Part shown: piece after piece, positions 1 to 64,000 of the stretch | Layout of the letters: every line of letters starts with the position of its first letter | Numbering within the stretch: position 1 is the first letter of the stretch | Origin: a virus | IMG/VR virus record: IMGVR_UViG_3300010413_000039 | Coordinates: 4,391-68,390 of that record | Reading direction: 5' to 3' (one strand) | DNA: 64,000 nucleotides | Program-made: the position numbers and the translations under genes | The notes under the pieces: model-generated | Databases searched by the model: none | What the model was told of the DNA's origin: nothing | Seen by the model: only the letters and a program-made list of their open reading frames with translations

Positions 1-2
1 TT

Positions 3-236
3 GAAAACCAATCAGTAATAATAAATGATGCCTATAACCTATGTGCTGATTTATGGAACTGCACAGACGTAACATGGTGGGGAATAAATGATGATAGGAA
101 TTGGAGATCGAGCGATAAGTATCCAGCTTATGGGTATGCAACAAATTGGTATGGTGATTATTATGTGCGGAATTTGGACAAACATCATATAATTTGTTAT
201 GAAGATATTGTCTATTTTGAGAGAGAGTGGAAATAG
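3..236 (+). CDS. 3' end of a gene entering from the left edge; GH10-like glycoside hydrolase C-terminus (not in ORF track)
   Basis: Frame 3 is open from the window edge to TAG at 234-236: ...LCADLWNCTDVTWWGINDDRNW..., resembling the GH10 C-terminal C-x-G-V-T-x-W-G-x-x-D-x-x-S-W motif. Confidence 0.45.
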   Translation, partial: ENQSVIINDAYNLCADLWNCTDVTWWGINDDRNWRSSDKYPAYGYATNWYGDYYVRNLDKHHIICYEDIVYFEREWK

Positions 237-238
237 TC

Positions 239-267
239 TTGACAAATAATACTTAATGTGGTATAAT
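239..267 (+). promoter_or_regulatory. sigma70-type promoter
   Basis: TTGACA-17 bp-TATAAT with TG extension (GTGGTATAAT). Confidence 0.8.
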
Positions 268-308
268 TAATCAGTAACCAAGTGTGGTTACATGCGCCTC
301 CTTTCGCT

Positions 309-346
309 TAGAGACCTGCAGATACAAATGTGGGTCTCTTTTCTTT
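309..346 (+). terminator. intrinsic terminator
   Basis: AGAGACCTGCA...TGTGGGTCTCT stem followed by TTTCTTT. Confidence 0.65.
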
Positions 347-417
347 AACATCGCATTTATTAACGATACCTAATTGTAGATCATAGCAGTGTTGTTCCAT
401 GTACGGGAGGAACGTTT

Positions 418-2058
418 GTGGCATCTATTCACAGAATCGGAAAAGCATATTCTGGTGGTCGGGTAGATGTAGTTCGTGGTGTTGATATTACATCTATAGG
501 CGGTCAAATTTTCTATACAGATGATCTAACTCCTAGTATCCAAAAATTCAATGAATTTTGGGAACTAATGGATGTTATTAAAAAGCATGGGTACATAAGA
601 GCATCCATGTCTGTTATTGGTCGTTCTGCTGTGGGAACTGATTGGTCTATAGTTAAGAAGGACGATTATATAGGAAGTGCACCACCACTACATAAGAAAA
701 GACTACTGGATTTTTATACAGGTGCGTATGCAAAAGATTGGAAAAATATCAGAGACTATCGTGATATCTCTTTCAATCTTATGATAGGCGTACAATATCT
801 AAGGTATTTTGGTCAGGTTGCTTATCACGTTATAAGAGATAAAAGCACAAAAAGAGCACTTGGCATGTACCACCTACCTGGTCTTATTGTTCCAAACGTA
901 GATTCAAATGGATATTTCAGATCGGGTCAGCCAGCATTTATTCAATACCCATCAAGTAATCCAAGGGATAGGGTAGAGTTTCAAAACCCTATGGATATTA
1001 TCTTTATAACTACACCATCTTGGGATGGAAACCCATTAGGCGGTACTGATATAGAGGCGTTGACTGAGTTTACAATACCACTTGATCTTTATCTGCAGAC
1101 AGGCGCACGTGAGTATTTAAAGAACAGGGACAAACCAGAGGTAATTTATCAGGTTGCAAGCGATCTTAATGATGATGCTTTTGATACATTCAGGAGACAA
1201 ATGGAGGCTGTGCAACGTGGTAGTGCTAACTTAGGAAGAAACCCTATTATTATGCAGGGTGATCTAAAAGTTCACGAAATGAGAGATTTACCGTCATCAT
1301 TACCATACCATGAGGGCAGGGATGATGCTATGGAAGAGGAGATGGCTATCTCTGGTGTTGGTGCTGTAAAACTAGGTATCACAAAAGGGTTATCACATTC
1401 TAATATGAGGGAATATAGGCGTGAATTTCATGAAACAACTATGCTACCTATGTTCAAGATATTAGAGGGTGGTTTTTATGAGCAGATAAATGTTAGGGAG
1501 TTTGGTATTCGTGGGTGGCAGTTCCAATTTGATCATCCTGATTTCCTAACTGCTGTAGAGCAGGCAACGGTTGATATGCGTTACTATGCTATGGGTGTTC
1601 TAAATCCAAATGAAATGAGAAGAAACAGGGGTGATGATCCTAGAAGAGATGAGCTTGGTGATCTTTACTCAGACGAACTTCAAATATATATGGAAGATAG
1701 AAGAGAAGATGAGAGGGAAGGTTTAAAACCAACTGGTGGAGAGCAGGGGTCGCCTCCTGAGGGGCGTGAGGATGAACCAGATTCCCCAAGTAATGTTGGA
1801 GAGCCATCAGATTCTGATCAAGACCCTGTAAGGGGTGATCAACATGATGATGCTCAGAGAATAATCTCTGAATTACGTGCGTGGAAAAACTTTGTTCTAA
1901 GGAGAGATGGAAAACCAAGTAGAAAATTCAATCCAGAGAGCATACCAGATGACGTTGCTCAATTAATAGAAGAGCAGATAAGCACATCATCTACGTCTGA
2001 GAAAATAAAAAATATTTTTGATAATGCAGTTTATGCAGTAGGAGAATTCTATGGATAA
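418..2058 (+). CDS. phage portal protein
   Basis: 546 aa, first gene of the head module; portal-like C-terminal GVLNPNEMRRNRG motif; acidic low-complexity tail. Confidence 0.85.
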   Translation: MASIHRIGKAYSGGRVDVVRGVDITSIGGQIFYTDDLTPSIQKFNEFWELMDVIKKHGYIRASMSVIGRSAVGTDWSIVKKDDYIGSAPPLHKKRLLDFYTGAYAKDWKNIRDYRDISFNLMIGVQYLRYFGQVAYHVIRDKSTKRALGMYHLPGLIVPNVDSNGYFRSGQPAFIQYPSSNPRDRVEFQNPMDIIFITTPSWDGNPLGGTDIEALTEFTIPLDLYLQTGAREYLKNRDKPEVIYQVASDLNDDAFDTFRRQMEAVQRGSANLGRNPIIMQGDLKVHEMRDLPSSLPYHEGRDDAMEEEMAISGVGAVKLGITKGLSHSNMREYRREFHETTMLPMFKILEGGFYEQINVREFGIRGWQFQFDHPDFLTAVEQATVDMRYYAMGVLNPNEMRRNRGDDPRRDELGDLYSDELQIYMEDRREDEREGLKPTGGEQGSPPEGREDEPDSPSNVGEPSDSDQDPVRGDQHDDAQRIISELRAWKNFVLRRDGKPSRKFNPESIPDDVAQLIEEQISTSSTSEKIKNIFDNAVYAVGEFYG

Positions 2059-2485
2059 AATAGTTGTTAAGCAGGGTGAAAAATACATATTTGAGGAAAA
2101 ATTCACGCCAAAGACAACAACAAATTTATGGGCTAGTGTAAGTATCAAATCTGGAAAAGGATTTTTTCAGCTAGCATCTTCAAGAAAGGAAGTATTTGTT
2201 GATGGGCATAAGGAAATTGTAAGATTTGAATTTCCAGAACTAGAGCCAGGCGAGTATGAATATGTTGTAACAATCGGTGATCCCTTTGAGGGTATCGCAA
2301 AATTAGAGGGTGTTCTTGTTGTTGAAGAGAAAGCTAAAAAAGCACCCTTACCTAAGAAAACAAGTCAAAAGAAAGAGCCTGTAGTTACTAAAGTGAAGGC
2401 TGATAATTCTGGTGTATTTACGAGCAGTTCTTTCTTTGGGGAGGAAGATGATGGTGAATCAGGAAGTGGAGTGGAGATGCCCTGA
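2051..2485 (+). CDS. hypothetical protein
   Basis: Overlaps the portal stop, GGAG SD; Ig-like N-terminus, Lys-rich C-terminus. Confidence 0.6.
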   Translation: MDKIVVKQGEKYIFEEKFTPKTTTNLWASVSIKSGKGFFQLASSRKEVFVDGHKEIVRFEFPELEPGEYEYVVTIGDPFEGIAKLEGVLVVEEKAKKAPLPKKTSQKKEPVVTKVKADNSGVFTSSSFFGEEDDGESGSGVEMP

Positions 2486-2726
2486 TTGTGGAAGTACCCT
2501 AGGAATGGTTGTAGGTGGGGAATTAGAACCATTTAATGGGAACAAGATCAGAACACGTGGGGCTAATTTAGAAATAATCTGTTCTGGATGTAATTATACA
2601 AAAGTTTGGTATACAAATGACGCTGTAACTAAAGCAGTAAACCAGTTAATTTCTGTTATATCTGCAGAGGCGGCTAAAAGTATGATACGTCAGATAGGAA
2701 AAGCAAAGCGTGAAATGAATATATAA
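2451..2726 (+). CDS. small Zn-ribbon protein
   Basis: CPDC...CSGC; GGAGG SD before the ATG at 2451. Confidence 0.6.
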   Translation: MVNQEVEWRCPDCGSTLGMVVGGELEPFNGNKIRTRGANLEIICSGCNYTKVWYTNDAVTKAVNQLISVISAEAAKSMIRQIGKAKREMNI

Positions 2727-2774
2727 TTGTTTACATTTGCCTAGCAATTATAATTGGAGTATGTGAGGTATATT

Positions 2775-3053
2775 ATGGTAGCAACTGTTACAAATGTTAG
2801 TGTTAGGAGACAGGTTTCTGGTGCGATAGAAACCCCAATAGATGGTTATATTGACGATGCATCTAATAAAATTTTATATGAAAAATGGGACGATAGGCGT
2901 TTAGGTGAATCAATAAAGTATCGTGGTGGTGAAGTCGGGATTACTGCAGAACTTATTCTTGGTGCACCAGAAGATGCTTTAAGAGATATCTACGGAGACG
3001 AATTTGCTGTTGTACTGCTTGATATCTCACGTGGAGTCGCATCATCCTATTAG
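2775..3053 (+). CDS. hypothetical protein
   Basis: GAGG SD plus ATG at 2775, co-oriented within the head module. Confidence 0.6.
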   Translation: MVATVTNVSVRRQVSGAIETPIDGYIDDASNKILYEKWDDRRLGESIKYRGGEVGITAELILGAPEDALRDIYGDEFAVVLLDISRGVASSY

Positions 3054-3061
3054 GAGAAAGT

Positions 3062-4411
3062 ATGGAAACACGTGCTAAGTTTTTTCACATGAAACTAAAT
3101 GATACCAATAGGGAGAAAAGCCCTGATGGTAAACGTCTTAGTGTTCGTGGTTATTTTACATCAGATCAGAAAGATGCTGTTGGTGATGTTATTACAAAAG
3201 AGGCTACAATGAAAGCCATACCAGACTACAGGCAGTGGGGCAATATTAGATATATGCACCAACCTAAACCAGTCGGTGTTGTAAGAGCAATAGGCGAGGA
3301 TGATGGTCTGGAATGGAATGAAGTAGCATTTGATATTACAAAACCAGATGTAATAGAGGATGTTGAGAACGGTCTTTTGAAGGCACTAAGCGTTGGAATC
3401 TTAGTTGATTTCAAAGATATTGATCAACTTCAGGATGGGGGCTGGATTATAAATGGATATAAACTTGCCGAGATTTCGCTGGTTGACCATCCTGCAAATT
3501 ACGATGCAAGACTTAAAACAATGACTGGTGAAGATGCGCTCTCTTATGTTAAGAGTTTGTATGGATCATCAAGGAACGTTATTGTAGAAACAAAATCTGA
3601 GGAAACACAACCTGTAAAAGAAGAAAAGTCATCACCTTGTAGAGAGGAAAATGAATCTAAAGAAGATTGTGTTTCTAGAAAGATACCAGAGTTAATTGAC
3701 GAAGGCATGGATCAGGATCAGGCAGTTGCGGTTGCAAATGAAATGTGCTCTGAGGCGTGCGAACAAAAATCTATTATGGAGGATAAACCTATGGATCAGG
3801 AAGAAAAGGTATTAGAAGAGGTTGTTCCAGTAGAAGATGTTGCTGATGAAGAGTTAGTTGAAACAATCACAACTGATGAAACTTCTGCTGAAAAAGCCAT
3901 CGAGCCTGATGTTGAAGATACGGTTGTTATCCAAGAGGAAACTCTTGAAGATGTAAATACCGTAGAAGAGACTGAAAAGGAACTTGATGGCGAAGTCAAT
4001 AGTCAGGCTGATGAAATTAAAGAAGAGCCTGTTGTAGAAGAGAAGGATATCACTTCTGCAGAAGAAACTATTGTAGAAGATGAGTTTCCAGAGTGGGTAA
4101 AATCACTTACTGAGACTATTTCAAGGCTATCTGAGGAAATCTCAGAGATGAAAGGTGCAATTTCTGACTTGGAAAATAGACTTCAAGAGGCTGACACAGA
4201 GGCTGAGATCACGCAAGATGTTAGCGAAGTTGATGAAGAGTTAGATAAAGGACTGATTGTCGGTGAGAACGTTGCAGTAGAGCCAGATGTCCAGAAAGGG
4301 GCTATGCCTGAAACGGAAATTATCGAGCCAAAGACTGATTTGGGGAATGAAGTGCCCGTAACAAAGGTGACTCTCCGTGATGTCTTGAAAGCAAGATTTA
4401 ATGTAGAATAA
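3062..4411 (+). CDS. HK97-type prohead protease fused to an acidic scaffold-like domain
   Basis: YMHQPKPVG, LSVG and LAEISLVDHPAN motifs; Glu-rich coiled C-terminus; directly upstream of the capsid gene. Confidence 0.85.
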   Translation: METRAKFFHMKLNDTNREKSPDGKRLSVRGYFTSDQKDAVGDVITKEATMKAIPDYRQWGNIRYMHQPKPVGVVRAIGEDDGLEWNEVAFDITKPDVIEDVENGLLKALSVGILVDFKDIDQLQDGGWIINGYKLAEISLVDHPANYDARLKTMTGEDALSYVKSLYGSSRNVIVETKSEETQPVKEEKSSPCREENESKEDCVSRKIPELIDEGMDQDQAVAVANEMCSEACEQKSIMEDKPMDQEEKVLEEVVPVEDVADEELVETITTDETSAEKAIEPDVEDTVVIQEETLEDVNTVEETEKELDGEVNSQADEIKEEPVVEEKDITSAEETIVEDEFPEWVKSLTETISRLSEEISEMKGAISDLENRLQEADTEAEITQDVSEVDEELDKGLIVGENVAVEPDVQKGAMPETEIIEPKTDLGNEVPVTKVTLRDVLKARFNVE

Positions 4412-4436
4412 TATTTAAAAGGGGGGTATAACAATT

Positions 4437-5738
4437 ATGCCTAGCGAACTAAAGAAAGCACTGTTGACATCTGTATCTGGTTCAGCGTTGATTCCAGAAG
4501 ATTTAGACAGCGTATTACATGATGAATTACTAAAGATTCAACCTCTGGTTGAAATCCTTGACGTGATTCAGGCAGAAGGTAAAACACACGAATACAACGT
4601 GCGTTCATCTCACCCACAGGGTTGGTTTGAGGGTGAAACTACTCCTATGGCACAGCAATCTGGTACGTACACACGTGCCACAGTTCAGTTGAAGATCGCC
4701 CGTATTTGGGGTGGTGTAACTGGATTTGGTCAGGCTGTTACTGAGGCTTACATTGACGCTCTTGAAACTGAAATCATGGGTGCTGTTGAAGGTATGGCTG
4801 ATGTATTTGAATACGGTCTGATGTGGGGCATTGCAGATGATATTGGATTTACGGGAGATGCTTATCAGTATTCTGGCGTAATTCCACGTCTTCTAAAATA
4901 TGCACCAACTAACGTTGTTGATGCTGGTGGAAATAAAATTGAATTGTCTGATCTTGACTCTGCTATTGCCAAGACAACTTATCGTAGAACACGTCAAGAC
5001 CCACGTCTGTGGCTGATGGGTGTTCAAATGAAACAGGTTGTTGATGGTCTGCAGACAAAAGTACAGATTCCATTAACACAGGTTGAACTAGCTGATGGTA
5101 AGATTGCTATGTCAGCTTATGACTACATTCCGATTTGGGAAAGTGACTACATTGTGCCACAGAGCACAAGCACATCACCTACCCTTGCTGATGCTATTGC
5201 GGCTGGTGGTTCTCTTGCAGATGGTGATTATGATTACAAAATCTCATCTGTAACTATGTATGGTGAGCAGGTTGTTTCTGCCGCATCTGGTGGTGTAACT
5301 GCTGGATCAGGAAATAACAAAACTAACCTTACTTGGACTGCAGATACTAACGCTAAATCATATATGATTTGGAGACAGGATGGTGGTACAGGTGATTTTA
5401 CATTACTTGACATTATCCCTGCAAAAACATATGACAGTGCTGGTACAGTAAACGGTGTGGTAGAGGCTTATACTGATGATGGAACTAAAACCAAAATTGC
5501 AGTGAAACCTCTTGCGGCTGGCGAACAGAATATTCTGTTGCTTAACTACAATCCTGCACGTGGTTCTGCCTTTGTTGGTATGGTTGACGATATGGGACAG
5601 CAAACTGGTAAACTTTTGTCTTACGTGGAACTAGCACGTACAAAAGACAGCTATGATTTCTTCCTAAAGTCTTACCATGCACTACGTTTGGTACATCCAA
5701 ATCTCGTAAGTCTGATCAGACACGCCAAATTAGCGTAA
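4437..5738 (+). CDS. major capsid protein (HK97 fold) with an inserted Ig/FN3-like domain
   Basis: 433 aa after the protease; N-terminal ALIPEDLD; beta-rich insert ~aa 245-355 (YDYKISSV...LTWTAD...YMIWR). Confidence 0.85.
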   Translation: MPSELKKALLTSVSGSALIPEDLDSVLHDELLKIQPLVEILDVIQAEGKTHEYNVRSSHPQGWFEGETTPMAQQSGTYTRATVQLKIARIWGGVTGFGQAVTEAYIDALETEIMGAVEGMADVFEYGLMWGIADDIGFTGDAYQYSGVIPRLLKYAPTNVVDAGGNKIELSDLDSAIAKTTYRRTRQDPRLWLMGVQMKQVVDGLQTKVQIPLTQVELADGKIAMSAYDYIPIWESDYIVPQSTSTSPTLADAIAAGGSLADGDYDYKISSVTMYGEQVVSAASGGVTAGSGNNKTNLTWTADTNAKSYMIWRQDGGTGDFTLLDIIPAKTYDSAGTVNGVVEAYTDDGTKTKIAVKPLAAGEQNILLLNYNPARGSAFVGMVDDMGQQTGKLLSYVELARTKDSYDFFLKSYHALRLVHPNLVSLIRHAKLA

Positions 5739-5782
5739 TCTGAGTAGTTTTACACAATTTAATCTTCCTCCTGTACACTTAC

Positions 5783-5822
5783 CGACAGGCTACCTCTTTC
5801 GGGGCTAGCCTGTCGTTTTTTA
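5783..5822 (+). terminator. intrinsic terminator after the capsid gene
   Basis: CGACAGGCTA...TAGCCTGTCG followed by a T run. Confidence 0.85.
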
Positions 5823-5879
5823 TTACAATACAATTGTAGAATATAGTTTTAGTACACATTTGTACTCAGGAGTATAATT

Positions 5880-6440
5880 ATGGCATGGGAACTTTGCACA
5901 AAAGATGATGTAATGGCTATGACATCCGTTCCAGAGGATGAACTTAGGGACATGTGGTCAGATATTTCTGAGCAAATGATCAGGGATTATATAGGAACGC
6001 CTAACTTAGGTACATCTTTGGTAATAACTGGTGAGATACATAATGGTGATGGGACACCAATACTAATTGTTAAGCAACCTGTTATAACATCCGTGTCTGC
6101 AGTTCGTATAAGTGATGGGACTTTGACAGCAACGGATTATGAGGTTTTTCCGAATTATGTTGAACTATCATCTGGTGTATTTCCTGTTGGAATTCATAAT
6201 GTAGAGATTGATTATACATCTGGTGGTTCTGTGTCTGCAAGAGTTAGACTTACTGCTACACTTATGGTGATAGCGTGCCTTAATTATCGTAGGAGAAGAG
6301 GTGCAGATACAAGTTCAAAGTTTGCTATTCCAGATACAAACACAGGTGAAGAGACCGCTAACATGAATATTGGTTTAGTTTCCCATCTTGATATGATAAT
6401 GAAACAATCTTTACAAAGACAGGTGATGAGCTTTGGGTAA
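5880..6440 (+). CDS. head-tail connector/adaptor
   Basis: Position after the capsid gene; HNGDG and VEIDYTSG motifs typical of gp6/gp15-like adaptors. Confidence 0.7.
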   Translation: MAWELCTKDDVMAMTSVPEDELRDMWSDISEQMIRDYIGTPNLGTSLVITGEIHNGDGTPILIVKQPVITSVSAVRISDGTLTATDYEVFPNYVELSSGVFPVGIHNVEIDYTSGGSVSARVRLTATLMVIACLNYRRRRGADTSSKFAIPDTNTGEETANMNIGLVSHLDMIMKQSLQRQVMSFG

Positions 6441-7227
6441 CATTATAAAGATAAGACTTCTACCGACTGCAAGTGCGCTTGCAAACTCGTTAAAAAATGC
6501 TGATGATGTTGCTGACGATCTAACATCCACTGCAGGTAAAGAAGTTGCAAACAGACTTAAAGAGCTATTAAGAGCACCACTTGCCAAACACCCTGCTGGA
6601 ATAGGTGCTAGTGGTAAGTCTTATTCATCAGTTCGTTATAGGAAAGGAAGTACATCTAAAGGACGTGCTGAGTATATTATATATGAAGATGGTTCTGGTG
6701 CTAACGAAAAAATAAGGAAAGGGATCAAGCCAGGCGAACAGGGATCAATAGCAAGTCTTAGGGAGTGGGCGATATCAAAGAGACTTTCACTAGTACACCC
6801 TGATAATTTCAAGACAGGTTCTGGAACTTCAACTGGTACTCAAAGGGAGTTGTTAAGCAGTGGCAGGGATAGTAAACCTGTTAGTTATATCAGCCCTAGT
6901 CAGAAACGTAGGATAAGACCATATAAAAGAGATGAGGATAAATTTACTGCGGCTATCTCAGCAATTTATCGTGCATTAGATAGAGAAGGAACTAATAGAG
7001 AACCAAATCCACCAGTTATGGGGGCTAATTGGTGGAGATATTATCCAGAGGGGCAAGGTAGATTTGATTATGTTGCCTATGTTATTAGGACAAAACAACC
7101 AGAAATAAGGTCTATGATAAGTGATGCATCTAGAGATGTAAAATCTGGAATTATTAATTATGTTTTGAGTGGTAGAAAATCTGGTGGAATGAGTATGCCT
7201 ATTACAATAAATAGGTATAAGGGGTAA
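6433..7227 (+). CDS. putative neck/tail completion protein
   Basis: Basic protein with an LREWA motif, between adaptor and terminator. Confidence 0.5.
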   Translation: MGNIIKIRLLPTASALANSLKNADDVADDLTSTAGKEVANRLKELLRAPLAKHPAGIGASGKSYSSVRYRKGSTSKGRAEYIIYEDGSGANEKIRKGIKPGEQGSIASLREWAISKRLSLVHPDNFKTGSGTSTGTQRELLSSGRDSKPVSYISPSQKRRIRPYKRDEDKFTAAISAIYRALDREGTNREPNPPVMGANWWRYYPEGQGRFDYVAYVIRTKQPEIRSMISDASRDVKSGIINYVLSGRKSGGMSMPITINRYKG

Positions 7228-7229
7228 TT

Positions 7230-7688
7230 ATGGGACAAGCAGTAGGATTTACAGCATGTTATGATGCAATTATAGACAGGTTCAAAACATTCTTTCTTGG
7301 GACTATAAGACCAGATGCTGTAGGAAAAGCACTGTTTGATGTCACTGACTATATCTATAGGAATGAACTAGAGTACGGTTTATGGGTAGAGTTTGCTACA
7401 GGAGAGCAGGAGGTACTTCCACCATTCAGAAAACATATGTGGATATGGACATTGGATGGTGCTTTGTTGATACGTTATACTGGTGATGATACCTCAATGG
7501 AAGAAAGACTTAGTGAGATGGTTGATAAGTTGTTTTATACATTTGCAACACCTAACCATGCTATTGATGACATCACGCCATATGTAAAAATTCCTTGGAT
7601 AGGGAAACCAGAGGCTGTCTCTGTTGAAGATACACCTTTTTATTTCCTGCCTTTTATTATAAAAATTATAGATGATCGTGGAGGATAA
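7230..7688 (+). CDS. putative tail terminator protein
   Basis: Size and synteny upstream of the tail tube. Confidence 0.5.
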   Translation: MGQAVGFTACYDAIIDRFKTFFLGTIRPDAVGKALFDVTDYIYRNELEYGLWVEFATGEQEVLPPFRKHMWIWTLDGALLIRYTGDDTSMEERLSEMVDKLFYTFATPNHAIDDITPYVKIPWIGKPEAVSVEDTPFYFLPFIIKIIDDRGG

Positions 7689-7692
7689 TCTA

Positions 7693-8112
7693 ATGACAGA
7701 ATTTGATGAATTTGAACCAATTGAAGTAGCAGTAGAAGTTGAACCAGAACCAGTTATGGTTGAAGAGAAAGAAGAAACCGTGAAACTCCCAAAGGTTTTC
7801 ACAGAGCCACCAGAAAGGATTGGTAATCCTAGAAGTCCTTTCAAGAACTATCTGATCCTAGATTATGATAGGGTTGTTAGATTTGCTAGGAATGCCAACG
7901 AAAGAGTTAGGGGAAAGATGCATTATGCTGTTATCACGGAAGATGCGAATGATTATCCTAATTCATCTGACACAATCTTATGGTGGGCGTGTCAATCTCT
8001 AAAAAGCGGTGGTACTCTGTACGTTCTTGATAATTATGTTGATCATGAGTTCCTATCTGGTTGGGAAAAAGGACGTAAAAAAGAGGGGTACGTATCATAT
8101 ATCAAACCGTAG
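7693..8112 (+). CDS. hypothetical protein
   Basis: GGAGG SD plus ATG at 7693; acidic N-terminus. Confidence 0.6.
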   Translation: MTEFDEFEPIEVAVEVEPEPVMVEEKEETVKLPKVFTEPPERIGNPRSPFKNYLILDYDRVVRFARNANERVRGKMHYAVITEDANDYPNSSDTILWWACQSLKSGGTLYVLDNYVDHEFLSGWEKGRKKEGYVSYIKP

Positions 8113-8168
8113 CGTTTGAAGTAACTGAACAGGTGGAAGTTTTTACCTTTTATGGAGGATAACATATT

Positions 8169-8585
8169 ATGGCGGCTATCGTAGGAATTGATGCAAAAGT
8201 TGAATGGAGTACGGATGATGTTACTTACACTGCCTTTACAGAGCGTAATGAATTTAGCATCACCATCAACGTTGATATTGCCGAGCATCGTGTTTTTGTA
8301 GCAAGTCTGGCGGATGCGTGGGTTGGAAAAGCACGTACATGGATGAACTGGAACGGGTCATTAAGTGGATATTATGATGATGCAAATGATGATATCTACG
8401 ATACAGTAGTAGCTGGTGAGGCTGTTTATATTAAGTTTTATGACAGCTATGATCGTGCACCTACTAAGTATTGGAAGGGACAGGTGATCCTGACTTCCGT
8501 TGATCGTTCTACAGGAACAGAAGACTTTGCAACATTGAACGTAGACTTTGAAGGTCTTGGCGAATTAACAAGAGTTACTTCATAA
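8169..8585 (+). CDS. major tail tube protein
   Basis: 138 aa; WNGSLSGYYD and YWKGQVILTSV...DFEGLGEL patterns; precedes chaperone and tape measure. Confidence 0.8.
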   Translation: MAAIVGIDAKVEWSTDDVTYTAFTERNEFSITINVDIAEHRVFVASLADAWVGKARTWMNWNGSLSGYYDDANDDIYDTVVAGEAVYIKFYDSYDRAPTKYWKGQVILTSVDRSTGTEDFATLNVDFEGLGELTRVTS

Positions 8586-8612
8586 TTACTAAAAGTAATT
8601 ATCAGTTAAACA

Positions 8613-8647
8613 CCTAACACCTGATGACTTAGTTATTGGGTGTTAGG
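8613..8647 (+). terminator. stem-loop between tail tube and chaperone genes
   Basis: CCTAACACCTGAT...ATTGGGTGTTAGG inverted repeat; no strong U tract. Confidence 0.5.
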
Positions 8648-8673
8648 TCACATATATTTTTGGAGTGTGAGAC

Positions 8674-9123
8674 ATGACAGAAGAGGTTGTTGCAGTGGAA
8701 GAAAAGAAAAATGTAATCGTTGTTGGTGATTCTGAATATCCCCTAATTAAAAGAGGAAGAGCACAGGCTGACCAAGTTGCCGGTATTGCACGCTGGATTA
8801 AATTGTATGGTCTTCCAGCGGCACAGGAAGTTGGAACTGCTGATATGGCTAACGGTATGCAGTTCCTGCTAAATATTGTTGGTGGTTTAAGCAGTGATGC
8901 TCTTATTGATCTGTTCATTATTATCTCTGGTTGTACATATTCTGAGGCTGAGGAGAATTTTGATATTGCTCAGTTAATTGATATTGCAGTACAAACATAT
9001 GAGGGTCAACCATCATTCAAGAAAGTTATTGACCGTTTTTTACCAGGGTTAGCATCAACAGAGCCTACGGAGAACTCAAAGGAAGAATCTTCCATGACAT
9101 CAGAAGAGCCTACGGATGGTTAG
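8674..9123 (+). CDS. tail assembly chaperone (G-like)
   Basis: Between tail tube and tape measure; slippery T TTT TTA at 9036-9042. Confidence 0.8.
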   Translation: MTEEVVAVEEKKNVIVVGDSEYPLIKRGRAQADQVAGIARWIKLYGLPAAQEVGTADMANGMQFLLNIVGGLSSDALIDLFIIISGCTYSEAEENFDIAQLIDIAVQTYEGQPSFKKVIDRFLPGLASTEPTENSKEESSMTSEEPTDG

Positions 9124-9470
9124 ATGATCAAATAATAGACCATGTTGAAGAGTATGGTCTTGAATGGTTATGGGAAACTTGGAAATTAATAAGAGAAGAT
9201 AAAGCAGAATTTTTCAGTATGCTCTTCTCTATCGTCCCATTAGCACAAACACCTTGGGACAAAAGACATGCAAGTTCGCAAAGAAACCACTCTGGAAGAG
9301 TGCAGAAAGCAATAGAAAGCATAGCACCTTGGCAGTACAGTGGTCGTGCTCGTAGCAAGCTGGCACATCTACGAGATAAGGTGAAACCTGGAGAAGTAGT
9401 CGTAATGCTGGATGCAGGAGATCAAGCAAACCTTAGCCTATATGAAGATGCTAAGATTATGAGGGAGTAA
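8674..9470 (+). CDS. tail assembly chaperone, -1 frameshifted form (GT-like)
   Basis: -1 frame is open from 9036 (FTRVSINRAYGELKGRIFHDIRRAYGWLDDQI...) into ORF 9219-9470. Confidence 0.75.
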
Positions 9471-9475
9471 CCTTA

Positions 9476-12400
9476 ATGGCTGAACAGGAAATCTTTAGAA
9501 TTGAAGGTGATGCTAGTGATGCTATACAAGCATTAGAGCAACTTGCAAGTGCCTTAGAAAACTTACCTGCTATTGTACAGAAAATATCTAAGTCTATATC
9601 TTCTATGGGAACTAGTGTTGATAAGTCCCTTAAAAAGATAGAGACACGTATTGATTCCCTTAATGCAAAATTAGAAACAAACCAACAGAAGTTTAAGGAA
9701 ACTGGTGCATCTATTACAAGTATAAGCAGACGTGCCAATACCCTGAATACTAAAATGGAAACTCAGGGTAAAATATATTCTGATGTACATAAATCTGTAG
9801 GTAGTGTTAATACAGCATCAAAACAATTAAATACCAGTCTTTCAAATGTTTCAAAATCTATGGAAAAGGTTGGTTCTAGTGCACAAGCATCTACATCTAC
9901 AGCATCAACTGGTCTTAAGAAAGTAAATACACAGGCACAGGCGGTAGCATCAACTCTTTCAGCAAAACCATCAACTGCAGGCGGTGCTAGTATTGGGGGC
10001 ACAAGTGTTGCTGGAATTACCAAATTTTCTAAATCACTAAGTACATTAGGAACTATTACTACTGGTGTTGTGGCTGGATTCAAGGTTGTTGGTGGGGCTG
10101 TACAACAAGCATTCAAAGGTGCTGGTTCTTTAATACAAGGTTTTGGTAGGGGTCTAATGACCATACATAATACAACCATGACACTTGTTAATTCTGTACG
10201 TATGCTTGCTCAGGGTATAACAAACGCTGGTAGAGCCATGATGTTTTTTGTGTCTCTTCCATTAATTGGTTTCCTAACAAAGGCAACAACAACAGCCATT
10301 GATTTTGAAGATGCTTTAGTACGTACAGGTAAAACAACCAATCTTTGGTGGGGTAGTGGTCTAGATGAACTAAAAAGCGGACTTAGGGAACTTGCTAAAT
10401 ATACATCTACGTCACATACAGAACTTGCTGTTATGGCAGAGCAAGTTGGTCAGTTAGGTGTTCGTGGTGTTGATAATATATTGAATCTGGTAGATTTGTT
10501 CAATACCATGACAATAACAACTGATTTATCAGCAGATTCTGTTGCTAAGAGTATGGGTAAGATTGGTAATGCCTTTGGGTATAATCTGAGTTCTGCTGGT
10601 GGTGTTAGAAACTTAACTGCTCTCGCAACAACGATCAACAGGCTAGAAAATGAGACAGCGGCTAGTGCTGATGAAATCGTTACATCTATGTTGAAGTGGG
10701 CACAAATGGCAAGCCAAATGAAGATATCAGCGGCTGAGGCGGCAGGTTTATCTGCAAGCATGATTGCTTTGGGTATGTCTGAGGAAGAGTCTGGTACTGC
10801 CTTAAAGAATGCATCTTTGTACATGGCGGCTAAAATTGATAAATTACAAAGTGCCCTTAGATTACAAGAGAAATACAACACAATAGAAAAAACAAGACAG
10901 CAGTTAGACAGAGATCAGGTGGGGGTATTTCTTGATCTTGCAGAGGCGGCTAAAGAGTATGGTTCTAACTCAGAGGCTATGACTACGCTTATAGAAATCG
11001 GTAATTTGCGTGGTGGTAGGGCACTTATGGCTATGGCAACAAATGTTAACTTTGTAAGGGAGAACTTACAAAGAGCAAATAGTGAGTGGGAACACGGTAA
11101 CTCATTATTTGAAGAATATGAAAAAGCCATGACATCAACAAAGAATCAGTTAGGTGTTCTAAAAAATAATATTAGTGATGTCGGGATAACTCTTGGAGAA
11201 ACATTACTTCCTCAAATAAATAAACTTGTAAGTGTTTTAATACCCGCAGTACAGGAATTTAATAAATGGTTTGAAAGTCTGGATTCAAAGACAAAACTAT
11301 TGGCTGTTGGTATAGCACTATTAATTATAGTTATCGGCCCATTGTTGTTCTTTTTTGGTCAAATCATACATGCTGTATCACTTATAGCATGGGGTTTTGG
11401 TACATTAATTGGTTTAGTTCCTAAACTTATAATGGGGATTGGCAGTCTCATTATGACAATAGCTGGTCTTGGTAAATTTGCACTCCTAATTCCTGTTGGA
11501 ATCGTAGGCGGTATATTACTCCTAATGAAGTTTTTGGGAAAGACTGGTGCGGATATAGCAAAAGTATTTACAGACATAGCAAGTAAGGCTACTCAGTGGG
11601 GAAATAACCTAGCAAGGAACTTTGGTCAGGGATTCCTTGCTGGTGCTGTTAAATTTATTGCAACAGCGATAGCAACGGTTGCTAGAATGATTGCTGGATT
11701 CTTTGAATCACACTCTCCTCCTAAAGAAGGCCCACTAAAAGGAATAAATAAGTGGGGAACTGCATTAATGGAAACCTACCTAAAAGGTTTTGAGCTTGCA
11801 GATTTTGGCATACTAAAAGATATCTCTGGATATATAGAAAAAATATTAACTATGGGCAAAGAGGGTATGCCTCTTGCAGAGTCCCTTGGAAACTTAGCAA
11901 AGGCAAGAGTTATAATTTCACAAGTTGTTGATAGATTTAATAAGACTGGTCAAATTGCTTATGATCTTCTTGATAAAATGGTTAAGGGTACTGGAAAATA
12001 CGGAAGTAAGTTAAAGGACTTACTTGTAACCCAACTACAGTATAAAAAAGTACAGCAAGAATTAGCCAATATAGAAAATAGAAGAAAAGAAATTGATCAG
12101 GAATTTAGGGATTCAATAAAAAGAATATCACAGGCTGGTGATGTTGGGTATAAGGTATCAGAAATAAGAAAGGCGAAAAGAGCACGTGATGATGAATTAC
12201 GCTCATTAAAGATGAGAGAGGAGATGCTTGAACGTCAGGAAGAGTACCTTAAAGAGCAAGTAGAACTTCAAAAAGCTATGCTAGATGCTCTTCTTGATCA
12301 AGAAGATATATTCCAAAGAATTGCTGATATTATAAAGAGTTTGGGAGAAAGTCAAGGCGGTGGTGGTGATCTAGGTGGTGTTGCATTTCCTGATCCTGAT

Positions 12401-14359
12401 GAGATGAGTGATGTTAGAAATGCGATAGATGAGGCAGGTCGTACATTTGAATCATTCAAAGAAAGAATCGGGGAGGCTAAAGAGGCATTCCAAGGATTTT
12501 TGGATGGTTTCTCAGGAACTGATATGAAATCCCTAGAAGAGTTTGCTAACATTGACTGGACTACGGGAACAACAGCAGAAAATATAAAAGAACTATTAGA
12601 TAGTAAACCACTATATGAGTTTTATACACAACTATATAATATAGGGCAAACAGCAGGAGAGATAAAAGGAAAGATAGCAACATTTGCAAGTACGGTTTCT
12701 GTTTATTGGGAAAATCTTAAAACATTTTTTGGTGGTGTTAGTGCATTCTTTACAGAACTTAGCAAGCCAGAAAGTCCACACATGAGAAATATAGGACTTC
12801 GTGGAGAAGAACTTGCTGGTGGTGGTGCTAGTCAGTTAGACAATATACAAAAATTTGTTGATACGGTTAAGAAAGTAATTGACATACCAGTTGATCTACT
12901 AAAGGGGATTTTCGAGAATATATTAGCCTATTTAACAGGTTTTTATAAAGGAATGGAGGGTACTGATTTCATTGCACTCTCTGGTGCAATAAAAAGATTT
13001 ATTGACGTTCTTTCTGTAGATTCTGGTGAAGGTAGTTGGGCAGAGGCTGGTGGAAAATTAGTTAAAATTATATCATTTATTATAGGATTAACCGCTGGTA
13101 GTGGTATTAGAAGGGCTATTGGTGGTTTCTCAATGCTTATCGAACTTATAACGCAATTTATTGGGGCACTAAAAGGACAACCAGCAGACTGGTCTAACTT
13201 AACTAAGATGTGGGATGCATTTTGGTCACTATCACCGTCAGAAGAACAATTGGTCGGGTTCTTTAGTAAGGGAGAAGACGCTGGAACTTTTCTTGCAGAC
13301 GGATTTAACGCAGGCGTTGAAGAAAATATTCAACCATTTACTCCCCCTATGGGTGGATATGATTTTACTGGTGCATATAGTGGTGGGACTGGTGGAGTTC
13401 CAGCAACTTTTTGGAGTGATATACTAATAGGAGATGGTGGAGACCTAGAGAAGGTTGGGAGTAGCGCACTTAGTATTGTACAAGAGGGTCTTGTAAGTAC
13501 AGAGAAATCATCAGTTCCTATAGCCGAGACATTATTTGGAGAACCAAAGAATGCTTTTGAGGAGTGGGCAACCAGCGCAATAGATGGGTTATTTGGATTT
13601 TTGGCTGAACCGAAAGATGGTGTGGAAACAAGTCCTTTTATTACAGCCATGTTTGGTGATGCAGAAAATAACGCATCTACTGTCGGCCAAGATATTATGA
13701 CTGGTATTGGTACTGGTATATCAACAAGTGATGCTGGAACTACAGCAATTAAAGATGCATCACAGCAGATAATTGATATGGCTAAAGAGAAATTTGGCAT
13801 TAAATCTCCATCAGAAGTATTTTCTGCTATGGGTATTGATTTGATGCTTGGTTTGGAAGAGGGTATTTTATCTAAAGTGGGTTCTGTATTTGCTAGTGCA
13901 AGTGGTGCTATAAATACTGCTATCCAAGGGATGACAGCAAGCGGTAAAGGTGCTATGAGGCAGATGGGTATAGCACTTGGTTCTGGATTTGTTGAAGGTA
14001 TCCGTACAATACTTCTTGCAATAGCAGGTAGAGCACCATCCCCATTTGCAGAATATTTGACACAACTTGCTAAGGGTTTGAGTATCAGTTCCCCATCAAA
14101 AGTTGCTGAGGAAATAGGTACATACTTTGGAGAAGGTTTTGTTCAGGGTGTTGCTGGTGTTATGGACGCTAATGCATTTGCATACGATGCGGCTAGTTTC
14201 TATGAAACAAACAACGGAGTTATGAGTCCAACTATCATCATAGATAATCCGATTGTGTCTGATTCTGCAGATATTGATCTGATGGTAGAGAAAATAAAGG
14301 ATGCTTTGGCGCACGATGTATATAAAGCAACAAAGTTTGGTGGGTATACGAGTTTCTAA
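9476..14359 (+). CDS. tail tape measure protein (TP901-like core)
   Basis: 1627 aa, Ala/Gly-rich helical; AIDFEDAL core, hydrophobic segment, GIKSPS/SISSPS motifs. Confidence 0.92.
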   Translation: MAEQEIFRIEGDASDAIQALEQLASALENLPAIVQKISKSISSMGTSVDKSLKKIETRIDSLNAKLETNQQKFKETGASITSISRRANTLNTKMETQGKIYSDVHKSVGSVNTASKQLNTSLSNVSKSMEKVGSSAQASTSTASTGLKKVNTQAQAVASTLSAKPSTAGGASIGGTSVAGITKFSKSLSTLGTITTGVVAGFKVVGGAVQQAFKGAGSLIQGFGRGLMTIHNTTMTLVNSVRMLAQGITNAGRAMMFFVSLPLIGFLTKATTTAIDFEDALVRTGKTTNLWWGSGLDELKSGLRELAKYTSTSHTELAVMAEQVGQLGVRGVDNILNLVDLFNTMTITTDLSADSVAKSMGKIGNAFGYNLSSAGGVRNLTALATTINRLENETAASADEIVTSMLKWAQMASQMKISAAEAAGLSASMIALGMSEEESGTALKNASLYMAAKIDKLQSALRLQEKYNTIEKTRQQLDRDQVGVFLDLAEAAKEYGSNSEAMTTLIEIGNLRGGRALMAMATNVNFVRENLQRANSEWEHGNSLFEEYEKAMTSTKNQLGVLKNNISDVGITLGETLLPQINKLVSVLIPAVQEFNKWFESLDSKTKLLAVGIALLIIVIGPLLFFFGQIIHAVSLIAWGFGTLIGLVPKLIMGIGSLIMTIAGLGKFALLIPVGIVGGILLLMKFLGKTGADIAKVFTDIASKATQWGNNLARNFGQGFLAGAVKFIATAIATVARMIAGFFESHSPPKEGPLKGINKWGTALMETYLKGFELADFGILKDISGYIEKILTMGKEGMPLAESLGNLAKARVIISQVVDRFNKTGQIAYDLLDKMVKGTGKYGSKLKDLLVTQLQYKKVQQELANIENRRKEIDQEFRDSIKRISQAGDVGYKVSEIRKAKRARDDELRSLKMREEMLERQEEYLKEQVELQKAMLDALLDQEDIFQRIADIIKSLGESQGGGGDLGGVAFPDPDEMSDVRNAIDEAGRTFESFKERIGEAKEAFQGFLDGFSGTDMKSLEEFANIDWTTGTTAENIKELLDSKPLYEFYTQLYNIGQTAGEIKGKIATFASTVSVYWENLKTFFGGVSAFFTELSKPESPHMRNIGLRGEELAGGGASQLDNIQKFVDTVKKVIDIPVDLLKGIFENILAYLTGFYKGMEGTDFIALSGAIKRFIDVLSVDSGEGSWAEAGGKLVKIISFIIGLTAGSGIRRAIGGFSMLIELITQFIGALKGQPADWSNLTKMWDAFWSLSPSEEQLVGFFSKGEDAGTFLADGFNAGVEENIQPFTPPMGGYDFTGAYSGGTGGVPATFWSDILIGDGGDLEKVGSSALSIVQEGLVSTEKSSVPIAETLFGEPKNAFEEWATSAIDGLFGFLAEPKDGVETSPFITAMFGDAENNASTVGQDIMTGIGTGISTSDAGTTAIKDASQQIIDMAKEKFGIKSPSEVFSAMGIDLMLGLEEGILSKVGSVFASASGAINTAIQGMTASGKGAMRQMGIALGSGFVEGIRTILLAIAGRAPSPFAEYLTQLAKGLSISSPSKVAEEIGTYFGEGFVQGVAGVMDANAFAYDAASFYETNNGVMSPTIIIDNPIVSDSADIDLMVEKIKDALAHDVYKATKFGGYTSF

Positions 14360-14371
14360 TTTGGAGATAAC

Positions 14372-15862
14372 ATGGCATTATTTACATTATCACTAACAAA
14401 TAACAGCGAGACTATTGATTTCTTAGACAGCACTACTTTCAAAGTAATGGATGGTGGGTTTGATATAGGCACTCCATCAAATAAGAGAACACTAGCACCT
14501 ATTCGTGAAGGTTTTTACATACCACTTAATTCACCAGCGTCTTATAGAGAATCAACTATAAAATTCTCTATTCACGGTACAACAAGATCAAACTGTATTT
14601 CATCGTTACAGAAATTACAGAGGATAATAAATAGTATTCATAGACGTGAGTTCATAGAGCAGGGTAGAAGAGGTCAGTTATCGTATGCATGGTCTGGTGC
14701 AACAAATGTAACCTATTTCGAGGTGTTTGGTGCAGATTTTATTGAACAGCCAGATGACATTCTATCTGTGGAAAAGATACATAGGAACATAGGAGGTGAT
14801 TATGTAATACCTGATTTGAAAATAAAACTATATCTGAGTGCTGTTGGATACGGTCTTTCAATATACTCTGCAGTAACAAATGAGTTACAGCTATCAACAG
14901 CCTATGAATCAGCAAAGACAGGTGGTGTTGGGATAGAGAATGCTGGTAATGATACGGGTAACAGTAATTGGGTGCAAATAGCAAGTACACAAGTTCCTGG
15001 TTCAAGTCCTTACATTATTAAATTATACCTACAAAGTGGATCAACTTACTCTTTATGGAATACCATGTACATTACCCATCAAATTGGGGATACATCAAAA
15101 CTAACAATCTTTGATGTTCAAGATGGTACAGACTTAATTGGTGGTATAGGCTCACTTGTAACGGATGACTATGCAAACTATAATTCAGCCAAGACAACAA
15201 GAAAATATTTCCAGATACCGATAGATGGGGATGATGGATTTTATTCACAAGAAATTGTGTTTGGTTGGGACTTACCAAATCAGATAGGTACATTTCTTGC
15301 ATTACTTCACTCAACTTCTCAAAAATTTAGCACCAGTGTTGCTTATAGATTTGCTTTAGGGTATTCAAGTTATTGGGATCATGTTATTAATTACGATTGG
15401 ATTTCATCAGCAAATTACTATATGTTGCCTCTAGGGATAGTTACTCTACCGCCTGGCGACAAAGATATTTATCAGGCAGGGAATATAGAATCATTAAAGA
15501 TGGGATTTGGTTTGAATGGTAGCCCAAACGGGGGTGTTGGTTATAACACATACGTTGATTATCTAGAACTCATGCCAGCTAACAATGGGGTAAGAATACT
15601 AACAAATAAAACACAGGTAGGAAGTACAAATACTGGTATATTTATTGATGATTATTGGCAGGGACTGGCATATTATTTGCGTACTGGTGGGTATGTATCA
15701 AACATTGTCCCTCTCATGTCACCAATATTCCTAGAACCAGCAACTACACAGAGATTATATTTCCATAGTTGTGGTTATGAGAATCATGGGACAGTTGAGA
15801 GAGGGAGGGAATTTACTGTAAAATTGTATGCTGTCCCAACTTATGAGACTTTAGCGGAATAA
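14372..15862 (+). CDS. distal tail-like protein
   Basis: Immediately follows the tape measure; beta-rich. Confidence 0.6.
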   Translation: MALFTLSLTNNSETIDFLDSTTFKVMDGGFDIGTPSNKRTLAPIREGFYIPLNSPASYRESTIKFSIHGTTRSNCISSLQKLQRIINSIHRREFIEQGRRGQLSYAWSGATNVTYFEVFGADFIEQPDDILSVEKIHRNIGGDYVIPDLKIKLYLSAVGYGLSIYSAVTNELQLSTAYESAKTGGVGIENAGNDTGNSNWVQIASTQVPGSSPYIIKLYLQSGSTYSLWNTMYITHQIGDTSKLTIFDVQDGTDLIGGIGSLVTDDYANYNSAKTTRKYFQIPIDGDDGFYSQEIVFGWDLPNQIGTFLALLHSTSQKFSTSVAYRFALGYSSYWDHVINYDWISSANYYMLPLGIVTLPPGDKDIYQAGNIESLKMGFGLNGSPNGGVGYNTYVDYLELMPANNGVRILTNKTQVGSTNTGIFIDDYWQGLAYYLRTGGYVSNIVPLMSPIFLEPATTQRLYFHSCGYENHGTVERGREFTVKLYAVPTYETLAE

Positions 15863-15866
15863 CATT

Positions 15867-17549
15867 ATGAAATTTTATGCTCTCATTTATGATGATATAA
15901 CAGAGAAGGTTTCTACTGGATCACATGATGTCTCAGATACCGTTAGTTTTTCAACTAAAGTACACGGTGGTTATTCAGCATGTAGCTTTGATATATACGG
16001 TTCTGCATCAGACAGACTTGAGATGTTTAGTTCTTATTTAGGTAAATCGGTTGTTGTTGTTGACATGTTTGGTTTCAGGTGTTTTGAGGGAAGGATCACA
16101 AGCCTGTCAAATCAGAAAGGATTATTGGCAACTGAATGCTCTGGATATTATGAAGATGGGGCTAATGTGTTTGATGACCTTATCTATCTTGCTGATCCTG
16201 CAAAAACAAACTATATAAATAATCCTAGTTTCGAGAATAACGTAACCGATTCATGGACACATAATGGGGAGGGAACTGTTGCACAGGATTCATCACAGGC
16301 ATTCTACGGATATGATAGCTTAAAAGCTACACAACCATCAAGTTCTGGTGATGAATTAGAGTTTTATACCACAATAAATACGACAGGAACTTCATTTACA
16401 TTCTCTTTATATGCCAAAAATGGCAACATAGAGACAACGCCTCAGATATATATCATTCAAAAAGATGGAACTGGTGGAGGTGGTAGTGAATTAAAGTCGT
16501 CTTCAAAGAGTTTATCTGCTATGTCTGATTCACAGTGGATAAGATACTCTGTATACATAGAACAATCTGAAACTGGTATTCAAAGTGTCATATTAAAACT
16601 TACAGTAAAAGGTGACAGTAAGCAGGGGTATTTCTACGTGGATGCTGTGCAGTTTGAGGGAGAAGATATAAGCTCTTACCTAGATGGCGATCTTGGTGAT
16701 GGGTATGATTGGACTGGAACTGCACATAACAGCCCAAGTACACGTGAAAATATGTATCCCTATGCCAGAGATATTATTCAGGATGCTTGTGATCTAGTAC
16801 CCTCTTGGGGAAAACCAGTATACTCTGGAAACTTTGATTCAAGAATAGATGTAGATATGGACTTTTCTCAGGTAAAAGTATCGGATGCTGTGGTTGATAC
16901 ATTGAAGTTTGGTTTTAGTAATACTTACTTTCTTCCAGCATACCTTGTAATATATACAACAAGAATTCCACAGATCGTAGTTGAGCAAACATCAGTCAAC
17001 CCTGATTGGTATCTCGATGTTAAATTATTGACAAATGATTCTATTGGTATGGAAGTCTCACTTAACGATGTGTTTAATAGAGTATTCGCTGTATATGATA
17101 ATGCCAATGATGGTATAAGTGTTACAGAACCTGCCAATAACTATGCATCACAGGTAAGATACGGGGTAAGAGAGGGTTTGATAGATAATGGCGATACGCC
17201 AGGCGGTCTTGCATTAGCGGAAGATTTGAGAGATACAGCACTCGAAAAGTATAAAAATCCTAGACGTGTTGTATCTATAACACTTGGTGGTTATGTTAGG
17301 AACGGGTCTGGTTCTAGGGACTATGTGTACAAAATACGTGCTGGACAAAATGCTGTCTTATCTGATCTTGATTTATTTAGTTCTCAGGCAAATTATCTTA
17401 GTTCTGAATCGAGCGTACCTTTGAACGGGTTTATATTTTCTACAGACTATGATGTTAAAAATAATACAATTAAGATAGATATAGGTACAGATGATCTTTC
17501 GTTTGAAGTGTTAATGAGCAGGTTAGGTTTGAGTGGGGGATTGAAATAA
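15867..17549 (+). CDS. minor tail/baseplate hub protein with a carbohydrate-binding-like module
   Basis: NYINNPSFE...FYVDAVQFE CBM-like insert; tail synteny. Confidence 0.65.
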   Translation: MKFYALIYDDITEKVSTGSHDVSDTVSFSTKVHGGYSACSFDIYGSASDRLEMFSSYLGKSVVVVDMFGFRCFEGRITSLSNQKGLLATECSGYYEDGANVFDDLIYLADPAKTNYINNPSFENNVTDSWTHNGEGTVAQDSSQAFYGYDSLKATQPSSSGDELEFYTTINTTGTSFTFSLYAKNGNIETTPQIYIIQKDGTGGGGSELKSSSKSLSAMSDSQWIRYSVYIEQSETGIQSVILKLTVKGDSKQGYFYVDAVQFEGEDISSYLDGDLGDGYDWTGTAHNSPSTRENMYPYARDIIQDACDLVPSWGKPVYSGNFDSRIDVDMDFSQVKVSDAVVDTLKFGFSNTYFLPAYLVIYTTRIPQIVVEQTSVNPDWYLDVKLLTNDSIGMEVSLNDVFNRVFAVYDNANDGISVTEPANNYASQVRYGVREGLIDNGDTPGGLALAEDLRDTALEKYKNPRRVVSITLGGYVRNGSGSRDYVYKIRAGQNAVLSDLDLFSSQANYLSSESSVPLNGFIFSTDYDVKNNTIKIDIGTDDLSFEVLMSRLGLSGGLK

Positions 17550-20500
17550 TGAATATCAATAAGCAGGTTGTTGACCAACTTAGCAGGTGGTTTGTCAGGA
17601 GAGACAAAGATACCACTTTTGGTGGGCATTTACTTCCTAGTGCAGAGAGTACCTATAATATAGGATCGTCTGATAGGAGAGTAAATGTTTTATATGCAAG
17701 GGCTGTTGTTGCTGATAATCTAGGTACAACGGAAGGCGGTGGTATAGGTAATGCAGATACAGTTGATGGGTATGATGCATCATCAACACCTACCGCAAGT
17801 ACGCTGTTACCCCTAGATGGTTCTGCTCAGTTTCCAACATCTGTATACCCTAATGCTCTGCTTGTTGATGGTTCTAGGGCACTGACTGGAAACCTATCTG
17901 TAAATGCTGGTATAACAATAGATGGCGTTGATATAGGTGCACATGCAAGTAATGCAGATGCCCACCACAGCAGATCACACGGTATTACAAGCTCATCAGA
18001 CCATACTGTAACAGGGTCTACACAGCAACTTGTTGGATTAACTGGCACTAATACTTTAGGTTTGTTGACACCATCAAGCAGTCCTGGCGCATCTTCTCAA
18101 ATATTAAAGAGTGATACGGATGGTAGACTTCGTTTAGAGGAGTTGGGTCTTGGAAATTCTCCAAGCGCATACTATAAACTATATGCTGTACAATCAAAAA
18201 CATCACCTGGGGTAGGAGTTGGTGGTATATATAGTCAAGCGGTTATATCAGACGTTGCTACATATTATGGAAGTGGTTTATTTCTTTTAGAACAAGCTCA
18301 AACAGCGTCTAATAACAGTTTGACGATGACTAACCTGCTTGCACGTTATGTACACAATACGACATATAACCATACTGGTGCTATTTATAATCTCGTAAGT
18401 GAAACATACTCGTATAGTACAGGAGATATAAGTAATGTATATGATATAGTTGCTGGTGCTGGATATGATCAGTATAGCAGTACGATTTTAGGTAATAGGT
18501 TTGGTGTTCTTGTACAAGATTCAAGTTTCTCTATATCTGGTGCTCAATATGGTTTATATGTTAGCTCATTAACAAAAGGTGTCGATAACTATGCGATACT
18601 AACAAATAACGGATATGTTAAATTTGGGGATAATGTTGCTATTGTTGGTAGCCCATCAGAATACACAGGTTTATATATTGTTAGGGAGGGGTCTGGTGCT
18701 AGTGCTGTACATGTTTACGGTGAGCATATATTTGCATACTCTACAGATCATCAAGATGCATATAGTCTAACAGCATTATATGCACAGGCATATTTTCAAG
18801 ACACATCAAGCTCAAGTGTTGGTCTTGTTGGTGGCGAAATATCAGTATTCCATAGTACGGGGTCTACTTTAACAAGTGCAATAGGAGTTCAAACTAATGC
18901 ATACTTGTATTCAAGTGGAGAGATTAGCAATTGGTATGGTTTCTTTGTTGGTGGATCATTCCTACCAAGTGGGGGTTCTGTAGAATACAGGCGTGGTTTA
19001 TTTGTAGCACAACCAGCAACTGGTGTAGTTAATAATTACGCTATTCAAATAGAAGACCAGAGAAATGCAAGCGGTTTTACTTATGCAATATATTCTGGTG
19101 GTGGTGATATTCACTTTGCATACGGTGACATGACTTTAAATGATATAGACATTGAAACATCTAATTATGTATCACAGACTACTGGATGGGCAATCGGGTA
19201 TGATGGTTCTGCAGACTTTAGAAGTCTATATTCAGATGAAATAGTGACAAAAGCATTCATTGCAGAGGTATACGAATCTCTTGTTGGTGCTATTATTGTA
19301 ACAAAATCACGTGCTAAATTATCAAGATCATTTACCGTACCATTTGGTACTGAGATAGTAGGTATTTCTAGCAGTCTTACAGGAGTAAGCATAGTTGCTG
19401 TTGATACAGGCTCTGAGTATTTTTCTATATCTGGTGATCATACATCAGAAATAGCGGTTGGGGATAAGTTCACAGTAGCAGGATCAACTGGAAATGACGG
19501 TATTTGGACGGTAGCATCTACATCTTATGTTGATCCAAATACAAGAATATTTGTTTCTGGTGATATAACAGATGCAACAGTCGATGGGACTATATCTTTC
19601 CACCACTATTTCAGCATAGATGGAAACCATACTGCTAAGTTTAGCGTGTCTGATACAATTTACATAAACTACTCTACTGGTAATGATGGATCATATACTG
19701 TCGAAAGCACATACTATGATTCTGGAAATGATGAAACTGATATTTACCCAACAACAGCCATACCAGTATTGACTGTAGATGGTAATCTAGGTAAAGGAAG
19801 TACAATTTATCTGCAGGACTTGGAAGGATTAGAGGGTACACAGGTATTTTCTGCTAATGACTTTGTTGAGTTACGTGTAATTGATACATCAGGTGGCGGT
19901 CTTATCATGGTAAATGCTTGGGGGTCTGTAAGTAATTATACAGACTTGACTGGTGGTGAGCAATCATGGTTATTTGAGGCTGTTTACTCTGAATCTGGTT
20001 ATGGTCTTACAGTAAATAGCGGAAGTCTTGTATTGGATTATGGTCAACCAAGTTCTGGAAGTAGGGGTGTTGTAGAAATAACTGTTCTTGATTCTGCAGG
20101 ATCGCCTTATTCTCAGGTAAAAACGTGGGAAACAAATCCATACAACCCTGCTAACTGGACAACACATTTGAGAGAGGGTAATCTTGATGGTATCTCTGGT
20201 ATTGATCTAGAGTATGGTTTGTGGGCAGGTCAGGGTACAGGTGCTACTGATACGTGGATACTTCTATCAGACCAGAGTGCAGAAATTCACAACATGCCAC
20301 TAAAAATAAATGATGGGTCTAACAACACTATCTTATTAGAACCATCAACGCCTTATTTTAGCATAGGTTCTACAGCACCTACATCATATAGCAGTGGTTC
20401 TGGTATATGGATGGGTAAAGATAGTGGTGCGTTCAAGTTCCGTGTTGGAAACCCATCAGGAATAAGGTTTGCTTGGGATGGCACTGATGTTTATGTTGGT

Positions 20501-21919
20501 GGGTCTGCAGAGTATGTTAAGGTTTCATCATCTGGTCTTAGCTTATATGGTAACAGCACAGAAGTAATAAAATTAGATACCTCTGGAAATGCTATATTTG
20601 GTCAGGTTGCAACGGATCAAGGAAATATGTACTGGAATGTAACAACTAAACAACTTCAGTTTAGAGGAGACACGTCTGGTACTGTAGTAAAAGCATATAT
20701 TGATACAGACGGTAGTCTATCAGTTGGAGAAGGGACATTAAAATTTGATCATCTAGGAGAAACCATAACTACCCCTGGTAGAGTGTTTGAGGGGTTAGTT
20801 ACTGAGATAGATTCTGATCCAATCGGCGGTATCTATATGGATTATAATTCAGATGCTGTTGATGGTGATGTTGTTAGTAGGTTCTGGTTTGATCGTGGCG
20901 AGTATGGTACTGAACAAATAACAAATGGCACATTTGAATCTGGTCTTACAGGATGGACATTCACAGAGACAGGAGATACGTCTTATACACAATCCAGTGT
21001 TTCTAAGGTTGGTGATTATTCTATGTATCTCACAGCATCATATGATCTTGGTATATCGGACATTGTTGCTAAATCAAACTCTATCACAGCAACTACTGGT
21101 GATAGGTTCATAATAACTTTTTACTACAGAACATCACTTACTGGAACATCACTTGATCATGGTACAATATCTGTATATTCTTATGGTGCTGGTGTATCTG
21201 GTGTTATAAATTATCTTCCTATACAGCCTACAGGAAGATGGAGGTATGTTCATGTAGTAACCCCACCATGCCCATCAGGAACAACATCTGCAGAACTTCG
21301 TCTGAGGGTAGCAAGTGGTTATTCTGGAACTGTAGGAATTTACTTTGATCAGGTCTCAGTAAAAAAGATAACATACTATTCATCTATTCTTTTGGATCAA
21401 ACATCTATTGAGATGTACAACGATGTTGGTATAAATTATGGTGATTTCTATGTAAGAAATGGCGGTCTTTCTGTTGGAAGTTCTACAGCACCTGATGAAG
21501 GGAGTGTTCTTTACACTGGAAACCTTGTGAGTATGCCTGCTGGTTTTGGTGGGACTGAGTATGACGTATACGCCTACTATGCACTAACAACGAAATCCGT
21601 ACATACTTCTTGGGATGGTGACAGTAAGTCTACGGGAGAATCTACAGTAAGCCTGACATCAACATGGACAATTACAGTTCCATCATATGCTAAGGCTATT
21701 CAAATAAGAATGAGAGTAGAAAGTGCGACTGCTGGTGCTAGTGTTTCTGTAGGAAATAGTACAGATAAGTATCAAATGACGTTGTTTGCACCTGCATCAA
21801 GTACAAGTGTTCCATCTGGTGGTAACGGTATTATCACCCTAGATAATACAAATATATATGTAAATGTAGCGGGTGCAACATGTAATGTCTATATATGGAT
21901 ATTGGGATGGTTTATCTAA
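17549..21919 (+). CDS. tail fibre / receptor-binding protein
   Basis: 1456 aa, Gly/Ser/Thr-rich; NADTVDG motif; ITNGTFE...YFDQVSV CBM-like module. Confidence 0.75.
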   Translation: MNINKQVVDQLSRWFVRRDKDTTFGGHLLPSAESTYNIGSSDRRVNVLYARAVVADNLGTTEGGGIGNADTVDGYDASSTPTASTLLPLDGSAQFPTSVYPNALLVDGSRALTGNLSVNAGITIDGVDIGAHASNADAHHSRSHGITSSSDHTVTGSTQQLVGLTGTNTLGLLTPSSSPGASSQILKSDTDGRLRLEELGLGNSPSAYYKLYAVQSKTSPGVGVGGIYSQAVISDVATYYGSGLFLLEQAQTASNNSLTMTNLLARYVHNTTYNHTGAIYNLVSETYSYSTGDISNVYDIVAGAGYDQYSSTILGNRFGVLVQDSSFSISGAQYGLYVSSLTKGVDNYAILTNNGYVKFGDNVAIVGSPSEYTGLYIVREGSGASAVHVYGEHIFAYSTDHQDAYSLTALYAQAYFQDTSSSSVGLVGGEISVFHSTGSTLTSAIGVQTNAYLYSSGEISNWYGFFVGGSFLPSGGSVEYRRGLFVAQPATGVVNNYAIQIEDQRNASGFTYAIYSGGGDIHFAYGDMTLNDIDIETSNYVSQTTGWAIGYDGSADFRSLYSDEIVTKAFIAEVYESLVGAIIVTKSRAKLSRSFTVPFGTEIVGISSSLTGVSIVAVDTGSEYFSISGDHTSEIAVGDKFTVAGSTGNDGIWTVASTSYVDPNTRIFVSGDITDATVDGTISFHHYFSIDGNHTAKFSVSDTIYINYSTGNDGSYTVESTYYDSGNDETDIYPTTAIPVLTVDGNLGKGSTIYLQDLEGLEGTQVFSANDFVELRVIDTSGGGLIMVNAWGSVSNYTDLTGGEQSWLFEAVYSESGYGLTVNSGSLVLDYGQPSSGSRGVVEITVLDSAGSPYSQVKTWETNPYNPANWTTHLREGNLDGISGIDLEYGLWAGQGTGATDTWILLSDQSAEIHNMPLKINDGSNNTILLEPSTPYFSIGSTAPTSYSSGSGIWMGKDSGAFKFRVGNPSGIRFAWDGTDVYVGGSAEYVKVSSSGLSLYGNSTEVIKLDTSGNAIFGQVATDQGNMYWNVTTKQLQFRGDTSGTVVKAYIDTDGSLSVGEGTLKFDHLGETITTPGRVFEGLVTEIDSDPIGGIYMDYNSDAVDGDVVSRFWFDRGEYGTEQITNGTFESGLTGWTFTETGDTSYTQSSVSKVGDYSMYLTASYDLGISDIVAKSNSITATTGDRFIITFYYRTSLTGTSLDHGTISVYSYGAGVSGVINYLPIQPTGRWRYVHVVTPPCPSGTTSAELRLRVASGYSGTVGIYFDQVSVKKITYYSSILLDQTSIEMYNDVGINYGDFYVRNGGLSVGSSTAPDEGSVLYTGNLVSMPAGFGGTEYDVYAYYALTTKSVHTSWDGDSKSTGESTVSLTSTWTITVPSYAKAIQIRMRVESATAGASVSVGNSTDKYQMTLFAPASSTSVPSGGNGIITLDNTNIYVNVAGATCNVYIWILGWFI

Positions 21920-21928
21920 TGGAGTTTT

Positions 21929-22456
21929 GTGATGAGAAAAATTTTATATGTGACTGTGTTCTTTCTGTGTTTTTTCTTGGTATCCCTATCACCTAATACA
22001 GGTGCTGAAAAAACATACCTGCCTTTGATCCACAATAAAGTTCCTCTGTCATTTGTTCCAGCACGTGTTGTTGGTAAACTTGTTGATGCTGATGGAAACC
22101 CAAAGGCTAATACTATAGTGAGATTGGCTGAGGTTTGGTGTACTAATTATGATCTAAAATATAATTGTGCTGTACTTCTTGATCTGGCAAATGATCCTGC
22201 AGACTGCACCAATCAGAACGGTGAATACGAACTTTCAATTGATGCGTGGTATTTAGAGAATGTTAAGGGCTGGTTATTTCTTTCAGGTGATGTAATAAAT
22301 GGTGATTATCAGCTACACTATTCATCATATGATGATATTATAGAAGTATATTCTGGTCAGATACATGACATGGGTAATGTTATCACTATTGTTAATAATG
22401 AAACATGCAATATACGTGAGCAGTTGGACATTGACAAAATCATAAAAGTGTGGTAA
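21929..22456 (+). CDS. secreted protein with signal peptide, YLPLI motif and carboxypeptidase-regulatory-like domain
   Basis: Hydrophobic N-terminus; AEKTYLPLIHNK; VVGKLVDADGNPKANTIVRL...TNQNGEY. Confidence 0.6.
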   Translation: MMRKILYVTVFFLCFFLVSLSPNTGAEKTYLPLIHNKVPLSFVPARVVGKLVDADGNPKANTIVRLAEVWCTNYDLKYNCAVLLDLANDPADCTNQNGEYELSIDAWYLENVKGWLFLSGDVINGDYQLHYSSYDDIIEVYSGQIHDMGNVITIVNNETCNIREQLDIDKIIKVW

Positions 22457-22459
22457 AAT
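22431..22459 (+). promoter_or_regulatory. sigma70-type promoter
   Basis: TTGACA-17 bp-TAAAAT with TG extension. Confidence 0.65.
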
Positions 22460-22490
22460 AGATAGGTTAATTTATTTTGTGGAGGGTGTT

Positions 22491-22868
22491 ATGACACGCA
22501 ATAGAGTGAGCAAGAGACTTTCATCTGAGTATGAATTTGAGCTACCTGTAATTCAGGTACTGCAGGTATCGTGGTTATTGGCAAAAGAAAATAGAGGGTA
22601 TAATCTTACAGAAGGTAGATATGTAAGTGCTATCATTGAAGAATTTGATCTAGAAAGTTATCCAGAAGTATCAGAAAAAGACCTTAAGAAGATGGTAAAG
22701 GCATCACTATCTGGTTATGAACTCGAATTCCTGAAAGGTTTAATAGCAGAAGAGTTTGATAAGAGGTCTATACCGGCAGTAAGAGTAACGCCTGTTCTTA
22801 ATCTGTACGATCTTATTGAAAGTATGCTTTCAAAACCAGTTGATGAATCAACCATAGAGGAAGAGTAA
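22491..22868 (+). CDS. hypothetical protein
   Basis: GGAGG SD plus ATG at 22491. Confidence 0.6.
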   Translation: MTRNRVSKRLSSEYEFELPVIQVLQVSWLLAKENRGYNLTEGRYVSAIIEEFDLESYPEVSEKDLKKMVKASLSGYELEFLKGLIAEEFDKRSIPAVRVTPVLNLYDLIESMLSKPVDESTIEEE

Positions 22869-22932
22869 CACTACATAAATATGCTTTGCCCGTTTGAAGT
22901 ATTTAACTAATACTTAAGGGTGAGGCATTATA

Positions 22933-23328
22933 ATGGATGATACTAAAATCCTAATTGAGCTACAAAAACTCAATGATGGGCAAGATCATGTTACAGATAA
23001 GATAGATAACATAGCAAGAGACGTTGATAGCCTTAATAAAACAGTTAGGGGGTTCAACGGAAGTCCAGGTTTAGTAACTCAGGTTGTTACTCTACAAAAC
23101 AGTATGACAGTAATGAGTGAGGACATTGCTGAACTAAAGTTATGTGTAAAGGAAGTAGAGAGAACGAGCGCATCAACTAATAGTAATAGTGAACCAGTTG
23201 ATAAAAAGGCTAAATCACTTAGTAAAGAGTGGTTTTTTGATAAGGTGGAATACCTAGGATTAGCGTTTCTTGTCTGGTTTTTACTGGACATATTGCCTAG
23301 GATAATAGAACATTTTGGAACACCATAG
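22933..23328 (+). CDS. coiled-coil protein with C-terminal TM helix (lysis-associated)
   Basis: Heptad region plus YLGLAFLVWFLLDIL; upstream of the endolysin. Confidence 0.55.
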   Translation: MDDTKILIELQKLNDGQDHVTDKIDNIARDVDSLNKTVRGFNGSPGLVTQVVTLQNSMTVMSEDIAELKLCVKEVERTSASTNSNSEPVDKKAKSLSKEWFFDKVEYLGLAFLVWFLLDILPRIIEHFGTP

Positions 23329-23338
23329 GGAGGATAAT

Positions 23339-23740
23339 ATGGAAGAAAGATTACAAAGTTGGTTAGATTTTCTAGTAGGGTTGAAAAATGAGGGCGTTCA
23401 GTTCTCACTCCAAATTGATTTGGGGGAAGAGTTTGGTGAAGTTTATGTTGAAATTCCAGATGATGGGGGCAGTTCTGGTGGTAATGGTGGTGGTACTCCT
23501 GTAACAAGGCAGAGATACATTGTAGATACAACTGGAAAGAATAACAATAAAGTTAAGGTTCGTCCATTACCATCTAACTCATATGGGGAACATGATTTTG
23601 TGTTGAATGGCGAGATCATAGAAGGCCCTAAAGGCAAGGCTCAGGATAATTTTATCTTTATTGATGATAGGGTAAATCCAAATACTAATCTTGTTGCTGG
23701 TTGGGTAGAGGCACAGTACCTAAGAATCTATAACGAATAA
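23339..23740 (+). CDS. SH3-like domain protein
   Basis: VKVRPLPS...GWVEAQYL resembles bacterial SH3b; Gly linker. Confidence 0.55.
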   Translation: MEERLQSWLDFLVGLKNEGVQFSLQIDLGEEFGEVYVEIPDDGGSSGGNGGGTPVTRQRYIVDTTGKNNNKVKVRPLPSNSYGEHDFVLNGEIIEGPKGKAQDNFIFIDDRVNPNTNLVAGWVEAQYLRIYNE

Positions 23741-23756
23741 TTTCGGGGGGATTATC

Positions 23757-24671
23757 ATGGGGGGAAACCAATCTCTACCAGAAGGATTAGATTTTTCTAG
23801 ATGGAATCCTGACTGGCAACCAGAAGTCTCAATATCTAGGGGCAGTAAATTCATAATTAACAGGTTATCTGTTGGTACATATTATGAAGATGCCACATAT
23901 AAAGAAAATTATGTAAAAGCTAGACAGTATGGACTTCCGTATTCGGCATATCATGTTGTAAAACCATCCTATTCTGCAGTATCACAGATGAATTATGCTT
24001 TCGGTTTATTGAAATCATATCCTGCAGATAGGATTGTGCTTGATATAGAAGTACACGATAAACAAACACCAGAAAAAATAACTGATGTTGTATATGGATG
24101 TATGATGGAATGTGTTGATAGGGGTCACATTCCAATAATATACACATCTGCCGGTTTCTGGAACTATTACATTCTTAGAAAATCGCTTTGGAAAAATTAC
24201 CCACTTCACGTTGCTAACTACGGTGTTCTATACCCAACAATACCAGTAGATTGGCAAGGTGTTGGCTGGAAATTGTGGCAATACAGTGCGGATGGGAACT
24301 ATCTTGGGTCGTACTATGGGGTTAGCTCACGACATGTTGATGTAAATAAATTCAATGGGACTTTAGAGGAAATGTATTCCTTTTTCAATGCAACCATGCC
24401 GAATCCAGACCCTGACCCTGATCCAGAACCACAACCAGAACAAGACTACATTAATGCATATCTTTGGAAGACACTTACCAGATTAAATGTAAGAACAAAG
24501 CCAAGTACATCATCTAGTATTGTTCGCACACTTCCAAGTAATACGATTGTAGAAGAATTAGAGAGTATAGACGATAACAGCAATAGGTGGATTAGAATAG
24601 GTAATTCTCAGTATTGCGCTGTTACGTATAATGGAAATAAATATCTCACACCAATTTATAAGGAGAGTTAG
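23757..24671 (+). CDS. endolysin, GH25 muramidase plus SH3b
   Basis: GLDFSRWN, VLDIE, IIYTS, WQYS, VDVN motifs; PD/PE linker; LNVRTKPS SH3b. Confidence 0.9.
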   Translation: MGGNQSLPEGLDFSRWNPDWQPEVSISRGSKFIINRLSVGTYYEDATYKENYVKARQYGLPYSAYHVVKPSYSAVSQMNYAFGLLKSYPADRIVLDIEVHDKQTPEKITDVVYGCMMECVDRGHIPIIYTSAGFWNYYILRKSLWKNYPLHVANYGVLYPTIPVDWQGVGWKLWQYSADGNYLGSYYGVSSRHVDVNKFNGTLEEMYSFFNATMPNPDPDPDPEPQPEQDYINAYLWKTLTRLNVRTKPSTSSSIVRTLPSNTIVEELESIDDNSNRWIRIGNSQYCAVTYNGNKYLTPIYKES

Positions 24672-24673
24672 AA

Positions 24674-25051
24674 ATGGAATTCACATTTGATATTGGCGAA
24701 GTTTTACAGCTTATTATTCAGATCATCATAACTGTTTTACTTCCAGTTGTTTTAACATATGTTGGGGTGGCTGTTCGTGCGTGGTGGATTAAGATTAAGG
24801 CTCAAATCCCTGCAGAGCAATATGCGTTTGCATCTACTTTAGTTTCTCAACTGGTTCTTGCGGCTGAACAATCTGGATTGGCTGGAATTCTGTCAAATGA
24901 GTCACAGGCAAAGAAAGCATGGGTTATTGAACGTGCAGAGGCAGAACTTGCTAAGATGGGTATCAAGATGGACTTGGAAACAATCTCTGATCTGATCGAG
25001 GCGGCAGTAAAAGCAGAATTAAATAAAGATAAAGTACCTGCAGAGGGATAA
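24674..25051 (+). CDS. holin (LL-H-like)
   Basis: N-terminal TM; VLAAEQ...KK...LIEAAV pattern; follows the endolysin. Confidence 0.75.
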   Translation: MEFTFDIGEVLQLIIQIIITVLLPVVLTYVGVAVRAWWIKIKAQIPAEQYAFASTLVSQLVLAAEQSGLAGILSNESQAKKAWVIERAEAELAKMGIKMDLETISDLIEAAVKAELNKDKVPAEG

Positions 25052-25076
25052 TACTTTATTCTTTACGGAGGTTTAG

Positions 25077-25445
25077 ATGGCAAGAGCAGAATTATCTTTA
25101 ATAACAACAACGAGACCTGGGACAGCAGTTACTTTTACAGCGGCAACAGCAGACGGACACGCATTCCAGAACGAAAGAGAGAATGTTATCCTGTTAGTGA
25201 AAAACGATTCTGGTGGTGCTGTAACAGTTTCAATCAATACGCCAGGTACAGTTGATGGGTTGGCAATTCCAGATCAGGGTGGTTCGGTTTCTGCTGGAAC
25301 TATAAAGGCATTCGGCCCATTTAGGAAATCTTTGTATAACCAAGATGATAGCGGAGGCGATACTGGTCTAACAGAGGCTGTGTTTGTAAACACAAGTGTT
25401 CAAACAAGTATCTCATACTCTGCAGTTAAACTTGGTACAAAGTAG
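25077..25445 (+). CDS. putative virion structural protein
   Basis: Beta-rich; LLVKNDSGGAVTV and AFGPF motifs. Confidence 0.55.
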   Translation: MARAELSLITTTRPGTAVTFTAATADGHAFQNERENVILLVKNDSGGAVTVSINTPGTVDGLAIPDQGGSVSAGTIKAFGPFRKSLYNQDDSGGDTGLTEAVFVNTSVQTSISYSAVKLGTK

Positions 25446-25454
25446 GAGTGAATT

Positions 25455-25826
25455 ATGGGAAAATCAGTTAGTAATACAGTTCTTGATGCGGCATTAAATT
25501 ATATTAAAAACAATGCTGACTTAATGACTGCTTGTAGTGCAGAACCAACAAACCTTACAGAGGCTGTGACAACTTATGCTCTTGCAGATGTTGCCATGAC
25601 TGGTACAGATTTTACCGTTGGTGATGGTGATACAAATGGTCGTAAGGTAGCGGTTGGTGCAAAAGCAGATGTACTGGTTGATGCAAGTGATACTGCAACT
25701 CATGTTGCGCTTGTAGATTCTGGTACAGAACTTCTTTATGTAACTACATGTACGTCACAAGCACTTACGTCTGGAAATACAGTAGATTTCCCAACATGGG
25801 ATATCGAAATTGCTGATCCTACATAA
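25455..25826 (+). CDS. putative virion structural protein (fibre-associated)
   Basis: VLDAAL...ATHVALVD...LTSGNTVDFP, a type often found upstream of long fibre genes. Confidence 0.55.
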   Translation: MGKSVSNTVLDAALNYIKNNADLMTACSAEPTNLTEAVTTYALADVAMTGTDFTVGDGDTNGRKVAVGAKADVLVDASDTATHVALVDSGTELLYVTTCTSQALTSGNTVDFPTWDIEIADPT

Positions 25827-25881
25827 TTATAATGTAGGGTAATAAAAATTTAGTATTTAACAACACTGCAATTTAATAATT

Positions 25882-25918
25882 AAATAGGTAGGTATACATG
25901 TGTACCTGCCTATTTTTT
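25882..25918 (+). terminator. intrinsic terminator containing a GTAYACATGTGTAC palindrome
   Basis: ATAGGTAGGTA...TACCTGCCTAT plus T run. Confidence 0.7.
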
Positions 25919-25933
25919 ATTTAGAGGGATATT

Positions 25934-26344
25934 ATGATAGACTATAAACTTATTTCTACACCAACATTTCAATCAAATTTTGAAACCAATGCACCAACAA
26001 TTATAAGCTGGATAAAGAATAATCCTGGAAAAACATATCAACAAATAGCAACTGGTACTGGATTTTCTTTGGGAATAGTGCAGGATTTTTGTAATATACT
26101 TGCAAATATGGGTCTTGCTCTTGAAGTAGCTGGTGGTTCTGGTGAAACTGTGGTATGGCATGTTTCAGACTGGTCTAGTGAATTAGAATCTAATATACAG
26201 AATGCCAGAAACTGGTTAGATACACACAATAATCAGCTTATGACACATATGCAAGCAGACTTGGGAGTCCCGTATGAGATTGCAGAAAGACTAGGGTATT
26301 TCTTACAGGTAGAAGGTTCTGCTATGAGACTTACAGCAGTCTAG
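25934..26344 (+). CDS. tandem winged-helix-like protein
   Basis: IISWIKNNPGKTYQQIATGTGFSLGIVQ HTH-like pattern with a second degenerate copy. Confidence 0.5.
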   Translation: MIDYKLISTPTFQSNFETNAPTIISWIKNNPGKTYQQIATGTGFSLGIVQDFCNILANMGLALEVAGGSGETVVWHVSDWSSELESNIQNARNWLDTHNNQLMTHMQADLGVPYEIAERLGYFLQVEGSAMRLTAV

Positions 26345-26354
26345 GAAATTGTAA

Positions 26355-29300
26355 ATGGCTCAATATGCACGTCCCGATAGTGATATTGTTACTGGCGGTT
26401 GGGGAACTGCACCTCTTTATCAGAATGTAGACGAGATAACCTATAGTGACACAGATTACATTCAAGGCCCAACTCGTGAAGACGGTACTTGTGAACTGGG
26501 TCTTTCAACTGTTACAGACCCGTCTAGTTCCAGTGGGCATATTGTTAGGGTTCGTGCTAAAAAGAACAGTTCGTCTGCGGTAGTAAATCTTACCGCCTAT
26601 TTATATCAAGGTGCAACACAGAAAGCAAGTTTTTCTGTTTCTCTATCTGCCAGTTATGCAACAACTGAATACACACTAAGCAGTGGTGAGGCTGATAGTA
26701 TTACTGATTACTCAGACCTCCGCATTAAATTATTTAATGACTGGGTATCTGGTGTTCAGAGCGTATCTTCTGTATCTTGGGTGGAGTTTGAAGTACCAGA
26801 TTCAGCAGGAGTAGAATTAGTTATAGCGTCTGCAACACACTCTCACACTGCAGATAATATAGCACTTACCCAAGATCATCAGCTAACTATTCAATCAGCC
26901 ACACATTCACAGACTGCAGACAATGTTGTCTTAGTACAAGATCACCAGATTGTAATTCAATCTGCAGACCATTCACATACTGCGGATAATCTAGAACTTA
27001 CACAGCATTCAACATTAACAATCCAGTCTGCGGATCATTCCCATACTGCGGATAATATTGATTTAACTCAGGATCACCAGCTTGTTGTTCAGTCTGCGGA
27101 TCATTCACACATTGCAGATAATATTATACTTGTACAAGATCACCAACTTGTTGTACAGGAATCAGCCCACGATCATACATCAGATAATATAAGTCTTACA
27201 CAAGATCATCAGTTATCAATAAATTCTGCAGATCACTCACATTCTGCAGATAACATCCTATTAACACAGGATCATCAACTTGTAATACAGTCATCAGACC
27301 ACTCTCATACTGCGGATAATCTTGATCTTGCACAGGATCATCAACTTGTAGTACAAGAATCAACGCACTCCCATACTGCAGATAATGTAGAACTTGTACC
27401 TCAGACATCAGTCGAGCTTATAATACAATCAGCAGTACATTCTCAAACATCCGATAATATTGATCTTGCTCAAAAGTCTACTCTGGTAATTGGTTCTGGA
27501 ACTCACTCACATACTGCAGATAATATCTCGATAACTCAGCACCATGTTCTTGAAATATCTGGTCAAGAATACAGCAATAAAGTTTTAGGATTATCCCCAA
27601 TTGCTTACTGGATTTTAGGTGAGAAGTCTGGTTCAACAGCAGTTGATCAGGTAAATCCTAGCCAAAATGGTACTTATTCAAATGTAAGCCTGAATTATGA
27701 TACTGGAATAGATGATCAAGACGGTGATAAAGATCATAATGTAACCCCACTATTTCAAATAGCAAGTAATTCGAGAGTAAATATTCAATCAAGTTCTCTA
27801 GAATCTGCCTTTGACGGTAATTCTGGAACTATGTCACTATGGGTAAAAACAAACTGGTCTACTGGAAGTGGAAATAGGACTATATTAATAATTTCTTATG
27901 CTAGTAATTATTATATAAACATATATAGACCAACAACAGCCAATACTTTATCTGTACTACGCTCTGCAGGAACAACCTACACTTTATCTAAATCTGGCAT
28001 AACTAGTAGTGATTGGATTCATGTAGGTTTTACTTGGGATTATGCTAGTGGAAAAAGTTACCTGTATGTAAATGGTGTTTTAGCCCAAAGCAAAGAAGAT
28101 GGTATCGGAAATTGGACTGACACAACAATGTTTTCAGGATATAACAACATAGGTTGTTTTAGTCTTGGAACTGCTCATTTCGAGGGTCAGGTTTCACACG
28201 TTACTGTTTTTGATAAAGCGTTATCAGAAGAAAATATCATTGCTCTGGCAGATATACCACCAGAATTAGTACACACCCATACTGCAGACAACCTAGATTT
28301 AACACAGGATCACCAGCTTGATATAAACTCATCAGATCACTCCCATACTGCAGATAGCATAGAGTTAACACAGCATCATACTCTTGTTGTCCAGCAATCA
28401 GCACATTCACACAGTTCTGATAACATAGATTTAACACAGTCACAGGTTCTTGTAGTACAGTCTGCAGATCACTCCCATACAGCAGATAATGTTCCTATTG
28501 CACAAACACATAATCTGGTAGTACAGCAGTCAAATCATGGGCACACTGCAGATAATATTAGCCTAGTGCAGGATCACCAGCTAGATGTACAATCATCAGA
28601 TCATGGTCATACATCCGATAATATAGATTTAGTGCAGGATCACCAGTTAGTAATACAATCTTCAAGCCACTCACAGACATCTGAAAATATTAGTTTGTCT
28701 CAAACCCATAAACTAACTGTACAATCAAGCGAACACCAGCATACTGCAGGCAACATAGACTTAACACAAGACCACCATTTAGTAATAAATGATTCAAGTC
28801 ATGTGCACTATGCTGAAAATGTTGATATATCAAGTGGCATAGAACTTGAAATTAGTGGATCATCCCACTCCCATACTGCAGATAATATAAGTCTTGTTCA
28901 AGATCACCAACTGGTTATCCAAGAAAGCAGTCATGCCCATACTGCGGATAATATATATCTTGGTGCTGATCTTCTGGTAGATGGCTCTGCTCATGCAGTA
29001 ACATCAGATAACATTTCGTTAACACAAGCCCATACGATTGTAATACAGTCATCAGATCATACTCATTCTGCAGACAGTATTGATTTAACACAACATCATT
29101 ATCTAGTAATAGGCAGTGCCAGTCATTCACATACTGCTGATAATATCGGTTTATCACAATCACATAAACTATCTATAAATAGTGGTTTACACCAACATAC
29201 TGCAGACAATATAGTTCTTACACAAGATCACCAACTTGTTATTAATAGCTCAAATCATGTACACACAGCAGATAATGTATCTATTTCAAGCGGAACTCTA

Positions 29301-30587
29301 TTAGAAATAGACAGTACAAATCACTCACATACTGTTGAAAATATAACCATTACTCAGGATCATCAGCTAGTAGTACAAGATTCTGCTCACTCACACACAG
29401 CAGACAATATAGATTTAGTAAGCGGTCTATCGCTTGATATTGATAGTGCTGTTCATACACAAAGTGCCGATAACCTTGATCTTGTTCAGGATCACCAGCT
29501 TTCTGTAAACAGCAGTGACCACCAGCATACTGCGGATAACATAGACTTAACACAAAACCATGTGTTACAGGTACAATCAGCAACCCATAACCATACTGCA
29601 GATAATATTGTTATTACACAGTACCACGTATTAATAATAGACGGTTCTTCTCATAGTCATACTGCAGATAACATATCTCTTACACAAGCACACACACTAT
29701 CTATAAACGAAACTCTGCACGATCATTATTCAGAGAACATTACATTACTTGTAAGTGGTGCTCTAGAAATTGAAAGTACATCCCATGCTGTATCATCAGA
29801 TAATATTGATCTGGCACAGACACATGTATTGTCAATAAATGACAGCACTCACCAACATTATGCAGATGAATGTTTAGTAAGTCCAGATTTAGTTATATAC
29901 TCTATACATCACCCACACTATGCGGATAATATTGATCTTACTCAAACACACGTACTTTCAATAAATAGTGCGGATCATGCAACATACTCAGATAACATAT
30001 CCCTGAATATAAGTATACCGATTAATTCAGGACATCACGATCATTCAGCAGATAATATAACACTGACACAGCACCATGTTCTAAACATACATAGCGCACA
30101 ACATCAGCAGTCATCTGATAATATAAATCTATCTCAGGATCATGTTCTTGTAATAGACAGCAGTACACACAACCACATAGCGGATAATGTCAGCCTGGCA
30201 CAGGCACATTACCTTATTATTAATGATGGTCTTTCTTCTCAGACTGCAGACAATATTACATTCTCCGTACATTCATATCTTGATGTTGATAGTGGGCATC
30301 ACTCACTTGAATCAGATAACATAACACTAGCACAATCCCATGTGCTTGTAATAGACAGTACAACACATGCTCATTATGCAGATGAATTTTATATTACAAA
30401 ACTACTTCAACCGCATATAAACCTGTATGCAGAGATAAATACAACAGACACAAGAGATGTTGAACTTGTTATGTTGTTTGAAGAACAAGCTGAAATAAAT
30501 ACAACAGATACAAGGGAAGTAGAGTTAGTAACAAATGTATCTATATTTGCAGAAATAAATAGGGACGATCAATCAGAATGGCAATAA
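26355..30587 (+). CDS. His-rich 22-aa repeat fibre protein with central LamG/ConA-like domain
   Basis: Unit LVIQSADHSHTADNIDLTQDHQ repeated roughly 40 times; PIAYWILGE...WIHVGFTWD...LYVNG LamG-like domain. Confidence 0.8.
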   Translation: MAQYARPDSDIVTGGWGTAPLYQNVDEITYSDTDYIQGPTREDGTCELGLSTVTDPSSSSGHIVRVRAKKNSSSAVVNLTAYLYQGATQKASFSVSLSASYATTEYTLSSGEADSITDYSDLRIKLFNDWVSGVQSVSSVSWVEFEVPDSAGVELVIASATHSHTADNIALTQDHQLTIQSATHSQTADNVVLVQDHQIVIQSADHSHTADNLELTQHSTLTIQSADHSHTADNIDLTQDHQLVVQSADHSHIADNIILVQDHQLVVQESAHDHTSDNISLTQDHQLSINSADHSHSADNILLTQDHQLVIQSSDHSHTADNLDLAQDHQLVVQESTHSHTADNVELVPQTSVELIIQSAVHSQTSDNIDLAQKSTLVIGSGTHSHTADNISITQHHVLEISGQEYSNKVLGLSPIAYWILGEKSGSTAVDQVNPSQNGTYSNVSLNYDTGIDDQDGDKDHNVTPLFQIASNSRVNIQSSSLESAFDGNSGTMSLWVKTNWSTGSGNRTILIISYASNYYINIYRPTTANTLSVLRSAGTTYTLSKSGITSSDWIHVGFTWDYASGKSYLYVNGVLAQSKEDGIGNWTDTTMFSGYNNIGCFSLGTAHFEGQVSHVTVFDKALSEENIIALADIPPELVHTHTADNLDLTQDHQLDINSSDHSHTADSIELTQHHTLVVQQSAHSHSSDNIDLTQSQVLVVQSADHSHTADNVPIAQTHNLVVQQSNHGHTADNISLVQDHQLDVQSSDHGHTSDNIDLVQDHQLVIQSSSHSQTSENISLSQTHKLTVQSSEHQHTAGNIDLTQDHHLVINDSSHVHYAENVDISSGIELEISGSSHSHTADNISLVQDHQLVIQESSHAHTADNIYLGADLLVDGSAHAVTSDNISLTQAHTIVIQSSDHTHSADSIDLTQHHYLVIGSASHSHTADNIGLSQSHKLSINSGLHQHTADNIVLTQDHQLVINSSNHVHTADNVSISSGTLLEIDSTNHSHTVENITITQDHQLVVQDSAHSHTADNIDLVSGLSLDIDSAVHTQSADNLDLVQDHQLSVNSSDHQHTADNIDLTQNHVLQVQSATHNHTADNIVITQYHVLIIDGSSHSHTADNISLTQAHTLSINETLHDHYSENITLLVSGALEIESTSHAVSSDNIDLAQTHVLSINDSTHQHYADECLVSPDLVIYSIHHPHYADNIDLTQTHVLSINSADHATYSDNISLNISIPINSGHHDHSADNITLTQHHVLNIHSAQHQQSSDNINLSQDHVLVIDSSTHNHIADNVSLAQAHYLIINDGLSSQTADNITFSVHSYLDVDSGHHSLESDNITLAQSHVLVIDSTTHAHYADEFYITKLLQPHINLYAEINTTDTRDVELVMLFEEQAEINTTDTREVELVTNVSIFAEINRDDQSEWQ

Positions 30588-30614
30588 CGATTGTAGTAAC
30601 ATGCGAGGTAAATT

Positions 30615-30974
30615 ATGACAGATGTTAGAAGATTACATGTAAATGAAGTAGGGACTATTTTAAAAATACTAGTTCAGGAACGTGATGAAAATGATGTTCT
30701 CCAAATCGTAGACTTAGCATCTATGGTTCAGGCACACATTGCTTTCGTGAAAGGGGAGGGGGGTGAAATAATCTCACGTGCTCTTTGGCACTATACTGAT
30801 GGCACAGACGGTCTTCTTGTATATATTTTCCAAGAGGGTGATCTTGATACAGAGGGCAGGTGGGATTGGCAAATGTTTGTTCAGATGCCATCAGGAAAAT
30901 GGTACTCACGTAAATCCTATATATACGTTGATGATGTTTTTGAAACATATGATGATGAGGATATACCTAATTAG
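30615..30974 (+). CDS. BppU-N-like structural protein
   Basis: DGLLVYIFQEGDLDTEGRW motif. Confidence 0.55.
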   Translation: MTDVRRLHVNEVGTILKILVQERDENDVLQIVDLASMVQAHIAFVKGEGGEIISRALWHYTDGTDGLLVYIFQEGDLDTEGRWDWQMFVQMPSGKWYSRKSYIYVDDVFETYDDEDIPN

Positions 30975-30982
30975 GAGGTTGT

Positions 30983-31474
30983 ATGGGAATAAAGGAAGTT
31001 TTATCTGGAACACAGGGGGCTATACCAGTTTGGGAAAACCTCGATCTAATAGTAGATGGCAGTGAAGTTGCAACAACAGTATATACACAAAAGTCATATA
31101 CCTACATAGAAAGAATTATATGGTTATTATATTTTGAGTCATCAACCGTTGATTGGGAATTATTTGGCGGTGATACAGCACTGACAAGTGGTATAAATAT
31201 TGTATATAATGGCTCTATTCTGACACTAGATCATGCGATTAAAAGTAATGAGGATTTCCACGTATGGGGTTTTGATGTAACTATACAATCGGATGATAAG
31301 ACACCAAAGGGTAATGTTGTTTCTTCTAGGTGGACATTCTCTAAGTCTGTGCCAAATGGATTAAGCATGTGGGACGGTGAGACATTCGGTTTTCTTATTT
31401 CCGAGGATATAACAGCATTGACAAGCCTAGATGAGTTTCATGTTGCTGTTCAAGGGTGGTTGATACCAGAATAA
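30983..31474 (+). CDS. hypothetical protein
   Basis: AGGAGG SD; last gene of the + arm. Confidence 0.65.
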   Translation: MGIKEVLSGTQGAIPVWENLDLIVDGSEVATTVYTQKSYTYIERIIWLLYFESSTVDWELFGGDTALTSGINIVYNGSILTLDHAIKSNEDFHVWGFDVTIQSDDKTPKGNVVSSRWTFSKSVPNGLSMWDGETFGFLISEDITALTSLDEFHVAVQGWLIPE

Positions 31475-31503
31475 AAATACCCCACAGTTTCCTATGGGGT
31501 ATT
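31475..31503. terminator. probable bidirectional terminator between convergent arms
   Basis: AATACCCCA...TGGGGTATT inverted repeat. Confidence 0.65.
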
Positions 31504-31519
31504 ATAACACTATCTTATT

Positions 31520-32269
31520 TTACCATCCCAAGCAGGATAATAAATCTTTTGCCACATCACGAATAGTATTACCGTCTGTATCTGTTGGAACAAAGTCTGG
31601 AATCTTTGTAGATGAATAAGTGCCTGCCAACCATTCAAGTGTTTTTACAGACAGCATAGAATGCTCTGCAACCAAGCTAGAAAGACTTTGACCAGCAAGT
31701 GGGTGTGGTTCTGGAACAAATAAGACAGTCGCATCTTTCAAAAGATTAGAAAATTGATCAAACTGTTTCGGGTCTGTTGGGATATCAAGAGTATATTCAG
31801 CAGACGGTAGGAGTTCTTTAGGAAGAGTAAGTGGTTCGATTGGGGGTGATCCGTATTCCTGTTTTACAGAAACCCACCTTGGCTCATAGCTGTATAGGTA
31901 TCTACCTATTCCCCACTGTACACCTGCTCTTTTCATGGCATTTGAAATACCGCCTTTTACTGGTTCAAAGTTTGTGGGTTCAGCACCATCCCATTTAGTA
32001 ATCCACTCATCACCAATCCTGATAGAAATACCACACATGATACCATTGTTAACTGGCGAGATACTAAATTCGTTCTTCCAGTTTTCAGCACCACACACCT
32101 CATCGAGTCTTTCCATGATTGCTCTGTTATCCACATAAGGTACATACAGAACCATTGTAGGAAACTTAGCATTAGAATCTTTTCTCTGCAGGGATTTCAG
32201 ATTAGTTGATGTTGCTAACCAACCAATATCTTCAAGTGGAAACGGTCTTTTTAATTGTTCTAAGTTCAT
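31520..32269 (-). CDS. Rad52/Sak-family single-strand annealing protein
   Basis: YVDNRAIMERLDEVCG.ENW and KGGISNAMKRAGVQWGIGRYLY. Confidence 0.9.
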   Translation of the reverse strand: MNLEQLKRPFPLEDIGWLATSTNLKSLQRKDSNAKFPTMVLYVPYVDNRAIMERLDEVCGAENWKNEFSISPVNNGIMCGISIRIGDEWITKWDGAEPTNFEPVKGGISNAMKRAGVQWGIGRYLYSYEPRWVSVKQEYGSPPIEPLTLPKELLPSAEYTLDIPTDPKQFDQFSNLLKDATVLFVPEPHPLAGQSLSSLVAEHSMLSVKTLEWLAGTYSSTKIPDFVPTDTDGNTIRDVAKDLLSCLGW

Positions 32270-32295
32270 TTGTTTATCCTTTCGTATGATTTATT

Positions 32296-32324
32296 ATTAT
32301 ACCACATAACTTACTACAGGTCAA
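32296..32324 (-). promoter_or_regulatory. sigma70-type promoter
   Basis: TTGACC-17-TATAAT with TG extension. Confidence 0.7.
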
Positions 32325-33297
32325 GGTATACAACCTGCCTGTTTGAGATAGGTAATCTTGTAACCAAGTCTTGTAAAATCTCTACTGGAATTTCTGGTGA
32401 ATCTAATAATAGATTCACAGTCTCTATGCTCTCTGTAAACTTTTCCCCTGTGTCTGCAACGGATGTACGTGCTAGGCTGATCTCTATATAACCTCCCTCC
32501 TGTATCCATCTATAATGAATTTCTGGTTTTGTCAGGATATCATGTTTTACAAATCTCATAGCATCTTTAGCGGTATCTTGATTAGTAACCTCATCAAGTA
32601 ACTGCCTGATGTATGGTTTCATGGTTTCTACTAGGTTTCCATTACTTCTACTTGGATCAAGTTTAGCCTTTTCGATTAGTGGCATGATTGTGTCCACATT
32701 ATTTGGGTCAAGCTGATTGACTATACTAAGTGCTATGTCTGGATTAATACCTACCAGTTTTCTTCTCGTATCGGTGTCCCACTCAAGAACATTCTTTAAA
32801 GTCTCTCTGAATGCGTGTGCATATTTGTTAAGATACTCATACGATTCCTCTAAAGATATCCCTACCTGCATAGCACGATCTATGGCCGCCATGTTTCTAA
32901 AGATAATATCACGTGATACATGGGCATCGTGAGAAAACCAGTCAACAAACTCAGTCATATTCCTGAAAGGTCTTTCTTCATACGGGTGATTGAAGTATTG
33001 AAAGATTGGTATGCCTTCCACTTTTTCATTAACAAGCCTGTAGAATAGCATGATGCCACGATTACGAAACAGACGACTTAGATTTATGTCCCTGCTAACT
33101 CTTGTAAGGTCTTTCTCTATATCACCAGACAGTTCTGGTAACTCAACGGAAAATATCTCAGATAAGGAAGACAGTAACTTCATAATAGATGGGTCTTGTC
33201 CACTTATCCTAGACACATCAAGAAGTCCCATATCAAGCAACGTTCTGTTTACTTCCTCAACTGCTGTATCATGAAATACTACTGCTAAATCTTTCAT
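32314..33297 (-). CDS. hypothetical protein
   Basis: 327-aa ORF coupled to the upstream gene. Confidence 0.7.
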   Translation of the reverse strand: MKDLAVVFHDTAVEEVNRTLLDMGLLDVSRISGQDPSIMKLLSSLSEIFSVELPELSGDIEKDLTRVSRDINLSRLFRNRGIMLFYRLVNEKVEGIPIFQYFNHPYEERPFRNMTEFVDWFSHDAHVSRDIIFRNMAAIDRAMQVGISLEESYEYLNKYAHAFRETLKNVLEWDTDTRRKLVGINPDIALSIVNQLDPNNVDTIMPLIEKAKLDPSRSNGNLVETMKPYIRQLLDEVTNQDTAKDAMRFVKHDILTKPEIHYRWIQEGGYIEISLARTSVADTGEKFTESIETVNLLLDSPEIPVEILQDLVTRLPISNRQVVYLDL

Positions 33298-33842
33298 AGT
33301 GCAAATTTCTCCATGTATTTATCGAAAGGGAATTCCTCCCTGAATTTTTTCAGCGTGCCTTCTCTGAATCTAAGGAACGCCATCCTACCCCACCATGTTA
33401 CGGGACACATTTCTACAAATACATTACCGTCATCAGATAGAAACTGTATGCCTTTGTGATTATGTGAGCTATCCTCTGGACAGTACACCATTGTTTTTTT
33501 AGTAAGGTTTGACAAATCCCTTATCTCATTTTCTAGTCTACTCCCCTGTTTTTCCATTTCATCCACTCTCTTATGGTTAAAATAGTTTTCATCTTCAAGT
33601 ACAGATGTGTACCCCATAACCTTAATAATACGTGACATTTCTGATAAATTTTCACTTGTTTGTTTCATGTAATGAAGTACCTCTTGGTACTTATCATCTC
33701 TTCTATTCTGATCTTCTTTCTCATCTAGACGAAATATCTTTTTCATTCTCGCTAATTCACTGCCGAGGTCTGACATTTGTCTGTATAAAGACTTTATATC
33801 AGTCTGATTTATTTCAAATAATTCTTGTGGTGTTGTTGCCAT
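33294..33842 (-). CDS. hypothetical coiled-coil protein
   Basis: 182-aa ORF coupled to the helicase gene. Confidence 0.7.
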   Translation of the reverse strand: MATTPQELFEINQTDIKSLYRQMSDLGSELARMKKIFRLDEKEDQNRRDDKYQEVLHYMKQTSENLSEMSRIIKVMGYTSVLEDENYFNHKRVDEMEKQGSRLENEIRDLSNLTKKTMVYCPEDSSHNHKGIQFLSDDGNVFVEMCPVTWWGRMAFLRFREGTLKKFREEFPFDKYMEKFAL

Positions 33843-34906
33843 TAGAATAAATCCTTTTGCTCTAAATCATTTCGGTTTGCTATTGACATTGCTTGCTTGT
33901 CCCACTCCTTTGGCAGGTAAGCATCACCAAAGAATGCGCCCGATTCATCATCTATCTTTTGATACATAGCAAATCCACCAGATTTTCTACTCTCTTCCAG
34001 AGTGATCTTTACAAATCCACTGTTATCTTCGTACTTTGTGCTGAGGATAGAGTTAGCCTCTTGATGTCCTTTCTTTCCACCAGATGCTGTAAGCCCTATA
34101 CCTCCCTGATCTCTTTGAGACCACAGACTTACCTGAGATAATAGAAATACAACTGTCTTTGTTTCAGCAACAAATGAACCAACCTTACTAACAGCCTGTA
34201 ATTGTTTCTCATAATCTGTTGCTGTCTCACTAATATTGTACTGCTGTACGTGATCTATAACAAAGATATTGTAACCCTGCTCTGCTAGGTATCTCCATCT
34301 AATGTCACTGGTTTTCAGGTCTCGTGTAGTACCCTGTATATGACTAGCACCATATAGATTTAAATTCCAGCTATGCATTTCTTCCTTAGCCCGATCTATT
34401 GCTTTATATTGCTCTGGTGATCTGGAAACAAACTTAAGAAACTCTGGTGATAGTCTTAGTTCTTTACATTGTTCTGATCCACATACAGGGCATCTACCAT
34501 GTGATGGTGGTACGTGCCCTCTGTCTATTAATACCTGTGATGCTATGATAGAAAGAAGTGTGTCTCTATTTCGTTCTGGTGGACTTCCAGATTCAAGACT
34601 ATCCAGAACAACCTTTACACCAACATCTGGATTTTTATTCTTGAATATATTTCTTACTATATTGAGAATGAACGTAGTCTTTCTTTGTTTCTCAGGCCCT
34701 AATATCATATTCATTTCGCCTGATGCTGTGTCTATACCCCACAGTGCCTTATCAAGTGGTTTTACACCCCATTTGATAAGGTTCTTTAGGTTTGTTTCGG
34801 GGTCTCCCCAATCACTGTCTGTCTTTGCTAACAGACCCTGTATTGTAGGATCATAATCCTCAGACTGCCACCTTAACTCAGGTGCGCTTTCTTTTATTGG
34901 TGTCAT
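33842..34906 (-). CDS. DnaB/RecA-fold replicative helicase-like ATPase
   Basis: LDKALWG, Walker A variant GPEKQRKTT, VIDHVQ, LLSQV; CPVC..C insert. Confidence 0.75.
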   Translation of the reverse strand: MTPIKESAPELRWQSEDYDPTIQGLLAKTDSDWGDPETNLKNLIKWGVKPLDKALWGIDTASGEMNMILGPEKQRKTTFILNIVRNIFKNKNPDVGVKVVLDSLESGSPPERNRDTLLSIIASQVLIDRGHVPPSHGRCPVCGSEQCKELRLSPEFLKFVSRSPEQYKAIDRAKEEMHSWNLNLYGASHIQGTTRDLKTSDIRWRYLAEQGYNIFVIDHVQQYNISETATDYEKQLQAVSKVGSFVAETKTVVFLLSQVSLWSQRDQGGIGLTASGGKKGHQEANSILSTKYEDNSGFVKITLEESRKSGGFAMYQKIDDESGAFFGDAYLPKEWDKQAMSIANRNDLEQKDLF

Positions 34907-34936
34907 ATATTATCCTCTAAAAGGGGTTATCTATAT

Positions 34937-34965
34937 ATTATACCACAGACCTTTCACTTAGTCAA
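34937..34965 (-). promoter_or_regulatory. sigma70-type promoter
   Basis: TTGACT-17-TATAAT with TG extension. Confidence 0.7.
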
Positions 34966-35515
34966 GTTTCTTACAAAATACAAGTTTCTGTGTACCATCA
35001 GACCAAATTCTTTTACCTGACCAATTTTCTGTATGATCTGGATCAGGTATTCTTGTTGCGGTTCTGCCTCTGGTAGTACCTATCCACGCCCACCCTGCTC
35101 TGCGATAGAGTTCTCCATCACGTGGTGGTTCTACCAGAGTTTCAAAACCTAAAACAACATCATTATACTTGGTTTCCCAATCTACCCGTATTAAACGTTC
35201 CCACTCTTCTACTACCCGTGAAGTGAAGTTTCTCATGGGATATTTTCCTTGCACTTTTTCTACGTGATAGAAAATATTGTTTACAACGGAGTTTAATTGG
35301 GACTGATCTATCCCCAAAAACTCATTCCTGTTTGGTAAATGGAGTGTTGCAGAGCCACCAAGTATGTGACCGTAGTATGTGCCATCATATAAGATAGCAT
35401 ATGCTATCTTTCTACCTACAAACCAAGAACGTTTTCCCTGTGTAGTGTAGTGTTTGTTATCCATAAGATAAAGCAAACGTCTATCATTTGCTTTTGTCAT
35501 GACAAGATTTATCAT
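34958..35515 (-). CDS. Mom-like / DUF4338-like GNAT-fold protein
   Basis: HY near the N-terminus, GRKIAY, ETLVEPPRDGELYRRAGW.WIGTTRG; ATG at 35515 overlaps the upstream stop. Confidence 0.6.
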   Translation of the reverse strand: MINLVMTKANDRRLLYLMDNKHYTTQGKRSWFVGRKIAYAILYDGTYYGHILGGSATLHLPNRNEFLGIDQSQLNSVVNNIFYHVEKVQGKYPMRNFTSRVVEEWERLIRVDWETKYNDVVLGFETLVEPPRDGELYRRAGWAWIGTTRGRTATRIPDPDHTENWSGKRIWSDGTQKLVFCKKLD

Positions 35516-35709
35516 TCTAATGGAAGTCCTAATACTAACATTATAACAGGCAGTGATGCTATTCCACCACATATAATCATTAGGACAGTATAGATAAGCC
35601 ACTTTACAGCAGTCTCAAAACTGTCTTCAACACGACCTAGTTTATAAATCTCAGTTGATATTAAAGAAGACATATAAATAAATACGATACTGATTATCAT
35701 TATAAACAT
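35512..35709 (-). CDS. small membrane protein
   Basis: Two hydrophobic segments; coupled overlaps on both sides. Confidence 0.55.
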   Translation of the reverse strand: MFIMIISIVFIYMSSLISTEIYKLGRVEDSFETAVKWLIYTVLMIICGGIASLPVIMLVLGLPLE

Positions 35710-37577
35710 TATTTAGCATCTCCCCAAGACTTACCATAATTCGGATCAGCCTTTATTGGTACTGTTATATTGAAAACATCTTCAACACTTTCCATAAGCA
35801 CCTGCGCTTTATGTGCCATGTGTTCAACGGAATCTGTAGGTACTTCCCATATTAGCTCATCGTGCACCTGCCCAACAAGAGAAGAACCATAAACATCCCT
35901 TAATATTTTCTGTTCTTCTATCATAACATACCTCATAAGTGAGGCGGCTGTGCCCTGAATGACAGCGTTTGGTGCTTGTCTCTCGGCACGTGCTCTCTCT
36001 GAGTTTAGTTTTGATGTCAGATCGGGAAGTCTACGCTTGTGACCATCTATGGTTTTTACATAACCTAGCTTACGTCCCCACTGCAGTACCTTTCCTTTCC
36101 AAGTACCAGCACCAGGAAAAACTACCTCAAAGTCATTCAACCATTTACCAGCCTCACGCTCATTCGGTCTTTCAGCACCAGTCTTTTCTATCGCATCAGC
36201 AAGACCACGACCGCCTATACCATACACCCATCCAAAGTTTACACCTTTGGCATTTCTTCTACTAATACCTATCATGTCAGCAGTCATCTGGTGTGGATCA
36301 CCACCTTCCATAAAAGTCTTTACAAGATTAGGGTCTTTTGAATAATGTGCAAGCAGTCTAAGCTCAAGTTGTGAGTAGTCGCTGACAACTATTGAATACC
36401 CGTCCTTTGCTATAAACACATACCTTAATTCAGACCCCATTCCAAATCCTGGGATATTCTGCAAATTCGGATTAGATGATGTAAGTCTGCTTGTTACAGT
36501 ACCATATGTACTGTCCCTACCTGATGTGGAATTATAACTGGTATGTATCCTTCCATCGTGCTGTTTATCAAGCAGTGGTTCTATGTACGTACCTAGTATC
36601 TTTGTTGACTGTCTGTATGAGATAACGTCCATTAAAAATTTCGTGTTTTGGTCTGCTAGATTTGGTTCTCCGTCCTTATATTTCATCAAACGTCTGAGCG
36701 CAACGATGTCTGTTGCTGGTTGACCTTTATCTGTAAATTTTGTTGCTCTCATTCCTAGTGTACCGAACAGATAATCTGATAACTGGTCTGTGCTGTTGGG
36801 GTTTTCTATTCCATCTTTCTGTATTTTCTCATAATACTGGTCTCGTAAATCGGTATATTCAGCAACCATCTTTTCAAGTCTAGGAATATCAAGTTGAAAT
36901 CCTGTCTCTTCCATATCAAGAAGTACCCACATCATGGGCATTTCATTGTTCCAGAATAGATCAAGCATACCCTCTTCCTGCATTTCCCTGATACACACTG
37001 GTACTAGATCAAGAGTAATTCTTGTATCTCTGGCCGCATAGGGTGCTAACCTGTTCAGTGGTATCATGTCGATAGTCACTTTACCCTGTGTCATCTTATA
37101 TGCTTTAGCAGTATCCCTAACCAAATCTTTATAGGTAGGAAGATCATCATCTATTCCTGTCTTCCATGCCAAAGACTTAAGCGCAAGCCTCTGGTTCTCA
37201 TCAACCAGCATCTGAGCTATCAGGGTATCAAAAATTTTCTGTGGTCTGACACCCCACTTATTAAGAATATGCATATCGTATCGTGCATTATGCATAGCCA
37301 CTGTTTTATTGGGGCTATCTACCAGTTTCCTAAGATCAGGAAGTATTGCTTTTTCAGCACCTCCTGTTAGATACCAGTCCCTATCATCCACTGAAAAGGA
37401 TATACCATGTAAGTCTGCAACCATCCAGTCCAGTGATGTTGTTTCAGTATCTAAGGCAAATAGATCGTGTTTATCAAGCTCATTAAGAACATCCCCAACT
37501 TCATTCACGTCCTGAATAAGTTTGAAATTCTTTGTGTATAGAAAATCTTTAGGGTTATCAAATAACATCATTGTCAT
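35709..37577 (-). CDS. polA: DNA polymerase family A with 3'-5' exonuclease
   Basis: DTETT and HNARYD exonuclease motifs; DYSQLELR, RRNAKGVNFGWVYG, QVHDEL polymerase motifs; no 5'-3' exonuclease domain. Confidence 0.95.
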   Translation of the reverse strand: MTMMLFDNPKDFLYTKNFKLIQDVNEVGDVLNELDKHDLFALDTETTSLDWMVADLHGISFSVDDRDWYLTGGAEKAILPDLRKLVDSPNKTVAMHNARYDMHILNKWGVRPQKIFDTLIAQMLVDENQRLALKSLAWKTGIDDDLPTYKDLVRDTAKAYKMTQGKVTIDMIPLNRLAPYAARDTRITLDLVPVCIREMQEEGMLDLFWNNEMPMMWVLLDMEETGFQLDIPRLEKMVAEYTDLRDQYYEKIQKDGIENPNSTDQLSDYLFGTLGMRATKFTDKGQPATDIVALRRLMKYKDGEPNLADQNTKFLMDVISYRQSTKILGTYIEPLLDKQHDGRIHTSYNSTSGRDSTYGTVTSRLTSSNPNLQNIPGFGMGSELRYVFIAKDGYSIVVSDYSQLELRLLAHYSKDPNLVKTFMEGGDPHQMTADMIGISRRNAKGVNFGWVYGIGGRGLADAIEKTGAERPNEREAGKWLNDFEVVFPGAGTWKGKVLQWGRKLGYVKTIDGHKRRLPDLTSKLNSERARAERQAPNAVIQGTAASLMRYVMIEEQKILRDVYGSSLVGQVHDELIWEVPTDSVEHMAHKAQVLMESVEDVFNITVPIKADPNYGKSWGDAK

Positions 37578-38053
37578 AATTCACGCCATCCTATTCTGTC
37601 AAGTGTTGTATCTGCCTGTTGCTGTAATTCCTTTTCCTTTTCCAGTATGTCGGATGCTATGACCTTTGTACTGTACAGATCATTCAACGTGAAGATCAGG
37701 GTTGAATAATTTCTGTACTTCCACCTTGAATCAGTAAACAGTATTTCCAAAGATTTTATAGCAAGTTCTATATCACCATTGAAGATGTTAAATAATATTT
37801 CTTTAGCCTGTGCTGTCTCTCTTGCTATTTTGTGTTTGTTTATTCTCCAAGCACTCTGAGAAGTACCCTTAGTAAGCCATAGAGAATAAAGTTTTTCATA
37901 CTTACGGATGAATATATTAATTGGGTCTTCAACATCTTCTGAAAACCAGTCTCCATTGTGTATAATTATGCTTGTTCCACATGATGGGCATACCCCGCCC
38001 TTACGCCTTTTGCTGTGTTCAGTATTGCATTTAGGACATATCGGCATTATCAA
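37574..38053 (-). CDS. Zn-ribbon protein
   Basis: CPKC...CPSC at the N-terminus. Confidence 0.65.
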   Translation of the reverse strand: MIMPICPKCNTEHSKRRKGGVCPSCGTSIIIHNGDWFSEDVEDPINIFIRKYEKLYSLWLTKGTSQSAWRINKHKIARETAQAKEILFNIFNGDIELAIKSLEILFTDSRWKYRNYSTLIFTLNDLYSTKVIASDILEKEKELQQQADTTLDRIGWREL

Positions 38054-38309
38054 GTCCTTTCTTTTTCATGATCATTTTTCTGACATTATCAAACGTAGGA
38101 TCATTAAGAACTAACTGCCTCCCATATGTATTAAATTCTACCATAAATTCACCGAGACATTCTCTGAGAAGTGTGGTTTTATCTATGTTGTTATGTCCAG
38201 CAAACTCAGTTAACCACTCATCAACATCCTGTGTAACTGTAAATCTAAGCATTACGTCTTTTCTTTTACCTGCAGGTAATGGTTTTCTACCTCTCTTCAT
38301 GGTTATCAC
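38031..38309 (-). CDS. ribbon-helix-helix DNA-binding protein
   Basis: RGRKPLP...MLRFTVT...LTEFA...KTTLLRECL. Confidence 0.65.
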   Translation of the reverse strand: MITMKRGRKPLPAGKRKDVMLRFTVTQDVDEWLTEFAGHNNIDKTTLLRECLGEFMVEFNTYGRQLVLNDPTFDNVRKMIMKKKGLDNADMS

Positions 38310-38481
38310 TCCTACTATCCAGTATAATCACGTCATCCGAATTTTCTATAGACCTTCCATAAATTAGATATGGTTTATCTTGATCATAGTAATATTCACG
38401 CCCGTTATATTTAAATACGAAAACTACTTTCCTACCAAATATCCTTGATGGTATTGTTGGGCTGATAAAATTAGGCATCAT
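38287..38481 (-). CDS. hypothetical protein
   Basis: Overlapping operon member. Confidence 0.5.
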   Translation of the reverse strand: MMPNFISPTIPSRIFGRKVVFVFKYNGREYYYDQDKPYLIYGRSIENSDDVIILDSRSDNHEER

Positions 38482-38674
38482 TCTCTAACTCCTTATCGAA
38501 AGGAAGTACCATGAGAATACAGTCCCCAACTATTTCTTGTAGTTTAGAATCTTCTATCACGGATAATCCATATGGAAGTCTATCTAATTTTTCATTAGCA
38601 CTTTTCTCGTCCTTGAATAGCTGATACCACACACCAACTATATCAAAAGGTAATTCTATAATCAGTCTGTACAT
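38471..38674 (-). CDS. hypothetical protein
   Basis: Overlapping operon member. Confidence 0.5.
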   Translation of the reverse strand: MYRLIIELPFDIVGVWYQLFKDEKSANEKLDRLPYGLSVIEDSKLQEIVGDCILMVLPFDKELENDA

Positions 38675-39198
38675 TCTTCACCCTCTGGTACTTCATATAC
38701 CCCATACAGACTAATATCGTTTAGCGTTATAGTTGTTACTGTTAGTACATTTATTGGTTCTTCTATAATACCGTTATAGTATAGGGCATCTAAAACAAAC
38801 TCTGATACATTACCGGCATCAAGTGACATGATCCTTTTTGTATAAACCCTATCAGCAAGTTTATGATAGCGTGATGGGCACAGGTTATATAAAGTTTCAC
38901 GCCCTATAATCATATAATTTCCTAGACTATGCATGTCTATTGATTTAGTCAGATCAACTTTTGTTTCCCCACCTATTATATTAAAGTAAACCCTAAAGAC
39001 ATCTTCCTTTTCTGATACTGTACCAACTGCTATCTCTCCACCAAAGAGATCATTGACAACCAGTGCTGTTACATCATCTTGAAGAAACCCTGGGTTTTCG
39101 GGATTCCACACACCACTAGAACGTGCTGTATTTCTAGACCATGCGTGCCAAAGATGTTTATATACATTGTCCATATTTTTATTATTCAGTTCTAACAT
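38662..39198 (-). CDS. hypothetical protein
   Basis: 178 aa, AAGGTG SD. Confidence 0.65.
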   Translation of the reverse strand: MLELNNKNMDNVYKHLWHAWSRNTARSSGVWNPENPGFLQDDVTALVVNDLFGGEIAVGTVSEKEDVFRVYFNIIGGETKVDLTKSIDMHSLGNYMIIGRETLYNLCPSRYHKLADRVYTKRIMSLDAGNVSEFVLDALYYNGIIEEPINVLTVTTITLNDISLYGVYEVPEGEECTD

Positions 39199-39235
39199 AA
39201 ATCACCTTAACCGTCAGATTTGAAAAGCACTTGTC

Positions 39236-39559
39236 TTAAGTATCTATCTCAGATAGAACGTCCAAGACAAGTAAGTATATTTGTTCTATGTTATTGTCCC
39301 CCACAGTTGCAGTCCAAGTTTTATTAGCTGTGTGAAGTCTTATATTACTGCCATCGAATATAATGCTGAAACCATTCGTAATTTCAGATAGTCTGCTAAG
39401 TCCTGCAGATAATCCAGCAAACCCGTTTGTCTTTACATCTATTCTCATATTATTATTATTCTCCATCAGGTGAGATTTTACCACAACTAACACGGAATAA
39501 CCGTCCTCCCCAAGATAACCATTCTCCAAGATTGTATAGCATCTCGCTACCACCAGCAA
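39236..39559 (-). CDS. hypothetical protein (true start probably ~39466)
   Basis: Co-oriented ORF. Confidence 0.45.
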   Translation of the reverse strand: MLVVARCYTILENGYLGEDGYSVLVVVKSHLMENNNNMRIDVKTNGFAGLSAGLSRLSEITNGFSIIFDGSNIRLHTANKTWTATVGDNNIEQIYLLVLDVLSEIDT

Positions 39560-39923
39560 GTGCTAGGATGATAATCAAAACCTTTCCGAAAGATGGTATT
39601 AGTGTGTACACAGCTACAAGAATTAATGCACTCCACGTGCCAGTGCAGATGGGACATGCAAGCAGTCCACCTATCGCACGTACAAAACCAGTACCTTTTG
39701 GCACTACTCCCTGACCAGCACCACATGTATCTGGAAGTGTTTCAGTAAACGGTTCACGTAACCATTCCATAATCTCATTCTCACTGATTGTCCTAGCCAT
39801 TCTCATTACCGCTAATGTGGTAAGCAGAATTAACCATACAGGCATATCAAATGGTTTAGTAGATATAATGTAGATTGAAGTGAAGAATATAATTTCCAGA
39901 ACAAACAGCGTGAGTTTTTTCAT
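39456..39923 (-). CDS. DUF1360-like membrane protein
   Basis: LREPF...GGLLACPICTGTW plus TM helices; own promoter at 39964-39992. Confidence 0.75.
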   Translation of the reverse strand: MKKLTLFVLEIIFFTSIYIISTKPFDMPVWLILLTTLAVMRMARTISENEIMEWLREPFTETLPDTCGAGQGVVPKGTGFVRAIGGLLACPICTGTWSALILVAVYTLIPSFGKVLIIILALAGGSEMLYNLGEWLSWGGRLFRVSCGKISPDGE

Positions 39924-39963
39924 CAGGAATCCTTTCTGTATACAATAGGTAAAATATCCTATT

Positions 39964-39992
39964 ATTATAGCACATAAATTCAATTAAGTCAA
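39964..39992 (-). promoter_or_regulatory. sigma70-type promoter
   Basis: TTGACT-17-TATAAT. Confidence 0.65.
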
Positions 39993-39997
39993 GTGGG

Positions 39998-40243
39998 CTA
40001 TTTAAGGATGTAGCATTTACGCTCACGTCTGCAAGCTGTCCAACCTATATAAAATATAATACAGTGAACAGCATAAACAATAACGTAATCCACCCAATCT
40101 GGATAGCTTGTAGGAATAAAGTTGACTAAAGAATATATAGATATAAATGTTATAGGCAACACCATTGTTATACAAAATATGATAAACCTGAGTATCTTTT
40201 TTCCACGCATTTTGTTTATTCCTAAGTGAAAGGGTAAATACAT
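39998..40243 (-). CDS. small membrane protein
   Basis: Two TM segments. Confidence 0.5.
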   Translation of the reverse strand: MYLPFHLGINKMRGKKILRFIIFCITMVLPITFISIYSLVNFIPTSYPDWVDYVIVYAVHCIIFYIGWTACRRERKCYILK

Positions 40244-40471
40244 TGGGGGTTATCTATAGTACCCTTTACCCGTCCTTTATGTACTACAAACTTAACTAGA
40301 ATATGTCTGCATAATCTCGATAACAGTCTGCATAATAGTGATGATCAGTTCTAATACAGGTTCAAACACTATGCATAGTAGTAATACAAATCCTAGTAAA
40401 AGTAAAAAATACACTGTTAATTTCATAATGATTTCCAAGTACACATGTGTACTAGCAATAGGGATTTCTCC

Positions 40472-40717
40472 CTATGTTACAACTGAGTGGATATGTTCTG
40501 TAGGTACATAACCGAAAGCACCTAGCTCTTCTACCAACTTCCATACGTACTCATCTTCCTCTTTTGTCTGCAGTCCACTGACAAGTACATTCCATCCAAC
40601 CTTATCTGTTTTCTGAGCATTGAATCCCTCTTCCTTAAGTACGTTGATCATGGAATCTATTCCAAGTAATTCCCTCTTACCATCGTTTACTGTTTCCTGT
40701 CTTACCATTAGGTACAT
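40472..40717 (-). CDS. hypothetical protein
   Basis: AAGGAG SD. Confidence 0.65.
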   Translation of the reverse strand: MYLMVRQETVNDGKRELLGIDSMINVLKEEGFNAQKTDKVGWNVLVSGLQTKEEDEYVWKLVEELGAFGYVPTEHIHSVVT

Positions 40718-40730
40718 TATATTCTCCTTA

Positions 40731-41036
40731 TCAGAATTCTCTTATCTGTGATATTAAGTCTCGTTCAGTTTTATAGTAGTCAACATGGTCACACAACCCA
40801 TACCACCATTCCATAAACGTTTCCTGATCTTCTGGTTTTATTGTAGTGACAGTTGCTACCCTCGGTGTCCTATAGAAGTAGAACCAGTATCTTTTGCCTT
40901 TTACCAGCATATAGATAATGTCCATATCTCTAAGCAGGTACGTTACCCGTCCTTTATCATCAACTATCCCACGTAGTGGAAGAGTACGTTCTGTATTTTC
41001 TACAAAACTTTCTATTGCTTTTGTGAGATTACTCAT
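40731..41036 (-). CDS. hypothetical protein
   Basis: AAGGAG SD. Confidence 0.65.
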   Translation of the reverse strand: MSNLTKAIESFVENTERTLPLRGIVDDKGRVTYLLRDMDIIYMLVKGKRYWFYFYRTPRVATVTTIKPEDQETFMEWWYGLCDHVDYYKTERDLISQIREF

Positions 41037-41164
41037 GCTTTCTCCTTATTGCTGTTATAAGAATGAATGCTGATACAGATATTGGTACTGCTAACCACTG
41101 TTCTGGTACTTCTATACGGAACATAAGTGATACCAGCAGTCCTATCGTAATGGATGCCAAGAAA

Positions 41165-42169
41165 TTAAGAGCCATTATGCAGTCCTTTCAGTATATGTGT
41201 TGTTACGTCTACAGTCCAGCTATTACCAAGAGCCTTATAACGTTGATGGTTGCTGATCTTCTTTACTCTCCCATCGAAATTTCCGTAGGCTGTATACCCG
41301 TCCTCAAATGTTTGAAGTCTTTCACATTCTATTGGATCAAACTTACGTACACACTTTTCCGTGATCAGTACGTTGTAAGGTACTCCCTTACGAAAGTTTG
41401 CTACCACTGCAGATGATTTGTTGTCCTTTACGTCTGAGTGATGATTGAAATTCCAGTGTGTCCTACCATCCTTTACCTGCCTGTTCATGTACTCCATTTC
41501 ATTATCTGACAGGATCAGATAAGGTATATGCCCACCACCACTATTTGGACGTATTGCAGGTGATTTGTCATAGTATGCACGTGGTTCATGCTCTCCCCAC
41601 CTACCATACATATCATGCAGTGCTGGTGGGTGAACGTCATCAAGAATGATGTCCTTTAGCAGGATACCTGCATCTTTTGGCTGAGTGATCTCAAAGTTTG
41701 ACCAGTAAACTCTCGGTCTTTTCTGTGCTGATAAGAGAGCACTGTTGATATGGATAGGATCAACTCCTACGAATGATGTCATGGTATCTATCCATTCAGT
41801 TTTCATCTTGACATTCTCAAGCAGGAATTTAACATCAGGGTTGTTGTGCTCACGTACCCATTTCAGGATGTCAACGAATGTGAAGAACAGTTTTGATCTA
41901 GGATCATCGAAATTCAAACCATCGCCCGCAGGCGAGAAACCCTGACATGGCGAACCTGCAAGGATCAAATCTATCTTATCGGTAAAGATGTCCCAAGATT
42001 CCCATTCCTGCACATCACCCAACTGGATAGTATCTGGATAGTTGTGTTGTGTAATGGCTATTGCATACTTATCTATTTCACTGGCATAGTATTTATCAAC
42101 CTGAATACCTGCACGTTCAAGTGAAACACGTCCTGCTGATATGCCATCAAACAAAGAGAGCACTATCAT
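41165..42169 (-). CDS. DNA (cytosine-5) methyltransferase
   Basis: LSLFDG, GSPCQGFS, LLENV, Q.RPRVYW, ERLQ, LGNSW. Confidence 0.93.
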   Translation of the reverse strand: MIVLSLFDGISAGRVSLERAGIQVDKYYASEIDKYAIAITQHNYPDTIQLGDVQEWESWDIFTDKIDLILAGSPCQGFSPAGDGLNFDDPRSKLFFTFVDILKWVREHNNPDVKFLLENVKMKTEWIDTMTSFVGVDPIHINSALLSAQKRPRVYWSNFEITQPKDAGILLKDIILDDVHPPALHDMYGRWGEHEPRAYYDKSPAIRPNSGGGHIPYLILSDNEMEYMNRQVKDGRTHWNFNHHSDVKDNKSSAVVANFRKGVPYNVLITEKCVRKFDPIECERLQTFEDGYTAYGNFDGRVKKISNHQRYKALGNSWTVDVTTHILKGLHNGS

Positions 42170-42351
42170 TCGCTGTATTCTCCTGATTTACCTTTGTTAT
42201 GCCCATCTAACCAGTTATCCTGTCCCCATAGCCATATGATATCAAGTACCTCATTCTGATCAAGGGATTCAGTGAGTTTAGGGAACATATCTACAAATTC
42301 TGTTCTTGATTCGCACTCCATTAAACGTTCTCCGATTTCACGCCTATTCAT
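42166..42351 (-). CDS. hypothetical protein
   Basis: GGAGG SD plus ATG at 42351. Confidence 0.55.
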   Translation of the reverse strand: MNRREIGERLMECESRTEFVDMFPKLTESLDQNEVLDIIWLWGQDNWLDGHNKGKSGEYSE

Positions 42352-42580
42352 AGCTTTCCTCCAGAAAATATTCCAGCTTGAAATGTTCAACAAATTCCTC
42401 TGCAGTAGGTGTGTAGTCATTTTCTATGGTGTAGATCATGTTATCTGTGATAACACATGCAGTAGGATCACCGTCATTTACCAGCCTGATAGCCTCTTTA
42501 GCAAATGGTATAATGGAAAGAGGCTTTCCCCATTCATAAACCATGTAATTTTCTAACTGAATTTCCATATGCAAGTCCAT
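42344..42580 (-). CDS. hypothetical protein
   Basis: AAGGAG SD, upstream promoter. Confidence 0.6.
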   Translation of the reverse strand: MDLHMEIQLENYMVYEWGKPLSIIPFAKEAIRLVNDGDPTACVITDNMIYTIENDYTPTAEEFVEHFKLEYFLEESYE

Positions 42581-42655
42581 GATAACTCCTTTCGTTTACT
42601 CTTTAATTATACCATAGTCAGGCACAAATTAGATTAAGGTTTGATTAGTGCTGTA

Positions 42656-42910
42656 TTAAGAACCTGCCATTAGAAGTTTGAGGGCATCATCATTATCATA
42701 GTTATATATCCACATTGCCATGCAGAATACTTGAAAAGCATACTCAAAGCTAGGAAAGTAATCTGATTCATGTACTATCCTGTTTGGTATAGGATCAGAC
42801 AAATCCACTATGAGATAGTACCAACCTCTCTCCCCAAACTCTGCAGATGGTGCATCGTTGAAATACAGTCGGTATTCAAAACCATTTAGAATATAAGTAT
42901 CAACTAGCAT
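42656..42910 (-). CDS. hypothetical protein
   Basis: Co-oriented early-region ORF. Confidence 0.55.
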   Translation of the reverse strand: MLVDTYILNGFEYRLYFNDAPSAEFGERGWYYLIVDLSDPIPNRIVHESDYFPSFEYAFQVFCMAMWIYNYDNDDALKLLMAGS

Positions 42911-43199
42911 AGAATTGTAACCTCTCTTGTAATTTATTCAGGCTGTTTGTTTCCGATATCAGGACTTCCCATCCAGTCATCACATCCCATACCTTCTGGC
43001 ATTCGCTGATGACTTTCAAAACGATCACCTGATTTTTATTCACAGCGTATAGCTCACCAGTGTCCTCTACCCAACTTACCCGATATGGTATAGGATCGCC
43101 TTCCAGTTTCCACCACACGCCGAAATCACGTTCATTTGATTTCAGTCTTACATCTGATTCCATCAACCACTTTTCGTACACACTGAATATGTTATCCAT
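42900..43199 (-). CDS. hypothetical protein
   Basis: DFGVWW...YRVSWVEDTGELYA. Confidence 0.65.
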   Translation of the reverse strand: MDNIFSVYEKWLMESDVRLKSNERDFGVWWKLEGDPIPYRVSWVEDTGELYAVNKNQVIVLKVISECQKVWDVMTGWEVLISETNSLNKLQERLQFYAS

Positions 43200-43200
43200 T

Positions 43201-43638
43201 TTACCACATATCCTCTGGTATAAATTCCCATGTGAATGTTACCCGTCCTTCATTATCCGCATCTATCTTAGTGCATTTAAACAGTTTGCGGATTATGTAA
43301 CGTGGATCACGATGTTCTATAGTAAACCACTTACGATCTCCAAACACAGCACTGTTATGTGGGTGTGCAGGATCATCTATCAGGGCACTTCCATATTCCT
43401 GCAGATCGTGGAAGAATGACACTGGTTTGGTGGGCTTTGGTGATAGAACATAGTCCACCACTACTCCATTTAATGAAAGGTTTATATCTGATATAGTAGC
43501 CTTATACATATTTCCAGTAGCGTATCGGTAGACATATGTCTTAGTCGGTATGTTTGCAAACTCAGCATTTTCAACATCGAGCCGATGGATGAGTATGTCA
43601 TCTTTAGTCCAGTAGTTTAGTTTCAGATTTACTGCCAT
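43201..43638 (-). CDS. hypothetical protein
   Basis: GGAGG SD. Confidence 0.6.
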   Translation of the reverse strand: MAVNLKLNYWTKDDILIHRLDVENAEFANIPTKTYVYRYATGNMYKATISDINLSLNGVVVDYVLSPKPTKPVSFFHDLQEYGSALIDDPAHPHNSAVFGDRKWFTIEHRDPRYIIRKLFKCTKIDADNEGRVTFTWEFIPEDMW

Positions 43639-43910
43639 GATTCCTCCATATCCACTGCATACACATTCTTATAACCGATATCTTCAAGCTCTTCCAGCAG
43701 GGACTGATACTCACCTCTCCATGCAGGTGTGGTATCTTCTCTTACCCAAGCACGTGAGCACTCACCATGTTGACCGACATGAGCATAGCACAAGTAATTC
43801 CCTGCATTGGCTTGCTCTTGGATCAACACTGCAGTGATCTCACCTTCAAACTTGCAGAAATAAACTGGTGTACCCATGATTCTCCTCACGTGACTTTCAA
43901 ATGTTGACAT
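43629..43910 (-). CDS. conserved phage hypothetical protein
   Basis: CYAHVGQHGEC...EYQSLLEELEDIGY; ATG lies ~6 nt after TATAAT, so probably leaderless. Confidence 0.65.
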   Translation of the reverse strand: MSTFESHVRRIMGTPVYFCKFEGEITAVLIQEQANAGNYLCYAHVGQHGECSRAWVREDTTPAWRGEYQSLLEELEDIGYKNVYAVDMEESWQ

Positions 43911-43955
43911 GTAAATATTATACCACAGGATAATGTCAGTAACATTAGAGAATGA

Positions 43956-44324
43956 TTAATCTTCATTGCACAAAGCACAACGTCTGCGAAAGAAGTCAGT
44001 ACCATTGACAGTATCCATGAAATACCCTTTACCATGACAGTCTGGACAAGATACCTTTGTCATCTTGGTGATCTTCATATTTTCAGATTGTTTATTCACA
44101 CTCCACCTGTAACCATGATATTCAAACTCCATATAATCAGGTGAATAATGAAGTAGCTCACCATCATCCAAGAGCGCATCATACATTGGATCATCTTCTG
44201 AGAGTTTCTTCTCATTCAGATAGAAATTGAAACCATCCGCATAAGCACCGGCATTCTCTGGAATGTAGGTAAAACCAAACTTGGCATCACGATAACCTAT
44301 TTGAAAATCAGACATATAAGACAT
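43956..44324 (-). CDS. hypothetical protein with C-terminal CxxCxGxG zinc motif
   Basis: CPDCHGKG...CALC. Confidence 0.6.
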   Translation of the reverse strand: MSYMSDFQIGYRDAKFGFTYIPENAGAYADGFNFYLNEKKLSEDDPMYDALLDDGELLHYSPDYMEFEYHGYRWSVNKQSENMKITKMTKVSCPDCHGKGYFMDTVNGTDFFRRRCALCNED

Positions 44325-44345
44325 CAGTTATCTCCTTTGGTATGA

Positions 44346-44603
44346 TTAATTCCATCCGTGACAGCCATCATAGTGACTGTCGTATCTCTTATCAGGCTGA
44401 TACTTGAAGAAAGGCAGGGTGTCCTTAGATGGTACGGTTCTCCCGCACTCCATACACATTGACATTCTACCTGATAGATCAGGTGTATCATTGTCTACCA
44501 CATTATAACCTGCGTTGATACCTGCACAGATAACACATACTGGATTTCCATTACGATCTGAACCGTTTGCCATATGACCACATTTCATCTTAGGCATTTT
44601 CAT
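44346..44603 (-). CDS. Cys/His-rich hypothetical protein
   Basis: KCGH, CVIC, CMEC, YDGCHGW. Confidence 0.65.
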   Translation of the reverse strand: MKMPKMKCGHMANGSDRNGNPVCVICAGINAGYNVVDNDTPDLSGRMSMCMECGRTVPSKDTLPFFKYQPDKRYDSHYDGCHGWN

Positions 44604-44802
44604 CCTCCATTATTGCACATATAATAACTGTCGTGTCTCTTTCCTGATCAAACAAGATAACCAAAGGTTTAGTCCTGACAAATGTATCATTGTCTACCTT
44701 GAATGATACGATGTGATTGACGTTGACAGATGTAAAATCTTTCAGGTTGATCTCTATGGTGATATTCTGGTGTTTATATGGTAGTACATATTCAGCTTTC
44801 AT
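44590..44802 (-). CDS. hypothetical protein
   Basis: GGAG SD. Confidence 0.55.
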   Translation of the reverse strand: MKAEYVLPYKHQNITIEINLKDFTSVNVNHIVSFKVDNDTFVRTKPLVILFDQERDTTVIICAIMEDENA

Positions 44803-44865
44803 ATTATCTCCGTTTAACCCTACAGTACCGAAAGAACGAGCCGACCCCGATTTTTCCCCATCAGA

Positions 44866-45060
44866 TTATAGTATCAAGAATAGGAGTATACAGGGTAAGC
44901 ACAACACTGCTAATGAGACTAATCCTATCAGAATACTCATGATACTTATAGTACATGATGCCAGTCCAGCCAGCATCTTCATTGGAAGAATGATAAGTAT
45001 CTCGAACACTAACAGGATCACGTCAAATATATTTTCTAAAAAAGATTTATTTTTTGTCAT
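44866..45060 (-). CDS. small membrane protein
   Basis: Hydrophobic; ATG just after TATAAT. Confidence 0.5.
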   Translation of the reverse strand: MTKNKSFLENIFDVILLVFEILIILPMKMLAGLASCTISIMSILIGLVSLAVLCLPCILLFLIL

Positions 45061-45118
45061 AAAGTTAATTATACCTCAGATTTATTCTGATAAAATTAAT
45101 ATAAGATTAGTAAATTAT

Positions 45119-45535
45119 TTACAGGGTTTCCAGATATGTGAACAGTTTATCCAGATGATCACGATCAAACATCTCGGTGCTATGGATGTACCCTGTGTAT
45201 GCACCTTTCACATCTACACGTACACATTCACCCACTGTTACCCGTACTATATCAGAATTTGATCCGTCTTTATTGATACGGTTTACAGCGTCCATTAACT
45301 CTTCTATTGTCCTCATGTTATCCTTTATATCAACATATATATTGGTGTAGGTAGGTGATAGGTAGATGCCCATACCCTGTTGATGCTTTTCCATGATCCT
45401 TTGTACTCTTTCTGTGCTGGCTGATGTAAGTTTCATATATGATCTTACAGTACCATTACACCTCATAAAGTTTACATTAGAAAATCCAGCTTTGATGTGT
45501 GACCAGTAGGATACAGAAGTAATATAAGTCTTCAT
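45119..45535 (-). CDS. hypothetical protein, paralog family A
   Basis: SYW...VNF.R...LTSASTERV...SPTYTNI. Confidence 0.6.
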   Translation of the reverse strand: MKTYITSVSYWSHIKAGFSNVNFMRCNGTVRSYMKLTSASTERVQRIMEKHQQGMGIYLSPTYTNIYVDIKDNMRTIEELMDAVNRINKDGSNSDIVRVTVGECVRVDVKGAYTGYIHSTEMFDRDHLDKLFTYLETL

Positions 45536-45536
45536 A

Positions 45537-45752
45537 TTATCTCTCCAAGATGACAGATACATTGGTATGGATTGGCGTAATCACTACGCTGGTATTGTAT
45601 TTATACGCCTCAAATATTCTTGAAAGTCTTCTGCAGGATGCTTTGGTAGGGTGTGGATACCTGCCTATTTTCAGGGATTCCCCTTCATGCCTGATAAACC
45701 TTACAACGGATAAACCGTCATTGAATGTCCAGTGTGAAATTAGAAGTCTCAT
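45537..45752 (-). CDS. hypothetical protein, paralog family A
   Basis: SHW...VRF.R...PTKASCRRL...TPIHTNV. Confidence 0.6.
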   Translation of the reverse strand: MRLLISHWTFNDGLSVVRFIRHEGESLKIGRYPHPTKASCRRLSRIFEAYKYNTSVVITPIHTNVSVILER

Positions 45753-45763
45753 TATACCCGTCC

Positions 45764-46003
45764 TTATTCAAACAGTATAAATAGATTGGTATAATGGCTG
45801 GATAGGTTTACGTTAACCCTGTCTCTATGCTTGAAGAATACTTCATCCAGCCTCTTATATGATGCAGGTGTAATATTCCTGTATGTATGACGTGATGCAT
45901 ACACATATCCCCTATCCACAGGATCACTCCTACAAAAGTTTACACTCTGCCAAGTATTTTGGGTATAATTCCAGTATGAGATCATACTGATTCTATTCTT
46001 CAT
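45764..46003 (-). CDS. hypothetical protein, paralog family A
   Basis: SYW...VNFCR...ITPASYKRL...SSHYTNL. Confidence 0.6.
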   Translation of the reverse strand: MKNRISMISYWNYTQNTWQSVNFCRSDPVDRGYVYASRHTYRNITPASYKRLDEVFFKHRDRVNVNLSSHYTNLFILFE

Positions 46004-46004
46004 G

Positions 46005-46214
46005 TTACCCTACCTTATTGGATTCAACTACATCAGGTGAAAGATATCCATTGGTTGCCACACTTGTGGGAACAACAGCCCACTTGTCGAGGGTGAACCA
46101 TCGACTGTACAGATCATTGCCATATGCTTTGGCATCTTCAACAGTTTCAAACTCCAAAGCATTGGTTGCATATGAACGTCCACCTACTTCTAAACACCAC
46201 ACTTTATACATCAT
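46005..46214 (-). CDS. hypothetical protein
   Basis: ATNALEFET.EDAKAYG.DLYSRW; AGGAGG SD. Confidence 0.65.
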   Translation of the reverse strand: MMYKVWCLEVGGRSYATNALEFETVEDAKAYGNDLYSRWFTLDKWAVVPTSVATNGYLSPDVVESNKVG

Positions 46215-46220
46215 ATCCTC

Positions 46221-46508
46221 CTATGAATTTGACCATTCAACTAACAGTTCTTTAATGACGTGTTCTGCATCTGAGAAATTATCCCCGTATAACTTCTCGG
46301 AGAGGAAACTAGCCAGATCATACAGACCTGCAACACACATTGTCTTCACCAGTTGTTTGTTATGCTGTAGGCGTTCTTTCTCGCTCAGCTTTTCATCTTC
46401 TGCAGTAATCATCTCTTCCATATTCCGAATAATGATTACTTTATTTCCAAGTGCCGGTAACAAATATTGTATGTCAGCTTTCATTTGAACCTCCATTTCG
46501 ATATGCAT
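46221..46508 (-). CDS. hypothetical protein
   Basis: GGAGG SD (likely start ~46484). Confidence 0.55.
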   Translation of the reverse strand: MHIEMEVQMKADIQYLLPALGNKVIIIRNMEEMITAEDEKLSEKERLQHNKQLVKTMCVAGLYDLASFLSEKLYGDNFSDAEHVIKELLVEWSNS

Positions 46509-46833
46509 TAATTATAGCACACATTTACACACTTTACATTAATATCACATTAGAAATTTGGGTGTCCTATTACCCGTCCTTTTAAGTGGTGTCCTATACC
46601 CGTCCTTTAATAAGACTAACCAGGTAGGAATTATCCAGGATAAATCGGATAGGATTGGTAGAAATAAGCTATTGGATAAATAAGATAAACTTTGTCCGAT
46701 TTATTCCCTCGGGTGGATTATCATCCTCTCAGCCACAGGGTCGACACTGCACAGGGGTGTGTGTTTTCTGATGTAGTTATATTATACCACAATCCAATCC
46801 CCCTGAGATTAATATTAGATTAGAAAAACCTGG

Positions 46834-47079
46834 CTAAACAAGGAAACACTGGCTGTTGTGATCCCAAGTAATGTGTACGAGGGCATCATCATTATAAAAC
46901 TCTTTAAGAGCCTGCAGGATAGGTTCTTTATCCAGCTTTATATAAGTGAAGAAGATGTAGTGATATACCGGCACTTCATCGTAGCTCAGGATTTCAACCA
47001 GCTTTTCAACAGTGAGCCAAACCTGTGCAGTACCAGCACTGGCATTCCCAACCATCTTGTCAAATTTAGTTTTGTACAT
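46834..47079 (-). CDS. hypothetical protein
   Basis: Preceded by AAGGACGGGTAA motif. Confidence 0.55.
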   Translation of the reverse strand: MYKTKFDKMVGNASAGTAQVWLTVEKLVEILSYDEVPVYHYIFFTYIKLDKEPILQALKEFYNDDALVHITWDHNSQCFLV

Positions 47080-47091
47080 TGTTACCCGTCC

Positions 47092-47382
47092 TTATACTTG
47101 ATTCGTTTCTTCAAGATAATCTATAACCATTGACCTGCAGACCCTATTGATGCAGTATCTGAATTTCTTTTTATCTATACCATAATCATCATTCTCATTA
47201 TACAGATCACATGCTCTGTTAACTACCTCAGTGATCCCGTCTGAGTTAACCATCTGATATAGAATCCACGCAAGGTTTCTTCCCTCATGTTCATAGTCAG
47301 GTTCATCCAGCATTCCTGCTTTAGGGTCAACGATCTTTGTGCCTTCTGGTACATATAATTCCACTTCCATATACTGTGTCAT
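47092..47382 (-). CDS. hypothetical protein
   Basis: Preceded by AAGGACGGGTAA motif. Confidence 0.6.
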   Translation of the reverse strand: MTQYMEVELYVPEGTKIVDPKAGMLDEPDYEHEGRNLAWILYQMVNSDGITEVVNRACDLYNENDDYGIDKKKFRYCINRVCRSMVIDYLEETNQV

Positions 47383-47384
47383 CT

Positions 47385-47534
47385 TTACCCGTCCTTTTTA
47401 GTAAATATAAATATACCTGATATTATACCACATGAAATTACGATCAGGTTATTAATCAGATTAAACTCTGGTGAGAATAACCATATCCAGCCGACAGATA
47501 ATATAACTATAATGATCCCTATTACACGTAACAT
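47385..47534 (-). CDS. 49-aa membrane peptide (not in ORF track)
   Basis: MLRVIGIIIVILSVGWIWLF...GIFIFTKKDG*; starts after one AAGGACGGGTAA motif and ends in the next. Confidence 0.5.
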   Translation of the reverse strand: MLRVIGIIIVILSVGWIWLFSPEFNLINNLIVISCGIISGIFIFTKKDG

Positions 47535-47536
47535 CG

Positions 47537-47806
47537 TTACCCGTCCTTTAAATTAACTGTCATAACAGGCTGACGCTTTGTATACCTGTCTTTTAATTCC
47601 TCTTCCGATACGTACTTGTATGTAGGGTGTCCTATGCGTTTCATGTGATACAGCTTGCAGTCCCCATAATTCTGCACAGCTATAGCATCATAAGCATAGT
47701 CAACTACCCATAGAGTCTTGGATCGGTTGTTAATATAGACATCTCCGCATTCATCTGGATAGTCCCCTACATAGACATCTATGCCAAGAGAGTTCCTTAT
47801 AAACAT
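47537..47806 (-). CDS. hypothetical protein
   Basis: ATG at 47806 after AGGGACGGGTAA; ends ...KDG*. Confidence 0.55.
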   Translation of the reverse strand: MFIRNSLGIDVYVGDYPDECGDVYINNRSKTLWVVDYAYDAIAVQNYGDCKLYHMKRIGHPTYKYVSEEELKDRYTKRQPVMTVNLKDG

Positions 47807-47807
47807 T

Positions 47808-48020
47808 TTACCCGTCCCTCTTTGCTTTAACCCACTGCATGACGGTTTGGATTTCTTCAAATGTCATAGGTGCTTGGTTAACAAACAGTGGGCGCAGGGT
47901 GTGTACCCTGAATACAAGCATGGCATTAATAGCCACGCCAAATTGATTCTCGATATCCACAACTACAGAGTCGTCCTTCTCAGGATACTCTCTGAAATTA
48001 AAATAAGTCGGCATCATCAT
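47808..48020 (-). CDS. hypothetical protein
   Basis: Ends ...RDG* within the motif. Confidence 0.55.
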   Translation of the reverse strand: MMMPTYFNFREYPEKDDSVVVDIENQFGVAINAMLVFRVHTLRPLFVNQAPMTFEEIQTVMQWVKAKRDG

Positions 48021-48282
48021 CTTCCATCCCGAACATATTAGAGAAACATGTACCGCATATGCCAGTCATCATCAGTTCCCTATTATCACGAGAGACATAG
48101 GGGAATGCTGTCTGGATATGCATTCCGTTGTGATAGTTGTATAGATCACGGGCGTTGATGGTGATGTCGGTCACACTGCCACAGTCCACACATTTGCAGT
48201 GGAATGTGTACTCATGATCTGGTTCATATGTTTCATCATAAGGTTGTGTTAAGAAATGTTGCATATTATCCTCCGTACTCAT
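47998..48282 (-). CDS. Zn-binding hypothetical protein
   Basis: CVDC...IQTAFP...RELMMTGICGTCF. Confidence 0.65.
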   Translation of the reverse strand: MSTEDNMQHFLTQPYDETYEPDHEYTFHCKCVDCGSVTDITINARDLYNYHNGMHIQTAFPYVSRDNRELMMTGICGTCFSNMFGMEDDDADLF

Positions 48283-48316
48283 ATTATACCATAAACCAAT
48301 CCCCCAAACATTAATG

Positions 48317-48736
48317 TTAGCTTAGAGAGGGGTATACGTCCTCAAAGTAATCTACCCAACCTTCCATGATGTTTGCGCTCTTCTCCGCATATCCACTAAC
48401 TACTGCACAGATCAGGGTACGTACCATATGGTTGTCCTTAGACAGATATTCATCACACAACTGCTGGAATGCCTTCCGAGAAAATCTGCTGGTGCTCTTC
48501 ACACCACAGTATACCCCATCAGTGGGTACATACTCTCTAACCATGTCACTGTATGTCATTGGCTGGACTGACAGGTAGTACCCACGTTCTACGTCCTTAC
48601 CTGTAAAGTAATTATATCCCCCCAAATTATAATACATTTTCACTTCCATAGCGTTAACCTTTGGCAAACCATCTGCCTGCAGGATAATGCTATTCTCAAA
48701 CTTATTATTGATTTTCTTTATAATTTCGCCTATCAT
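48317..48736 (-). CDS. hypothetical protein
   Basis: YNLGGYNYFTG..ERGYYLSVQP. Confidence 0.65.
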   Translation of the reverse strand: MIGEIIKKINNKFENSIILQADGLPKVNAMEVKMYYNLGGYNYFTGKDVERGYYLSVQPMTYSDMVREYVPTDGVYCGVKSTSRFSRKAFQQLCDEYLSKDNHMVRTLICAVVSGYAEKSANIMEGWVDYFEDVYPSLS

Positions 48737-48779
48737 AGTATCTGTGTCCTTTCCTCAGAATAAATCGCTAAAATGTGCC

Positions 48780-49379
48780 TTATTTTCTAATTTCAAAGGG
48801 CTTATCCCACTTACCTACACCAGTGTGTAACCAGTAGTTTGTGCAGAAGTAATCTACCATAGGATCACTCTTATCCCACCTGTAATACAGTGCTATGGTA
48901 TATACCAGTTCCATCAGTGCACGTCCTCTTGCAGTAAGACGATACTCATTCTTAGGGTAATAGTGATTGGTCTGCATATAATGATCGCTCTCATTCATGC
49001 AAACCTCATACGGTGCAGACATCAGGTATACATTAATGCAGTCAGTCCCTGATCCTCTACCATCACGAGTCACTGAGAATTTAATGTCCTTTCCAAAGAC
49101 GTATTTCAGGGTTGACCTGATCCATTTAACGATCTCATGTGCTGGCATTCCAGATACGGGTGTGCTGTGGATAACCTCTTCCCACCTGTCGTACTCTTCA
49201 TCGAAATTAACAGGATCGGATTCCCCGTCCTCATTAACTCTAATATGATGATAGTGCTCATATCTGAGCAGGGTATAGTTTGTTAACCTTACAGCATCAT
49301 CATATCCCCCCTCAACGTCTACTTTGGTTTCCCCTAACTGATTATCATTTTCATCATACCACTTGATATTATATTTCAT
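48780..49379 (-). CDS. LPD29-like (large polyvalent protein-associated domain) protein
   Basis: IRSTLKYVFGKDIKFSVT...YRWDKSDPMVDYFCTNYW. Confidence 0.7.
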   Translation of the reverse strand: MKYNIKWYDENDNQLGETKVDVEGGYDDAVRLTNYTLLRYEHYHHIRVNEDGESDPVNFDEEYDRWEEVIHSTPVSGMPAHEIVKWIRSTLKYVFGKDIKFSVTRDGRGSGTDCINVYLMSAPYEVCMNESDHYMQTNHYYPKNEYRLTARGRALMELVYTIALYYRWDKSDPMVDYFCTNYWLHTGVGKWDKPFEIRK

Positions 49380-49436
49380 GACTGCCTCCATACATATATT
49401 ATATCACAATAATGTCCCCCTAACATTAATGTGTGA

Positions 49437-49685
49437 TTAGCGCATCAACTCAAACTGAACAGTGATATTTCCACGAGTATCAAGATAAATTCCACTGAGC
49501 TTGCCGGTCATTCGCTCACCAGCTACATCAAATGCATACGGACAGTCGCTGGCATATACCTTAAGGTTAAGGTAGCGGTTCTCTTCTGGTGCTGGTTCAT
49601 TGACCTCAGTAGTATTAATCGCCAGAATGCTTTCCTTCCCTTTCTTCTCACTGTCAAATAAGACTTCCTCGATTATCAGTTTCAT
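49437..49685 (-). CDS. hypothetical protein
   Basis: GGAGG SD, own promoter. Confidence 0.6.
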   Translation of the reverse strand: MKLIIEEVLFDSEKKGKESILAINTTEVNEPAPEENRYLNLKVYASDCPYAFDVAGERMTGKLSGIYLDTRGNITVQFELMR

Positions 49686-50149
49686 CTGCGTGCCTCCATC
49701 TGTAAGATGTCTACATTATACTACGATCTGCAGGTTAAGCAAGAGTAAATTGATCACTCTCATGAAACATTAATGTTAGTACACATGTGTACTGGATAAA
49801 TTGGATCAGCTTTATCGGATATATCCAGTCCGAAAAAGCTAACAAAGTAGACCAGGATTGTCGCATTAGTATGTGGATAAATCGGATCGGAGTAGTCCGA
49901 ATTTATTCCAGGGGTGGATTATCATCTTCTTGGTCTCCTGGTCACACCACACAAGGGTCTGGTTATCATGCCACCTATACGGGCTGTTATGTGTGGTGGA
50001 GGACTACTGTCCCGTCCCCCACCATCTTTGGATTTCTCTCCGTTTACCTGATCCCGTTGCACTCTCCTTTTGTCTACTCCGTTCTTATGATACAATTATA
50101 CCAGATACCGGCAGACTGTCAAGGGTATCTGGTATGTTCTCATAAAACA

Positions 50150-50494
50150 TTAATATAAGAATGATCTCTTTTCAACATGATCTATGCACAGATCGAGTGT
50201 ATACCGTCTGATCAGGTTATCATTAGAATCCCTGATCTCAGCACCAGTAACACCATCTTCTGTGTTCATTATAGTTTCAACTACCTTAAAGATCAGAGCA
50301 GGTGTAGCCATATCACCACGAATGATAACGGTTTCCCCACTGGTAAAATAGATTGATGCTATCATCTGAATAGATGTTATGACTGGTTTATACCCACAGT
50401 CAAAGCAGTTCGTGTTCAGTGATCCCATCTGCCCACCACAGTGTGGACACTGTTCTGGCCAGCTTGTAATATTTCCATCTTTCCAGTTCGTCAT
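50150..50494 (-). CDS. Zn-ribbon plus domain shared with 54660-54893
   Basis: CPHC..CFDC; IYFTSGETVII. Confidence 0.6.
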   Translation of the reverse strand: MTNWKDGNITSWPEQCPHCGGQMGSLNTNCFDCGYKPVITSIQMIASIYFTSGETVIIRGDMATPALIFKVVETIMNTEDGVTGAEIRDSNDNLIRRYTLDLCIDHVEKRSFLY

Positions 50495-50615
50495 TTCTTA
50501 CCTCTCTTTACCTGTTCCTGCTGGATAATGAATACAGATTTGCTGTCTACCTGCATACCACGCTTACGCTTGCGTTTCTGTTCTCGTTTCTCTGATTTAT
50601 ATTCTGATCGTGTTC

Positions 50616-50957
50616 TCATGATACCTTTGCCTCAAACTCCAAGATATTTCTGGTGTCATAGGTGTTTCCAGTTGAGTGTATATCACTCTCAAAAGCTATC
50701 TTGCCTTCACGATATCCCATGTGAATCTCAGTGATCCCGTCCAGATCAACGTTTCCAAAGATACCGTGTCTCATGATAACATTAAATGATGGTGGTTTGA
50801 TCTCACGATGACCATATACACTGTAGTTATCATAAGGATGCTGGCTGTGAAGAACATCTAAAGCCTCAGCCAGATTGTCAGCCTGAATCTCTTCAAGCGA
50901 AACATGGACTATCTCAACCCCATCTGTGAAAGCTACAGCTAAAATGTATGTGTTCAT
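50616..50957 (-). CDS. hypothetical protein
   Basis: AGGAGG SD, own promoter. Confidence 0.65.
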   Translation of the reverse strand: MNTYILAVAFTDGVEIVHVSLEEIQADNLAEALDVLHSQHPYDNYSVYGHREIKPPSFNVIMRHGIFGNVDLDGITEIHMGYREGKIAFESDIHSTGNTYDTRNILEFEAKVS

Positions 50958-51049
50958 ATGTGTGCCTCCTGTATCGTTATATGTGTATTATAACAGAAAA
51001 ACCCCTGATGTCAAGAGCTATCAGGGGTTTCTCATGTTGCTCTAATGTT

Positions 51050-51226
51050 AGCGGAGGCGGTCTAACACTAGACAATAGGGTCTTATGGTTTGCGTTCAGT
51101 CTCCCTAACTTACCATGAGCTAGATCATCAACAGCCTACATAAGACCCTGATCTGACGTGCGCCCACCAGCACACACTCTCCTATCGAGTGGATTTGTCG
51201 TCAACGTGCACCCTATTGGTCAGTCC
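51050..51226 (-). ncRNA. structured non-coding segment 3' of the tmRNA-shaped RNA
   Basis: 11-bp stem 51077-51087/51139-51149 plus short hairpins; no credible ORF. Confidence 0.45.
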
Positions 51227-51616
51227 TAGCACTGCAGGGACTCGAACCCTGTCAGTCAGTGTGCACTCCCACAACACAGGATACCAGCCTGTGTTCACAG
51301 AGATTTTATGAGCATTCAGGGGAATGTGAGAGTTTATCTCGTCAGGTTACAAACAAGGGTGTGGTATACTCCGAGTCTATCTGACATATAGGGTAGGATT
51401 TCACTAAAACAGGCTTACCACACTTCCCTGCAAATGTCCTCCAGCCTTCCATTCCCCTGATTGCCCATAATTCTAGTTCTAGGGTCTGACTCTCACACCT
51501 GTACATGGTGATCGGTAGTAGTGTACTTACAAGTTGGGTCATGCCAACCTAGGATTTACACTTTATCTGCACTCTTCCTATCTAATGCGAGTCACCTACT
51601 TGAGTCATTCAGTGCT
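51227..51616 (-). ncRNA. 390-nt tRNA-like-domain RNA with tmRNA-like architecture
   Basis: AGCACTG (51616-51610) pairs with CAGTGCT (51234-51228) plus discriminator A; T-arm CAGGG-TTCGAGT-CCCTG; long internal helices. Confidence 0.6.
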
Positions 51617-51806
51617 ATCTAGAAATCTCTATGCTGTCCTGCAGTACAGTATAGTGTGTTTGTGAGACAGGTTGTACTGACCTGTATGTATCTCAGAGGC
51701 GAGTCGGACATTTCATTCTAATTAGTCCTTGAATTTCTTATGTGGCATCCCGCTTTTACACCATCCCTGCTGACAGCAGGTAAACTTTTGAACCGCAAAC
51801 CTCGGC

Positions 51807-51927
51807 GGACGGTGGTGGGATTCAAACCCACAACCTCCCATCTTTCCCTAGTGTTGATCAGACACTTTCCGAGGATGATCAATCCTCTACAGGATCATGA
51901 GTGCTCTACCAGTTGAGCTACACCGCC
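51807..51927 (-). tRNA. atypical tRNA/tRNA-like RNA with a 55-nt two-hairpin insert replacing the anticodon loop
   Basis: Acceptor GGCGGTG/CACCGTC, D-arm GCTC-AACTGGTA-GAGC, anticodon stem CTCAT/ATGGG, variable loop AGGTT, T-arm GTGGG-TTTGAAT-CCCAC; no encoded CCA. Confidence 0.8.
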
Positions 51928-51982
51928 ATATTATTTGAGGTTCATTCCAGTGATCAAATCTGGATTGTAAGATTCATATTCA

Positions 51983-52515
51983 GTTGTTAAGGTTCGATGT
52001 TATAATTATACTACAATTTCTTTGTTTGTCAAGGGTATTTCGTGTTTCTAATCTTACATTAATATCGTGGGACTTTCACCCACATGGTGGGACTTTCCCA
52101 CCAGTATTATTCTTTACCTGTCCATTGGATTTAGTCCTCCAGTGAGACACATATTTTATCTGGATGGTCTCACGCTGTCCAGTGATTATCTTCTACACTC
52201 TTGGGGGCATTCTACGTCACAGCCATTGTAGACATCGGTCTTTGGCTATCGGCTGTCTGACCTGCCCCCAAGAGGGCAGAAAATCTCAGGCTATTGTGAT
52301 CTCTCGGACACTTATCACCTTACTTAGCTGGTCGGTCGTTTCCACTACCAGTACCTGAAATATTCTGTTGTTAAGGTTCTGACAGAACCCCTCCAGTCTT
52401 AGTGCCTAGTGTAGGTCTAGTGGGTCTTCGAGTCTCGCTCTACTTGCCTCACCGCTCACTACCTGTTATGGTAGGTGCACATTGGCTGGACTGCCTACTC
52501 AGAATGTTAAGGTTC
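51983..52515 (-). promoter_or_regulatory. three boxA-like antitermination elements GAACCTTAACA
   Basis: At 51983-51995, 52367-52379 and 52503-52515; two lie within ~15 nt downstream of a -10 box. Confidence 0.6.
52066..52502 (-). ncRNA. structured non-coding transcript(s)
   Basis: Own promoter and boxA; 12-bp stem 52198-52209/52263-52274; terminal twin GTGGG..CCCAC hairpins. Confidence 0.55.
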
Positions 52516-52589
52516 TGTCTTATGTCACTATTATAGCATGTTTCAGATATTTGTCAAGGGTTTTAAGGTGTTCTCATGAAACATTAATG

Positions 52590-52847
52590 TTAGGGTGTTA
52601 CCCCTATTACCCCTATTAAACACTGCTCACCACCTTGGCATGGAAAGCCAAACACAGGTTCATTGCCAACAACGTGGTTTCTGATGTCGTTTAAGTATAC
52701 CTTATAAGTACAGACTGTATCACCTATCTCACCACCAGTGCAGGTGTCGGTCAACGGATTCGACCCTGCATCCACAGGTTGTACAGCCACCAACAACATT
52801 ACCACACCTACCACCAGCACTACCAGAATAAGCACAACGGTTTTCAT
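52590..52847 (-). CDS. small secreted Cys-containing protein
   Basis: Signal peptide ending VDA; 4 Cys. Confidence 0.6.
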   Translation of the reverse strand: MKTVVLILVVLVVGVVMLLVAVQPVDAGSNPLTDTCTGGEIGDTVCTYKVYLNDIRNHVVGNEPVFGFPCQGGEQCLIGVIGVTP

Positions 52848-53089
52848 GATTGACTCCTTTTAATCTTCTCTATTAGAGTATTAACTGTTATACATACCGA
52901 CATGAATTGACCTACTTCTACAGGATACTCATAATAAATAGTATGCTCTTCACTTTCATATGGTTCTTTATATGAGAATGTTAATCCAGTAGAGTCAAAC
53001 TCCATACTAACGTAGTAGCCACTATCGTTAATATACATTAACTTTTCTGTTAGCACAGACACACATTGACTAGTAGTTGCCATCCACAT
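52844..53089 (-). CDS. hypothetical protein
   Basis: GGAGG SD. Confidence 0.55.
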   Translation of the reverse strand: MWMATTSQCVSVLTEKLMYINDSGYYVSMEFDSTGLTFSYKEPYESEEHTIYYEYPVEVGQFMSVCITVNTLIEKIKRSQS

Positions 53090-53143
53090 TAGAAACCTCC
53101 ATAAAATAGGATCAATAAGGTGGGATTTCTCCCACCTGTAATA

Positions 53144-53560
53144 TTAGATGTATCGTTGCAGTTTTATTTCGCCACTGTCAACCATCTGTGAGATTTTCTG
53201 AGCAGTCTCAACAGCCTGTCGGTTTCTGTCGTCAGCGTATTGCTGTTCTGCCAGTCCACAGATAATCCCCAAGCAGAAGTTGACAGCCAGCCCCTGCAGT
53301 GTCCTGTGAGTACCTCGCAACCTTAACCCGATCTGTACACCCTCTCCGAAATTCTTTCCTCCGCTGTTCAACCAGTCATCAAACAGACGGGTAAACCGAT
53401 TGGTTGTGAGTGCCCTCTTTAGGCTAAAGGTGCTGATTTCTACATACTCGCCGGTCTCGTATCCAGTCTCAACTTCCCACTTTGAGTCCGCTACCCACTC
53501 TCTGAGGTCTACCCGTTCCTTCTCGAGTCTCTCTTTAATCCTGTCTACATAGATGTTCAT
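53144..53560 (-). CDS. conserved phage hypothetical protein
   Basis: THRTLQ...DDRNRQA; GGAGG SD and own promoter. Confidence 0.7.
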   Translation of the reverse strand: MNIYVDRIKERLEKERVDLREWVADSKWEVETGYETGEYVEISTFSLKRALTTNRFTRLFDDWLNSGGKNFGEGVQIGLRLRGTHRTLQGLAVNFCLGIICGLAEQQYADDRNRQAVETAQKISQMVDSGEIKLQRYI

Positions 53561-53650
53561 TCGTTTGTGCCTCCGTTTCTAAGATGTCCTCATTATATCA
53601 GGTTATAGTATCCTGTCAATAGTATTTTAGGTATTCTCATAATTCTTTAA

Positions 53651-53823
53651 TGTGGGTGGTGGGCTACAAATTCCCGTCTCTTTTATCACTCACGTGGAGA
53701 GGCTTACAACCCTCTCAGGACTTTACACCGACACCTGCCACCTAGTAGTGTTCTCAGGTACACTGCCACCTGTACCGCAGGGTCTTGACGTAGGGTCTCC
53801 GATATGTCCCTACACCACCCACA
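53651..53823 (-). ncRNA. ~170-nt multibranch structured element
   Basis: 11-bp closing stem TGTGGGTGGTG/CACCACCCACA with internal hairpins. Confidence 0.5.
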
Positions 53824-53829
53824 CTCCAG

Positions 53830-54090
53830 CTATACAACACCTACAAATACAAACCCTCTTCCTACACAGTCTACTGCAGTCTCATGCACTGGTCTCTCAG
53901 TCTCGTGGTGTCCCTCGCACCACACCCCAAAGCATGAATGCTCTACAGTATGAGAACCGTCACCGTTCATTCTGATTCTCACAGTGTCGGGTGTGTCTCC
54001 GCACACCTCCCACTTGGCAACCCTACCAGACCACGCTCGATTCTCTTCATCATTCATTGCTCGCATGTTCCTAGTCCAGTTGTGCCTCAT
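53830..54090 (-). CDS. hypothetical protein
   Basis: GGAGG SD, own promoter. Confidence 0.55.
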   Translation of the reverse strand: MRHNWTRNMRAMNDEENRAWSGRVAKWEVCGDTPDTVRIRMNGDGSHTVEHSCFGVWCEGHHETERPVHETAVDCVGRGFVFVGVV

Positions 54091-54659
54091 TTTCGCCTCC
54101 GTGTTCCTGTTATGTCTACATTATAACACATTATAGAATGTTGTCAAGTGTTTTAAGCCTCTCTAATCAAACATTAATCTTTCAGTACACATGTATACTT
54201 GACAAATCAGACCAGCTTTATCCGATAAAGATTGTCCACAAATAGGATCGAAATAGTCCAGGATTGTGCCGGCGTGCATGTGGACAAACTGGATAGGATT
54301 AGTCCGAATAGTTTGCAGGGGTGGATTACCTTCCTTGCATTGCCTGTGGTCGATTTGCCTGGGATGCTGGTTTCTTCTTCACCAGTCTGGAAGTGTGTCT
54401 GTCTTATGATCTAAGTATACCAGAAAATCCCCTCTTGTCAAGGGGATTCTGGCTTTCTCATGAAACATTAATCTATGCGAGTCTCGTGCCTCGGATGTAT
54501 AGAGGAAAGGATTCTTCATCATCTTCAAGAATCACCTCGCCTGAGAAATCATAATCATCAGAGAAATCATCCTCTAGGCACTGGTCACACAGCCCATCAT
54601 CTTCCTCGTTTATTAATGTTCCACATCCCACGCAAAGATATCTTTCCATATTAGACTCC

Positions 54660-54893
54660 TTATGCTGTAAGATTTAAATCTGGATCAGCACTAAAATCCA
54701 CAGGGTGGATTATTAATGCTGGTATAATTGTACTTACCACTTCACCACTACCATCTATAAATTCAACGTACTCCACCTGCCCACTGAACAGCAGGGTATC
54801 AACCGCCATTCTCACATCCTGTTCTGGTGATGTCCAGTCAGATGTGATAGTAATTTGACCTCCATTAGTAAAATTCACGTAAGCTGTAAACAT
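54660..54893 (-). CDS. hypothetical protein
   Basis: Similar to the C-terminus of 50150-50494. Confidence 0.6.
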   Translation of the reverse strand: MFTAYVNFTNGGQITITSDWTSPEQDVRMAVDTLLFSGQVEYVEFIDGSGEVVSTIIPALIIHPVDFSADPDLNLTA

Positions 54894-55088
54894 TTAAGCC
54901 TCCCACTTAATAACTGTATTCTGCAAAGCGTCCAGCAGTTGCTTTGCGTTGACCACTGTTGATGCAGGTTCGATACCAGTCTCAACCGTGAGGATCGCAT
55001 TACCATTTGTCAAGATCACGATCTCAAAACCCTGTCCCTTGATTGCGCTGTCTGCATAAATTCCATTTACCTTGATAATTTCTAACAT
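54894..55088 (-). CDS. hypothetical protein
   Basis: GGAGG SD, own promoter. Confidence 0.6.
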   Translation of the reverse strand: MLEIIKVNGIYADSAIKGQGFEIVILTNGNAILTVETGIEPASTVVNAKQLLDALQNTVIKWEA

Positions 55089-55303
55089 GTTTCGCCTCCG
55101 TGTTTATGATGATTACATTATACCAGAAAATGCTAGCCTGTCAAGCGATTTAAGACATTCTAATAAATCTCTAATGTGACAAATCGGACTAGCTTTATCG
55201 GATAATTTCACTCCGAATAAGCTGATAAAGTTGACCAGGATTGTCCTATTTCCTGGTAAAAAATAAGGCTTGCCTCCCTGACAAGCCTCATTATATTGCA
55301 GGT

Positions 55304-55519
55304 TTAAGATACTTTGGTTATAATACCCTCCGCTACCTCTACAGTAGCATACCATTTGCGGTTGCGGTAGGGGTCAGGGCCGACAACCGTGAATTTACCA
55401 GTTCCAGATTCAGGGATTTCATTCCCAAACAGGGATGTTTCCACAAACCTACCTGCTGAAATTCCCTGCCCTACCTGTTCCTTGAGTTCCTTTTTAGTCT
55501 TGCGATATGATCCTACCAT
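55304..55519 (-). CDS. hypothetical protein
   Basis: TKKELKEQVG...ETSLFGNE...RKWYATV; GGAGG SD. Confidence 0.65.
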   Translation of the reverse strand: MVGSYRKTKKELKEQVGQGISAGRFVETSLFGNEIPESGTGKFTVVGPDPYRNRKWYATVEVAEGIITKVS

Positions 55520-55604
55520 TTCACTACCTCCGTTTTTTATTTGTTATGTCCTAATTGTACCAGTTATTAGATCGCTTGTCAAGTTAAACTTGGTTAAGGT
55601 TTGG

Positions 55605-55931
55605 TTAAGACTTTCGCCATACGTGATTATAGATATCACGTAGAATCTGCAGTTTAACATAGTATCCTGCAGGGAGTCTGCCATCAGGGGTTAAGGATTC
55701 CCTGAATGCAGACATTGCATTATATAATGCTGTCCTCTTTGTTTCACCAGAAAATAAGTTGTTGAGGGGTAGATTAAACCCCTCTAAACTAACAGTAAAC
55801 ATATCACCAGCCTTTTTTAAATAAATGCCCATCCAGCAGGAGGCAACATAGCCCACTATTGTTTCCTCCTCCCCATCTATGAGCCTTTCAAATTCGGCTG
55901 TCATTCCCATCGGTTTTAATGTAAATTCCAT
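55605..55931 (-). CDS. hypothetical protein
   Basis: GGAGG SD. Confidence 0.6.
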   Translation of the reverse strand: MEFTLKPMGMTAEFERLIDGEEETIVGYVASCWMGIYLKKAGDMFTVSLEGFNLPLNNLFSGETKRTALYNAMSAFRESLTPDGRLPAGYYVKLQILRDIYNHVWRKS

Positions 55932-55990
55932 TTTAATCCTCCGTTTATTTGGTCAATGTGGGGAGGCTGTCCTAGCCTCCCCATTATTTT

Positions 55991-56338
55991 TTACTGCAGT
56001 CTATAGGTGATGGTCACACCGTCAACCGCTGTCATCTTTCGGTGCAGGTGTTCCCACCCTACCTCACCCTGTCTTATTGTCGCTTTGTACTGTGACAGTG
56101 AGCTATCCTCATTAATCATGTGGTTTATAACAGCCACTGTATGACTGCAGAATGAGGGGGAGGGTGCTGTCCTAGTACCACCACGAGTCGCCCACTTGCA
56201 AGAGCATGCAGGAATGCCATCGTTGACAAACACAGGGTAAGATTCACCACTTTCACATGATATCACCTCGAATCCCCATGAGCGTACCTCAACCTGATGT
56301 CCCAAACCTTTATTAATAATATTTTTAATGTGTCGCAT
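55991..56338 (-). CDS. SWIM-type zinc finger protein
   Basis: CSC...CSH. Confidence 0.7.
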   Translation of the reverse strand: MRHIKNIINKGLGHQVEVRSWGFEVISCESGESYPVFVNDGIPACSCKWATRGGTRTAPSPSFCSHTVAVINHMINEDSSLSQYKATIRQGEVGWEHLHRKMTAVDGVTITYRLQ

Positions 56339-56633
56339 TTTAACCTCCGTGTTTTATTTGTTATGTCCTTATAATACTACGAATTTTAATTCTTGCATAG
56401 GGTAAATTCGATACTCTAATAATCCTTTAATGTTGTCCTTTAGTACCTAAAATTAACCATAGTCCAAACATAACACCTAATACTAATAGTACAGTGCTTA
56501 AACTCACGTCATATGATTGTATATTTATATAATCCGTTAGTATTGTCATTATTATGTCCATTATATATCCTTTAATCCGTGTTTGGTCAATGTCCAGTGA
56601 GTAGACATATAATCTACTCACTGGTATTATTTA

Positions 56634-56936
56634 TTAGTTGATAATATCGTTAATTATATCCTCCATTAATTCTATGCTATCATCAAATATCTGTCTATGA
56701 TTATAATATACCATTATTTGATCGTTTTTAAGGTCTATGCTATAGGTTAAACCGCTTACGTAGTGCTTATTAATGCTATTATGATATACTCCGTTACAGT
56801 ACATCAACTCGATAACATAAACTATGTCCTCGATCAAAGCACAGGCCGTCCCTACATCTAAGGTAAGATTAATAAATTTTACTTCATCCCCATGCTTATT
56901 AATTAATTCGCTCACTAGACTCATTTTAGCCTCCAT
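56634..56936 (-). CDS. hypothetical protein
   Basis: GGAGG SD (likely start ~56924). Confidence 0.5.
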   Translation of the reverse strand: MEAKMSLVSELINKHGDEVKFINLTLDVGTACALIEDIVYVIELMYCNGVYHNSINKHYVSGLTYSIDLKNDQIMVYYNHRQIFDDSIELMEDIINDIIN

Positions 56937-57266
56937 TTATGATAATTTATGTCCTAATTGTCCGCTATGCCTTAACATAACGGTTTTAACTGTCACTGTT
57001 CGAGGGTCTACGCATGCTATTACTACATTGCCATGTGACCCATTAATATGACAAACCTTGTCCAGTTTTTTAATTACTACCATAACCTGATCACGATCTG
57101 ATAATTTGGACAATTCTGGTCTGAATTTATTTATAATGTCCTCTACCTCAGAAACTGATGTAATTCCGACAAACCTGGTCTTAATTCTCTCTATTGCGTG
57201 ATTTGTCATCAGTTTGTTGGTTATAATTCGATCTTGCTCATGCCATCTTAATTTAGACATTTTCAC
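56937..57266 (-). CDS. hypothetical protein (possible RelE/DUF4258-like fold)
   Basis: MTNHAIERIKTR...TVKTVM. Confidence 0.5.
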   Translation of the reverse strand: MKMSKLRWHEQDRIITNKLMTNHAIERIKTRFVGITSVSEVEDIINKFRPELSKLSDRDQVMVVIKKLDKVCHINGSHGNVVIACVDPRTVTVKTVMLRHSGQLGHKLS

Positions 57267-57307
57267 TCCAATTGGTAGGATATCCCCCTAATATCCTACG
57301 ATTAATC

Positions 57308-58231
57308 CTAGTGTAAGTTTAGCACAAATGGTATATGATTAATTATATAATAAATATCATCCTCTACACTATCGCAAGCTGTAGGGAGGTGATTATAATC
57401 ACCCTCATTAATTCGGACAAATGCTGTCGGAATTGTCGGGATATTATTTTCATCGTAGATTAACTCACTGTCAAATATACTTCCGTGACTATATGTTAGA
57501 TGAAAATTTTCACCCCACAGGTGCATGTAATCACGAACATATTGAATCACCTTAGTATACCCGTAAAAAAGTACATCCTTTAAATACATGCTAGCCAAAA
57601 GCCATGCGATAAAATAGGATGTACTTGCCATCCCCCCAGCGGAATGAATTCGGACTATTTTCATCCGATTTACCTTGATTGTCTTAATAAGGGTCATGGC
57701 TTGCGCTAGGATATCATCCTTTAAGGATAGTATAATTTTCGTGTTATACATTCTTGCATGCCATGTGTCGGAGTATTGATTCTCTTCACCAGCACTATAG
57801 CAGTACCCGATTTTATCATCCCCACTACCAGTTAAGGTATTTTTTATTAATATTGTCCCCGTCCTATTTGGACTATTCTTGTCCATTTTAGCGTAGGCCT
57901 TGCATAGCCATGCGGCCGGACAAGTGTATCCACTGCTTAAGTTTATACTTGCCACTTGATACAGGTATTTAATTATAAAATTAATGTCTATATCACCTGA
58001 TTTTAATTCCCTTGCCATTTTAACGATTTTGTGATTGTGAGATATTTTTAGGGAATTAACCCTATTTAACCCGTCATTATTTTCTATCTCATTAATCAAT
58101 TCAGCATAAAGAACATTTAAACCACTACGGGTTAAATACTCTTTATTTTTATTTATATCTTTAGCGATTCTACTCTTTAATACGAGTATATCACTAGTTA
58201 AATTTTTATAAATAACATTTGATTTAGACAT
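57308..58231 (-). CDS. Gp88-like Cys-cluster protein
   Basis: NLSSGYTCPAAWLC...CYS...VRIHSAGG...FYGYTK, matching the phage gp88 family pattern. Confidence 0.7.
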   Translation of the reverse strand: MSKSNVIYKNLTSDILVLKSRIAKDINKNKEYLTRSGLNVLYAELINEIENNDGLNRVNSLKISHNHKIVKMARELKSGDIDINFIIKYLYQVASINLSSGYTCPAAWLCKAYAKMDKNSPNRTGTILIKNTLTGSGDDKIGYCYSAGEENQYSDTWHARMYNTKIILSLKDDILAQAMTLIKTIKVNRMKIVRIHSAGGMASTSYFIAWLLASMYLKDVLFYGYTKVIQYVRDYMHLWGENFHLTYSHGSIFDSELIYDENNIPTIPTAFVRINEGDYNHLPTACDSVEDDIYYIINHIPFVLNLH

Positions 58232-58287
58232 TATAACACCTCCATATAAGATACCGTAAGGATACCATGAAATACAAGACTCTGTCT

Positions 58288-58335
58288 GTTAAGAGACGGT
58301 TAAGGTATAGTTAAGATCATGTTAAGATATTTAAG
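58288..58335. repeat. five phased (G)TTAAG direct repeats
   Basis: gttaag agacg gttaag gtata gttaag atcat gttaag atat ttaag; 10-11 bp period. Confidence 0.75.
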
Positions 58336-58731
58336 GCTTATTCAGATAAATTAGACTAGCTTAGTCGGATATAAATTGTCTGAATTATGTATATATATGC
58401 ATAGATAATATGATAATCCAGGTCGGAATTGCCGGTATTAGAGTATTCACATATGCCGATATGTGTATATGCATATATTCGCATATGTGCATAAGTAATC
58501 GGATAATTCAGACCATTGTTGGGGGAATTGAGCTTGACCCCGGCCGACGAAGTGGGTCAGACGAAAATTTTTTTATAATTTTCAAATATCCCTTTTCCAT
58601 AGCAAATAAATTCATCTATCCCCACGCAGGTACACATGTATACTGGACTATTATGATCTTATTACTCCCCTACTGATCATACCAGTCGATATTTGCGATT
58701 CTCAGAAATAAGCCAGGACGGACACTATAAT

Positions 58732-58756
58732 AAAAAACCCCCCAAGCAGGGGGGTT
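58732..58756 (-). terminator. intrinsic terminator
   Basis: AACCCCC...GGGGGTTTTTT on the minus strand, right after the stop of 58755-59150. Confidence 0.75.
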
Positions 58757-59150
58757 AGTATCTTTTCTTTGCTATTTCAAGCCATTCTTTAAGTTCTGGT
58801 GGAAGATCACCGTATTCTTCTAAGATATACACCATTGATCTCACCATATTTTCATCATCAAGTTTCTTATCTTTCAGAACAGCGTTCTTTGCATATTCTA
58901 TTGTTTCTTTATAGAATCTCATCTTATCGTTTGGTAGTCCAACCCTATCATATATATAGAGAATATCGCTAAGGGTTTTCATATAAGTCATATCTGATGT
59001 TGTATCGTCTGCAAGAATATTCATAGCATAGATAATAATATACCTGTAATCTCTGAGCTTATCCCCCAATCCCTCAGCCATCATTTTACTTATTAGTTTT
59101 TCTAAAGCCACTTCTGAATTACTTGCCATAATATTTATCCGTTGGTTCAA
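58755..59150 (-). CDS. hypothetical protein
   Basis: Operon member. Confidence 0.6.
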   Translation of the reverse strand: MNQRINIMASNSEVALEKLISKMMAEGLGDKLRDYRYIIIYAMNILADDTTSDMTYMKTLSDILYIYDRVGLPNDKMRFYKETIEYAKNAVLKDKKLDDENMVRSMVYILEEYGDLPPELKEWLEIAKKRY

Positions 59151-59343
59151 AGTATATATGTGTAATAAATGGAGAAGTTACTATCTCCGAGAATTTCAGT
59201 AAACCTGATATGTTGATCAGTCTATCCAGCCTATCTGATGATTCCAGAGTAATGGTATAGTTACGTTCACTATTCATTCTTTCAAAGAACACTTCTGTGC
59301 CCCACTTATCACGTCTTACGGATACAGATACTATCTCATTCAT
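59119..59343 (-). CDS. hypothetical protein, distant member of paralog family A
   Basis: VFFER...ITLESSDRL...SPFITHIY. Confidence 0.55.
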   Translation of the reverse strand: MNEIVSVSVRRDKWGTEVFFERMNSERNYTITLESSDRLDRLINISGLLKFSEIVTSPFITHIYFEPTDKYYGK

Positions 59344-59346
59344 ATA

Positions 59347-59544
59347 TCAGTCACCTTTGTATCTTATTTCGAGTATCTTGTGGTAGGGTATTGCTACTGC
59401 AGTATTGTCTTCTTCGATAACGAGAAAACCAAACCTCTTTATTGATTCGAGCAGGTCAAGATAGGAACGAAAGTCATGTATATGTGCAAGAACATGTTCA
59501 ACCTGTTCGTTATTTACAGTGTAGCATACAGTTACTTTATCCAT
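59347..59544 (-). CDS. hypothetical protein
   Basis: Operon member. Confidence 0.55.
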   Translation of the reverse strand: MDKVTVCYTVNNEQVEHVLAHIHDFRSYLDLLESIKRFGFLVIEEDNTAVAIPYHKILEIRYKGD

Positions 59545-59747
59545 TAGAAAGGTATCCCGTAGTATCCTGCAGACAGCCTGAGAAAACCAAGCTGAATTAT
59601 AATTGATTTAGAATCTCTGTACCAGTTTATATCAAAGCCTAAAGAGAATGAGTGGTTGATCTCAAAGTCTGCAACCAGCGAAATCATATGATCATTCTTA
59701 AGGTAGAAATCCTTTGCTTTATAGAAGTATGTTTTAGAAAAAGTCAT
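59544..59747 (-). CDS. hypothetical protein
   Basis: Paralog of 59734-59934. Confidence 0.55.
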   Translation of the reverse strand: MTFSKTYFYKAKDFYLKNDHMISLVADFEINHSFSLGFDINWYRDSKSIIIQLGFLRLSAGYYGIPF

Positions 59748-59934
59748 TGGTATTATAAACTCCGACTGCTATATAGCATATCCCAAGATGAATAGAATAG
59801 GATTTTTGTTCAAAGTCCAAATCTATGCCGAAATTGATTGATTCCTTTGGAGAATAAGTTTGTATTGAAAACCAGTATTCTTTATAATCTCTAATCCAGC
59901 TTTTATAATATCTGTGATACCAGTTTAGTTTCAT
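59734..59934 (-). CDS. hypothetical protein
   Basis: Paralog of 59544-59747. Confidence 0.55.
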   Translation of the reverse strand: MKLNWYHRYYKSWIRDYKEYWFSIQTYSPKESINFGIDLDFEQKSYSIHLGICYIAVGVYNTNDFF

Positions 59935-59941
59935 TTATCGC

Positions 59942-60139
59942 CTACCATGCAGGACTTTCTGTAAATATTTCCGCAAGAGTTACCAACACTTCCTGATCTG
60001 TTGGTACTTTCTCTGCAACTGAGCCTCTATGACGCTCGAGGAATTTATCTTTCTCTTCATCTGTTGTTGCTATCCCAAAAAGGACAACATCAACAGTGTA
60101 GCGGTCTGATCTTATTTTATAAACTAACCAAACATCCAT
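59942..60139 (-). CDS. hypothetical protein
   Basis: Operon member. Confidence 0.55.
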   Translation of the reverse strand: MDVWLVYKIRSDRYTVDVVLFGIATTDEEKDKFLERHRGSVAEKVPTDQEVLVTLAEIFTESPAW

Positions 60140-60142
60140 AAT

Positions 60143-60346
60143 TTACCACCAGTAGTCATCATCATATAATTCATCATCATCCGTATCATCATCACATGCA
60201 TCAAACCAGCCTAATTTCCACTGGTTCTTACAGTCTGGATCACTTCTTTTATACGGATTTGCTGATAATCCTTTACCATCAAAATACGCCTCGTATCCTT
60301 CTGCATAACATCTTTCTAGTTGTGCGCTACTTGTCATCATAAACAA
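60143..60346 (-). CDS. ribosome modulation factor (Rmf)-like protein
   Basis: YAEGYEAYFDG....NPY......QWKLGWFDA matches the Rmf pattern GY.AG..G....CPY.....W..GW. Confidence 0.6.
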   Translation of the reverse strand: MFMMTSSAQLERCYAEGYEAYFDGKGLSANPYKRSDPDCKNQWKLGWFDACDDDTDDDELYDDDYWW

Positions 60347-60512
60347 ATTCCAGTATATACTCTAATTCTTCTATGGTTGCCTTTCTTCCAGTAGTGATCA
60401 TATAAACATTATTGATCTCTTCTAATGCACCAGCCATTACATCAAAAGCCTGATCACCAACAGTACCGCACTTCTCTTTTGTCACAGGATCATAAATTGT
60501 GAACCAGCCCAT
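60327..60512 (-). CDS. hypothetical protein
   Basis: GGAGGAG SD. Confidence 0.55.
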   Translation of the reverse strand: MGWFTIYDPVTKEKCGTVGDQAFDVMAGALEEINNVYMITTGRKATIEELEYILEFVYDDK

Positions 60513-60814
60513 TACTCCTCCCCAACCATTGGGTAGACGGTTATAGCAAGAATTCTTGAGGCTGGAATGAGAGTAAACTCAGTTACCGATATCATTTTAT
60601 TCTGTTCAACATCCCGTTTCAGGTTTCCAAGATCGGATAGAGGCATGTACTTTATTTCATGAAAAACACTATCTTGTGTATCATAAAAAGGTTCATAATA
60701 GATTGTTACTTCATATGTCTCCATATTAAATTCCTCGTGAAGTTTGAATAAGAAAAATAGTGTCAGTGCTGTTATTATTATCAGAAATATAACATCTAAC
60801 TTTGTTACCTTCAT
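60512..60814 (-). CDS. membrane-anchored hypothetical protein
   Basis: N-terminal TM. Confidence 0.5.
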   Translation of the reverse strand: MKVTKLDVIFLIIITALTLFFLFKLHEEFNMETYEVTIYYEPFYDTQDSVFHEIKYMPLSDLGNLKRDVEQNKMISVTEFTLIPASRILAITVYPMVGEE

Positions 60815-60889
60815 TGTCTTATTGCATATCCGATCATAGGCGATATGATAGCAAGCATTATAATCAGAAATAGGATCAGTGCCAGCAGG

Positions 60890-61096
60890 TTATTGGTCTG
60901 TGTTTTCTTCATAAAGACTCCAGTCGCATGATACGATCTCATCTTCCTGAACGACACATGGCATGTTATTCAGGTAAATAATGTGGGGGTCATTCTTCTC
61001 AAAGATGCTCATTATTCCAGCAAATATACTCATAATAACGAGCGTTGCCATGAGAGTTATAATAACATAAAGTATGAGTTTATCAGAACTGTTCAT
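60890..61096 (-). CDS. small membrane protein
   Basis: N-terminal TM; promoter at 61107-61135 (TTGACA-17-TATAAT). Confidence 0.55.
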   Translation of the reverse strand: MNSSDKLILYVIITLMATLVIMSIFAGIMSIFEKNDPHIIYLNNMPCVVQEDEIVSCDWSLYEENTDQ

Positions 61097-61261
61097 ATTG
61101 TCTACAATTATACCCTATCTATGGATTCCTGTCAAGTACCAATTTCTACCACAATCCACCTGTTGTACATTGTGCAAGAACGAATATAAGTATAAGGATA
61201 AAAAGAACCATTACAATGATTTGACCAGAATATCCAGAATATGGTTGATTTGATTTCTTAT

Positions 61262-61858
61262 TCATACTTCATCTAATCTCTCTAAGGCTATCTCGTATTT
61301 ACTCTTATCTATCTCTATTCCGATAAAGTTTACCCCGTTTTTCTTCATAACCACAGGAAGAGTACCAGTTCCCATCAAGGGATCAAGTACAACAGCGTCT
61401 TTATCATAGATAAATTTCAGGGCATATTCAGCCCAAGTCTCAGACTGTTCCCACCGATCATGTTTCTTTAATGGAGGTTTATTAACAAACCCATCAGTAA
61501 CAAACCCCCTCCCATTAACCCACTTTTCTTTTACCCACCATCCTATAGGTTTCCAGAGGACTTCAACCCCCATAGCCATCCTTGGGTGAGCACCGTCCAT
61601 CTGCCACATGCTTATGATCCATCTCCACTTAAGATACTGACCAACCTCCTGCATAACGCTTTCAAGCGCATAGTGGGGTATAATTGGCATAAAACTACCA
61701 CCAACCTTAAGTATCCTCTCAGCCTCTTCTGCTATGCGCCCATACAGGTACATATACTTCTTTGGGTATGGTGGATCAGTATAAATAAGGTCTATTGAAT
61801 GATCTGGAATCTGTTGCATAACTTCCAGACAGTTGCCATTAACGATAGTATTTATCAT
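61262..61858 (-). CDS. DNA N6-adenine/N4-cytosine methyltransferase (beta class)
   Basis: IDLIYTDPPY followed by VLDPLMGTGT...FIGIEID. Confidence 0.88.
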   Translation of the reverse strand: MINTIVNGNCLEVMQQIPDHSIDLIYTDPPYPKKYMYLYGRIAEEAERILKVGGSFMPIIPHYALESVMQEVGQYLKWRWIISMWQMDGAHPRMAMGVEVLWKPIGWWVKEKWVNGRGFVTDGFVNKPPLKKHDRWEQSETWAEYALKFIYDKDAVVLDPLMGTGTLPVVMKKNGVNFIGIEIDKSKYEIALERLDEV

Positions 61859-62372
61859 TTATCTCTACGCCTTCCCCTTTTCTATGCAAGTTCTCAGCAA
61901 CAGAAACAACAACACCAGAACCAGCAAAAGGATCAAACACACGATCCCCAACCTCTGTGTGATTAAGGATAAGTCTTTCAATCAAAGATGGTGGTTTCCT
62001 GTATGGATGACGTTTAGCATCATCAACAAGGTCTGTAAATACATTCGTGTACTGTGACCAGTGCCTATCATTATTCCAAGTACCATAACCATACACAAAG
62101 ATCATCTCCACAAACCTGCTGTACCTTTTTGATGTGTTTTTGGTACTGATCGGTTTCTGCCAGAACAAATACTGATCCGCAGGAAGTATCCACTGGTTCT
62201 CAGGAGGACTGAACACAATCACCCAATGCTTTGATATCCTCAGAAACTGCTCATGCAGAAACAACTTCTGCTCTTCTTTCAGATCATAAGGAACATCTGT
62301 CAGTATAAGGTCTGCATAATTATCTTCTACAGTCGGAAGATATTGGAAACTGTCTGCAATAGTGATTCCCAT
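61839..62372 (-). CDS. DNA N6-adenine/N4-cytosine methyltransferase (beta class)
   Basis: DLILTDVPY, HPYRKP, VFDPFAGSG, GVEI. Confidence 0.88.
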   Translation of the reverse strand: MGITIADSFQYLPTVEDNYADLILTDVPYDLKEEQKLFLHEQFLRISKHWVIVFSPPENQWILPADQYLFWQKPISTKNTSKRYSRFVEMIFVYGYGTWNNDRHWSQYTNVFTDLVDDAKRHPYRKPPSLIERLILNHTEVGDRVFDPFAGSGVVVSVAENLHRKGEGVEINDKYYR

Positions 62373-62743
62373 TTACTTTTCCTAGATTTCTCTTTTCCTA
62401 AATACCCATAGTGCACAGGCATAATATAGTGTTCCTGTCTCTCTATCGGAGTTATCATTATATCCATATGAATACCCCAATCATCTGTGATCAGATCACT
62501 GAAATCAACAACACATGGCAAACTCTCCTGCATAAGAAGAGTATATAACTTTTCCTTAACCATCATTATAAGATAATCATACGCCCACAGCCTGTATGCA
62601 TCGCACTCATACTTCGGTATCTGTACCGTTACTCTATGTGTTTTCATAAGTATACAAATGAATAAATATTGCACCAGCATTTTTTGCATGGCACAGGTAG
62701 TTATACAACATTTCCTTTTCTTCATTGTCTGGCATGCCATCAA
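62327..62743 (-). CDS. hypothetical protein (start probably ~62647)
   Basis: Operon member. Confidence 0.45.
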   Translation of the reverse strand: MMACQTMKKRKCCITTCAMQKMLVQYLFICILMKTHRVTVQIPKYECDAYRLWAYDYLIMMVKEKLYTLLMQESLPCVVDFSDLITDDWGIHMDIMITPIERQEHYIMPVHYGYLGKEKSRKSKWESLLQTVSNIFRL

Positions 62744-62876
62744 GCATAACTATTGCATGACTAATATTTCCAATATAATCGTCATGGAATAATAGGGAAA
62801 AAAATTCTAGATTCCTTATATAATCAAATAGTTTTTTATCATATATATGAACTGACGCTGTTATAAGATATCTCAT
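62634..62876 (-). CDS. hypothetical protein
   Basis: Operon member. Confidence 0.5.
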   Translation of the reverse strand: MRYLITASVHIYDKKLFDYIRNLEFFSLLFHDDYIGNISHAIVMLDGMPDNEEKEMLYNYLCHAKNAGAIFIHLYTYENT

Positions 62877-62878
62877 TA

Positions 62879-63193
62879 TTATTTCCCTTTATAATGATCG
62901 TGACATGGTTTCAGGCTGATGCCTTCCGTTGATCCAAATAAATAGAAATTAATCGTGTCCATATCTGCAGTGGACATGTTGTCTGCTGACATACTCTCGA
63001 AAAACATTTCATTCCACCTGTCATTGCGCTGTCTTGCAACGGATAGTGCCTGATCTATGTTCCATTGGTATAATTTCTTGAGCTTTCGATTGCTGAATTT
63101 AGTGATGATGGATTTATCAGGGCAGGGTATGGATATGTTTGGATATTTTGTTTTTAAAAGACCAGTCACGCAAGCTCCTCCCACACATCCCAC
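62879..63193 (-). CDS. hypothetical protein
   Basis: Operon member. Confidence 0.5.
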   Translation of the reverse strand: MGCVGGACVTGLLKTKYPNISIPCPDKSIITKFSNRKLKKLYQWNIDQALSVARQRNDRWNEMFFESMSADNMSTADMDTINFYLFGSTEGISLKPCHDHYKGK

Positions 63194-63417
63194 GCAAAAT
63201 TAATTTCTGCTGGTATAATAATACTACGTATGCAGTGCTCAGGGATTAGCTTAACCTCATCATTATTGTACGGGATATTGAGACCAAAAACCATTATGGT
63301 TTCAATCTGGTTCTTAATGCTTTCTAAGCTATCACCAGATAACTTTATATGGTGTGTTTGATAATACTCACCATCAGGATTGTCATTTACAACAACTACT
63401 TTTATTCTGCAGTCCAC
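63166..63417 (-). CDS. hypothetical protein
   Basis: Operon member. Confidence 0.55.
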   Translation of the reverse strand: MDCRIKVVVVNDNPDGEYYQTHHIKLSGDSLESIKNQIETIMVFGLNIPYNNDEVKLIPEHCIRSIIIPAEINFAWDVWEELA

Positions 63418-63605
63418 CAGTCTACCAACCTTTCCTCAGCATACTCTATAAATTCATCTATATTTTCATCATTGAATAGATGTTCCACATCATTCCAGAA
63501 TGGTAAGTTTTCCTGCTTTATACTCTCAGGGTCTTGGAAGTGCAGTACAAGCATAGCAACCTGCCCATCCGATAAATCACCAAATGATTTTATTTCTTTA
63601 CTCAC
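63402..63605 (-). CDS. hypothetical protein
   Basis: Operon member. Confidence 0.5.
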   Translation of the reverse strand: MSKEIKSFGDLSDGQVAMLVLHFQDPESIKQENLPFWNDVEHLFNDENIDEFIEYAEERLVDWWTAE

Positions 63606-63681
63606 TTATCTATCGCCTTAATTATCAAACCAGCTACAACTCCTATAATAACTCCAACTAAAAAACACGTTATATAAAATA

Positions 63682-63915
63682 TCATGATTTATCAAGCCCT
63701 TTCACTACAGCCTGTACTATAGTGAAGAAATAATACCAGCCCATACCAAATAGAGCAAGTGTAACCCCATCCCAAAATACACTTATTGGTTTAACATCTA
63801 TGATAAGTGCAAGAGCATAGTTTGATGTGAGGGTTATAAGACCAGCCAAGATTATAATCAAACATACAAAGGCTATAAGAAACATCACAAATCCGATAAA
63901 TACTGCTTTTTTCAC
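63682..63915 (-). CDS. small membrane protein
   Basis: Two TM segments. Confidence 0.55.
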   Translation of the reverse strand: MKKAVFIGFVMFLIAFVCLIIILAGLITLTSNYALALIIDVKPISVFWDGVTLALFGMGWYYFFTIVQAVVKGLDKS

Positions 63916-64000
63916 TCAGACACCTTCCTCTCATGCTCATTACACTCACATTCATGGTAGACCAGCATTCTATACCATCCTTTTAGGATAACCAGTATAA

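Follow-up and report, generated by a model that had tools for sequence, protein, structure and literature searches.

In bacteria, boxA elements in rRNA operons and CRISPR leaders counter Rho through Nus antitermination. Large structured RNAs also occur beside phage tRNAs, and two such groups, GOLLD and ROOL, are Rfam families. In E. coli, a cargo RNA inserted into a cloverleaf at its anticodon arm, in what is called an engineered tRNA scaffold, is reportedly treated by the cell as a stable tRNA. Phage tRNA arrays themselves are usually taken for a kit that serves codon supply or anti-defence, and long stretches of non-coding DNA adjacent to them are overlooked. In the tRNA region of phage T4, the small stable RNAs RNAC and RNAD, which have no assigned role, are co-transcribed with tRNAs (PMC3014915). 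Lak megaphages are reported to have tRNAs with conserved “enigmatic introns”, for which no splicing mechanism is known, as well as highly expressed intergenic regions (10.1101/356790).

Here we describe a block of about 1.5 kb on the minus strand of an uncultivated phage (positions 51000-52560 of the window, by which we mean the whole 64,000-nt stretch of DNA that was analysed). Its RNAs resemble T4 RNAC and RNAD (PMC3014915) in being tRNA-associated phage RNAs with no assigned role; however, there is no sequence relation, and the block is far larger and lies away from the seven canonical tRNAs of this phage (C1:204-3521). Like GOLLD and ROOL, the RNAs are large, ornate and phage-borne, but they share no sequence with these families and match neither of them, whether the gathering threshold is applied or E up to 10 is allowed. 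The original prediction could assign the locus to no known RNA family by eye, and the Rfam scans agree: no family matches it over its full length, and in the gathering-threshold scan of the whole 64 kb only tRNA passes (51807-51927 in the block). In the 1.8-kb region searched at E up to 10, the other 10 matches are weak ones to unrelated families, and the covariance models for GOLLD, ROOL, group I intron, RNase P RNA, 6S RNA and Y RNA have no match. Identities as GOLLD, ROOL or a group I intron were therefore rejected.

Transcription signals and a boxA-type element

No credible ORF was found in the block, as had been predicted: the longest minus-strand ORF within 51035-52590 has 66 aa (51342-51542), and every minus frame contains 35-39 stops per 518 codons. 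The minus strand instead holds two perfect sigma-70 promoters, three exact copies of GAACCTTAACA, one intrinsic terminator and one Rfam tRNA match, and as a unit the block is supported as the untranslated, structured RNA suite of the phage early region that had been proposed. The predicted promoters P1 (52530-52557) and P2 (52005-52032), both on the minus strand, are confirmed as TTGACA-N16-TATAAT with 12 of 12 consensus positions matched, P1 having in addition a TG before its -10 hexamer. This perfect consensus is found at nine places in the window, where 0.19 would be expected, and four of the remaining minus-strand copies have GGAGG and ATG after them; the type is that of the phage's general early promoters and is not rRNA-specific, so the description “rRNA-style” had to be dropped. 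At the other end, a putative intrinsic terminator (51000-51033, minus; a partial terminator call) is predicted to fold into a 14-bp stem followed by a U-run. The promoter that comes next (50987-51014) has its -35 hexamer within the part formed by the loop and 3' half of this terminator, so that the two overlap. Judged by sequence, these candidate signals have the consensus hexamers at 16-18 nt spacing and the G+C-rich stem with U-run expected of promoters and terminators.

The motif GAACCTTAACA is found exactly at 52505-52515, 52369-52379 and 51985-51995 (minus strand) and nowhere else in the 64 kb; with up to one mismatch it has seven matches against 1.49 expected, and none of 100 shuffles reaches seven. 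It had been placed within about 15 nt of both promoters, and the measured gaps from the -10 hexamer are indeed 14 nt (P1) and 9 nt (P2); the additional copy reported at 52367-52379 exists as well, at 52369-52379 to be exact. Among the promoters of the window, the motif follows only the two that lack a Shine-Dalgarno sequence and ATG, namely P1 and P2. Copies 2 and 3 are parts of a 20-mer, GAACCTTAACAACWGAATAT. The second (52360-52379, minus; GAACCTTAACAACAGAATAT) has no promoter ahead of it, and the third (51976-51995, minus; GAACCTTAACAACTGAATAT) begins 9 nt past the -10 hexamer of P2. Copy 1, by comparison, consists of the 11-nt core only and lies on the 5' side of the closing helix of domain R1, where it pairs with GGGGUUCUGUC at 52381-52391 in both the MFE and the centroid fold. 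In a variant strain, G52391 and G52390 are replaced by A, which turns two G-U pairs of this helix into A-U pairs. Such base-pairing makes copy 1 a poor fit to NusB/NusE binding.

The motif in the block reads GAACCUUAACAACUGAAU, for comparison with the boxA-spacer of E. coli rrn, ugcucuuuaacaauuua (PMC2724277, Table 1). Set against the core CUUUAACAA of the E. coli rrn boxA (PMC2724277, Table 1), the block has CCUUAACAA, an identity of 8 in 9, and the copy in related record G015, GCACTTTAACAA, is identical at 9 of 9 positions. As in rRNA operons and CRISPR leaders, the core belongs to a long untranslated operon, where it stands soon after a promoter and recurs between RNAs. The present elements differ in being phage-borne and in preceding RNAs that match no known family, and the conserved unit, at 20 nt, exceeds the classical boxA.

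Exact copies of the 20-mer were found at 69 metagenome loci whose flanks are unrelated; judged by the downstream flank, 59 of the loci are distinct. It lies 26-45 nt ahead of Rfam-confirmed 23S rRNA at three of the 69, precedes CRISPR-like arrays at four (two distinct) and falls within tRNA arrays at three (two distinct), and for the majority (about 46 of 69) the context could not be named. One Chloroflexota genome carries the 20-mer with one mismatch in the order 16S, tRNA, tRNA, motif, 23S, and in two further Chloroflexota genomes it stands about 110 nt ahead of CRISPR repeats. The rRNA, CRISPR-like and tRNA-array loci, in environmental bacteria, thus place the element of the block in leaders and spacers of long untranslated operons, where boxA is located.

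Related phages use the element in a similar position. Five sites with at most two mismatches from GAACCTTAACAA follow a promoter-like site (at most one mismatch). A looser motif, defined after those five sites had been seen, lies within 50 nt of 7 of 104 promoter-like sites in these phages against 0.33 expected. None of the seven motif-bearing sites is followed by a Shine-Dalgarno sequence and start, and six of them have a tRNA, a tmRNA or an insert-bearing tRNA within 720 nt. Variants of the motif thus stand directly past the promoters of tmRNA/tRNA units, and in G004, G015, G013 and G011 the same motif is followed by fast-evolving structured leaders of 0.2-1 kb. Two pattern searches of IMG/VR returned unrelated loci: two motif copies 110-140 nt apart gave six, all tandem repeats or a CRISPR array, and the promoter-plus-motif pattern gave five (three distinct), two of which precede an ORF. 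The boxA idea of the original prediction is strongly backed by the 69 exact loci, by their rRNA, CRISPR and tRNA contexts and by the related-phage promoters, and on sequence grounds the repeated motif appears to behave as a boxA-type element.

Folded domains and tRNA-like modules

From 5' to 3' on the minus strand, R1 (52381-52519) is a domain of about 139 nt with an 11-bp closing helix and a fold z-score of -2.76. R2 (52040-52359; about 300 nt) is strongly folded, with a helix of about 25 bp and a z-score of -6.16, and none of 100 shuffles folds as well, with the plus-strand fold being equally good (-112.9 against -110.3 kcal/mol on the minus strand). The minus-strand G-U pair that is an A-C mismatch on the plus strand, which had been noticed in a long helix, is confirmed, for example at G52190-U52282 in R2. 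Two tandem hairpins of R2 (52064-52112) are missing from a variant strain. Beyond tRNAx, “mid” (51617-51806) is the best-covered and least variable part of the block, with no strain difference between 51673 and 51803 among those listed, yet its fold energy is unremarkable (z-score -0.35). The last domain, “tail” (51035-51226; z-score -1.66), comprises three helical elements, and the loop of its final hairpin (51052-51059, CGCCUCCG) is complementary to the early-gene Shine-Dalgarno region CGGAGGCG. Between the block and the rest of the genome, the longest exact complementary matches are 13-14 nt, about the chance level, a T-arm shared with tRNA-Trp excepted. A scan of 84 window ORFs revealed no RNA ligase, RtcB, Ro/Rsr or CCA-adding enzyme, and thus no phage-encoded partner hints at a mechanism.

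Two RNAs had been read as tRNA scaffolds with replaced anticodon regions, and the first of them stands. tRNAx (51807-51927, minus) is a cloverleaf with acceptor, D and T arms that matches the Rfam tRNA model (RF00005) with 45.6 bits against a cut-off of 29, over model positions 1-71. In place of the 7-nt anticodon loop it has 55 nt (51842-51896), for which the predicted fold is a three-way junction bearing two hairpins, both with UGAUCA in the loop; tRNAx thus has neither a 7-nt anticodon loop with U33 nor a readable anticodon. The T-loop is UUUGAAU, so that position 56 is U instead of C. ARAGORN makes no call in the window at default settings and finds tRNAx solely when introns are allowed and the score is relaxed, with the loop GGGAAAG (G-G-GAA-A-G) and no U33. 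No CCA is encoded (the 3' side is C-GCC), which also holds for the seven canonical tRNAs of the phage, and UAU precedes tRNAx as it does several of these. In the placement of its cargo tRNAx would resemble the engineered tRNA scaffold, the latter being man-made and tRNAx natural.

Of 32 related records, 4 (the window, G015, G022 and G027) contain cloverleaves in which the anticodon arm is enlarged. In ARAGORN's intron mode, G027 gives Pro-UGG with a 56-nt insert and G022 gives Cys-GCA with a 46-nt insert, both with a canonical 7-nt loop restored; in predicted folds of G022 and G015, the extra sequence merely extends the anticodon helix. A split-tRNA pattern search in IMG/VR returned nothing. 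The likeness to Lak tRNAs lies in additional sequence around the anticodon, for which no splicing route is known, and in expressed non-coding stretches (10.1101/356790). The present phage differs in lineage and host, and no excision gives tRNAx a normal anticodon loop. The recurrence of such cloverleaves bears on the nature of the “introns” in phage tRNAs.

The second proposed scaffold, “big” (51227-51616, minus; 390 nt), fared less well. Its 5' strand AGCACUG (51610-51616) is complementary at 7 of 7 positions to CAGUGCU (51228-51234), which directly follows the T-arm sequence CAGGG-UUCGAGU-CCCUG (51235-51251), and six of the seven pairs of this terminal helix have pair probabilities of 0.87-1.0. 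The T-arm itself has a pair probability of 0.05 in the thermodynamic ensemble, where an alternative GACUCG/CGAGUC helix is predicted to compete with it, and forcing it costs just 2.7 kcal/mol. Only two T-arm sequences exist within the 1.5-kb block, and 14 nt of the one in “big” recur unchanged in the T-arm of the phage's own tRNA-Trp. The acceptor-like helix and T-arm sequence are therefore as described, whereas the enclosed stretch is 358 nt and not about 330 nt, the D-arm is absent and the T-arm is disfavoured, so that “big” as a tRNA scaffold is half supported. Its fold z-score is -2.96.

Strain variation and RNA contigs

Homologues from related phages, on which the original prediction counted for a covariation analysis, were found only as strain-level variants of this phage species. 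Searches of GenBank phages with the block (blastn and megablast) gave no match, a T-arm 30-mer was found in no metagenome contig, and BLAST against 31 related records matched six, in no case over more than 33 nt and always where a promoter, a D-arm or a T-arm lies. Comparison by nhmmer with 18 relatives' loci and the 69 motif loci gave nothing below E 0.07, and the leader blocks of G004, G015 and G013 do not match the block. Single-query searches of IMG/VR with a neighbouring protein of 138 aa and with the DNA polymerase found nothing, and a 203-aa neighbour searched against 5.8 billion proteins found its own cluster only. Because the RNA bodies have no homologue beyond this species, function is inferred only, and the covariation described below is based on few events.

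The block is present in 14 DNA runs. Of 40 listed strain differences (10 more are not on the list), 35 were placed on folds predicted from the reference alone, which biases the count toward reference pairs. In two cases both members of an MFE pair change, in the same runs, and a different Watson-Crick pair results; both cases lie in “big” (G51454-C51322 to A-U and U51546-A51535 to G-C), and one of the double changes spans 132 nt. A further 12 single changes at paired sites, all transitions, keep the pair through a minus-strand G-U, and on the plus strand each would leave one allele with an A-C mismatch. They include changes at 52244 and 52190 in R2; in “tail”, G to A at 51068 turns G-U into A-U. 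The other placed differences break a pair in four cases (three transversions and one transition) or are unpaired (15), so that 12 of 13 transitions at paired sites preserve the pair. Taken together, the two compensatory pair changes and the 12 wobble-compatible transitions support RNA structure on the minus strand. Whole modules change between strains too: 23 nt are added at 51467-51469, an insert of 227 nt takes the place of 51970-51976, and 49 nt are missing at 52064-52112.

RNA from environmental samples covers parts of the block in two metatranscriptome studies, as assembled contigs that carry no strand, true ends or levels. In the first study (X15), a contig of 294 nt and depth 38 starts at 51759, within “mid”, and runs to 51470, and 51052-51293 is also covered at depth 3; in the second (X18), a 188-nt contig starts at 51755 and runs to 51567. 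The contigs of both studies thus end at 51755-51759, and by eye no convincing promoter upstream of 51757 explains this. They cross the proposed 5' end of “big” (51616), which fits either a precursor or a different unit boundary. No contig covers 51815-52546 (R1, R2 and tRNAx) or 51294-51469, which is not evidence of absence. The coding flanks (50900-51021 and 52547-52700) are covered by DNA runs and by neither RNA run.

Competing explanations and a proposed operon

In our judgement, the block is probably an early untranslated operon of about 1.5 kb of structured RNAs, boxA-led and likely processed. Two tandem consensus promoters would drive five or six folded domains (R1, R2, tRNAx, mid, big and tail) to one terminator, with one full 20-nt boxA-type element opening the P2 transcript and another separating R1 from R2. 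By analogy with boxA elsewhere, the 20-mers probably recruit the host Nus antitermination machinery, in which case RNA polymerase would not be halted by Rho on a long transcript free of ribosomes. The precursor would then be cleaved into stable RNAs, with tRNAx, and possibly the terminal helix and T-arm of “big”, serving as handles for tRNA-processing enzymes, for which the original prediction named host RNase P/Z, and as stable ends for non-tRNA cargo, a would-be natural counterpart of the engineered tRNA scaffold. The lineage carries large tRNA arrays and tmRNA genes, and the block probably arose from an array of this kind.

Several other explanations were considered. That tRNAx is an ordinary tRNA with a small intron, removed by a route that is not known, and that the rest of the block is spacer, is suggested by the reported Lak tRNAs (10.1101/356790), by the restored loops of G027 and G022 and by the UAU that tRNAx shares with canonical phage tRNAs. 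We think this unlikely: no excision restores the tRNAx loop, the best ARAGORN solution lacks U33, the inserts of G022 and G015 merely extend the anticodon helix, no group I intron matches at E up to 10, and neither a splicing endonuclease nor an RNA ligase is among the 84 ORFs. Group I introns are also far larger than the 55 nt in question, and an intron would leave R1, R2, big and tail and their structure-preserving changes unexplained. Somewhat less likely again is a decaying remnant of a tRNA/tmRNA array, still transcribed but functionless. Related records carry tRNA matches in 16 of 32 cases, with up to 39 tRNA matches plus tmRNA; the T-arm of “big” is shared with tRNA-Trp, modules are gained and lost between strains, and no homologues are found past species level. 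Decay, however, sits poorly with two compensatory double changes and 12 of 13 paired-site transitions keeping the pair, with helices of 20-25 bp that are not tRNA-like, with the retention of two perfect promoters and two full boxA-type elements, with an RNA contig at depth 38, and with just two T-arm sequences in 1.5 kb instead of a series of degenerate cloverleaves.

Small proteins, or coding under another genetic code, seem very improbable. A 30-aa ORF (51619-51711) and the 66-aa ORF are present, and AAGGA lies upstream of ATGs at about 51711-51716, but all three minus frames are dense in stops, the remaining phage is open under table 11, and the lone strain difference in the 30-aa ORF (51672) would be non-synonymous and keeps an RNA pair. 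Reassigning stops opens long frames on the plus strand only, and other genetic codes were rejected. We give even less credence to “big” being a very divergent phage tmRNA, although its design is the same, a terminal acceptor-like helix and a T-arm that enclose about 360 nt, and although 7 of 32 related records hold full-length canonical tmRNAs (280-329 nt, six over the cut-off) in comparable units, beside tRNAs and behind the same motif. The searches that succeed in those seven records fail here: RF00023 has no match in the 1.8-kb region at E up to 10 and none in G000 at E up to 1, and ARAGORN finds no tmRNA in the window. Moreover, the 3:70 pair of “big” is C-G and not the G-U alanine identity pair, its 5' end is AGCACUG whereas all seven lineage tmRNAs start with GGGGAUG or GGGCCUG, a GGCUUCGAC-type element is missing, and neither CCA nor ACC is encoded. 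With none of the defining features present, the tmRNA identity is largely refuted.

Returning to the operon of structured RNAs, a broader idea, which we hold tentatively and regard as rather doubtful, is that the stable-RNA operons of this lineage form a delivery platform in which boxA/Nus and tRNA handles mass-produce lineage-specific early effector RNAs. The three-way junction of tRNAx might act as a decoy for tRNA-targeting defences or, through UGAUCA loop-loop contacts, as an assembly platform, and the “tail” hairpin, whose loop CGCCUCCG could pair with Shine-Dalgarno regions of early mRNAs, might shut these off as a regulator. If so, the leaders of G004, G015, G013 and G011 would also belong to a new class, that of phage RNAs built on tRNA scaffolds. 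More generally, the phage lineage appears to reuse a bacterial recipe for long untranslated RNAs (strong promoters, boxA, tRNA-like modules and a terminator) for RNAs of no known family, and the 20-nt element offers a search handle for rRNA spacers, CRISPR leaders, phage RNA arrays and an unnamed metagenome RNA family.

The same element may help to connect phages with their hosts. Capsid relatives of this phage lie on MAG contigs labelled Anaerolineales, Chloroflexia and Prolixibacteraceae, and none of the three MAGs contains the 20-mer within two mismatches. With at most one mismatch, it occurs in none of 301 genomes of the phylum of the Prolixibacteraceae MAG and in 4 of 301 of the phylum of the Chloroflexia MAG, a distribution that is suggestive only as a host pointer.

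An ORF-free unit behind early phage promoters

The minus strand of 51000–52560 contained no ORF longer than 66 aa and 35–39 stops per 518 codons in every frame, which bears out the original prediction that about 1.5 kb of this gene-dense genome lacks a credible ORF. Both TTGACA-16bp-TATAAT promoters proposed for this block (52530–52557 and 52005–52032, minus strand) matched the consensus at 12 of 12 positions, and the unit ends in a putative terminator (51000–51033, minus strand; assigned from its fold and by reading), where a 14-bp stem and U-run overlap the next promoter. The perfect consensus (TTGACA-N16/17-TATAAT) was found nine times in the window against 0.19 expected, with eight of the nine copies on the minus strand (50095–61135), which makes the block promoters ordinary early promoters of the phage; the description of them as rRNA-style did not hold. 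What sets them apart is the downstream sequence: four other perfect promoters have ACGGAGGC or a near variant of it within ~35 nt downstream, ahead of an ATG, whereas only the two block promoters have GAACCTTAACA in place of this Shine-Dalgarno word. This motif occurs exactly three times in the block (52505–52515, 52369–52379, and 51985–51995, minus strand; copies 1, 2, and 3) and nowhere else in the window. Past another perfect promoter (50095–50122), no obvious ORF is seen for ~400 nt, up to the gene at 49437–49685; this minus-strand stretch (49686–50149) may be a small gene or a further short non-coding region.

The source IMG/VR record is 68.4 kb long (estimated completeness 77%). The window had no nucleotide match among GenBank phages (blastn and megablast), and its family-A DNA polymerase was at most 33% identical to that of any GenBank phage. 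Uncultivated relatives of its major capsid protein comprised 181 proteins at E ≤0.001 (56–93% identity among the 120 of 181 matches listed), some of which carry the SU10-type capsid family PF17236. An alignment of 31 capsid proteins led to 49 IMG/VR loci, and 31 of those records were searched whole. Relatives of this phage are rich in stable-RNA genes, with full-length tmRNA in 7 and tRNA matches in 16 (up to 39 per record) of the 32 lineage records, including the window's own. The latter (G000) has no tmRNA and carries seven canonical tRNAs (Trp, Glu, Arg, Phe, Asp, Asn, and Ile; G000:C1:204-3521, plus strand) just outside the window and upstream of the portal gene, none of which encodes CCA. 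The lineage tmRNA genes (L065–L071, in G015, G005, G008, G004, G021, G019, and G022) are canonical, 280–329 nt long, with unusually long predicted tags, and adjoin tRNA arrays behind a boxA-like motif.

A boxA-type element ahead of stable RNAs

The repeated motif reads as a boxA-type element, as originally predicted. Table 1 of PMC2724277 gives the E. coli rrn boxA-spacer as ugcucuuuaacaauuua, and PMC7862264, citing Stringer et al., describes a boxA that the Nus complex binds ahead of 16S rRNA and of CRISPR arrays. A 20-nt stretch (GAACCTTAACAAC[A/T]GAATAT) is common to copies 2 and 3, and this 20-mer was found exactly in 69 metagenome loci, 59 of them distinct by downstream flank, with unrelated flanks on both sides. 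Three loci had it 26–45 nt before an Rfam-confirmed bacterial 23S rRNA, four (two distinct) before CRISPR-like arrays, and three (two distinct) inside tRNA arrays; 12 or 13 belonged to an unnamed non-coding family, and the rest were unclassified. Among 301 sampled genomes from the phylum of a Chloroflexia MAG, four contained the 20-mer with at most one mismatch and none the reversed control pattern: one Chloroflexota genome has the order 16S, tRNA, tRNA, motif, 23S, two have the motif ~110 nt before CRISPR repeats, and the fourth occurrence lies in the unnamed family. The 20-mer was absent from all 301 genomes from the phylum of a Prolixibacteraceae MAG.

Related phages carry the motif in similar places, with sites at most two mismatches from GAACCTTAACAA directly after stable-RNA promoters in G004, G015 (GCACTTTAACAACTGAAA), G019, G022, and G013; those of G022 and G019 lie ahead of tRNA-Tyr and tmRNA, and sites also directly precede the tmRNAs of G021 and G004. 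A looser motif, written after viewing the phage sites, occurred within 50 nt of 7 of 104 promoter-like sites in 19 sequences (0.33 expected); none of these seven had a Shine-Dalgarno word and start, and six had a stable-RNA gene within 720 nt. Copy 1 is limited to the 11-nt core, which supplies the 5' strand of the 11-bp helix predicted to close domain R1 (52381–52519). The partner strand has two G-U to A-U changes in a variant strain; this copy looks structural, perhaps a processing stem.

Several of the retrieved loci merit mention in their own right. The unnamed family (...gccagagctg...gcaaataaaatgccctagcc...) follows the 20-mer in metagenome loci L122, L123, L137, L139, L140, L145, L146, L152, L162, L171, and L182 and in a 1.5-Mb Chloroflexota genome (L192); its 12 scanned members gave no Rfam match at the gathering threshold, and it may represent an RNA not yet described from Chloroflexota with small genomes. 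Where the 20-mer stands ~110 nt upstream of CRISPR repeats (Chloroflexota genomes L190 and L191; metagenome loci L148/L153/L176 and L188), it is preceded by a conserved leader (ttgcgaacc...ggttcgcagg), and these leaders appear to be a natural boxA example outside Proteobacteria. A metagenome locus (L138:4292-4396) carries a 105-nt Rfam tRNA match (39.4 bits), longer than normal, with the 20-mer directly after it; this unrelated contig may hold a further tRNA with an insert. GAACCTTAACA also occurs within the repeat of a CRISPR-like array on an IMG/VR viral contig (L005:7276-7658).

An enlarged cloverleaf and a second proposed tRNA scaffold

The first of the two predicted tRNA-scaffold RNAs was recovered as a tRNA at 51807–51927 (minus strand, 45.6 bits; tRNAx), the only match to reach Rfam's gathering threshold anywhere in the 64 kb; in its alignment, 55 nt stand where the 7-nt anticodon loop belongs. 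In the minimum free energy (MFE) fold of tRNAx, the cloverleaf is retained and the insert forms a three-way junction, with UGAUCA in both of two hairpin loops. ARAGORN called nothing in the window at default settings, but reported tRNAx as 'Phe-GAA' with a 48-nt insert and a loop without U33 once introns were allowed and the score was relaxed. In the 1.8 kb around the block, no tmRNA, GOLLD, ROOL, group I intron, or RNase P RNA was matched by Rfam even at E ≤10.

The second proposed RNA (domain "big", 51227–51616), described as a tRNA acceptor stem and T-arm around a ~330-nt insert, fared less well. A T-arm of textbook sequence (51235–51251) abuts CAGUGCU, which is complementary at 7/7 positions to AGCACUG 358 nt upstream, and this terminal helix, with pair probabilities of 0.87–1.0 in six of seven pairs when folded alone, is predicted to be robust. 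There is no D-arm, and the 3' half of the T-arm has an alternative partner in GACUCG near the 5' end, which lowers the arm's pair probability to 0.05; imposing the tRNA-like form on the fold costs 2.7 kcal/mol. A 14-nt stretch of this arm recurs unchanged in the T-arm of the phage's own tRNA-Trp, which makes a tRNA gene its probable ancestor. The second-best Rfam match, a mascRNA-like hit (22 bits, E 0.16), falls on the T-arm and 3' strand (51228–51278). A reading of this domain as tmRNA was rejected, every tmRNA test made being negative.

Intron-mode ARAGORN gave 32 calls in 19 sequences; 28 of the calls overlap with canonical tRNAs, being artefacts in which adjacent tRNA genes were joined. 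The remaining four, in the window, G015, G022, and G027, are genuine cloverleaves with enlarged anticodon arms, and the insert-bearing tRNAs of G022 and G027 pass the Rfam tRNA model (53.9 and 45.1 bits). Motif-led units in G004 (1 kb), G015 (0.7 kb), and G013 (0.65 kb) start ORF-poor, G+C-richer, and folded, with T-arm-like pieces; their leader blocks share no detectable sequence with the window block or each other, except for G013 with that of G011 (E 6.6e-18). The motif-led architecture recurs, with RNA bodies that turn over quickly.

Strain variation, RNA, and a proposed role

Fold z-scores against dinucleotide shuffles were −2.8 for R1, −6.2 for R2 (52040–52359), −0.35 for mid (51617–51806), −3.0 for big, and −1.7 for tail (51035–51226), and since the plus strand folds about as well, the strand cannot be told from fold energy alone. 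The differences between strains, in contrast, point to minus-strand RNA structure. DNA contigs of two runs (X11 and X12) and RNA contigs (X15 and X18) differed from the window at 40 listed sites and 10 more, and the 35 listed sites within the two transcripts were placed on folds predicted from the reference alone. Two predicted pairs changed on both sides in the same runs (U51546-A51535 to G-C; G51454-C51322, 132 nt apart, to A-U). Twelve single changes at paired sites, all transitions, preserve the pair via G-U; read on the plus strand, each of them would leave one allele with an A-C mismatch. Four changes break pairs (three transversions and one transition), and 15 sites are unpaired. That 12 of 13 transitions keep the pair is unlikely by chance on a rough estimate (about half expected). 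Covariation was seen in part, as two compensatory and 12 wobble-compatible changes among the listed differences between strain variants, with the caveat that these events are few and that the fold comes from the reference. Strains also differ by modules: 23 nt are added at a junction (51467–51469), 227 nt replace 51970–51976, and two tandem hairpins (52064–52112) are lost.

Part of the block was present in 20 of 22 listed runs, from eight studies of marine sediment, soil, sediment, and aquaculture metagenomes, and 10 listed runs hold at least half of the sampled block words. Metatranscriptome contigs from two runs of different studies cover 51470–51759 (294 nt, depth 38) and 51567–51755 (188 nt), both ending at 51755–51759 with no loose end, and a third covers 51052–51293 (depth 3). 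Within the compared region, the coding stretches on either side are covered by the DNA runs but by neither RNA run, and this argues for RNA rather than contaminating DNA. The shared end hints weakly that a 5' end lies near 51757. Contigs give no strand, true ends, or levels; the end at 51470 coincides with the strain-variable insertion site (51467–51469), and the RNA contigs run across the proposed 5' end of big.

Overall, the block is real, well marked, and experimentally tractable, with thin comparative support for its detailed folds. It is most likely an rRNA-operon-like device for making much untranslated folded RNA early in infection, in which boxA would shield the transcript from Rho, and the cloverleaf or minihelix modules would serve as handles for processing and stability. 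Untranslated operons led by boxA are known in bacteria; here, a phage carries the boxA-type element ahead of folded RNAs, at least one of them tRNA-like. Small RNAs of unknown role are described in the T4 tRNA region (PMC3014915), compared to which the block is a larger untranslated unit, and tRNAs with unexplained inserts are reported for Lak phages (10.1101/356790); tRNAx likewise has an insert, in its anticodon arm. In a literature search mostly outside subscription journals and excluding supplements, we found no paper on boxA-led phage operons of large tRNA-scaffolded RNAs.

The loop of the last hairpin, in the tail domain (51052–51059, CGCCUCCG), is exactly complementary to CGGAGGCG, the Shine-Dalgarno word of two early genes (54094–54101 and 55093–55100), and to that of a third (53568–53575) at 7/8 positions. 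The loop could be an anti-Shine-Dalgarno regulator or a coincidence, the latter being only marginally unlikely (for an 8-mer in 1.5 kb, the chance is estimated at ~0.05). No RNA repair enzyme, ligase, Ro/Rsr, or CCA-adding enzyme was seen in a scan of 84 window ORFs. Pfam matches among these ORFs included Rad52/22 (31520–32269), three DNA methyltransferase families, GH25 lysozyme, YunG, and ribosome modulation factor (RMF; E 1.4e-7); a phage-borne RMF-like protein, if true, would be another link to host translation.

What the first reader, a model, noticed from the sequence alone, without database searches (positions are those of the whole stretch)
51227..51616. 390-nt tmRNA-shaped RNA that lacks alanine identity
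Seen: 5' AGCACTG pairs with 3' CAGTGCT-A, directly after a perfect T-arm CAGGG-TTCGAGT-CCCTG. A short loop replaces the D arm, and an imperfect helix (AGTAGGTG/CACTGACT) leads into ~330 nt with a ~21-bp interrupted helix (about 51306-51326 with 51450-51470), a nested GTGTGGTA/TACCACAC stem and the hairpin AACACAGG/CCTGTGTT. Known: tmRNA has this size and layout but starts GGGG with a G3-U70 pair and ends ACCA. Here pair 3-70 is C-G, no CCA is encoded, and I see no Ala-Ala-ending tag frame. Inference: a divergent phage tmRNA, an SmpB/ribosome-rescue decoy, or a new tRNA-capped RNA class. Caveat: the 3' strand can alternatively pair locally with CACTG at 51257-51261.
Basis: partly seen in the sequence, partly recalled or inferred. 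Interest (0 to 1): 0.8.

Follow-up and report, generated by a model that had tools for sequence, protein, structure and literature searches.

The report
Phage noncoding RNA with tRNA arm
The 390 bases are part of a larger, unusually well conserved, structured non-coding RNA region of an uncultured phage; the region holds one perfect tRNA-type hairpin, but it is not a recognisable tmRNA and the proposed tRNA-like closure of its two ends remains unproven.

Summary
The T arm is a genuine tRNA-type hairpin. The 21-bp helix and one hairpin are backed by compensatory changes in strain variants.

The tmRNA reading fails every test that could be run. ARAGORN (default) and Rfam find no tmRNA. Pair 3:70 is C-G. 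There is no credible tag. There is no similarity to the canonical tmRNAs (G3:U70) that 6 of 19 related phage records carry in their tRNA islands.

The 7-bp terminal pairing is the only full partner within 900 nt, but its chance probability is about 0.05 and it shows no variation to test. The proposed AGTAGGTG/CACTGACT helix takes two uncompensated hits in variants. RNA-library contigs run straight across both proposed ends.

The conserved block is 51036-51923, about 5 times better conserved than the flanking ORFs. It runs from an anticodon-less tRNA-like gene to a terminator, behind a perfect sigma-70 promoter.

Best reading (0.5): the stretch is a segment of a roughly 0.9-kb stable-RNA unit with tRNA-derived modules. 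A discrete tRNA-capped 390-nt RNA remains possible (0.25). No homologue was found outside near-identical strains, and the function is unknown.

The parts
52005..52032 (-). Perfect sigma-70-type promoter (TTGACA, 16 nt, TATAAT) that would drive the transcription unit holding the finding
   Evidence: 12 of 12 matches; hexamer coordinates
51985..51995 (-). GAACCTTAACA leader motif. It is also found at 52515-52505 and 52379-52369. It resembles the boxA antitermination sequence; that resemblance is recalled, not tested
   Evidence: (D2, D3)
51807..51927 (-). tRNA-like gene with canonical acceptor, D and T arms, but a 55-nt insert in place of the anticodon loop
   Evidence: Rfam tRNA, 45.6 bits.
51617..51806 (-). 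Spacer. It is as well conserved as the finding itself and is covered by RNA-library contigs that stop at 51759 (X15) and 51755 (X18)
   Evidence: substitutions only at 51672 and 51804 in X11/X12; records 13 and 14
51227..51616 (-).
51610..51616 (-). AGCACTG, the proposed 5' acceptor strand. It is invariant in the variants
51530..51551 (-). Hairpin supported by covariation: 51546 with 51535 goes from U-A to G-C in X15, and 51532 turns a G.U pair into G-C in X11/X12
51306..51470 (-). Long hairpin domain closed by the 21-bp interrupted helix (arms 51470-51450 and 51326-51306), with the nested stem 51423-51416 / 51366-51359. A G-C to A-U double change falls at 51454 and 51322. A 23-nt insertion sits at 51467-51469 in one variant
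51273..51295 (-). Hairpin AACACAGG / CCTGTGTT
51235..51251 (-). Canonical T arm (5-bp stem closed by G-C, loop UUCGAGU). A tRNA-derived T-loop module
   Evidence: T arm plus 3' strand is 22 of 25 identical to the tRNA-Glu(TTC) at G007:27769-27843 (identity counted by eye from the two printed sequences)
51227..51234 (-). CAGTGCT plus A, the proposed 3' acceptor strand and discriminator. It can also pair locally with CACTG 51261-51257 or ACTG 51256-51253
51036..51226 (-). Conserved tail between the T arm and the terminator
   Evidence: one substitution (51068) in X11/X12; an X15 RNA-library contig covers 51052-51293
50996..51033 (-). Intrinsic terminator hairpin followed by a T run. It overlaps the next perfect promoter (51014-50987)
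   Evidence: I5

Best explanation
The 390 nt are a segment of a longer untranslated stable-RNA transcription unit, not a free-standing RNA. The unit belongs to a 68-kb phage with an SU10-type capsid and lies on the minus strand.

Shown:
- The block 51036-51923 is far better conserved between strains than the neighbouring ORFs.
- It changes by pair-preserving substitutions.
- It has no conserved reading frame.
- It appears as contigs in two RNA libraries.

Inferred: the perfect T arm at 51251-51235 is a tRNA-derived module. It would serve either as a T-loop tertiary building block or, together with the upstream tRNA-like gene, as a handle for the host's tRNA-processing enzymes (RNase P, RNase Z, CCA-adding enzyme), which would cut and stabilise pieces of the primary transcript. 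The RNA is not aminoacylated and does not act as a tmRNA. What the mature RNA or RNAs do is unknown. My guess, unsupported by any test, is interference with or scaffolding of the host tRNA or translation machinery, as is suspected for other phage RNAs that sit in tRNA islands.
For: Transcription signals: three 12-of-12 promoters on the minus strand and a terminator.

Conservation, variant X11/X12 against the window:
- 28 differences in 362 nt in the ORF 50603-50964.
- 53 in 690 nt over 52113-52802.
- Only 7 in 533 nt over 51036-51568, plus one 23-nt insertion.
- Only 6 in 379 nt over 51545-51923.

Structure under selection, on the minimum-energy fold of 51923-51036:
- The 12 X12 substitutions give 1 double-compensatory pair, 6 single changes that keep the pair, 1 broken pair and 3 unpaired. 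Random sets have 1 or fewer broken pairs in 53 of 20000.
- X15 adds a second double-compensatory pair. Random sets reach this in 126 of 20000.

Non-coding: the 66-aa ORF 51542-51342 loses its start codon in X15 (51541) and is frameshifted by the 23-nt insertion in X11/X12.

RNA-library contigs: X15 covers 51470-51759, X18 covers 51567-51755, and X15 also covers 51052-51293. The first two bridge 51616 and the third bridges 51227. Two studies stop at 51755-51759.

The T arm is tRNA-like. The 5' end resembles no tRNA 5' half.

Context: relatives carry tRNA islands of up to 39 tRNA-model matches, with tmRNA genes among them.
Against: - The windows suggested by the RNA contigs do not: 51470-51759 has z = +0.67 and 51294-51759 has z = -1.02.
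- The tRNA-like closure costs only 2.7 kcal/mol over the minimum for the isolated 390 nt. AGCACTG is the only full partner of CAGTGCT within 900 nt.
- Contigs cannot show RNA ends or levels, DNA carry-over in the RNA libraries is not excluded, and precursors would also bridge processing sites.
- One substitution (51301) breaks the long-range helix 51633-51623 / 51306-51296 that the extended fold predicts.
- The conserved block could partly reflect recent recombination between strains.
- No homologue outside near-identical strains was found, so the structure rests on three variant haplotypes.
Confidence: 0.5

Rival explanations
1. A discrete tRNA-capped RNA of about 390 nt. AGCACUG pairs with CAGUGCU and stacks on the T arm. 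RNase P cuts at 51617/51616, the 3' end is trimmed to A51227, and CCA is added. This would be an anticodon-less, D-arm-less tRNA-top-half RNA with a 330-nt body.
For: - A perfect 7-bp Watson-Crick partner that is the only 7/7 partner within 900 nt.
- A canonical T arm.
- The acceptor-plus-T-arm fold is only 2.7 kcal/mol above the minimum, and for the isolated 390 nt the acceptor pairs have probability 0.87-1.0 for six of the seven.
- z = -2.89 for exactly this window.
- A longer alternative helix next to the acceptor (14-16 with 363-365, 19-24 with 354-360) tolerates 3 of the 4 variant changes.
- The phage clade adds CCA post-transcriptionally anyway.
- Earlier scan notes describe similar tRNA-top-half RNAs in other phages (unchecked leads).
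Against: - The chance probability of the 7-mer is about 0.05 (my arithmetic).
- No variation in either strand, so no covariation.
- RNA-library contigs bridge both proposed ends.
- In the full transcript the acceptor pairs have probability about 0.01.
- The flanks are as conserved as the stretch.
- The 5' part is not tRNA-like.
Confidence: 0.25
2. A degenerate descendant of the clade's tmRNA that lost alanine identity and the tag. It would now act as a decoy for SmpB or for stalled ribosomes, like the coding-sequence-less tmRNA of mycobacteriophage DS6A.
For: - 6 of 19 related records carry RF00023 matches over the cut-off inside their tRNA islands, and a seventh is just below it.
- The general layout (7-bp stem, no D stem, T arm, large interior) is tmRNA-like.
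- A coding-sequence-less phage tmRNA that inhibits the host tmRNA is in print (passage of PMC11915505 seen).
Against: - No tmRNA model hit.
- A profile of 6 clade tmRNAs finds nothing here.
- C3-G70 here, against G3:U70 in all 6 printed clade tmRNAs.
- The conserved GGxxTCGAC and GGAC elements of the tRNA-like domain are missing (read by eye).
- No tag resembles the clade's AK..LA.ALF.. tags.
- The relaxed ARAGORN call is at noise level.
- Only structural genes are shared with relatives, so there is no local synteny.
Confidence: 0.07
3. A tRNA gene interrupted by a large intron of about 310 nt (group I or other) in its anticodon loop, which is spliced to give a working tRNA.
For: - Acceptor strands and T arm are present.
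- GCAUU (51588-51584) can pair with AGUGC (51267-51263) like an anticodon stem, leaving UUGUGGG as a possible loop (read by eye).
- The neighbouring gene and a gene in G024 also carry inserts in the anticodon loop.
Against: - No group I intron hit at E <= 10.
- No tRNA hit on the 5' half.
- The D stem does not form, the 8-9 connector would be 4 nt and the variable region 11 nt.
- ARAGORN with introns allowed does not pair these halves at its default threshold. It prefers a poor 1444-nt solution.
Confidence: 0.03
4. A decaying remnant of a tRNA island: a tRNA 3' fragment fused to unrelated sequence. The low divergence would reflect a recent exchange of this block between strains, not function.
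For: - Relatives have up to 39 tRNA-model matches while this genome has 7 plus this locus.
- Only the 3' part is tRNA-like.
- Phage genomes are mosaic (general knowledge).
- No homologues beyond near-identical strains.
Against: - Two double-compensatory changes, and 6 of the 7 single changes at paired positions in X12 keep the pair.
- A perfect promoter and a terminator frame the block.
- RNA-library contigs exist.
- The boundaries of low divergence coincide with the start of the tRNA-like gene and with the terminator.
Confidence: 0.1

Closest known systems
tmRNA (SsrA; Rfam RF00023), including the canonical tmRNAs in related phages (G017:7063-7342, G007:22212-22500, G010:37582-37910, G005:42187-42491, G023:25584-25876, G021:31785-32072)
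   Same: Size class of 280-390 nt. Possible 7-bp terminal stem stacked on a canonical T arm. No D stem and no anticodon arm. Location in a phage lineage whose relatives keep tmRNA genes among tRNA genes.
   Different: C3-G70 instead of G3:U70. No GGxxTCGAC or GGAC elements of the tRNA-like domain. No credible tag frame. No model or profile hit. Proposed ends bridged by RNA-library contigs.
Coding-sequence-less tmRNA (tRNA-like domain only) of mycobacteriophage DS6A, and the anticodon-less tRNA-like phage RNAs noted earlier in this scan
   Same: The idea of a phage RNA that keeps only the top half of a tRNA (PMC11915505, passage seen; scan notes, unchecked).
   Different: Those RNAs are about 65-240 nt and some keep alanine identity. 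Here the interior is 330 nt, alanine identity is absent and the closure is unproven.
GOLLD and ROOL, large ornate phage RNAs
   Same: Large, structured, protein-free-looking RNAs of unknown function, encoded in phages and often near tRNA islands. tRNAs are sometimes embedded in the GOLLD linker (bioRxiv 10.1101/2024.12.08.627333, passages seen).
   Different: No match to any of the 4227 Rfam families, apart from the neighbouring tRNA, on the window or the locus. ROOL has 0 of 19 matches, but that control was silent. No multimer evidence.
tRNA-like processing modules such as MALAT1 mascRNA / MEN-beta
   Same: An acceptor-plus-T-arm mimic inside a long non-coding transcript. This is the best Rfam look-alike of the 3' part: RF01684, 22 bits, E = 0.005-0.18.
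   Different: It is a eukaryotic family and the score is far below its gathering score of 42.5. The resemblance is shape only.
T-loop structural motif of large non-coding RNAs (RNase P RNA, rRNA, T-box, riboswitches)
   Same: A UUCGAGU loop closed by G-C could serve as a tertiary docking module (recalled knowledge).
   Different: No partner loop was identified, and this was not tested.

Membership tests
tmRNA (RF00023 and the permuted forms) | Scores with the family covariance model | tested here: not met
   No tmRNA family at E <= 10 on 50500-52500 or on 51200-51780. G000 has 0 matches at E <= 1, while 6 of 19 related records exceed the cut-off.
tmRNA | G3:U70 alanine identity pair in a 7-bp acceptor stem | tested here: not met
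   Pair 3:70 is C-G (51614 with 51230). All 6 printed clade tmRNAs have G3:U70.
tmRNA | Tag reading frame with a resume codon, a stop and a degradation-signal end | tested here: not met
   No frame resembles the clade's tags or ends in Ala-Ala. ARAGORN's relaxed 'tag' is marked 'Tag not identified'.
tmRNA | Detected by ARAGORN's tmRNA search | tested here: not met
   None at default settings. It is first called at -ps77, where the phage's own genome gives 26 calls and 5 shuffled genomes give 17-35.
tmRNA | tRNA-like domain: terminal stem plus T arm, D loop without a stem, helix 2 adjoining | tested here: inconclusive
   The stem and T arm are possible. The helix-2 analogue takes uncompensated changes. 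The conserved D-loop and GGAC sequences are absent.
tmRNA | Pseudoknots PK1-PK4 | not tested
   No pseudoknot prediction was run.
tmRNA | SmpB binding and alanylation | not testable with these tools
   Needs biochemistry.
tRNA gene with an intron in the anticodon loop | Cloverleaf halves (D arm, anticodon stem, a loop with U33) on either side of the insert | tested here: not met
   No tRNA hit on 51583-51650. The 3' half scores 12.3 bits, E = 1.9. ARAGORN with introns allowed does not join these halves at its default threshold.
Group I intron | Catalytic core recognised by the family model | tested here: not met
   No hit at E <= 10.
Anticodon-less tRNA-top-half phage RNAs (informal class) | Acceptor stem closed by the RNA's own 5' and 3' ends and stacked on a T arm | tested here: inconclusive
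   A perfect 7-bp partner exists, but the chance probability is about 0.05, it shows no covariation, and RNA-library contigs bridge both ends.
GOLLD / ROOL | Match to the family model | tested here: not met
   The scan of the window and locus against all of Rfam returns neither family. The targeted ROOL search found 0 of 19, with a silent control.
GOLLD / ROOL | Encoded in a phage beside tRNA genes | tested here: met
   A tRNA-like gene lies 190 nt upstream in the same unit, and the lineage carries tRNA islands.

The most novel reading that the evidence does not exclude
The stretch is a free-standing RNA of about 390 nt, capped by a tRNA top half, that descends from the tmRNA carried by this phage lineage. 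It has lost alanine identity and the tag, and it now acts as an uncharged decoy for SmpB, stalled ribosomes or tRNA-processing enzymes during infection. That would be a new functional offshoot of tmRNA.
Probability: 0.07. Interest if true: 0.8.

Novelty: new variant of a known kind. Interest (0 to 1): 0.45.

Why it matters
Phage tRNA islands hold more than tRNAs. They also carry tmRNAs, anticodon-less tRNA look-alikes and large ornate RNAs whose functions are mostly unknown.

This locus adds an unclassified, promoter-driven RNA unit of about 0.9 kb. It shows structure-preserving evolution and contains two tRNA-derived modules, in a lineage whose relatives keep canonical tmRNAs.

If the tRNA-like closure proved real, it would be a very large tRNA-capped RNA without alanine identity. 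If not, it is still a candidate new structured phage RNA that is worth a northern blot and a deletion test.

The narrow distribution (only near-identical strains were found) limits both the evidence and the generality.

Tried and rejected
Searches for homologues, all negative:
- blastn and tblastn against GenBank phages.
- Exact 20-25-mers from the T-arm region, the long hairpin and the spacer in viral contigs, metagenome contigs and genome contigs.
- Neighbouring proteins in viral contigs.
- The 113-aa neighbour has only one 95% homologue.
- blastn of 50990-52600 against 32 of the 49 related IMG/VR loci's records (picked by eye, mainly the longer contigs) gave only generic tRNA or promoter matches of 42 nt or less, best E 1.9e-4.
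- nhmmer of 52522-50995 against 12 fetched relatives gave nothing below E = 0.49.

Other negatives:
- Synteny: only structural genes are shared with G002, G003, G010 and G023.
- attP or host-tRNA copy: no genome among 185,579 species holds the 22-mer of T arm plus acceptor.
- Antisense target inside the phage: no complementarity beyond 13-nt chance matches.
- The ARAGORN 'tRNA-Cys with a 1444-nt intron' that uses this 3' half is rejected: T.T at pair 1:72, a 3-bp D stem, and a 5' half that lies inside an ORF.
- The inverted repeat 51062-51081 / 51210-51229 is not supported: 51068 would become C x A.
- RF01998 was searched in the belief that it was GOLLD. It is a group II intron domain model, so says nothing about GOLLD.
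- The ROOL search had a silent control.

From the read-laying:
- The X15 RNA library has no contig over 51294-51469, and neither RNA library has any over the flanking ORFs.
- Contig depths differ (38 against 3).

The scan's earlier notes on this genome and for this sequence were empty. The boxA consensus could not be confirmed in the paper I opened.

Full report
WHAT THE WINDOW IS. The window is bases 4391-68390 of a 68,390-bp virus record. PHROGs hits name a portal, a head protease / major head protein, a family-A DNA polymerase and a DNA methyltransferase. The major capsid protein has 181 metagenomic relatives, some carrying Pfam PF17236. GenBank phages give no match to the locus or to the portal. 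Small ORFs on the minus strand fill 44-58 kb, except for 50958-52589, which has none of convincing length and a higher G+C content.

THE OBSERVATION. The T arm CAGGG-UUCGAGU-CCCUG is canonical. GGTTCGANTCC occurs only 3 times in the genome, and the other two are in real tRNAs. The 21-nt interrupted helix is found independently as inverted repeat I1, 90% complementary. The 390 nt fold at -131.3 kcal/mol, z = -2.89, with 0 of 100 shuffles folding as well. No CCA is encoded, but that holds for all 7 of the phage's own tRNAs and for 203 of 206 tRNAs in relatives, so it says nothing.

DETECTORS.
- ARAGORN at default settings finds no tRNA or tmRNA in the window.
- Rfam at gathering thresholds finds one thing only: a tRNA at 51927-51807 (minus strand) with 55 nt in place of the anticodon loop.
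- With permissive thresholds, no tmRNA family, no group I intron and no large phage RNA appears on 50500-52500 or on 51200-51780. The best look-alike of the 3' part is the eukaryotic mascRNA model at 22 bits, against a gathering score of 42.5.
- Searched as truncated halves, the 5' part gives no tRNA hit and the 3' part gives 12.3 bits, E = 1.9.
- Relaxed ARAGORN does call exactly 51616-51227 as a tmRNA. It does so only from -ps77 downward, where the phage's own genome yields 26 calls and five shuffled genomes yield 17-35. That is noise.

THE SURROUNDINGS. Three perfect (12 of 12) sigma-70 promoters lie on the minus strand, at 52557-52530, 52032-52005 and 51014-50987, and an intrinsic terminator lies at 51033-50996. 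The finding therefore sits in a unit that reads: promoter, leader, tRNA-like gene, 190-nt spacer, the 390 nt, 190-nt tail, terminator. A second promoter-driven untranslated unit lies upstream (about 52522-52040).

COMPARATIVE EVIDENCE. No homologue was found by exact words, by neighbouring proteins, by blastn against 32 of the 49 related IMG/VR loci's records (picked by eye, mainly the longer contigs), or by nhmmer against 12 fetched relatives.

Public runs do hold near-identical copies: 20 rows in 8 studies. Laying two DNA runs and two RNA-library runs gave three variant haplotypes.
- Against X11/X12, the flanking ORF 50603-50964 differs at 28 of 362 positions, and 52113-52802 at 53 of 690.
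- 51036-51568 differs at only 7 of 533 (plus a 23-nt insertion at 51467-51469), and 51545-51923 at 6 of 379.
- The well-conserved block thus runs from the start of the tRNA-like gene to the terminator.

Among the few changes:
- 51322 and 51454 are the two sides of one pair of helix I1 and change together, G-C to A-U.
- In X15, 51546 and 51535 are one pair of the hairpin 51551-51530 and change together, U-A to G-C.
- 51532 turns a G.U pair into G-C.

On the minimum-energy fold of 51923-51036, the 12 X12 substitutions give 1 double-compensatory pair, 6 pair-keeping single changes, 1 broken pair and 3 unpaired. Random sets have 1 or fewer broken pairs in 53 of 20000. A double change as seen in X15 arises in 126 of 20000 random sets.

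The 66-aa ORF inside the stretch loses its start codon in X15 and is frameshifted in X11/X12. This is a structured, non-coding RNA under selection.

THE tRNA-LIKE CLOSURE.
For it:
- AGCACTG is the only 7/7 partner of CAGTGCT within 900 nt upstream, and it is all Watson-Crick.
- The fold with acceptor plus T arm costs only 2.7 kcal/mol over the minimum for the isolated 390 nt.

Against it, or neutral:
- By my arithmetic a perfect 7-mer is expected about 0.05 times in 900 nt. Among the 24 unannotated T arms in the relatives (25 including this one), far all-Watson-Crick partners turn up twice by chance.
- Neither strand varies in any haplotype, so covariation cannot be judged.
In the extended fold the same G pairs with a U, so G.U becomes A-U.
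- In the full transcript the acceptor pairs have probability about 0.01, while the T arm has 0.66.
- The 3' strand has local partners: CACUG at 51261-51257 and ACUG at 51256-51253.
- The T arm plus 3' strand is 22 of 25 identical to a tRNA-Glu(TTC) of relative G007, counted by eye from the sequences printed. The 5' 30 nt resemble no tRNA 5' half among 240 tRNA calls made at a relaxed ARAGORN threshold (-ps90) in the 13 records, the phage's own included.

RNA LIBRARIES. Contigs from two metatranscriptomic studies cover 51470-51759 (X15) and 51567-51755 (X18), so they run across 51616 with more than 31 nt on both sides. Another X15 contig covers 51052-51293, across 51227. Both upstream ends stop at 51755-51759 where the DNA runs go on, a weak hint of an RNA 5' end there. 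Contigs cannot show ends or levels, precursors would also bridge, and DNA carry-over is not excluded.

THE tmRNA QUESTION IN CONTEXT. Relatives found through the capsid protein carry tRNA islands: tRNA-model matches in 14 of 19 records, up to 39 per record. In 6 of 19 records there is a tmRNA over Rfam's cut-off, with a seventh just below it. ARAGORN at default settings confirms 5 tmRNAs in the 13 records I scanned whole.

All six printed clade tmRNAs are canonical. Five begin GGGGATG and end ...CATCTCCAC(C); G023's begins GGGCCTG and ends ...CAGGTCCACC. All six have G3:U70 and a GGAC element directly before the T arm, and five have the ..TCGAC element near the 5' end (G024 has TCGAT). Four of them (G005, G010, G023, G024) encode 26-30-aa tags beginning AK. 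G023's and G005's are ARAGORN calls, while G010's and G024's I read by eye from the sequences. Three of these share an AK(E/D)..LA(D/E)(A/V)LF.. pattern. The two highest-scoring tmRNAs, G017 and G007, have ARAGORN tags beginning ANTF.. and GKNF...

The window's element shares none of this. A profile of the six clade tmRNAs finds nothing at the locus. No frame resembles the tags. Only structural genes are shared with the closest relatives, so position gives no orthology. A tmRNA origin is conceivable, but nothing measured supports it.

VERDICT. The stretch is real and interesting as RNA, but the unit that evolution conserves is the whole 51036-51923 block. The tmRNA label fails, and the tRNA-like closure is at best a one-in-four proposition. 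I file it as a new, lineage-restricted variant of the structured RNAs of unknown function that phages keep in or beside tRNA islands (passages of bioRxiv 10.1101/2024.12.08.627333, and of PMC11915505). Supplementary files of papers were not seen.

Noticed in passing
window 51807-51927 (minus strand): A tRNA-like gene with canonical acceptor, D and T arms. Its anticodon loop is replaced by 55 nt that fold into a Y shape with two hairpins. Both hairpins have 7-nt loops containing the palindrome UGAUCA (UUGAUCA and CUGAUCA). No placement of a 7-nt loop gives U33, so it probably cannot decode. The self-complementary loops could kiss.
   Followed up: partly
L080 6023-6141 (G024:47022-47140): A related phage has a second tRNA-like gene with an insert. 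ARAGORN calls it tRNA-Cys with a 46-nt intron. The insert forms an 8-bp helix CTGCATGA/TCATGCAG around a loop containing the palindrome GGTACC. It is not similar in sequence to the window's insert.
   Followed up: partly
window about 52040-52557 (minus strand): A second untranslated unit behind a perfect promoter (52557-52530). A 23-nt imperfect helix pairs its leader (52519-52497) with 52403-52381. Twin hairpins GTGGGAAAGTCCCAC lie in a 49-nt piece (52063-52113) that the X11/X12 variant lacks. The part 52113-52370 differs at only 7 of 258 positions.
   Followed up: partly
window 52515-52505, 52379-52369 and 51995-51985 (minus strand): GAACCTTAACA occurs three times in the locus, twice just after the perfect promoters. 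Its 10-nt core GAACCTTAAC occurs only once elsewhere in the genome. It recalls the boxA (NusB/S10) antitermination sequence of rRNA operons. That resemblance is from memory and was not confirmed in the paper I opened.
   Followed up: partly
L087 1501-1779, L088 1501-1788, L089 1501-1829, L090 1501-1803, L082 5585-5876, L080 8944-9235: Related uncultured phages carry canonical tmRNA genes inside tRNA islands. ARAGORN predicts unusually long tags of 23-29 aa for four of them (G017, G007, G005, G023). By my own reading, G010 and G024 also encode tags of about 29-30 aa. Three tags (G010, G023, G024) share an AK(E/D)..LA(D/E)(A/V)LF.. pattern.
   Followed up: partly
genome C1:204-3521, upstream of the window: Seven ordinary tRNA genes on the plus strand: Trp, Glu, Arg, Phe, Asp, Asn and Ile. 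None encodes CCA.
   Followed up: partly
window 50987-51033 (minus strand): The terminator hairpin of the RNA unit overlaps a third perfect promoter (51014-50987) that would drive the next ORF (50957-50616).
   Followed up: no
window 51234-51251 and 51902-51921, in runs X11 and X12: A contig of another organism or phage joins these two short stretches through 22 other letters. It looks like an ordinary tRNA (anticodon loop CTTTTAA by my reading) that shares its D arm with the window's tRNA-like gene and its T arm with the finding.
   Followed up: no
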